DNA from: Candidatus Heimdallarchaeota archaeon
Lineage (GTDB): Archaea > Asgardarchaeota > Heimdallarchaeia > Heimdallarchaeales > Kariarchaeaceae
Reading direction: 5' to 3'
Assembly: GCA_015523565.1 (NCBI GenBank)
Contig: WAKA01000148.1
Coordinates: forward strand, 1 to 26,054
Length of the DNA stretch: 26,054 nucleotides
A model generated the notes under the pieces. That model was not told the DNA's origin, did no database searches, and saw only the letters and a program-made list of their open reading frames with translations. Both the position numbers and the translations under genes were made by a program. Below, in pieces: positions 1-26,054 of this stretch (position 1 is its first letter; the number at the start of each line of letters is the position of its first letter).

Positions 1-514
1 CCCACCCCTTGTCGGCAAAGGAACCCTTGTATCCCATCCCCTTGACAGGAATCTTTCCCTTTTCAGCCTCATTCAATACAATAAGATAAGGATTGGTTGC
101 TTCTTTTGTAATGTCTTTTGTCTGCCAATAAGAATCCGCAAACTTGTTAATCGCAGGATTTCTTTCAACGGTACAGAATTCAGGATATTCCTGTACGCAT
201 CTAAGGCATCCCGTGCAATATTCCCGTCGAGGCATAAATCCGCCGAACGGTCCACTGAACACACCATAAATGCAAGGTCTGCTTAACAATGTATCCCTAT
301 ATTCTTTTTTCAGCAATTTGAAATTGTATGTGAAAACCTCCTTAAGCAGAGTCTTGAAGAGCCCGAATTTCCCCACTTTGGGATAGAAAGGATAAGGTTT
401 GGAAATTCTTGGAGGTGCAGGGGATGTTCTTATTTTGAAACGATTATATTCACCAGTGGTTTTTTCAAGATCAATGGTTTTCTGTGCAAGAAATACAACA
501 GATTTTTTGCTCAT
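1..514 (-). CDS. Fe-S-containing glutamate synthase (GltB FMN-domain)-related protein, N-terminal part; runs off the window edge
   Basis: Not in the ORF track. Manual translation from ATG 514 (AAGGAA directly upstream) is open to position 2: MSKKSVVF...RFKIRTSPAPPR...PCIYGVF...CTGCLRCVQEYP...EAEKGKIPVKGMGYKGSFADKGW. The ferredoxin-type CxxCxxC plus the AExGKIPVxGxGYxGxF segment match archaeal stand-alone glutamate-synthase-like proteins as I recall them. Confidence 0.7.
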   Translation of the reverse strand, partial: MSKKSVVFLAQKTIDLEKTTGEYNRFKIRTSPAPPRISKPYPFYPKVGKFGLFKTLLKEVFTYNFKLLKKEYRDTLLSRPCIYGVFSGPFGGFMPRREYCTGCLRCVQEYPEFCTVERNPAINKFADSYWQTKDITKEATNPYLIVLNEAEKGKIPVKGMGYKGSFADKGW

Positions 515-797
515 TTCCTTGGAAGTTTGCGTTATCAATATCATGTTTGGACGACATCTTGTTTAAAAATGATTCGAAATGAAATCGTCCACACAACACC
601 ATCCAAATTTGAACAAAATACAATATTTTTTTAAAATTAAAGATATAATCCCGCATTTTACGAATTTCATAGGAACAGATTGATTTCCGAAAATTATCAG
701 GAATTGGTTGGAAAAAGGCAGGGAAAGCTTCAAAATAAAATATTCGAAGCTGCGCTAAAAAGACCAGATGAGAAAATATCCAGAATCGTTGAACAGT

Positions 798-1184
798 TTA
801 TCCGAGAATTTCCGCGATTTTCTTTGCTGCAATATCCATTTCATGGAAGATAAGCCCTAGTTTTGCATCCTTGCTTGTTGAAACAGTCAAGACAGCATTT
901 GACCCGGCAGACACTGAAATGACATGACCATCCTTACCCTCTACAAATATTTTCTGAAGTAATCCCCGATTTAGGTTATTGCTGATCTTTTCGCCAAGAG
1001 ACAGCATTGCGGCCGTCATTGCGGCGACAATGGCATCTTCATATTCAGGAGGCATTCGTGAGGCAATTGGTAGACCTTCAATTGAAACTATTGCAGCAGC
1101 CTCAATTTCTTTTACATTTACATCAATCTCTCGAAGGATTTCATCCAAATCTTTTGCTTTATCGTCAAATGAGAAGTCGAACAT
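798..1184 (-). CDS. Roadblock/LC7 (MglB-like) domain protein
   Basis: 128 aa. IEAAAIVSIEGLPIAS, VAAMTAAMLSLGEKI, LQKIFVEGKDG and AKLGLIF match the typical Roadblock/LC7 pattern. Confidence 0.92.
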   Translation of the reverse strand: MFDFSFDDKAKDLDEILREIDVNVKEIEAAAIVSIEGLPIASRMPPEYEDAIVAAMTAAMLSLGEKISNNLNRGLLQKIFVEGKDGHVISVSAGSNAVLTVSTSKDAKLGLIFHEMDIAAKKIAEILG

Positions 1185-1371
1185 GGTCAGATCCCCAGTA
1201 ATTCATTTAGAAACTGTTTCTAATGGATATTAATCATTCTTTAATAAAAACATATTGGAAAGCAATTGGTTTTTGTTCAATGATTTATGATACTATAGTT
1301 CGCATGGGAAAATCGATTATATAAAGGCGCACAATGTTGGGATTTATTAAATTTGTTCAAAAACTCCACGT

Positions 1372-2133
1372 ATGAACATCGGATATTTTCTGGGACCGGC
1401 TGGTTCTGGAAAGTCTCATGCAACTGCTGCGCTTTATGATTGGATGAACAGGGTAGAATTGGACGTTATCACGGTCAATTTAGACCCCGCTGTGATTAGG
1501 TTGCCCTATGCACCCGCAATAGACATAAGGCAATATGTTGATTATGAGGATATTGTGGATAGGTTTGAGCTGGGACCAAATGGGGCAATCATCGCCGCCA
1601 TGGACCAAGTTGCCTTGAATATTGACGAGGTGATTGAGGAACTGAAAAATTATGGGGCAGATTATGTCTTGGTTGACCTGCCGGGACAGATGGAAGCATT
1701 TGCTTTCAGGGGAAGTGGTCCCCTTATAATCTCAAGCCTGGCACAGGACAATATTGCGGCAGGGGCATTTTTGATAGACCCAATATTGTGCAACACAGCC
1801 TCAAGCTTCATTTCAATTTTGCTCTTTGGGGTTTCAATAAGTTATAGGCTTCACACAGGCATGGCATTTGTCATCTCAAAGGGGGACTTACTGAAGGAAA
1901 ACCGATTGATACGCATGCAGGAATGGGTGGAAAATCCAGAATTTCTCATGGAGGACTTGAGATTGGAAAAAAACATCCTTAACGCGGACCTTTCCCAAAG
2001 GATTGCACAATTGGTCATTGAAAACGAACACCTCAGTGAATTCCCTGTAATCTCGTCAGAAACCCATCAGAACATAGACTTGGCGTTTGCAGAATTTCAG
2101 AGGATTTGGAATTCCGAAGACATGTTTAGTTAA
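1372..2133 (+). CDS. GPN-loop GTPase (archaeal GPN/PAB0955 family)
   Basis: GPAGSGKS (G1), VNLDPA, DIR, LGPNGAI (GPN loop), DLPGQMEAF (G3), SKGDLL (G4). Confidence 0.95.
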   Translation: MNIGYFLGPAGSGKSHATAALYDWMNRVELDVITVNLDPAVIRLPYAPAIDIRQYVDYEDIVDRFELGPNGAIIAAMDQVALNIDEVIEELKNYGADYVLVDLPGQMEAFAFRGSGPLIISSLAQDNIAAGAFLIDPILCNTASSFISILLFGVSISYRLHTGMAFVISKGDLLKENRLIRMQEWVENPEFLMEDLRLEKNILNADLSQRIAQLVIENEHLSEFPVISSETHQNIDLAFAEFQRIWNSEDMFS

Positions 2134-2194
2134 TGAAAAAATCCTTGTATTTAATCGATGAGTATTTTATAGGAGAAAAACACTAGGGGAATCA

Positions 2195-2971
2195 GTGAAA
2201 GAGAGGTTCTCGCCCTATAACCTTATTTACGCAATCTACAAGCGGAATCTGAAAAGGAAAGTCAAGGCAGGAACTATCCCAAAACATGTAGGGCTTATTC
2301 TGGACGGCAATAGAAGAGGGGCAACCACTTTGGGGATTTCCAAGGAACGCGGATACAAGATGGGGGCACAAAAACTTGAGGAGGTCCTGAATTGGGCCTG
2401 GGATTTGGGAATCAAAGCAATTTCCGTCTGGATATTCTCTACAGAAAACTTCCAAAGGTCAGATGATGAGAAGTCGGTCATTTTTAAACTTGCCAAGGAA
2501 AACGCCATCAAGATAAGGAATGATGAAAGGGTACATGAAAAGAAAATACAGGTGCGGTTTTCAGGAGAAATATCAATGCTTCCCGAAAGCCTCCAAGAGG
2601 AATTTCGGAAGACGGAAGAGGCGACAAAAGATTACAACGACTACATATTGAACATTTGTGTCGCATACGGCGGCAGAAAAGAGATTGTGCATGCCGTAAA
2701 GAAAATTGCCAAACATGTCAAGGATGGGAAACTCGATATTGATTCCATCAATGAGGAAATGATTGCCATGTATCTCTATACCACAGGCCTTCCCGACCCT
2801 GACCTGATAATAAGAACCTCTGGGGAGATACGGCTTTCAGGCTTCCTTCTCTGGCAGGGAGTCTATTCGGAACTTTATTTCACAGATGTCTACTGGCCAT
2901 TGTTCCGTGAAATTGACTTTTTGCGGGCAATTAGGTCATACCAGTTGAGACAAAGAAGATTTGGAAAATAA
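2195..2971 (+). CDS. uppS: cis-prenyltransferase (undecaprenyl/polyprenyl diphosphate synthase)
   Basis: PKHVGLILDGNRR, FSTENFQR, AYGGRKEI, DPDLIIRTSGEIRLSGFLLWQ, RQRRFGK. GTG start with GGGG upstream. Confidence 0.96.
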   Translation: MKERFSPYNLIYAIYKRNLKRKVKAGTIPKHVGLILDGNRRGATTLGISKERGYKMGAQKLEEVLNWAWDLGIKAISVWIFSTENFQRSDDEKSVIFKLAKENAIKIRNDERVHEKKIQVRFSGEISMLPESLQEEFRKTEEATKDYNDYILNICVAYGGRKEIVHAVKKIAKHVKDGKLDIDSINEEMIAMYLYTTGLPDPDLIIRTSGEIRLSGFLLWQGVYSELYFTDVYWPLFREIDFLRAIRSYQLRQRRFGK

Positions 2972-2981
2972 AGGGAAAACA

Positions 2982-3434
2982 CTATTTGGTACGACCAATA
3001 CGGAATTTGAGGATGGATTGCCTTTTATATGTCTCAAGAATGTAGTCATGGCTTTCTGGAAGCTCACGCTTCTTCAACAGGGAGTTGCGAACCAATGGCT
3101 CTGAAACATACACCACCATTCGATCAAGATATGGAAGTTGGGAAAAAAGATCAGGAACCAAGTCTTCATTGGGTACAACCAGTTTCATGCCAATAATATG
3201 CCCAAATGAATCACCAGGTTGCAGAACAGTCAATGAGATGACATCATCAATGACAGAATACCGGTCAACACCCACGTGATCAACCAATGCGGGTTTCGAA
3301 AGATAGAGATTAACGCCAGACAATCTTAGCTCGATTGCCAATTCCTCAAGCACATTCAGCTCAGATGGAGAAATCAATCGATCCAGGGAAACATTTGAAG
3401 CCCGGCGCAAACGTCTCAGACGTTTATAATACAT
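2982..3434 (-). CDS. hypothetical protein (150 aa, Arg-rich N-terminus)
   Basis: ATG-initiated ORF with protein-like composition, convergent with uppS (10-bp gap). No family recognised. Confidence 0.65.
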   Translation of the reverse strand: MYYKRLRRLRRASNVSLDRLISPSELNVLEELAIELRLSGVNLYLSKPALVDHVGVDRYSVIDDVISLTVLQPGDSFGHIIGMKLVVPNEDLVPDLFSQLPYLDRMVVYVSEPLVRNSLLKKRELPESHDYILETYKRQSILKFRIGRTK

Positions 3435-3479
3435 CTACTTAGATTCTGTGGAAAACAGTATAAATACGTTCACTAAAAA

Positions 3480-4388
3480 AAAGAACCTAGTGACAAGTTT
3501 CTTGATTTTCAAAAAATAAGCAAGATCATGGAAGGAACCAGCCCCACGCCAAACGAGCACCAAAGGTGGTGAAGAACATGGAAAAGAGGTACCGAGACAA
3601 TCTGATTTCCCAAGCAAAAGAAGCCTCCCAAACCTTGCCTTCGAAAAGGTCGTTTTCCTTAAGTGGAGGGATAAAACGGAAATGCCTGCTCTATATGATC
3701 TCCCCCCATCGAGAAGAAGACATTCAGATCACGGGAAAAATCCCATTGAATAAACCAGTGAAAGACAATTTATTCAGATCAGGATTGTATACCGATGAAG
3801 CCATTAAAGGACTAAAATCGATCCCGATCGAACAAATCATATGACTCCCCAAAAAGATACTATGAAGCCTTCCCTCTATGGCTTGAAGCAAGATTGAGAA
3901 GAATACTCCATACATTGACTCTCAATCAAAATCCCCTGATACATAATTTTGAAGCTTGGAAAAAATAATATTCAGCTCAGGAAAACTGACCGATGTAATT
4001 AGTACAAGAAGAATTTGGGAACTCGCCAAAAAATACCTCGCAATAGGTTCAAGATTACAGATGACCAAATTCGGCAAACAAATCATCTCCAAGCCATACA
4101 AACCGTTCAGATATCTGACAATGCCAACCCCCATTTTCCTTGATCACAAGATATTCCAAAATGGCAACTTCATCAAAATGCTCAAAAAAATATTCCCAAA
4201 TAAACCAATCCCCAAAAATCTTGAAAAAATACCCTCCAGAAAAAAATCTATCTTGATATCCTTGAAACCGCACATCAATCGCGCAACAAACCCTTCCCAA
4301 AAAAGACATAGATAATTTCTTCAACTCTGTGAAAAACGTGGCTGAATTCCTAAATAATATTGTTATCAAAATCACAAAAAGGATTTGA
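3480..4388 (+). pseudogene. Frameshifted paralogue of the C-terminal region of the 1149-aa ORF (left copy)
   Basis: Successive frames give YDSPKRYYEAFPLWLEARLRRILHTLTLNQNPLIHNFEAWKK (3840-3965), IWELAKKYL...PFRYLTMPTPIFLDHKIF and DNFFNSVKNVAEFLNNIVIKITKRI* (stop 4386-4388). These match YYQKIHYWIEAQLRRILNRLTLDKDLFEQNLDKWCK, ILEIAKRYL...PFRSGAYLTPIFLDPKLF and NHFFNIIQNFKTEIGKLKILFARI* of ORF 4935-8384. The 5' boundary is approximate. Confidence 0.8.
4067..4355 (+). repeat. Left arm of a ~290-bp imperfect inverted repeat (partner 8843-9127)
   Basis: The reverse complement of 4255-4355 is identical to 8843-8943 (101 bp). The outer part still aligns, with scattered substitutions and small indels. 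Confidence 0.93.
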
Positions 4389-4431
4389 TTCAAATATAGA
4401 TTTATAAATACCGTAGGAAACAGGAACTAGA

Positions 4432-4531
4432 TGATCCGGGAGGGATTCGAACCCACGATCACGTGCAATTTGGATGTTATCCAATTTGACCATCCCCAAG
4501 CACGCATGTTACCAAGCTACACTACCGGATC
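4432..4531 (-). tRNA. tRNA-Pro(GGG) with a 26-nt intron at position 37/38 (intron 4468-4493)
   Basis: Minus strand: acceptor GATCCGG/CCGGATC+A, D-arm GTGT..GGTA..ACAT, anticodon stem CGTGC/GCACG, loop TT-GGG-G^T, variable TGATC, T-arm GTGGG-TTCGAAT-CCCTC (one mismatch). Exon TTGG pairs with intron CCAA next to a 3-nt 3' bulge. No encoded CCA. Confidence 0.9.
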
Positions 4532-4541
4532 TACTATTTGT

Positions 4542-4557
4542 TGTGGAATTTTCCACA
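4542..4557. promoter_or_regulatory. Palindrome TGTGGAA-TT-TTCCACA just upstream of tRNA-Pro; candidate protein-binding site
   Basis: Perfect 7-bp inverted repeat with a 2-bp spacer, 11-26 bp upstream of the tRNA 5' end. Confidence 0.35.
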
Positions 4558-4883
4558 TTTGATAATTAGATAATTTTCTTTTAATGTTTTTTCATGGTTA
4601 CGTGTTAGATTTTTTGATTCTTTTTAATTCTTTATTTCAGTGGGTTTCTGTTAAAATATTGATGGATTGTTTTGGTTTTCTTTTTTTCCTTTATGAATTT
4701 TTTTGGATACTTTGGATGTTTGGATTGTTAATTGAATTTTAGATAACGTTTTTGTCAGAGTTAGAGCAGCAACAGATGGTTTTATGGGGTTTCCGTCATG
4801 TGATTTTCGATAATTCATATTTTCTTGTTTTCTATCATCAGATTGAGGATCACATTTGGCATTGTTAAATTTTCATCAAAGGG

Positions 4884-4931
4884 TTATGAGGAGAGAGATG
4901 GATTGATTTATCGGGAGAGAGATGGATTGAT
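4884..4931. repeat. Tandem duplication, 2 x 24 bp (TTATgaGGAGAGAGATGGATTGAT / TTATcgGGAGAGAGATGGATTGAT)
   Basis: 22 of 24 positions identical; lies 3 bp beyond the stop codon of the 1149-aa ORF. Confidence 0.85.
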
Positions 4932-4934
4932 AAT

Positions 4935-7900
4935 TCATATCCTTGCAAACAGGATTTTGAGTTTTCCGATTTCAGTTTTGAAATTTTGGATAATATTGAA
5001 GAAATGGTTGTTTTTGTGTGGCAAATTCATTTTAAGAATTGCATTGATGTCGGCTTCAAATGTTTTTCTGTAATCAAGGACAGGTTCAGGTTTATTATCA
5101 ACAATTATATTTATATCGAATCGTTGTATGATTTTCCGATACTGTTTTTTGTTTTCTGCAAACAGTTTTGGATCAAGGAAAATTGGGGTCAGGTAAGCCC
5201 CAGATCGGAATGGTCTGTCACCGAGCGTTCTTTTTATTAGGACCTTTTCTGCATTTTCGTCATAAGCCAAAGTGTGACCTGGGACAAGATATCGTTTAGC
5301 AATTTCGAGGATATGTTTTTTACCAAAAATGGTTTCGAAAGTCACATCAGTATTTCCTAGTTTTAGTTTGCACCATTTATCCAAATTCTGTTCGAACAGG
5401 TCTTTATCCAACGTCAATCGGTTCAAAATTCTGCGGAGCTGTGCTTCGATCCAATAATGGATTTTTTGGTAATAATGTTCTTTATTTTTAAATATCAAGA
5501 GATTTTCCCGTCCCGTTTTTGTTCCAAGATGTTTTGTTCCTAAAAATTCAGGGTCTATAGTGTCTGGATTTTGTGGAAAATGTCCAGGGAGCATTCTTAG
5601 GTCGAGAATTGTAAACACATTTCCTACAGGTTCGTTATTTGTTTTTGGATCAAACCATACGAAAACATTTTTCAAGTGGAGACAATTCATTTTAAATTTA
5701 ATCTTTACCAAGTTATCGGTAATTCCAGAGGCTACTTGTTTAAGTTCTTCAATCATAGACAATTCGAAAGGTTTTCCATGTTTTTTAGTGAAATCCATGA
5801 TTGTTTCTTGGTGGAAATAATTCATGAGTTCGTTGAAATATGTTGCAAGAAAGCTTATTAGTCTGCCATTTTTCATCAAATGTTTAAGAAAACTTTCAGC
5901 CCGTTCGATGTTAAGTTTTTTGTTCACCATCAGTGAATAATCATTCAATGTTCCTGTGGGGGGTCTGAAATGCAAATAGGTAAGTTTTTGTTTTTCATGG
6001 AAAGCTTCCACTATTTCAATCAACGGGACGGGGGGTTCTACAGCAGAGTATATTTCGGCGGTCAATCCTCCCAAAGGGCTGGGCAAATGACTATTGGAAA
6101 ATGATCGATGTCCAATTGGCAATTTTCCAAACCATAGCAAGACAATATCGGTTTCCTCTTCAGCGATAGCTTTTTTGTTAATTCTCCATCCTTTCAAGTA
6201 ATTGGATATTTTCTCTTCAGGAATCAGGAATTTAAGAAGGGATGATGGAGATTGTATGTATTTGACAGGGGCGTGGTGGTTTTCATAATGTATTCCAGCG
6301 GTCACACGAGTTGTGGTGACATAATTGTCGACTTCCACGTAGACCATGGTTTCTCCGTTTTGATTTGGTTTTGTTAAAATTATTGGATTTTTACTTTTTG
6401 TGTTGACCCTTTCGATTATTTTCATAAACAGATGTGGATCAATACCTCTCGTATTCCACTTCAGACCAAATTCAGAAACATCAAAAGAGCGATAATGATT
6501 GAAGGTTATTGGAAAATCCCCTCTCAATTTACCCAACAGATTTTCAACTTCCGAAGCAGTGGTTCCTGCATATGAGAGAATGTTTACTTCAGGCATCCAT
6601 CTGCCCAAGATGAAATTCGATTGGTGTCCTTGGTTCACAGTTGAAAAGACCAGATTGTACACTTGCTCCTGAAATCTTCTGAATTGATCCAGATCGTCTG
6701 TTTGAAGAGGAGCTCTTGAAAAAAGAGAAATGTCGTCAATTTCAATGGAAAACATGTCGAGATCATCGAAGTACCTGACAATGCCGTTCCGATCGATGAA
6801 TTTTGTGATACCAAAGCGATGAACTATTCCTTTTGGAGTATTGATTGTTTGTGGTGCAAAGAAGGTGTCTTTGTCAATGATACCGATATAAAGGGTCCCG
6901 TTTGCATCCCTCAAAGGGATTTGTATAATGTCCGATAGGTTTGATATGATGTCCCCGACAGAGGTGGAAACTAAGTTGTCTTGTTTTTTTATGATTAAGA
7001 GGTTATTTTCCATTGCATCTTTTATAGTATTGATTGAGCTAAACCCGATGCCAAGGTCTTTTGGTTCAGGCCACCTCCCACTTCTCATGAATTCAATCAT
7101 CTGATGTTGTGCAATGGAATTCTCCATCTTCTGGACGTATCCTTTGATTATGCAGTGAACAATCTGTTTCTGGTTCTCTGAAAGTTGTGAGAATTTCAGC
7201 TCACCGAAGCTCCTTTTTGCGATTGCCAACTTGAATTCATTTGTTGCAAGAGAAACTGCATTGGAAGAGCGTAACCCTTCTGAATCGACATAAAACAATT
7301 GGTCAATTCCCAGTGCACAGGTCAATTTTATCCAATCCCGTTTCAAGCGGTCGATTCGATCGAATCCGACACCACCAATAAACAAGCGTTTATCCTCTAT
7401 TGACCTAATCAAAGCAGGGTAGTCTTCAATCTTTCCAAGCACTAGTTTGGTATTTTCATTTCCTTTCAGTGTAATCCTGTTTGCATCGGTTATGAATGTT
7501 CTTCGATCCAAATTATCTGAAAGGTTTATTTTATACTCTTCAATGGTGTTCATAAAAGTCTTATCCTGTATTTGCTCAATCAGGAAGTTGGTGGTTCTTG
7601 TCAGGTCATCGGTTCCTTCAATTGGAGTGCTTGGGATAATCAATGTCAGCCTGTCTGTACCAGATGACACCCCATTTGCATCTAGGGTATGGCGTTTGAT
7701 GTGATCAATTGCATTTTTCAGGGCTTCATCAACGAGATCGACTGAAGTGCATGAAACAGGGATGTTCCTTTCCTTTATCTTATTGATGACTTGCTTTTTC
7801 TTTGCATCCGAGAGTTTGAACACTGTACCATTCAACACATTGTCTTCATTGGTGGAGCTGTTGAGGATCAGGCTTGCAGGGAAGATATCATTGTCCAACA

Positions 7901-8384
7901 GCCTGTTTACGAGGAAATAATAACTCAATTCTTTTTCAAGCATGTGAAGAATGAATTTTTCAGCCCTTTCGCCTTGATTGAAGAAAATTTCGGATCCTTT
8001 GATGAAGTTGGCGTTCGGATCCTTGATTACGTCAGTAATGGAATTGTATTTTGAGATCTCCCCAACATTCTTATTTGACTTGATAAACTCATAGTATTCG
8101 CCAAGAAGGTTTTTGTCCTTTGTTTCAAAATAGGTTTGCACCTTTTTGTCCTTTATGAACTGCGACTTTGTCTTGGTATGGTGGAAATAGTACATGAGAT
8201 TGACCTTTCGCAAGAAGATCTCGTTCAGTGAGATTTCCTTGATGGAATTAAGGTAATTCATGTCATAAAGCTTGGTCAGGTTGTTCTTCAACTCTTCATT
8301 CATTGGGATAGGTTCTGAAAGTTTGTGGGAAGCACAGCTCATGCATGAAAAGTGGAAGACCGGATACTGGTTACTGTCCGTCAA
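4935..8384 (-). CDS. Large hypothetical protein (1149 aa) of an unrecognised family; probably 5'-truncated
   Basis: 3.45-kb uninterrupted ORF with a TTG start and a CxxC near the N-terminus (SCMSC). The frame stays open a further 15 codons up to TAG at 8430-8432. Paralogous fragments lie on both sides. Confidence 0.85.
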   Translation of the reverse strand: MTDSNQYPVFHFSCMSCASHKLSEPIPMNEELKNNLTKLYDMNYLNSIKEISLNEIFLRKVNLMYYFHHTKTKSQFIKDKKVQTYFETKDKNLLGEYYEFIKSNKNVGEISKYNSITDVIKDPNANFIKGSEIFFNQGERAEKFILHMLEKELSYYFLVNRLLDNDIFPASLILNSSTNEDNVLNGTVFKLSDAKKKQVINKIKERNIPVSCTSVDLVDEALKNAIDHIKRHTLDANGVSSGTDRLTLIIPSTPIEGTDDLTRTTNFLIEQIQDKTFMNTIEEYKINLSDNLDRRTFITDANRITLKGNENTKLVLGKIEDYPALIRSIEDKRLFIGGVGFDRIDRLKRDWIKLTCALGIDQLFYVDSEGLRSSNAVSLATNEFKLAIAKRSFGELKFSQLSENQKQIVHCIIKGYVQKMENSIAQHQMIEFMRSGRWPEPKDLGIGFSSINTIKDAMENNLLIIKKQDNLVSTSVGDIISNLSDIIQIPLRDANGTLYIGIIDKDTFFAPQTINTPKGIVHRFGITKFIDRNGIVRYFDDLDMFSIEIDDISLFSRAPLQTDDLDQFRRFQEQVYNLVFSTVNQGHQSNFILGRWMPEVNILSYAGTTASEVENLLGKLRGDFPITFNHYRSFDVSEFGLKWNTRGIDPHLFMKIIERVNTKSKNPIILTKPNQNGETMVYVEVDNYVTTTRVTAGIHYENHHAPVKYIQSPSSLLKFLIPEEKISNYLKGWRINKKAIAEEETDIVLLWFGKLPIGHRSFSNSHLPSPLGGLTAEIYSAVEPPVPLIEIVEAFHEKQKLTYLHFRPPTGTLNDYSLMVNKKLNIERAESFLKHLMKNGRLISFLATYFNELMNYFHQETIMDFTKKHGKPFELSMIEELKQVASGITDNLVKIKFKMNCLHLKNVFVWFDPKTNNEPVGNVFTILDLRMLPGHFPQNPDTIDPEFLGTKHLGTKTGRENLLIFKNKEHYYQKIHYWIEAQLRRILNRLTLDKDLFEQNLDKWCKLKLGNTDVTFETIFGKKHILEIAKRYLVPGHTLAYDENAEKVLIKRTLGDRPFRSGAYLTPIFLDPKLFAENKKQYRKIIQRFDINIIVDNKPEPVLDYRKTFEADINAILKMNLPHKNNHFFNIIQNFKTEIGKLKILFARI

Positions 8385-8740
8385 ATTGAACTCACCAAGT
8401 GTAGGCCGGATGCTGAATGGCTTGCAAACCTATTGTTTTCAACAAATTGCACATCAACATACCTCTTCTCCTTGTTCTTGAAGAATACGCCGTATCCGTT
8501 AGGTTCTGCGGTAACTGTATGTTCCCTCCACGGATTTCTTGACACACAGGCGAACAAACTTGACGATTGTCTTGTTTTCAGTCGCTGAAACCTAGCGGGT
8601 TCAGACAGCTTGGCGAGACCATTTCGCCGTTAATCGGAACCTATCCTTTGTGACTATTTCCCATGATGGTTCTGAAGTGTCTATGATCCTTTCAGGTTTC
8701 ACAACTATAAGTCTTGGTAAACCGAAATGGAACGGATTCC
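8385..8740 (-). pseudogene. Possible decayed 5' extension of the 1149-aa gene
   Basis: Overlapping protein-like open stretches in alternating minus frames (RNPFHFGLPRLIVVKPERIIDTSEPSWEIVTK; EHTVTAEPNGYGVFFKNKEKRYVDVQFVENNRF) lead into KPFSIRPTLGEFNLTDSNQ, which is in frame with the large ORF. Confidence 0.4.
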
Positions 8741-8762
8741 TATCTCAACATAATTTGAATAC

Positions 8763-8824
8763 AAAAAACGACCCATTTGTTCATCCATTCAGGGATGGTG
8801 ACTAATTCACAAGTCCAAATGGGT
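8763..8824 (-). terminator. Branched stem-loop followed by an oligo-T tract; candidate terminator or structured RNA
   Basis: ACCCATTTG (8771-8779) pairs with CAAATGGGT (8816-8824) and encloses two small hairpins. On the minus strand it is followed by CGTTTTTT, and it sits at the 3' end of the right-hand paralogue. Confidence 0.45.
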
Positions 8825-9140
8825 TCTAGATTTTATGGAAACATTTAGGAATTCAGCCACGTTTTTCACAGAGTTGAAGAAATTATCTATGTCTTTTTTG
8901 GGAAGGGTTTGTTGCGCGATTGATGTGCGGTTTCAAGGATATCGAGATAGATTTTTTTCTGGAGGAGTATTTTTTCGGGGTTTTTGGGAATTGGGTAATT
9001 TGGGAAGATTTTTTTGAACATCTTGATGAAGTTTCCATTTTGGAATATTTGTTCATAGATAATTGGGGTTAGCATTGTAAGATACCTGAATGGTACTTGG
9101 ATTGGAGACGATTTGTTTGCCGAATTTTATCTTCAGGTTT
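8807..9140 (-). pseudogene. Second frameshifted fragment of the same C-terminal region (right copy)
   Basis: KFGKQIVSNP / VPFRYLTMLTPIIYEQIFQNGNFIKMFKKIFPNYPIPKNPEKILLQKKIYLDILETAHQSRNKPFPKK / DIDNFFNSVKNVAEFLN; close DNA match to 4067-4355. Confidence 0.75.
8843..9127 (-). repeat. Right arm of the ~290-bp inverted repeat (partner 4067-4355)
   Basis: 8843-8943 is the exact reverse complement of 4255-4355. The first mismatch is at 8944 versus 4254. Confidence 0.93.
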
Positions 9141-9376
9141 GTTGGCAAGGAGGTGGCATAATTAGTGGGCATTTGACTTGGTTTCACTGATGAAGGTCAG
9201 CCAAGCGCAGTCCGCAGGATCTTTGGGGTTCATCCCCACTGCAGGCTTGCTCTCTGGACTCATCAAAGTGTTCCTTGGGAAGAAGTTCCAACGGCAACGC
9301 CAAGCTTATAATTCTTGGAAGGGAATAATAAAAAATATTGTGTATTTAGGAATAGTGTGAATACAATAGATTTCGT

Positions 9377-9877
9377 TTAGTCATTGCGATGCGCATTTTC
9401 CCATTTGTCGATGGGGGTGAACAGGATGCATGGCATTGGGGTATGTTTTTTGGTCAGGACGGCGGGGAGTGACATGACCTCACAGCCAGTATACCTTTTG
9501 TAGCTGGATATCAGCAGGGTAATTCCGACATAGGTTGTTGATCCCACAAAAAGTTCGAGGTTCTGCAAGAAATATCCCAAAGCCATGAAAGCACCGACAA
9601 TGCCATTTGCGAGGGTTGCCGCGGCATATTTGTTGGGCTGGATTTTTTTGGACTCAATCAGTTTGTGGAGGACAAGATATATGAGGGTGATGAGGATGAA
9701 AACGGAGAGGGAGAGGATGAGGGACATCAACAGGTTCGGTTTGTTGCTCACAATGAATACCCTGATGGCAAGTGCAAGGAAGAGAATGCCAAGGATGGTT
9801 CTTGTGGTCATTCCGATTGGTCCTGTCTTGGAGGGTTGGATGTTTTCTGTTTCACTTGTGTCTGTAAGTTCTGCCAT
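9377..9877 (-). CDS. Small multi-pass membrane protein with GCEV...C-x-x-F-x-PID motif (DUF6410-like, from recall)
   Basis: Four hydrophobic segments; N-terminal GPIGMTTRTILG; C-terminal YTGCEVMSLP...PCILFTPIDKWE. Confidence 0.75.
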   Translation of the reverse strand: MAELTDTSETENIQPSKTGPIGMTTRTILGILFLALAIRVFIVSNKPNLLMSLILSLSVFILITLIYLVLHKLIESKKIQPNKYAAATLANGIVGAFMALGYFLQNLELFVGSTTYVGITLLISSYKRYTGCEVMSLPAVLTKKHTPMPCILFTPIDKWENAHRND

Positions 9878-10062
9878 ACCCGCGCAAGAAGTTTTTCATT
9901 TTTTTTTCTTTCGATCCGCGAGACATGGGGGATTTCTTTTCACTATGTTATTCTGGAAGGGTGTATAACTGTCTTTCTGTGTACTCAGGATGTTCTTATT
10001 TTCTGATTTTTGTTCAAAAAGATTAAGTGCAAGGTAAACAAAGTTGATTAGAGGCGTTAAGA

Positions 10063-10686
10063 TTGTCAGAGTACCTGAACGTATTGATGGGGTTGGTCAA
10101 TCGCAAACCCCGTATTGGCATAGTCATCGATCTTAACGTATTGGATGTTGGTCGTGAAACCCGTCTGGACGTTTTGGGTGCATTGCGAGACAGGTTCAAT
10201 GAGTTGGGGCAGGTACGGCAGGCCTTGGTCATATCTCCGCGGCAGTTGAAACGTGATGAGCTGGAAGAGGTTCAGAGGGCGGGGTTCTCATTGAAAGTTG
10301 TGCCCAAGGCGCATTCGGAATTGAGTTTTTTGCTGGAGACATATGATTTGGCATTGAACGGGCAGATAAACGTGATTGTGATCGGCTCAGCAGATGAGCA
10401 ACTGACACCGTTGTTTTTGGCATGCAGGAACATACTGAATGAAACGATTGGGTTTTTTTTGGGAAAGGTGGGGGAGAAAGTCTTGCGTTCATTCAATGCG
10501 GTTGTGACACCAGAGACATTGGAGACATTTACTTTGTTTGAGGCAAGTGAGCCTGAATATGAGGCGGTGCGCAATTTTGTGGTTCAAAGCATCCAGACGG
10601 AGAACGGCAAGGAAACCCAAGAGATGGAGCCTGAAAATGTTGAGGCAGATTTGTTCGGTCCCATATCAGAGAATTTGGAAGATTAG
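10063..10686 (+). CDS. NYN-domain (LabA/DUF88, TIGR00288-like, PIN fold) protein with degenerate catalytic motifs and an acidic tail
   Basis: IGIVID, ELGQVRQA, AGFSLKVV, INVIVIGSADEQLTPL and ETIGF follow the archaeal NYN layout. TTG start. Confidence 0.65.
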   Translation: MSEYLNVLMGLVNRKPRIGIVIDLNVLDVGRETRLDVLGALRDRFNELGQVRQALVISPRQLKRDELEEVQRAGFSLKVVPKAHSELSFLLETYDLALNGQINVIVIGSADEQLTPLFLACRNILNETIGFFLGKVGEKVLRSFNAVVTPETLETFTLFEASEPEYEAVRNFVVQSIQTENGKETQEMEPENVEADLFGPISENLED

Positions 10687-10748
10687 AATTTTGGGGACCA
10701 AGGGGCGGGAAGATCAGGGATTGGAAGAGGACAGGATTTCAAAAGATT

Positions 10749-12359
10749 TCAGCCAATAGAGATCCATGCCGCGCTGATTCGCTGAGATTTGATTTCATAG
10801 TAACATGTGAAGTTTCCTTCTTGGCTCGTTATTTTTTGTAAAATGAGATTTTTAAGTGCAATTGTTGACTTTATTGAAAGATTGGTCAGTTTTGGGATGG
10901 TATCTCTGAGTTGTTTTCTGGTTTGATCCTGACCTTGGAAAAGCATTTTATTTGATGTAAGATCATAGACGATTATTTTTGGGTGGACAAATTCCATTGC
11001 ACGGTCAATTTCTTTTTTGATGAGGCATGAAATGAATTTTTCAACAAGTTCAATGGGGTGGAAAGGGGAGATGAGAAATTCAGGGGAAAAGACATTGCCT
11101 TTGGAGATGACCAATTCAATTGATGTGGTTGCAGTTATATCGTTGAGTGGATTTCTTCTAAGGAGAACCAAGTCTGCAAATGCCCCTTTTTTGATTTCAC
11201 CTATCAATTTGTTTCCGAAAACTTTTGCTGCGTTGTAAGTTGTTGCCTGCAAGACGTCTTCCGGACTCATGCCTGCAATGTTCATGATTCTCATTTCCTC
11301 ATGGATTGAAACACCATGCAATGTGCCGATATTGCCTGCGTCAGTTCCTGTTGCAATGGTTATACCATTTTCATGCAATTTTTTGAGATTGTGCATTGCA
11401 TTTGAGACAAGGGGTGAAAAGTCGTCATTTTCTTTGTTTTCATCTAGAGGAAGTGCTTGGATTGAGAACAGGTCAAACCATGAAGAGATTGCACGAGGGC
11501 ATCCCCATTTTTCTTCAAACATAGAGGTGTTTTTTGTACCTGCAAATACGTCACGATAGCCCTGTCTTACTTGAAGTGTTGGAATACAGATGGCATTTTT
11601 TGCCAAGTCAATGAATTCTTGGTCTATATGTTGGTCAAAGACCCCGTGAACCAAGATGTCTGCCCCTTGTTTAAGGGCTTCTTTTGCAGTTTTTAGCTCT
11701 GTGGCATGCACTGCGGCACGATACCCAAGTGCATGGCTTTCATTTATTGCCGCGGCAATGATCTTACAATCATTTTCGAAGTGCTGGGGACGATAGATAA
11801 ACCATATTTTAATGAAGACAGGGTTATGTTCAGCACATTTTCTTACAAGTTCCTTTGCATGCTCTTCAGATTGTGCTTGGATTATGGGGGGGTCACCAAG
11901 ATCCAATTTTTCTCTTGAGACAGTTGAGACCAGCGGACCTGTAACTTGGACATGTGGGGAATGGGAATTTCCTGCAAGTTCCCTGACTTCAAAATTCCAG
12001 AATGGCCCACCGCAATCGACAACGGCAGTGACACCAGACACAAGATATCTCTTGAAGGTATCTGGGAGGCTTTTTTTGATGTTATTGATTTCTTCAGAAT
12101 AGGGGACATGGTTTGTCAAGTCGAGTATGTCAGGTCTTGTATAGAGACCAGAGCTTTGGAAGAAGTGAATATGTGCATCGATGAGACCGGGGATTGCAAA
12201 CAGGTTGGAACAGTCAATAGTTATATCATTCTCTTCAGGCTCAGGTTCAATATTGTAATATATCTCTTTGATTAGTTCACCTTCAATTTTGATGGCTGAG
12301 GAATGGCACATTTTTTTCTGTTTGGAATCAAAGAAGGTGACATTGGTCAGAATGACCAT
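10749..12359 (-). CDS. Metal-dependent amidohydrolase with C-terminal SnoaL/NTF2-like domain
   Basis: PGLIDAHIH (HxH), IKIW, AVHA, LVHG, GTDAG, ADLVLL..NPL. The extra ~100 aa (ELVEKFISCL..EID..EFVHPKI...FQGQDQ) look SnoaL-like. Confidence 0.9.
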   Translation of the reverse strand: MVILTNVTFFDSKQKKMCHSSAIKIEGELIKEIYYNIEPEPEENDITIDCSNLFAIPGLIDAHIHFFQSSGLYTRPDILDLTNHVPYSEEINNIKKSLPDTFKRYLVSGVTAVVDCGGPFWNFEVRELAGNSHSPHVQVTGPLVSTVSREKLDLGDPPIIQAQSEEHAKELVRKCAEHNPVFIKIWFIYRPQHFENDCKIIAAAINESHALGYRAAVHATELKTAKEALKQGADILVHGVFDQHIDQEFIDLAKNAICIPTLQVRQGYRDVFAGTKNTSMFEEKWGCPRAISSWFDLFSIQALPLDENKENDDFSPLVSNAMHNLKKLHENGITIATGTDAGNIGTLHGVSIHEEMRIMNIAGMSPEDVLQATTYNAAKVFGNKLIGEIKKGAFADLVLLRRNPLNDITATTSIELVISKGNVFSPEFLISPFHPIELVEKFISCLIKKEIDRAMEFVHPKIIVYDLTSNKMLFQGQDQTRKQLRDTIPKLTNLSIKSTIALKNLILQKITSQEGNFTCYYEIKSQRISAAWISIG

Positions 12360-12430
12360 ACATCAAGAGAATTTTAGGAGTAGATAAGTTTATCATATGC
12401 AAAAAATAGAGATGTGAAACAATGTTCAAT

Positions 12431-15256
12431 TCAATTGAGCTTTTTGTGATACTTTTGATCAGGTTCCTGTTGGCTCAATGTCGCTTGGGCGGCGGCGAGA
12501 CGTGCAACAGGGACACGATATGGGGAGCATGAAACGTAATCAAGACCGATCTTGTAGCAGAAGTGGATGGATGCGGGATCACCGCCCTGTTCACCGCAAA
12601 TTCCAACCTTTAGGTATTTTCCTGCCTTTGCGGCACTTTCCCTGCCCATTGCAACACACATGTCCATGAGTTTTCCGACACCATTGGTATCGATTGTCTG
12701 GAATGGGTCATTGGGGATTATTCCTTCTTCGATATAGAAAGGCAGGAATTTTCCGACATCGTCTCTTGAAAAGCCAAGGGTCATTTGATGTAAATCGTTG
12801 GTTCCGAAAGAGAAGAAATCGGCACCGAGTTCACCATCTGCGATTTCGTCTGCTGTAAGGGCGGCTCTGGGAATTTCGATCATGGTTCCGACCTTATAGT
12901 CTATTCTTTCTCCTTTTTCTTCGAACACTTTTTCAGCAGTTTCGTCGACAATTTGCCTAGAAAGGGTGAATTCCTCCTTAAAGCCCACAAGAGGAATCAT
13001 GATTTCAGGATGGACTTCAATTCCTTCTTTTTTGACGTCAAGGGCGGCTTCAATGATGGCACGTGTTTGCATTTCCATGATTTCAGGGAAAAGAAGCCCC
13101 AGTCTGCATCCTCTAAGACCGAGCATAGGGTTTGCCTCTTGGTAGTAAAGGACTTTTCTCAAGATTTTGATATTATGTGCAGTCTGTTCGGGATTTAGGA
13201 TTTGTTGCCAGATTTTTTCCCTGATTTCCAGTTCTTTTGGCAAGAATTCGTGAAGTGGAGGGTCAAGGAGCCTGATTGTGACGGGCAATCCGTGAAGCAC
13301 CCTGAACAGTTTTGTAAAGTCGTTTCTTTGCAGGTCAATCATTTGATTCAGGGCATTGAGTCTTTCCTCTTTTGTTTCTGCCAATATCATTTCCTGAACA
13401 AGAGGCAGGGCGTCAAAAAACTGGTGTTCGGTTCTTGCAAGTCCAATGCCTTGTGCCTTGAATTCGACTGCAATTTTTGCGTCTTTTTCCTTGTCCGCAT
13501 TGGTTCGAACCTTGATTTTTGCGAATTCGTCAGCCCAATCAAGAACAGTGAGGATATCATCAGGAAGTTTTGTAGGAGTGAATATTGGCAGGTATTCTTT
13601 GAATATTTCTGCTTTATCAAAAACCTCCATGGAGATTATGTCTCCTTCATTGAGGACAAAGCCGTTTTTTGTTCTAAGTTTTTTGCCGAGAAGGTCCATT
13701 CCAGAATTGCTTGCCCCAACAATGACCCTTTTGCCGATTTGCCGGCCGACAAGTGCCGCGTGGGAGGTCAATCCCCCAGTCATGGTAATAATGCCTGCCG
13801 AAGCGACCATTCCATGGAAATCTTCAGGAGAAGTCTCTTTCTTTATTAGGATGAGGCTTGGCACTTTTTTCCCGTTTTCCAGTCTCCATTTGGTGATTTT
13901 GAAGGGGGGATCAATTTCACCCTTCACAACTGCTTCAGCAAAATCGGAATCAAAAACTACATGACCTGCGGCAGCACCGGGTCCAGCGGGCAATCCAGAG
14001 CCAATAACAGTGGCTTTTTTGACGGGGGCGTTTTTTACAACTTCACTTAATGGTTTCTTATGAATCTGCTCGTCAAAATCAGGGATATCATAATAGAGAT
14101 GTTTCTTGGGATCCTCCCAAACCACACTTGGGAACATGCTTGACTCAATATCACGGGGAGTTACCCGCATGACTGCTTCTTCCCTTGCAATCATCTGCTC
14201 TTTGACAAGATCAACTGCGATTTTGGCGGCGGCGGTTCCAGTGCGTTTTCCAGCACGGGTCTGCAATATGTATAGCTTGCCGCTTTCAACAGTAAATTCA
14301 ATGTCCTGCATGTCCCTGTAATGTTTTTCCAATTTTTTGGCAAATTCTTTCAGTTGGTGATAGATTTCAGGCATTGTGTTTTCCAATTCGGAGATTGGCA
14401 TTGGTGTTCTGATTCCTGCCACCACATCTTCACCTTGTGCCTGCATAAGGAATTCACCATAGATTTCATCGACACCCGTGGCAGGATTTCGGGTAAAGAG
14501 GACACCAGTGCCTGATTTTTCATCCAGATTTCCGAAAACCATGGTTTGAACATTAACAGCAGTGCCGAGATCATCTGGAATACCTTCGAATTTTCTGTAG
14601 TTTCGGGCTCGTTTATTGTTCCAAGATTTGAAAACAGCGTGGATTGCCATTTCAAGTTGCTTATATGGATCGTTTGGGAAGGGTTCGCCGTACTCTTTTT
14701 GGAAATGATCCAGAAATTGACTGATGATACGATCCAATGATTCTTCAGACAATTGGTAATCATATTCCACATTTGCCCTTTTCTTTTCGTTTTCCAATAT
14801 TTCATTGAACGGTTCCGTTGGAATGTCACAGACAACGTCTGCGAACATGAAGATGAGTCTGCGGAAGCTGTCTTTGACAAAACGGGGGTTGCCCAGTTTT
14901 TTGGAAAAACGAGGGACAATCTCCTGTGTAAGTCCAACGTTAAGAACGGTATCCATCATTCCAGGCATACTTATTTTGGCGCCAGACCGTACAGAAAACA
15001 GGAGTGGCAAATCCAAGTCACCAAATTTTCTTCCCATTTTTTCTTCCACTTTCTTGACGCCTTCCAATACTTCATCCCACAGTCCTTCAGGGAATTTGTT
15101 CCCGTTTTCCAAGTATTCAACACAGACCTTTGTTGGGATTGTAAAACCAGGAGGAACCGGCAATCCAAGTTTGGTCATGGTTGCCAAGGAAGCTCCTTTT
15201 CCTCCCAGCAGATCCTTGTCAGGATCAATTTCTCCGAATAGAAAAACTCGTTTCAT
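12431..15256 (-). CDS. ppdK: Pyruvate, phosphate dikinase
   Basis: LLGGKGASL, SVRSGAKISMPGMMDT, AQGEDVVAGIRTP, DMQDIEFTVE, ETSPED, GGLTSHAA (catalytic His), FFSFGTNDL, GICGE, YVSCSPYRVP. GGTGA Shine-Dalgarno-like site upstream. Confidence 0.98.
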   Translation of the reverse strand: MKRVFLFGEIDPDKDLLGGKGASLATMTKLGLPVPPGFTIPTKVCVEYLENGNKFPEGLWDEVLEGVKKVEEKMGRKFGDLDLPLLFSVRSGAKISMPGMMDTVLNVGLTQEIVPRFSKKLGNPRFVKDSFRRLIFMFADVVCDIPTEPFNEILENEKKRANVEYDYQLSEESLDRIISQFLDHFQKEYGEPFPNDPYKQLEMAIHAVFKSWNNKRARNYRKFEGIPDDLGTAVNVQTMVFGNLDEKSGTGVLFTRNPATGVDEIYGEFLMQAQGEDVVAGIRTPMPISELENTMPEIYHQLKEFAKKLEKHYRDMQDIEFTVESGKLYILQTRAGKRTGTAAAKIAVDLVKEQMIAREEAVMRVTPRDIESSMFPSVVWEDPKKHLYYDIPDFDEQIHKKPLSEVVKNAPVKKATVIGSGLPAGPGAAAGHVVFDSDFAEAVVKGEIDPPFKITKWRLENGKKVPSLILIKKETSPEDFHGMVASAGIITMTGGLTSHAALVGRQIGKRVIVGASNSGMDLLGKKLRTKNGFVLNEGDIISMEVFDKAEIFKEYLPIFTPTKLPDDILTVLDWADEFAKIKVRTNADKEKDAKIAVEFKAQGIGLARTEHQFFDALPLVQEMILAETKEERLNALNQMIDLQRNDFTKLFRVLHGLPVTIRLLDPPLHEFLPKELEIREKIWQQILNPEQTAHNIKILRKVLYYQEANPMLGLRGCRLGLLFPEIMEMQTRAIIEAALDVKKEGIEVHPEIMIPLVGFKEEFTLSRQIVDETAEKVFEEKGERIDYKVGTMIEIPRAALTADEIADGELGADFFSFGTNDLHQMTLGFSRDDVGKFLPFYIEEGIIPNDPFQTIDTNGVGKLMDMCVAMGRESAAKAGKYLKVGICGEQGGDPASIHFCYKIGLDYVSCSPYRVPVARLAAAQATLSQQEPDQKYHKKLN

Positions 15257-15343
15257 AAAAAGCTCACCACTATTCTATACTGATATAAGTCCGAGTTCTA
15301 GCGTATAAAAATTGTCCTGAATAATTGGAAATTTGTTCCTTTT

Positions 15344-16588
15344 TCAGGAAGAAGCACTGTTTTTTACAAATTCAGGGATTGGAGGAAGAGATTTGGTCAA
15401 TGTATGGCCTGTGTTTTGTTTGAGGCGTTCGGTAAGCTTTTCCACCTCGCCGATTATTTTTTCCGCTTCTCTCAGTTCTCTTTCTATTATTCGTTTCATA
15501 TCCCTTTTAATGCCCTCCAGCTTGTTCTGGAGTTTGTCTATCTTGCCTTGCAGGTCAAGATCCTTAAGTTCAGTGGCGATATTTTCTCTTTTTTGTTTTA
15601 GCTCCCTGCTTTGTTTCCAAATGGATTCAAGTTCTCCATCAATTAAGGAATTAAGATGCTTAATAGCGCTTTCTTTCTTGTCTCGTTTCATTTCTATTTC
15701 ATTACTTTCCAATAGCCTGAGAATATCTGAAAAGAGACTCTTCAGCCCATTTACGGAAGATTGGTTTGCAAATGCGGTGGCGGCATCGGTTACAATTTCT
15801 TTGGCAAGGGTCACGTCTATTTTTTTCTTGCTTTTGCTTGATTTGTTGATGAATTTTCGAAGGGCCTTCCTGATTTCTGAAAGGGAATTGTCAAGGTTCT
15901 TTTGCAAGTTTGAAAATGCGGCGTCGACTTCCTTTTTTTCAGAAAGCAATGGGGAATTTTTGAGTTCCATGATCTGGGAGGACACAGTCTCTGCCTCTTC
16001 ATTAAGCTTGGCAAGTCCTTCCTGTTGCATTTCAAGGTCTTCCAGAAGTTGAAGGTATCGTTTTTCAAGTTCAAGAATGTCGTCAAGTATCCAAAGCCCT
16101 TCCTCAATTGAAGCTTTGGTATTATATTTATTGATCAGGAATTTCCTAGTTTCATCAATATCTTTCAGAACACGAAGATACGCTTTGTTTAAGCTTTTAA
16201 CACGTTTTGCATATTTCCTGTCCAATAATTTGATATATTTGCTGAAGACATTTTTTTCCAGTGTCTCCAATTCTTTTTGGACACTGTCGATAAACCTATT
16301 GACTGATTGGAGGGTAATGTTTTGTGGAGTTTGGAGCAAATCAACAGTTTCAGCCACACCCTCGTAGATTTTATGGCTATATTTTTCAATTGCACTTGTC
16401 TCATTTGAGTCTGGGTTGGCAACTCGGAATTCTTCTGCAATTATTTTCATATCAGATAGATGTTTTTCAATATTTTTGAGAAATTTGTCCTTAACCTTTT
16501 TTCTTTCCTTGGAAAGGACAGTATCTGCTTCTTTTTCGATTTTTGCACGTAGTTCATCAATTTCTTCCTTTAATTCCGAGTTCGCCAT
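15344..16588 (-). CDS. Long coiled-coil protein (~414 aa), function unknown
   Basis: E/K/L-rich heptad-like sequence throughout with no Walker motifs. ATG at 16588 preferred over TTG at 16597. Confidence 0.85.
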   Translation of the reverse strand: MANSELKEEIDELRAKIEKEADTVLSKERKKVKDKFLKNIEKHLSDMKIIAEEFRVANPDSNETSAIEKYSHKIYEGVAETVDLLQTPQNITLQSVNRFIDSVQKELETLEKNVFSKYIKLLDRKYAKRVKSLNKAYLRVLKDIDETRKFLINKYNTKASIEEGLWILDDILELEKRYLQLLEDLEMQQEGLAKLNEEAETVSSQIMELKNSPLLSEKKEVDAAFSNLQKNLDNSLSEIRKALRKFINKSSKSKKKIDVTLAKEIVTDAATAFANQSSVNGLKSLFSDILRLLESNEIEMKRDKKESAIKHLNSLIDGELESIWKQSRELKQKRENIATELKDLDLQGKIDKLQNKLEGIKRDMKRIIERELREAEKIIGEVEKLTERLKQNTGHTLTKSLPPIPEFVKNSASS

Positions 16589-16645
16589 TATTTGCAATTA
16601 AATTCACATCTTTTTCTAATTTTGCATACGAATTCGTGTATTTAA

Positions 16646-17215
16646 CTATAGCTTGTTATACATGGTTCGCATGATTATTTCACGTGAAACTGCCTGAAAA
16701 GCTTGTTTGACCCCAACCCCCTTAATGGCAATTGTGTTGATGGCCAAAGTCTGTGGGTCAAAACCGAGTGCCTTGAGAAGTTCTTCACGGGGCATGGCAT
16801 TCGGCAAGTCACGTTTGTTCAGGACAATGACAAGAGGGATTTCAGTACCCAACTTCTCGCCCATGAATTCTCTAAGTTCCTCTGCCGCTTCAACATTGTG
16901 TTCAAGCATGTCAGGATTTGAATCTGCCACGAATACAATTCCGTCTACACCCCGAAGAATCATTTTCCTTTGATCCCTGTGTCTTCTTTGACCAGCCACG
17001 GTATATACATCGAAAAGGACATTGTTTGTCGCAGAAAAAGGTGAGAAATCAAAATAGACAGTACGTCCTGAAGGATCTGCAATTGAGGTCAGTCCACCCT
17101 TGATAAGCCCGTCAACTTGGTCATGAAGGTACTTCAACAGGGTTGTTTTCCCCGCCAGACTTGATCCAGTAAACACAATTTTAAAGTGAATTCGTCCCTT
17201 GGCATCCTTACGCAT
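16646..17215 (-). CDS. mglA: MglA-family small GTPase
   Basis: KIVFTGSSLAGKTT (G1), GRTVYFDF (G2 with intrinsic Arg), YTVAGQ (G3), LRGVDGIVFVADS, NKRDLP (G4), AIKGVGV (G5). Confidence 0.9.
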   Translation of the reverse strand: MRKDAKGRIHFKIVFTGSSLAGKTTLLKYLHDQVDGLIKGGLTSIADPSGRTVYFDFSPFSATNNVLFDVYTVAGQRRHRDQRKMILRGVDGIVFVADSNPDMLEHNVEAAEELREFMGEKLGTEIPLVIVLNKRDLPNAMPREELLKALGFDPQTLAINTIAIKGVGVKQAFQAVSREIIMRTMYNKL

Positions 17216-17346
17216 TTTTTTGCACTCCGTGAAGAATGGGATTCTTCTTATCCTTATTTGATGTTATCATAGTTAATACTTATGATTTACTTCTTCCACA
17301 TTTCACTGAATAAAAAAATGTAGAAATTTTGGGCGATTTGGCAAGT

Positions 17347-17667
17347 CTACACAGGATTGATCTTTTTATCCCTGATGGCGATGACAACATAGTCATCCTC
17401 TAGAGCCACCAATATTTCGCCCGTAGTGATATCGATAGTGAAAAAGTTGACATCACCCCTTCCAATTTGATTTACGGCATTTTGGGCACGACCAACCAAT
17501 GCACTGAAAAGAGCGGCAGTTTTTTCTGCATCAGTTGCTGAGAAAGTTCCATCCCTTGACCGGAATGTTAACGGAAAACCCTCGGAACTGGCAATCACTA
17601 CGGCATATACCCCCTTATGGCTCATCAGGGAATCCAGAATCTGTGTAAAATTACTTCTTGATAGCAT
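17347..17667 (-). CDS. Roadblock/LC7 (MglB-like) protein
   Basis: GVYAVVIASSEGFPL, AEKTAALFSAL, GDVNFFTIDITTGEILV; directly upstream of the MglA gene. Confidence 0.85.
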   Translation of the reverse strand: MLSRSNFTQILDSLMSHKGVYAVVIASSEGFPLTFRSRDGTFSATDAEKTAALFSALVGRAQNAVNQIGRGDVNFFTIDITTGEILVALEDDYVVIAIRDKKINPV

Positions 17668-17748
17668 CTGTATTCCTCAATATACGTTTAGTTATTTTAG
17701 TATTTATACTATCATCTGAAAACTAGACTATTTTTTAAAAATCGTTGA

Positions 17749-17964
17749 TTATTGTCGAACGGCAATATTTTCAATTTCTATGTTGAATTGATTTGCTTTC
17801 TTCAACAGGTCATTTTCAGTGCCTTCTTCAAGGACTACGGTATAGAGAGTCTTGGGAGTGCGAAGCTTGTATTTTATTTTATTTCCAGACCTCACTGCAA
17901 CGATACGGCTTGTCCTTTTGAACAAATCATCTGTCAACTCATCAGGAGAAATTTCTTTTGGCAT
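17749..17964 (-). CDS. rpl38e: Ribosomal protein eL38 (L38e)
   Basis: 71 aa. MPKEI start and KIKYKLRTPKTLYTVV match the eL38 KFKxRxxxxLYT signature. Confidence 0.8.
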   Translation of the reverse strand: MPKEISPDELTDDLFKRTSRIVAVRSGNKIKYKLRTPKTLYTVVLEEGTENDLLKKANQFNIEIENIAVRQ

Positions 17965-18095
17965 ATTCCAGTCTTGGAGTAACTAAAATAAAAAGCCTAA
18001 GTTAAGGCACAGGAAAGTGAAAAATCAAGTCAATAATTCGAAAAGAATTATAAGGACGAAAGGTGAAAAAAGAATGACAATAAAGAGTGATGATT

Positions 18096-18353
18096 ATGGC
18101 ACCATTTGGAAGCGCAATCAAAAACGGTTTAATGTTTACGATAACATCAATAATAGGAGCATACCTATTTGCATATTTTTTCTCATACGGATTATTATTC
18201 TTGTTTTATCGATTTAATCAAAACGACTATACCTTACACCCAACGGGCATTTTACTGATTTTTGCATCATTAATGTCAGCATTTTTATTGATTGGAATTC
18301 CGTTCTTTAAGTTCCTGTCAGATACAGTTGAAGACGGTTTGATTGAGTTTTAA
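18096..18353 (+). CDS. Small two-helix membrane protein, hypothetical
   Basis: Two long hydrophobic segments. Its stop overlaps the rpo3 stop (TTAA). Alternative starts at 18087 and 18090. Confidence 0.6.
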   Translation: MAPFGSAIKNGLMFTITSIIGAYLFAYFFSYGLLFLFYRFNQNDYTLHPTGILLIFASLMSAFLLIGIPFFKFLSDTVEDGLIEF

Positions 18354-19174
18354 CTTTCCTCATACATTACTTGCTGGAATTTCTCAATAAAATCATCTAT
18401 TTTTTTATCCAAGATTTCAGATGCTTTCAATACAATGTTTTCAGGGATTAATGCCCCAGTGCTTTCCAATTCAAATATGATAGTGTTTCTATCATATGTC
18501 ACCTCAACGTCACCCTCTTCAAATCCATTTGTGATACACTCGTCACAAATACCATCAAGGACGTTATTGACTTCAACTTTTTTTCCAGAAACATTGAAAT
18601 TCTGTTTTGGACAGCTTTTAAGCACTTTTTCATTGAATTTTGCCTTGGGGTTAATTTTGATTTTTGGCATGAATTTGAAGAAGAGTGTCCCTACAGGTTG
18701 CCATTTGGCATGCTCTCTACCTGTGCCGAATCTTGCAATTGCCTCCAGAATGAGCCGTTGGTCACGACCCATTTTCATGATCGGGATCTCGTCTTGGATG
18801 GGATATATGCGATGATCTAAAGGATCAAGATCCCTGCTATATACCATTTTTTCATGGTTCCTGTCAGTCTCTTGAGTCAAAGTCAGCGAGACTGTACACA
18901 TGTTACAGCCCTTTCCCTCACATGAAGGGCATTCTGATTGATAGAAAAGGTCATCTATTTCACTGTTCAGTGGAATCAAGCCCAGTCTATGGGCGATAAA
19001 CTCGTCAAAGATCGCAGTTGTGTTCTCAATCATGATGACATCTTCAATGGCAATAGTTGGCACGTCCAACAAGATGATTCTGCGTATTGCATTGACAAAA
19101 GCTGGAAAAGTGTTTTTGATGATGAATTTTAATGAGTCCCTGTCATCCACTTCAATTTTTTCAATCTCGATCAA
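18350..19174 (-). CDS. rpo3: DNA-directed RNA polymerase subunit D (Rpo3)
   Basis: FVNAIRRIILLDVPTIAIE, NTTAIFDEFIAHRLGLIPL, GTGREHAKWQP, FELESTGAL. TTG start with GGTGA 6 bp upstream. Confidence 0.97.
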   Translation of the reverse strand: MIEIEKIEVDDRDSLKFIIKNTFPAFVNAIRRIILLDVPTIAIEDVIMIENTTAIFDEFIAHRLGLIPLNSEIDDLFYQSECPSCEGKGCNMCTVSLTLTQETDRNHEKMVYSRDLDPLDHRIYPIQDEIPIMKMGRDQRLILEAIARFGTGREHAKWQPVGTLFFKFMPKIKINPKAKFNEKVLKSCPKQNFNVSGKKVEVNNVLDGICDECITNGFEEGDVEVTYDRNTIIFELESTGALIPENIVLKASEILDKKIDDFIEKFQQVMYEES

Positions 19175-19211
19175 GTACAGTCACCTAGTCCCTAAACCAC
19201 TAAGCTTCGTT

Positions 19212-19225
19212 TTCCTTTAAAGGAA
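19212..19225. promoter_or_regulatory. 14-bp perfect palindrome TTCCTTTAAAGGAA containing a TATA-like TTTAAA upstream of rpo3
   Basis: Self-complementary; ~40-50 bp upstream of the rpo3 start, in the divergent intergenic region. Confidence 0.4.
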
Positions 19226-19267
19226 TGTCGATTCAGAACAGGGAGAAGAATTCTTGGGCGGTAAACT

Positions 19268-19286
19268 AAAAACGGGTTTATAAATA
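19268..19286 (+). promoter_or_regulatory. Candidate BRE/TATA promoter for the eL18-uL13-uS9 operon
   Basis: Purine-rich AAAAACGGG followed by TTTATAAATA (19277-19286), ~55 bp upstream of the eL18 ATG. Confidence 0.6.
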
Positions 19287-19341
19287 CCAAAGACGCAGGG
19301 AGATTGAAGGAAGCCAATGGCTTCAAGGAAGTGAGTAACGA

Positions 19342-19701
19342 ATGGATCGGTTACCAGAAAATCCAGTTGTTGCGAGCCTGATCAAGGCGTTAAAGGTCGC
19401 TGCGAACAAGCATGAGGCTCCCATCTGGCGAACAATATCAAAGAAGCTCCAGAGACCCCGCCGCAGGAAAATTGTGGTCAATCTCAGCAAGATAGAGAGA
19501 TACACAAAAGATGGAGAAGCGGTCGTTGTGCCGGGAAAAGTTCTTGGTGCGGGTGAATTGACAAGACCAATCACAGTTGCTGCCGTGGCATTCAGCAAAT
19601 CAGCGGAAGAAAAAATCAAGGCAGCCAAAGGACAGGCCATTAGGATTATGGAATTAGTAGAACAAAATCCTAAAGGATCCAAAGTCAGGATAATTGCATA
19701 G
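19342..19701 (+). CDS. rpl18e: Ribosomal protein eL18 (L18e)
   Basis: APIWR, RPRRRKIVVNLSKIERY, VVVPGKVLGAG, VAAVAFS, NPKGSKVRII. Confidence 0.97.
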   Translation: MDRLPENPVVASLIKALKVAANKHEAPIWRTISKKLQRPRRRKIVVNLSKIERYTKDGEAVVVPGKVLGAGELTRPITVAAVAFSKSAEEKIKAAKGQAIRIMELVEQNPKGSKVRIIA

Positions 19702-19712
19702 AGGTGAAATTT

Positions 19713-20153
19713 ATGGCTGAAAAGATATACATTGATGCAACTGGGCATGTACTTGGGAGACTTAGTTCTGCAATTGTTCCCCTCATCATGGGAGGAAAGG
19801 AAGTTGTCGTAGTCAATGCAGAAAAGGCAGTTGTAACAGGCAACCGCAGGTTTATTCTGAACAAGTATTTGACTTTGAGAAGAAAGAAAACCCTGACAAA
19901 TCCAAGAAGGGGACCATTCTTCCCCAGATTTCCTGACAGGATCCTGAGAAGGACAGTAAGGGGAATGTTGCCATATAAGACAACAAGTGGTCGAGAGGCA
20001 TTCAGGAGGCTTTCTGCATACATCGGCATTCCAGAGGAGTTGGAAGGCAAGGAATTCCAGACAGTTGACCATGCAAAGCTTCGAGAGACGGCACGACGGT
20101 TCATGACTCTCGAGGAGATTGGCCGAGAAATTGGCTGGAGACATGAAGGGTGA
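19713..20153 (+). CDS. rpl13: Ribosomal protein uL13
   Basis: IDATGHVLGRLSS, VVNAEKAVVTG, GPFFPRFPDRILRRTVRGMLP. ATG 19713 follows GAGGTGA. Confidence 0.97.
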   Translation: MAEKIYIDATGHVLGRLSSAIVPLIMGGKEVVVVNAEKAVVTGNRRFILNKYLTLRRKKTLTNPRRGPFFPRFPDRILRRTVRGMLPYKTTSGREAFRRLSAYIGIPEELEGKEFQTVDHAKLRETARRFMTLEEIGREIGWRHEG

Positions 20154-20157
20154 TTGA

Positions 20158-20589
20158 ATGGCTAAAAAAGGAGATAAGAAGAAAAAGATCATTCTTGCAT
20201 CTGGCAAAAGAAGAACTGCCGTTGCAAGAGTAAGAATCATGGAAACAACGACCAATCCACAATTTCGTGTCAATGGCACAAGAATTGAAGTATGGCCAAA
20301 CGAGTTTGCTAAAAAAGTCATGATGGAGCCTATCATTCTCCTTGGTGACCTTTATAAAAATAACTTGGACATCAAAGTCAAGGTCTTTGGAGGGGGTTGG
20401 ATGGGACAAGCAAGTGCGGTCAAGATTGCTTTGGCACGGGCTTTAAATGAATACTATAAGAGTGCGCAGGTCACCTCCCTGTTCAATGATTATGACAGAA
20501 CATGGCTTTCAGGGGATGTCAGAAGGACAGAACCTAAGAAAGCAGGAGGAAGAGGCGCAAGAGCAAGATTCCAGAAATCATATCGTTGA
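20158..20589 (+). CDS. rps9: Ribosomal protein uS9
   Basis: GKRRTAVARV, VFGGGWMGQASA, YDRTWLSGDVRRTEPKK, GARARFQKSYR. Confidence 0.97.
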   Translation: MAKKGDKKKKIILASGKRRTAVARVRIMETTTNPQFRVNGTRIEVWPNEFAKKVMMEPIILLGDLYKNNLDIKVKVFGGGWMGQASAVKIALARALNEYYKSAQVTSLFNDYDRTWLSGDVRRTEPKKAGGRGARARFQKSYR

Positions 20590-20634
20590 TACAGTACAGC
20601 AAGTTTTTTCAGAACCTATTTTTTCAGATTTAAT

Positions 20635-21657
20635 GTGGACGAATTCATAATAGATGGCAATCAATATGAGGGGGGCGGATCAATTCTTCGTGTTGCAGTA
20701 CCTATTGCAGTTGCATTAGGCAGACCCGTAACAGTTTATAACATACGTAAAAAACGAAACAAGCCAGGATTGAGATTGCAACACCTTTTAGGGTTAAAAC
20801 TTATGCAAGATGTAGTTCAAGGAGAACTGGAAGGAGGAGATATTGGAAGTGAAAAAATCACCCTCATTCCAAGGGAATACAAGGAAAAAGAGCATGAACT
20901 ATCAATTCCAACCGCGGGAGCAATAACATTGGTAATGCAATTAGTGCAAAATTATGTGTCGGCAAGTGGCAATTCAGTTTCTTGCCGATTTATTGGCGGA
21001 GGAACACATACTGCATTTTCGCCTACTTGGGAAGAAATAAAATATGTAACTGCATTTTATTTCAGGAGATTTGGGATTGAATTTGAGATGAACTGCAATA
21101 GGGTTGGGTTTTTTCCCAAAGGAGGAGCACGAGGGTTTTTCAGGATTCAAAAATCGCATGGGCAGGCATCACCCGTTGTAATAGAAGAGGAAGAGCACAA
21201 TGGTAATGAGAAAATAGAGATAATTTCAATAAGTAGCCATAAACTCAAAAATGCAAAAGTTGCAGAAAGGCAGATAAAAGGTTTCAAGAAATTTTTCCCA
21301 GACACCATAGACCATGTGAAATATGTCAATTCAGATCCAGGAAGTGCTATAATTGCCATATTCCAAGGGAAATACAAAAAGGGATACAGTTCCCTTGGAG
21401 AAAGAGGAATAAGAGCAGAAGAAGTGGGAAAGAGTTTAGCGAAAAGAATGCAAGGGGATTATCGCAACAATGCACTGGATATGTTTGTAAGTGACCAAAT
21501 ATTGGTTCCCCTTGCATTTTCCCCAAAGGGAAGTAAAGCGAGAGTCATATTGACGGATCACGTCAGGGCAAACCTGTCAGTAATTAATGACATGCTTGAC
21601 GAAAGACTTGCCGTAAAAGAGATAACCTCAACAATTGTGGAAGTTGAAAGAATTTAG
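20635..21657 (+). CDS. rtcA: RNA 3'-terminal phosphate cyclase
   Basis: DGNQYEGGGSILR, NIRKKRNKPGLRLQH, GGT, GFFPKGG, LGERGIRAEEVG, SDQIL, TDHVRAN (adenylylated His motif). Confidence 0.93.
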   Translation: MDEFIIDGNQYEGGGSILRVAVPIAVALGRPVTVYNIRKKRNKPGLRLQHLLGLKLMQDVVQGELEGGDIGSEKITLIPREYKEKEHELSIPTAGAITLVMQLVQNYVSASGNSVSCRFIGGGTHTAFSPTWEEIKYVTAFYFRRFGIEFEMNCNRVGFFPKGGARGFFRIQKSHGQASPVVIEEEEHNGNEKIEIISISSHKLKNAKVAERQIKGFKKFFPDTIDHVKYVNSDPGSAIIAIFQGKYKKGYSSLGERGIRAEEVGKSLAKRMQGDYRNNALDMFVSDQILVPLAFSPKGSKARVILTDHVRANLSVINDMLDERLAVKEITSTIVEVERI

Positions 21658-21950
21658 GCTTTCAGGTCATAGATTGGAAGAGAAATATTGGTCCTTGAAT
21701 CAATGTACCTTTTGAATTTCAAGAGAGAGGCTTCAGAACCATGTGCCACTTTCAGCATTTTGTAGAAATCACATGTCAAACAATTTCCTTGGCTTTTTCC
21801 AAATACAATTGGATTACAGTATGTTCCAGCAACATAAGCGCAAGCACGACCTGCGTTTTTACCACCCAAAAAGCCGTCAGCAGGAGTAAATTTGGCGGCG
21901 GGACAATTCTTTTCTCTTCCACATTTTTTGAATTCCCAGCAATTTAACAT
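21654..21950 (-). CDS. Small Cys-rich 'two-CW'-type domain protein
   Basis: LNCWEFKKCGRE, CPA, GGKNAGRAC, VAGTYC, CLTCDFYK. Confidence 0.8.
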   Translation of the reverse strand: MLNCWEFKKCGREKNCPAAKFTPADGFLGGKNAGRACAYVAGTYCNPIVFGKSQGNCLTCDFYKMLKVAHGSEASLLKFKRYIDSRTNISLPIYDLKA

Positions 21951-22010
21951 GATAAATAATAGGGAAATTAAATAAAAATTCTTTTCTGAAGTAGATTTTA
22001 GGAATTTATT

Positions 22011-24062
22011 TCATGCGTCCAATCTGGAAACAACCAATTCCAGCAAATCAACAACTTGCAGATCTGCACCTGTATTTTTAATGCCATCTTCCAGCATTGC
22101 AGTGCAGAAGGGACAAGAGACGCCAATGAAATCGGCACCTGTGTCTGCGGCCATTGAAACCCTTGTTCTATTTATTTGTTCACCGCCTGCATCTTGTTCA
22201 AACCACATCCGACCACCGCCAGCACCACAACACATAGCCACATCCTTGTTCATGGACATTTCAACAAATTCAACACCGTCAAGATATTTGATGATTTCAC
22301 GGGGAGATGAATAAATGCCATTATGGCGACCAAGATAGCATGAGTCATGGTAGGTTAATTTGACAGTATCCCCTTTTTTCAGGGGAAGTTTACCGGTTCG
22401 CAACAATTTTGCGACGTAATCAGTTGCATGAATGACACGGTAGACGCCTCCAAAGTCAGGGAATTCATTTGCAAGAGTGTTGAAACAATGTGGGCAAAAG
22501 GTGATGATTTCCTTGACATTATAGGAATTCAAAAGTTGAATATTTTCAGTAATTAATTCTTGTGCAAGAAATTCATTTCCAAGTCTCCTGACAGGGTCAC
22601 CAGTACATTTCTCTTCTTTACCCAAAATGGCAAAGTCAATGCCTGCGGCTTGCAGGATTTTCACAAGTGCAGTCGAAACCTTTTTTGCCCTTTCATCAAA
22701 AGACCCAGCACATCCTACCCAGAAAAGGATATCGGCATCTGGGTTTTCTTTCATCGTCTTGACACCCAAGCCTTCAGCCCATAAGTCCCTATCTGATTTC
22801 GAAATTCCCCAAGGGTTGGAATTTCTTTCAACATTGGTGAACATTTTGTCTATACCTGAGGGAAATTCACTTTGCATCAGTGTTTGTTCACGTCTCAGGT
22901 CAATAATCTTGTCAATATGCTCTATAAATAGTGGACAAGCAGTTTGACAGGCATTGCAGGTGGTGCATGCCCAAATAGTCTCTTTTGGAATGACCTCCCC
23001 TGTCAGATGCTTGTAGTGAATTTCTGCATCAGGATTTTCATAAGCAAAGGTGGCAACCTCAAGAAGGTTTTCACGCAAGTCCAAGATCAAGGATTTTGGA
23101 GACAGCGGTTGACCATTGATATATGCGGGACAGACTTCTTGACATCGTCCACAACCAGTACAACTATAGAGGTCAAGCATTTGTTTCCATGTAAAATCCT
23201 CTATTTTTGAAACACCATATTCCTCTATTGTTTCATCCTCAAAGTCCAAAGGAACTAATCGTCCCGAAGGTTTCAGATTTCTGAAAAATACGTTGAAAGG
23301 AGCAGAGACAATGTGAAAATGCTTGGATGGATAAAACCTTGGTACGCGAATCTGAGTGCCAAAAATGTAAATCAAGAAGAGCAAGACAGAGAGTGAATGC
23401 CCCCACCAAAGCAGATTTTCCAAAACCTCTAGATCCCAACCAGTTGATACAAACCATTTCGCAATGGTCAATGCAATAGTTGGACCCAATTCAGAGCTGT
23501 TAAGGGAATGACCACGGTCAACAATCCATGGATGAACCCCACGAGCAAGTTCAGACGCTTCAAGCAAAACAGAAAAGCTTGCATGAATGGCGACTGCATA
23601 AATAATGATAAGGGCATCCCTGCGAAGCCCTGGACTTCCCTCCATCCGAACCGAATTTGTGTACCTTCTTGCCCAACCAAGTGCAAGGGCAATCATCAAG
23701 AAAAATATCATCCAATCCTCAAGCCAAAGAATGAAGTCGTATCCACTTCCAAGAAAGCTTAAAGAGAAATTGGGGAAGTATGCCCGAACAAAAACCTCCC
23801 CTGCAACAATATTGATTGCGATAAACGCATAAAAAATGACAAAATGCCCAAGTCCTGCAGGATGGCGAAGTAACCTTCTTTGTCCGAAAACATAAACAAG
23901 GACGCTTCTAATCCGTTCACCAAAATCACCCCATCTCTCAGGAGCGGGCTTTCCACGTTTCATTTGCTTGTATAGTTGATACAATGCCTGAAAGGTGAAA
24001 TACAAGGTCATCAATACCAGAAGAGTAAAACCTATTGACCTGAAGACATTAAAGTCAGCCAT
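22011..24062 (-). CDS. Membrane-anchored Fe-S oxidoreductase (FadF/HdrD/GlpC-like): transmembrane domain, 2x[4Fe-4S] and two CCG domains
   Basis: N-terminal TM helices with His residues and SKHFH; CTGCGRCQEVCP; CTTCNACQTACP; WVGC, EKCTG, CPHC; YHDSCYLGR, CCGAGGG, SCPFC. ATG 24062 preferred over TTG 24113. Confidence 0.92.
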   Translation of the reverse strand: MADFNVFRSIGFTLLVLMTLYFTFQALYQLYKQMKRGKPAPERWGDFGERIRSVLVYVFGQRRLLRHPAGLGHFVIFYAFIAINIVAGEVFVRAYFPNFSLSFLGSGYDFILWLEDWMIFFLMIALALGWARRYTNSVRMEGSPGLRRDALIIIYAVAIHASFSVLLEASELARGVHPWIVDRGHSLNSSELGPTIALTIAKWFVSTGWDLEVLENLLWWGHSLSVLLFLIYIFGTQIRVPRFYPSKHFHIVSAPFNVFFRNLKPSGRLVPLDFEDETIEEYGVSKIEDFTWKQMLDLYSCTGCGRCQEVCPAYINGQPLSPKSLILDLRENLLEVATFAYENPDAEIHYKHLTGEVIPKETIWACTTCNACQTACPLFIEHIDKIIDLRREQTLMQSEFPSGIDKMFTNVERNSNPWGISKSDRDLWAEGLGVKTMKENPDADILFWVGCAGSFDERAKKVSTALVKILQAAGIDFAILGKEEKCTGDPVRRLGNEFLAQELITENIQLLNSYNVKEIITFCPHCFNTLANEFPDFGGVYRVIHATDYVAKLLRTGKLPLKKGDTVKLTYHDSCYLGRHNGIYSSPREIIKYLDGVEFVEMSMNKDVAMCCGAGGGRMWFEQDAGGEQINRTRVSMAADTGADFIGVSCPFCTAMLEDGIKNTGADLQVVDLLELVVSRLDA

Positions 24063-24155
24063 AGGATGTCTCAAGTATCTGCATTCATAACATTTTGTAC
24101 TTACCGGGCACAAATCTCATAAAATTATTCAATTATTTTATCAGCAAATAATATT

Positions 24156-25904
24156 TTACCGTCTTTTTCTTCGTCTTCGGATATGCCTTGGAGCCTCATC
24201 AATTGCTTCTTCCTCAATCTCCATGTTTTTCACAGCATCCTTGAATGAGGCAACCAAACGTTCTTCAATAGCGGCATCCTCATGTTCCTCTTCTTTTAGT
24301 TGGCTAACCAATGATTCATATTTCTCAATTACCACAAACATTTTCTCTTGAACAGATAATGTCTTAGTTTGAATGCCAAAAGTGATCAAACGCTTGTACA
24401 ATGAAAGGAGGTCGATTTTTTCAACATCAAACTGATCTCCATCCTCTTCACAGATTTTCACAATGGGTTCCAGTTGTTCATACAGTAGCAAGGCAGTTTT
24501 TGTATTACGGATCTCCACTGTACTTAAATATGCAACATAGCTCCATAAGGAAAAGGCATCACTAGGACTTTTTGCAAAGAGTTTACGACCTTGATTCCAG
24601 AATGCATTTTCAAGACGTGAAAGTGTGTTTCGCAATGGCTCTATTTCCTTGGGATTATTTGTCAGTTGATCCAGAATGCTTTTTGTCACCAATATTTGTA
24701 TCCAATGTGCGGCGATTATGTTTTTGGTAAGATCCTCCTCAATCCTTGGCAGAAGTTTGTTCCATAATCGGGTTGCATGTCGTTTATAATCGCTTTCTAT
24801 AGATCTATAAGGAACAGACCCAATGACAATACCGTGTGAAAATATCTTGTAGATGGCAATAAAAAGCTCCCAAAGCTCTTCAGGAATGTCAGTCAACGAT
24901 GAGCTCAGAGAACGCAAGTAATAACTGACAACAGGATATCTTTGTTTGTCAGGATAAGGTTGATACAAAAGCATATCCAAGACCATTGCCTCAACCATAT
25001 GCTCCAATGCTTTTTTGGTTTCTTCATTTAATTCAATTGTTGATTTTCCATCAGCATCAGTTTCTTCAGAGGCACCTTTTTCATCGTTATTTGAACCCTC
25101 TTCAGAGGTCTCAGATTCTTTATTGTTTTCAGAATCCTCTGTAGGCCCAGTATCTTGAGTATCCTTTTTAGGCAATTTCGGATTTTCCAAAAATTTGCTT
25201 AACTCTAAAAACAGTGAAAAGAGAAAATTCACGATTCCTCTTAATTGACTCTTGGTAATAGGCCTAGTTTTCGGTTTTTCACCTTCTGAAGGTTCATTCA
25301 ATGGAACCAAGCGTTCTCCATAATTTCCAGTGAGCAATTTGTCATTCTTTAACGAATAATAAAACTGATAATCAATATAATCACTGAACATTTTCTTGAA
25401 TGAAGAATCAAGCTCATCCAATTTTTCTAAGATCTTCTCAGGAAGATCCTCTCCTGTTATGGGACCTAGAAAGACTTCAAACAAAAATTCAACCAGCTCA
25501 ATATATTTTTCATCCAATTCAGATTCTGGAATGTCGTTCAACCAATCTTTTGCATTCTGGAATGATTTCTCCAAAAGTTCCCTATGGGTGCTTGATTTGA
25601 ATTTTGATTGGATAACCTTCAAATTCTCTTCAGACAACAATTTGACTAACCCATCAAACACGATGAACCGAGGAAGAAATGCAGTTAGGCTCAAGCCATC
25701 AAAAACACTGCCACCAGTTGCATTTCCTGCCCGTTTCTCCTTTATGCGAGAAGATTCCACAATATACATCAATTGAGGAAGCTGACTGTCGCGAATGTCT
25801 GAAAACAGATTCATAGGAATTTCAAACGATTCTAAAATATGTATGAAAAAATCATCCCTTAAACTTGAAAAAAGTCGGATTGGGTTAGGAATTTGACCTG
25901 CCAT
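24156..25904 (-). CDS. Hypothetical alpha-helical protein (~582 aa) with an internal acidic low-complexity linker and a poly-Arg C-terminus
   Basis: Long ORF. ATG 25904 (MAGQIPNP) preferred because the upstream in-frame stretch is AT-rich and looks intergenic. Confidence 0.8.
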   Translation of the reverse strand: MAGQIPNPIRLFSSLRDDFFIHILESFEIPMNLFSDIRDSQLPQLMYIVESSRIKEKRAGNATGGSVFDGLSLTAFLPRFIVFDGLVKLLSEENLKVIQSKFKSSTHRELLEKSFQNAKDWLNDIPESELDEKYIELVEFLFEVFLGPITGEDLPEKILEKLDELDSSFKKMFSDYIDYQFYYSLKNDKLLTGNYGERLVPLNEPSEGEKPKTRPITKSQLRGIVNFLFSLFLELSKFLENPKLPKKDTQDTGPTEDSENNKESETSEEGSNNDEKGASEETDADGKSTIELNEETKKALEHMVEAMVLDMLLYQPYPDKQRYPVVSYYLRSLSSSLTDIPEELWELFIAIYKIFSHGIVIGSVPYRSIESDYKRHATRLWNKLLPRIEEDLTKNIIAAHWIQILVTKSILDQLTNNPKEIEPLRNTLSRLENAFWNQGRKLFAKSPSDAFSLWSYVAYLSTVEIRNTKTALLLYEQLEPIVKICEEDGDQFDVEKIDLLSLYKRLITFGIQTKTLSVQEKMFVVIEKYESLVSQLKEEEHEDAAIEERLVASFKDAVKNMEIEEEAIDEAPRHIRRRRKRR

Positions 25905-26054
25905 GGTTATTCTTATTTTAAATCTATAAGCCCCATTTTTAAAATGATCAATCCCGACACTGAAAAAATTATATTTTAACGATAATTCGCAAACAGAACC
26001 ATTCTCGAAAAATAAATAAAAAATGACATGCAATAAGGACTCAATCAACGAAAC

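Follow-up and report, generated by a model that had tools for sequence, protein, structure and literature searches.

The tRNA-Pro locus

The stretch of DNA analysed here, referred to as the window, is contig WAKA01000148.1 (C148; 26,054 nt) of Candidatus Heimdallarchaeota archaeon, from a 3.57-Mb genome (G000) of a hydrothermal vent metagenome. Roadblock and small-GTPase genes were taken as pointing to a Heimdall-group Asgard host. Among the genomes used for comparison, G001 is a congener and G007 a member of a sister genus. The locus is bordered by two host genes outside the element, one for a 150-aa protein on the left (2982–3434, minus strand) and one for a 166-aa membrane protein on the right (9377–9877, minus strand). 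Both have orthologues in the same place in G001, 68% and about 60% identical, respectively. Between them lies a tRNA-Pro gene (4432–4531, minus strand; Rfam 51 bits, E 2e-8), as a sequence-only reading of this DNA had stated. Its anticodon is GGG, and its 26-nt intron at about 4468–4493 is recovered by ARAGORN when introns are allowed; without that option the gene is missed. The intron content of tRNA-Pro(GGG) differs between genomes: the gene in the window has one of 26 nt, that of G001 lacks introns, G002 has two, and the introns in G003 and G008 measure 13 and 28 nt, respectively. A short conserved block 5' of the tRNA (4575–4606, minus strand; core GTAACCA) is common to G001. We rejected it as an element end because it recurs beside tRNA-Glu in G001 on the side without an element, and it is probably part of the tRNA promoter.

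Upstream of the tRNA lies an intact 1149-aa ORF (4935–8384, minus strand; alternative ATG starts at 8342 or 8303), which indeed belongs to no Pfam family. A 24-nt tandem duplicate at 4884–4931 sits just past its stop codon, and the 440-nt spacer between its start and the remnant on the right (8400–8842) has no family match. As had been claimed, the search around tRNA-Pro turned up no integrase, transposase or att duplication, and the window contains neither a duplicated tRNA 3' end nor a linked CRISPR array.

On the left, two pieces of a family member are fused. The N-terminal piece (3533–3841, plus strand) corresponds to about the first 90–100 codons and matches the copy beside tRNA-Pro in G001 at 47% amino acid identity (E 2e-23) and at 73% nucleotide identity over 204 nt. 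The C-terminal piece (3840–4388, plus strand) is frameshifted; in a genome-wide tblastn search it matches residues 965–1006 (38%) and 1019–1101 (31%) of the large ORF with an E of 2e-7, and the s1 profile matches with E 1.5e-13 and 4e-10. This bears out the proposed alignment of the left copy with the C-terminus of the ORF. The shared RI-stop ending fared less evenly, as the terminal segment (4266–4388) beats shuffled sequences against the large ORF (p 0.009) and three homologues (p 0.001–0.003), but not against four others. Between the stop codon of the left remnant and the 3' end of the tRNA there are 43 nt. The description of this copy as a C-terminal part holds for its second piece only; because the N-terminal piece is also present, with about 900 codons absent between the two, the left copy is, judged from its sequence, an internally deleted or fused copy and goes beyond a C-terminal cassette.

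The decayed copy reported on the right (8843–9127, minus strand) duplicates, in inverted orientation, the DNA of part of the C-terminal remnant on the left, whereas its own family match is marginal (HMM E 0.05). The two arms of this approximately 290-nt inverted repeat (4067–4355 and 8843–9127) are 90% identical, and the last 101 nt (4255–4355 in the left arm) are perfectly so. A second assembly (L183) has the same arrangement and orientation with 0 differences in the large ORF; since it is identical to the window it does not provide independent evidence. Joints that show an inversion or an empty site were absent from the assembled contigs compared, in which the left repeat arm is uncovered, and conspecific assemblies contain no empty allele.

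A family found in a small Asgard group

Five further intact paralogues in G000 are 29–58% identical to the large ORF, and five more large ORFs were reached via the G001 remnant; the second group is tied to the first by profile comparison (probability 97%, E 3e-11). Family members are 1,000–1,340 aa long. Profile searches revealed about 15 copies or remnants in G001, about 11 in G002 and one in G007, and no member in G003, which is 93% complete. The other approximately 395 genomes of the phylum gave no convincing member in profile runs over 400 genomes with two candidates scored per genome; weak matches occurred in G015, G062 and G191, and the one in G015 is Cas3. Two single-contig genomes of the sister family yielded no member, nor did a scan of metagenome contigs. 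Among 1.84 billion representatives searched there were 12 hits, most of which match copies in two of these genomes. There was no significant match in Pfam, NCBIfam, PADLOC, PHROGs or PDB sequences, and the papers found, with subscription journals outside our coverage, do not describe the family. It occupies about 1% of the carrier genomes and is present at between one quarter and one third of their tRNA loci. This is an undescribed family of large predicted DNA-cutting enzymes, found in dozens of copies in one small Asgard group.

The association with tRNA genes is strong. When copies were tabulated against tRNAs and integrases, as the sequence-only reading had proposed, 9 of the 11 large copies in G000 had a tRNA gene or half at most 600 nt away, compared to 24 of the 1553 remaining ORFs (p 1e-14); the last two copies are near or run off contig ends. 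The copies found afterwards form an independent test, and nearly all adjoin a tRNA, down to the weakest match, a 1113-aa ORF behind tRNA-Val in G007 (E 1e-3). For seven or so copies no tRNA is visible, and these lie close to or at the end of a contig. In the table of 33 copies at least 17 tRNA species are represented, and 17 copies lie 5' of the tRNA and 16 lie 3' of it; 23 point toward it and 10 away, so the claim that copies point at the tRNA does not hold as a rule. Remnants are mostly C-terminal pieces touching the tRNA. The neighbours are host genes that differ at each copy, and the copies come with neither an integrase or helper gene nor a terminal repeat or common end motif (500–650 nt of flank were inspected for ends). 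Only two tyrosine recombinases exist in G000, neither on a copy-bearing contig.

Occupancy is patchy. In the proposed comparison with relatives, the large ORF is absent at the same locus in G001, which has a family remnant beside tRNA-Pro. No copy was seen next to tRNA-Pro(GGG) in G003 or G008, nor on its 3' side in G002. Some copies have been inherited at one tRNA across species, and close paralogues occur beside different ones. That members of a single gene family have inserted repeatedly at tRNA loci and left decayed copies there is supported genome-wide, in line with the earlier suggestion of wreckage from repeated insertions.

Several loci have features of their own. The G001 remnant by tRNA-Pro (L015:8778–10981) is a chimera of an N-terminus from the window's subfamily and the C-terminus of another, and a close relative of that C-terminus at tRNA-Pro(CGG) hints at isotype preference. 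An IS607-like element, assigned by motif only (a resolvase-like gene and a 399-aa gene), lies between a copy and tRNA-Met in G001 (L018:1022–2677). The 3' half of tRNA-Ile plus about 40 nt downstream is duplicated 5' of one copy in G000 (C218:10648–10710, L036; C127:217–291, L035), and the duplication looks like the att pair of another element. A CRISPR repeat lies 38 nt past the stop codon of another G000 copy (C182:10668–10704, L024); the same repeat is present in C137 (16) and C65 (3).

A predicted PD-(D/E)xK nuclease

The product of the large ORF is a predicted PD-(D/E)xK nuclease that carries large insertions and whose C-terminal half has no assigned fold. An aspartate and a (D/E)-x-K motif on adjacent strands after a helix are present in 26 of 26 copies, across all subfamilies; in the model the strands are residues 222–227 and 257–267. 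In alignment A3, the residues predicted to be catalytic, D244, E283 and K285 (codons within 7530–7655, minus strand), are invariant. The motif is intact in the large ORF itself, and the earlier supposition that the driving machinery must act in trans or have been lost is not supported. The dN/dS of 0.14 between the large ORF and its closest paralogue indicates purifying selection.

About 450 C-terminal residues are modelled with confidence but have no fold assignment. Foldseek with full-length models gave no match at E<=0.001 in the PDB or BFVD and none in the ESM Atlas; as the models covered whole proteins and no separate domains, this does not show a new fold. The nearest fold, below this significance threshold, is the Hachiman effector HamA. 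Cas12 chains ranked high, but with an E of 0.14 or worse and a TM of about 0.06, and the family alignment has no RuvC motif. All ESM Atlas features scored under 0.9. Its weak GGDEF/Cas10-palm rows (0.77–0.78) were rejected since the invariant motif is E-x-K and not that of a palm. A motif-based proposal of an IS200 HUH fold was dropped, as was a degenerate methyltransferase, whose strands seem to form the rest of the nuclease sheet, and a reverse transcriptase "YFDD" motif that is not conserved. The protein contains no DDE, HUH, tyrosine or serine recombinase, reverse transcriptase or polymerase signature, and no scanned member matches RVT.

Inversion of tRNA genes

Comparison of G000 with G001 shows that tRNA-Pro and the N-terminal remnant are inverted with respect to both flanks, and G002 shares the G001 orientation of tRNA-Pro relative to the NYN gene. 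Between G000 and G001, 8 of 17 comparable tRNA genes are flipped relative to at least one flank, as are 4 of the 5 with both flanks mapped, whereas among the 33 protein genes examined in collinear triplets none is flipped. In more distant, family-free genome pairs the flips number 2 of 25 and 5 of 25 (p 0.008 and 0.09); a control pair at 94% aa was judged too similar, and one at 56% was included. Several flipped tRNAs have no detectable family copy. Flips of tRNA genes thus happen without the family, and it is suggestive that they seem commoner with it. The flipped loci in G000/G001 are C61:28475, C91:7996, C139, C100, C157, C22, C155 and C148, and in places the flanks of different tRNA loci are swapped between the two genomes.

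Proposed mechanism and alternatives

The explanation that we favour, and hold to be somewhat better than an even bet, is that the family is a single-gene selfish element, in which a site-directed nuclease cuts by tRNA genes and host repair copies the gene. From the observations above we infer DNA cleavage, recognition of tRNA genes, a repair route and an order of events. The extra domains of the large PD-(D/E)xK endonuclease would recognise features common to tRNA genes and direct a cut beside them. Repair of the break could copy the gene from a donor tRNA locus through the likeness of tRNA genes (ectopic homing) or from the same locus of a related cell (ordinary homing). The tRNA-proximal end would be spared by copying and later decay, leaving C-terminal remnants against tRNAs, and breaks at tRNAs would yield flips and shuffled flanks. 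In the window, one old copy may have been duplicated to the other side of tRNA-Pro, after which both decayed; a different family member would then have inserted upstream of tRNA-Pro, and the repeat pair probably served to invert the segment. This account explains the lack of ends and of a recombinase, the many tRNA species, the spared tRNA-proximal ends and the local rearrangement.

Among known systems, the family works most like a free-standing homing endonuclease, since its nuclease gene lies outside any intron or intein and is patchy among relatives; it fails on the single cognate locus. The closest precedent is the phage enzyme SegB, a small GIY-YIG protein of one phage locus, which cuts tRNA-containing DNA and drives recombination there (PMC13096335). 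Like SegB, the family is a single nuclease gene adjoining tRNA genes, but its members are PD-(D/E)xK proteins of 1,100–1,300 aa with 10–15 chromosomal copies at many tRNA species. We rejected five other assignments on the features examined: aloposon, Hachiman, Tn7-like element, integrated island and retrotransposon. TnsA is also a PD-(D/E)xK nuclease. Tn7-like elements that target tRNAs similarly use different tRNA genes repeatedly as landing sites (PMC11406308), but the family lacks TnsB, TnsC, TniQ/TnsD, ends, cargo and a fixed side or orientation. Aloposons of Ca. Heimdallarchaeum are likewise tRNA-associated, move between tRNA sites and occur in the same broad host group, but consist of tandem genes for 3,000–6,000 aa with four upstream genes including a MinD/ParA ATPase (PMC8813620). 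The family is a single ORF with no such block, which speaks against the earlier link to these giant-gene elements; its copies are tRNA-adjacent, with the tRNA upstream in 10 of 33. As for a type V CRISPR effector (Cas12/TnpB), the window has no linked array, and a repeat was noted beside one copy only.

Two alternatives are unlikely to a similar degree. In one, the protein would be a new one-protein transposase targeted to tRNA genes, the nuclease domain cutting and the C-terminal half performing strand transfer or copying. The confidently modelled C-terminal region, the conservation of E807, W901 and D904 in a second subfamily group and insertions on both sides and in both orientations are consistent with this, whereas the C-terminal acidic residues are absent from the window's subfamily, and the missing ends and recombinase signatures argue against it. 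In the other, a host defence nuclease family would guard integration hotspots or sense foreign DNA and have diversified in an arms race. Besides purifying selection, HamA as the nearest fold, the several copies kept at the same tRNA across species and the copy abutting a CRISPR repeat point this way. However, there is no PADLOC match, and no ORF with Walker A and DExH motifs, as expected of a HamB helicase, lies within 5 kb of 11 copies (some on short contigs). HamA/DUF1837 and type IIS-like nucleases (PMC12278908) are also 4–5 times shorter, whereas the family core is split by an insertion of about 300 residues, lacks a PF08878 match, is multi-copy at tRNAs and, in profile comparison, reaches a probability under 1% against three Asgard HamA-like proteins. 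Defence alone would not explain the spread of single genes to so many tRNA species and the many wrecks.

Passive cargo of integrative elements with tRNA att sites, since deleted, is a distinctly poorer explanation. tRNAs are common integration sites and copy C218 lies behind the duplicated tRNA-Ile 3' half, but C218 is the only such duplication, there are no shared cargo genes or linked integrases, and about half of the copies are on the tRNA 5' side. Poorer still is a retro-element that encodes a restriction-like endonuclease and relies on a reverse transcriptase in trans; 5'-truncation would explain the C-terminal remnants, but RVT_1 was not found in G000, G002 or G007 (one match in G001), the protein has no RT motif and neither poly(A) tails nor target duplications were seen. 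We give least credence to the earlier suggestion that silent C-terminal cassettes are exchanged into the expressed gene. Although the perfect repeat core suggests recent conversion or crossover, the repeat joins two remnants, so inversion would leave the large ORF unchanged; the remnants carry frameshifts and stops and are 31–38% identical to the ORF, and in the second assembly neither the orientation nor the ORF differs.

If the selfish-nuclease account is true, a gene can disperse without any known recombinase, the lineage nearest eukaryotes gains a mobile element, tRNA-centred rearrangement has a cause, and dozens of natural large-nuclease variants become available, likely with long, differing targets. 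Ty1/Ty3 and Dictyostelium TRE insert near many tRNA genes, upstream and downstream; the family differs from them in having no reverse transcriptase or integrase. More tentatively, and with the odds against it, the family may be a new class of mobile element that parallels these eukaryotic tRNA-targeted elements, in which one protein of about 1,150 aa would recognise tRNA genes as a class, cut on either side, copy itself and flip or reshuffle tRNA genes with no transposase, integrase or reverse transcriptase.

Introns are commoner in copy-adjacent tRNAs, in 5 of 8 versus 5 of 30 in G000 (p 0.02) and 6 of 13 versus 3 of 27 in G001 (p 0.04), counts that are not independent as the genomes are related. 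If true, this link would make the idea that archaeal tRNA introns are a response to parasites testable. T-loop introns are present in tRNA-Trp, -Asp and -Gly (G000 C50:7073–7215, L114:3969–4092 and L052:4520–4626), genes that ARAGORN and Rfam missed or barely scored.
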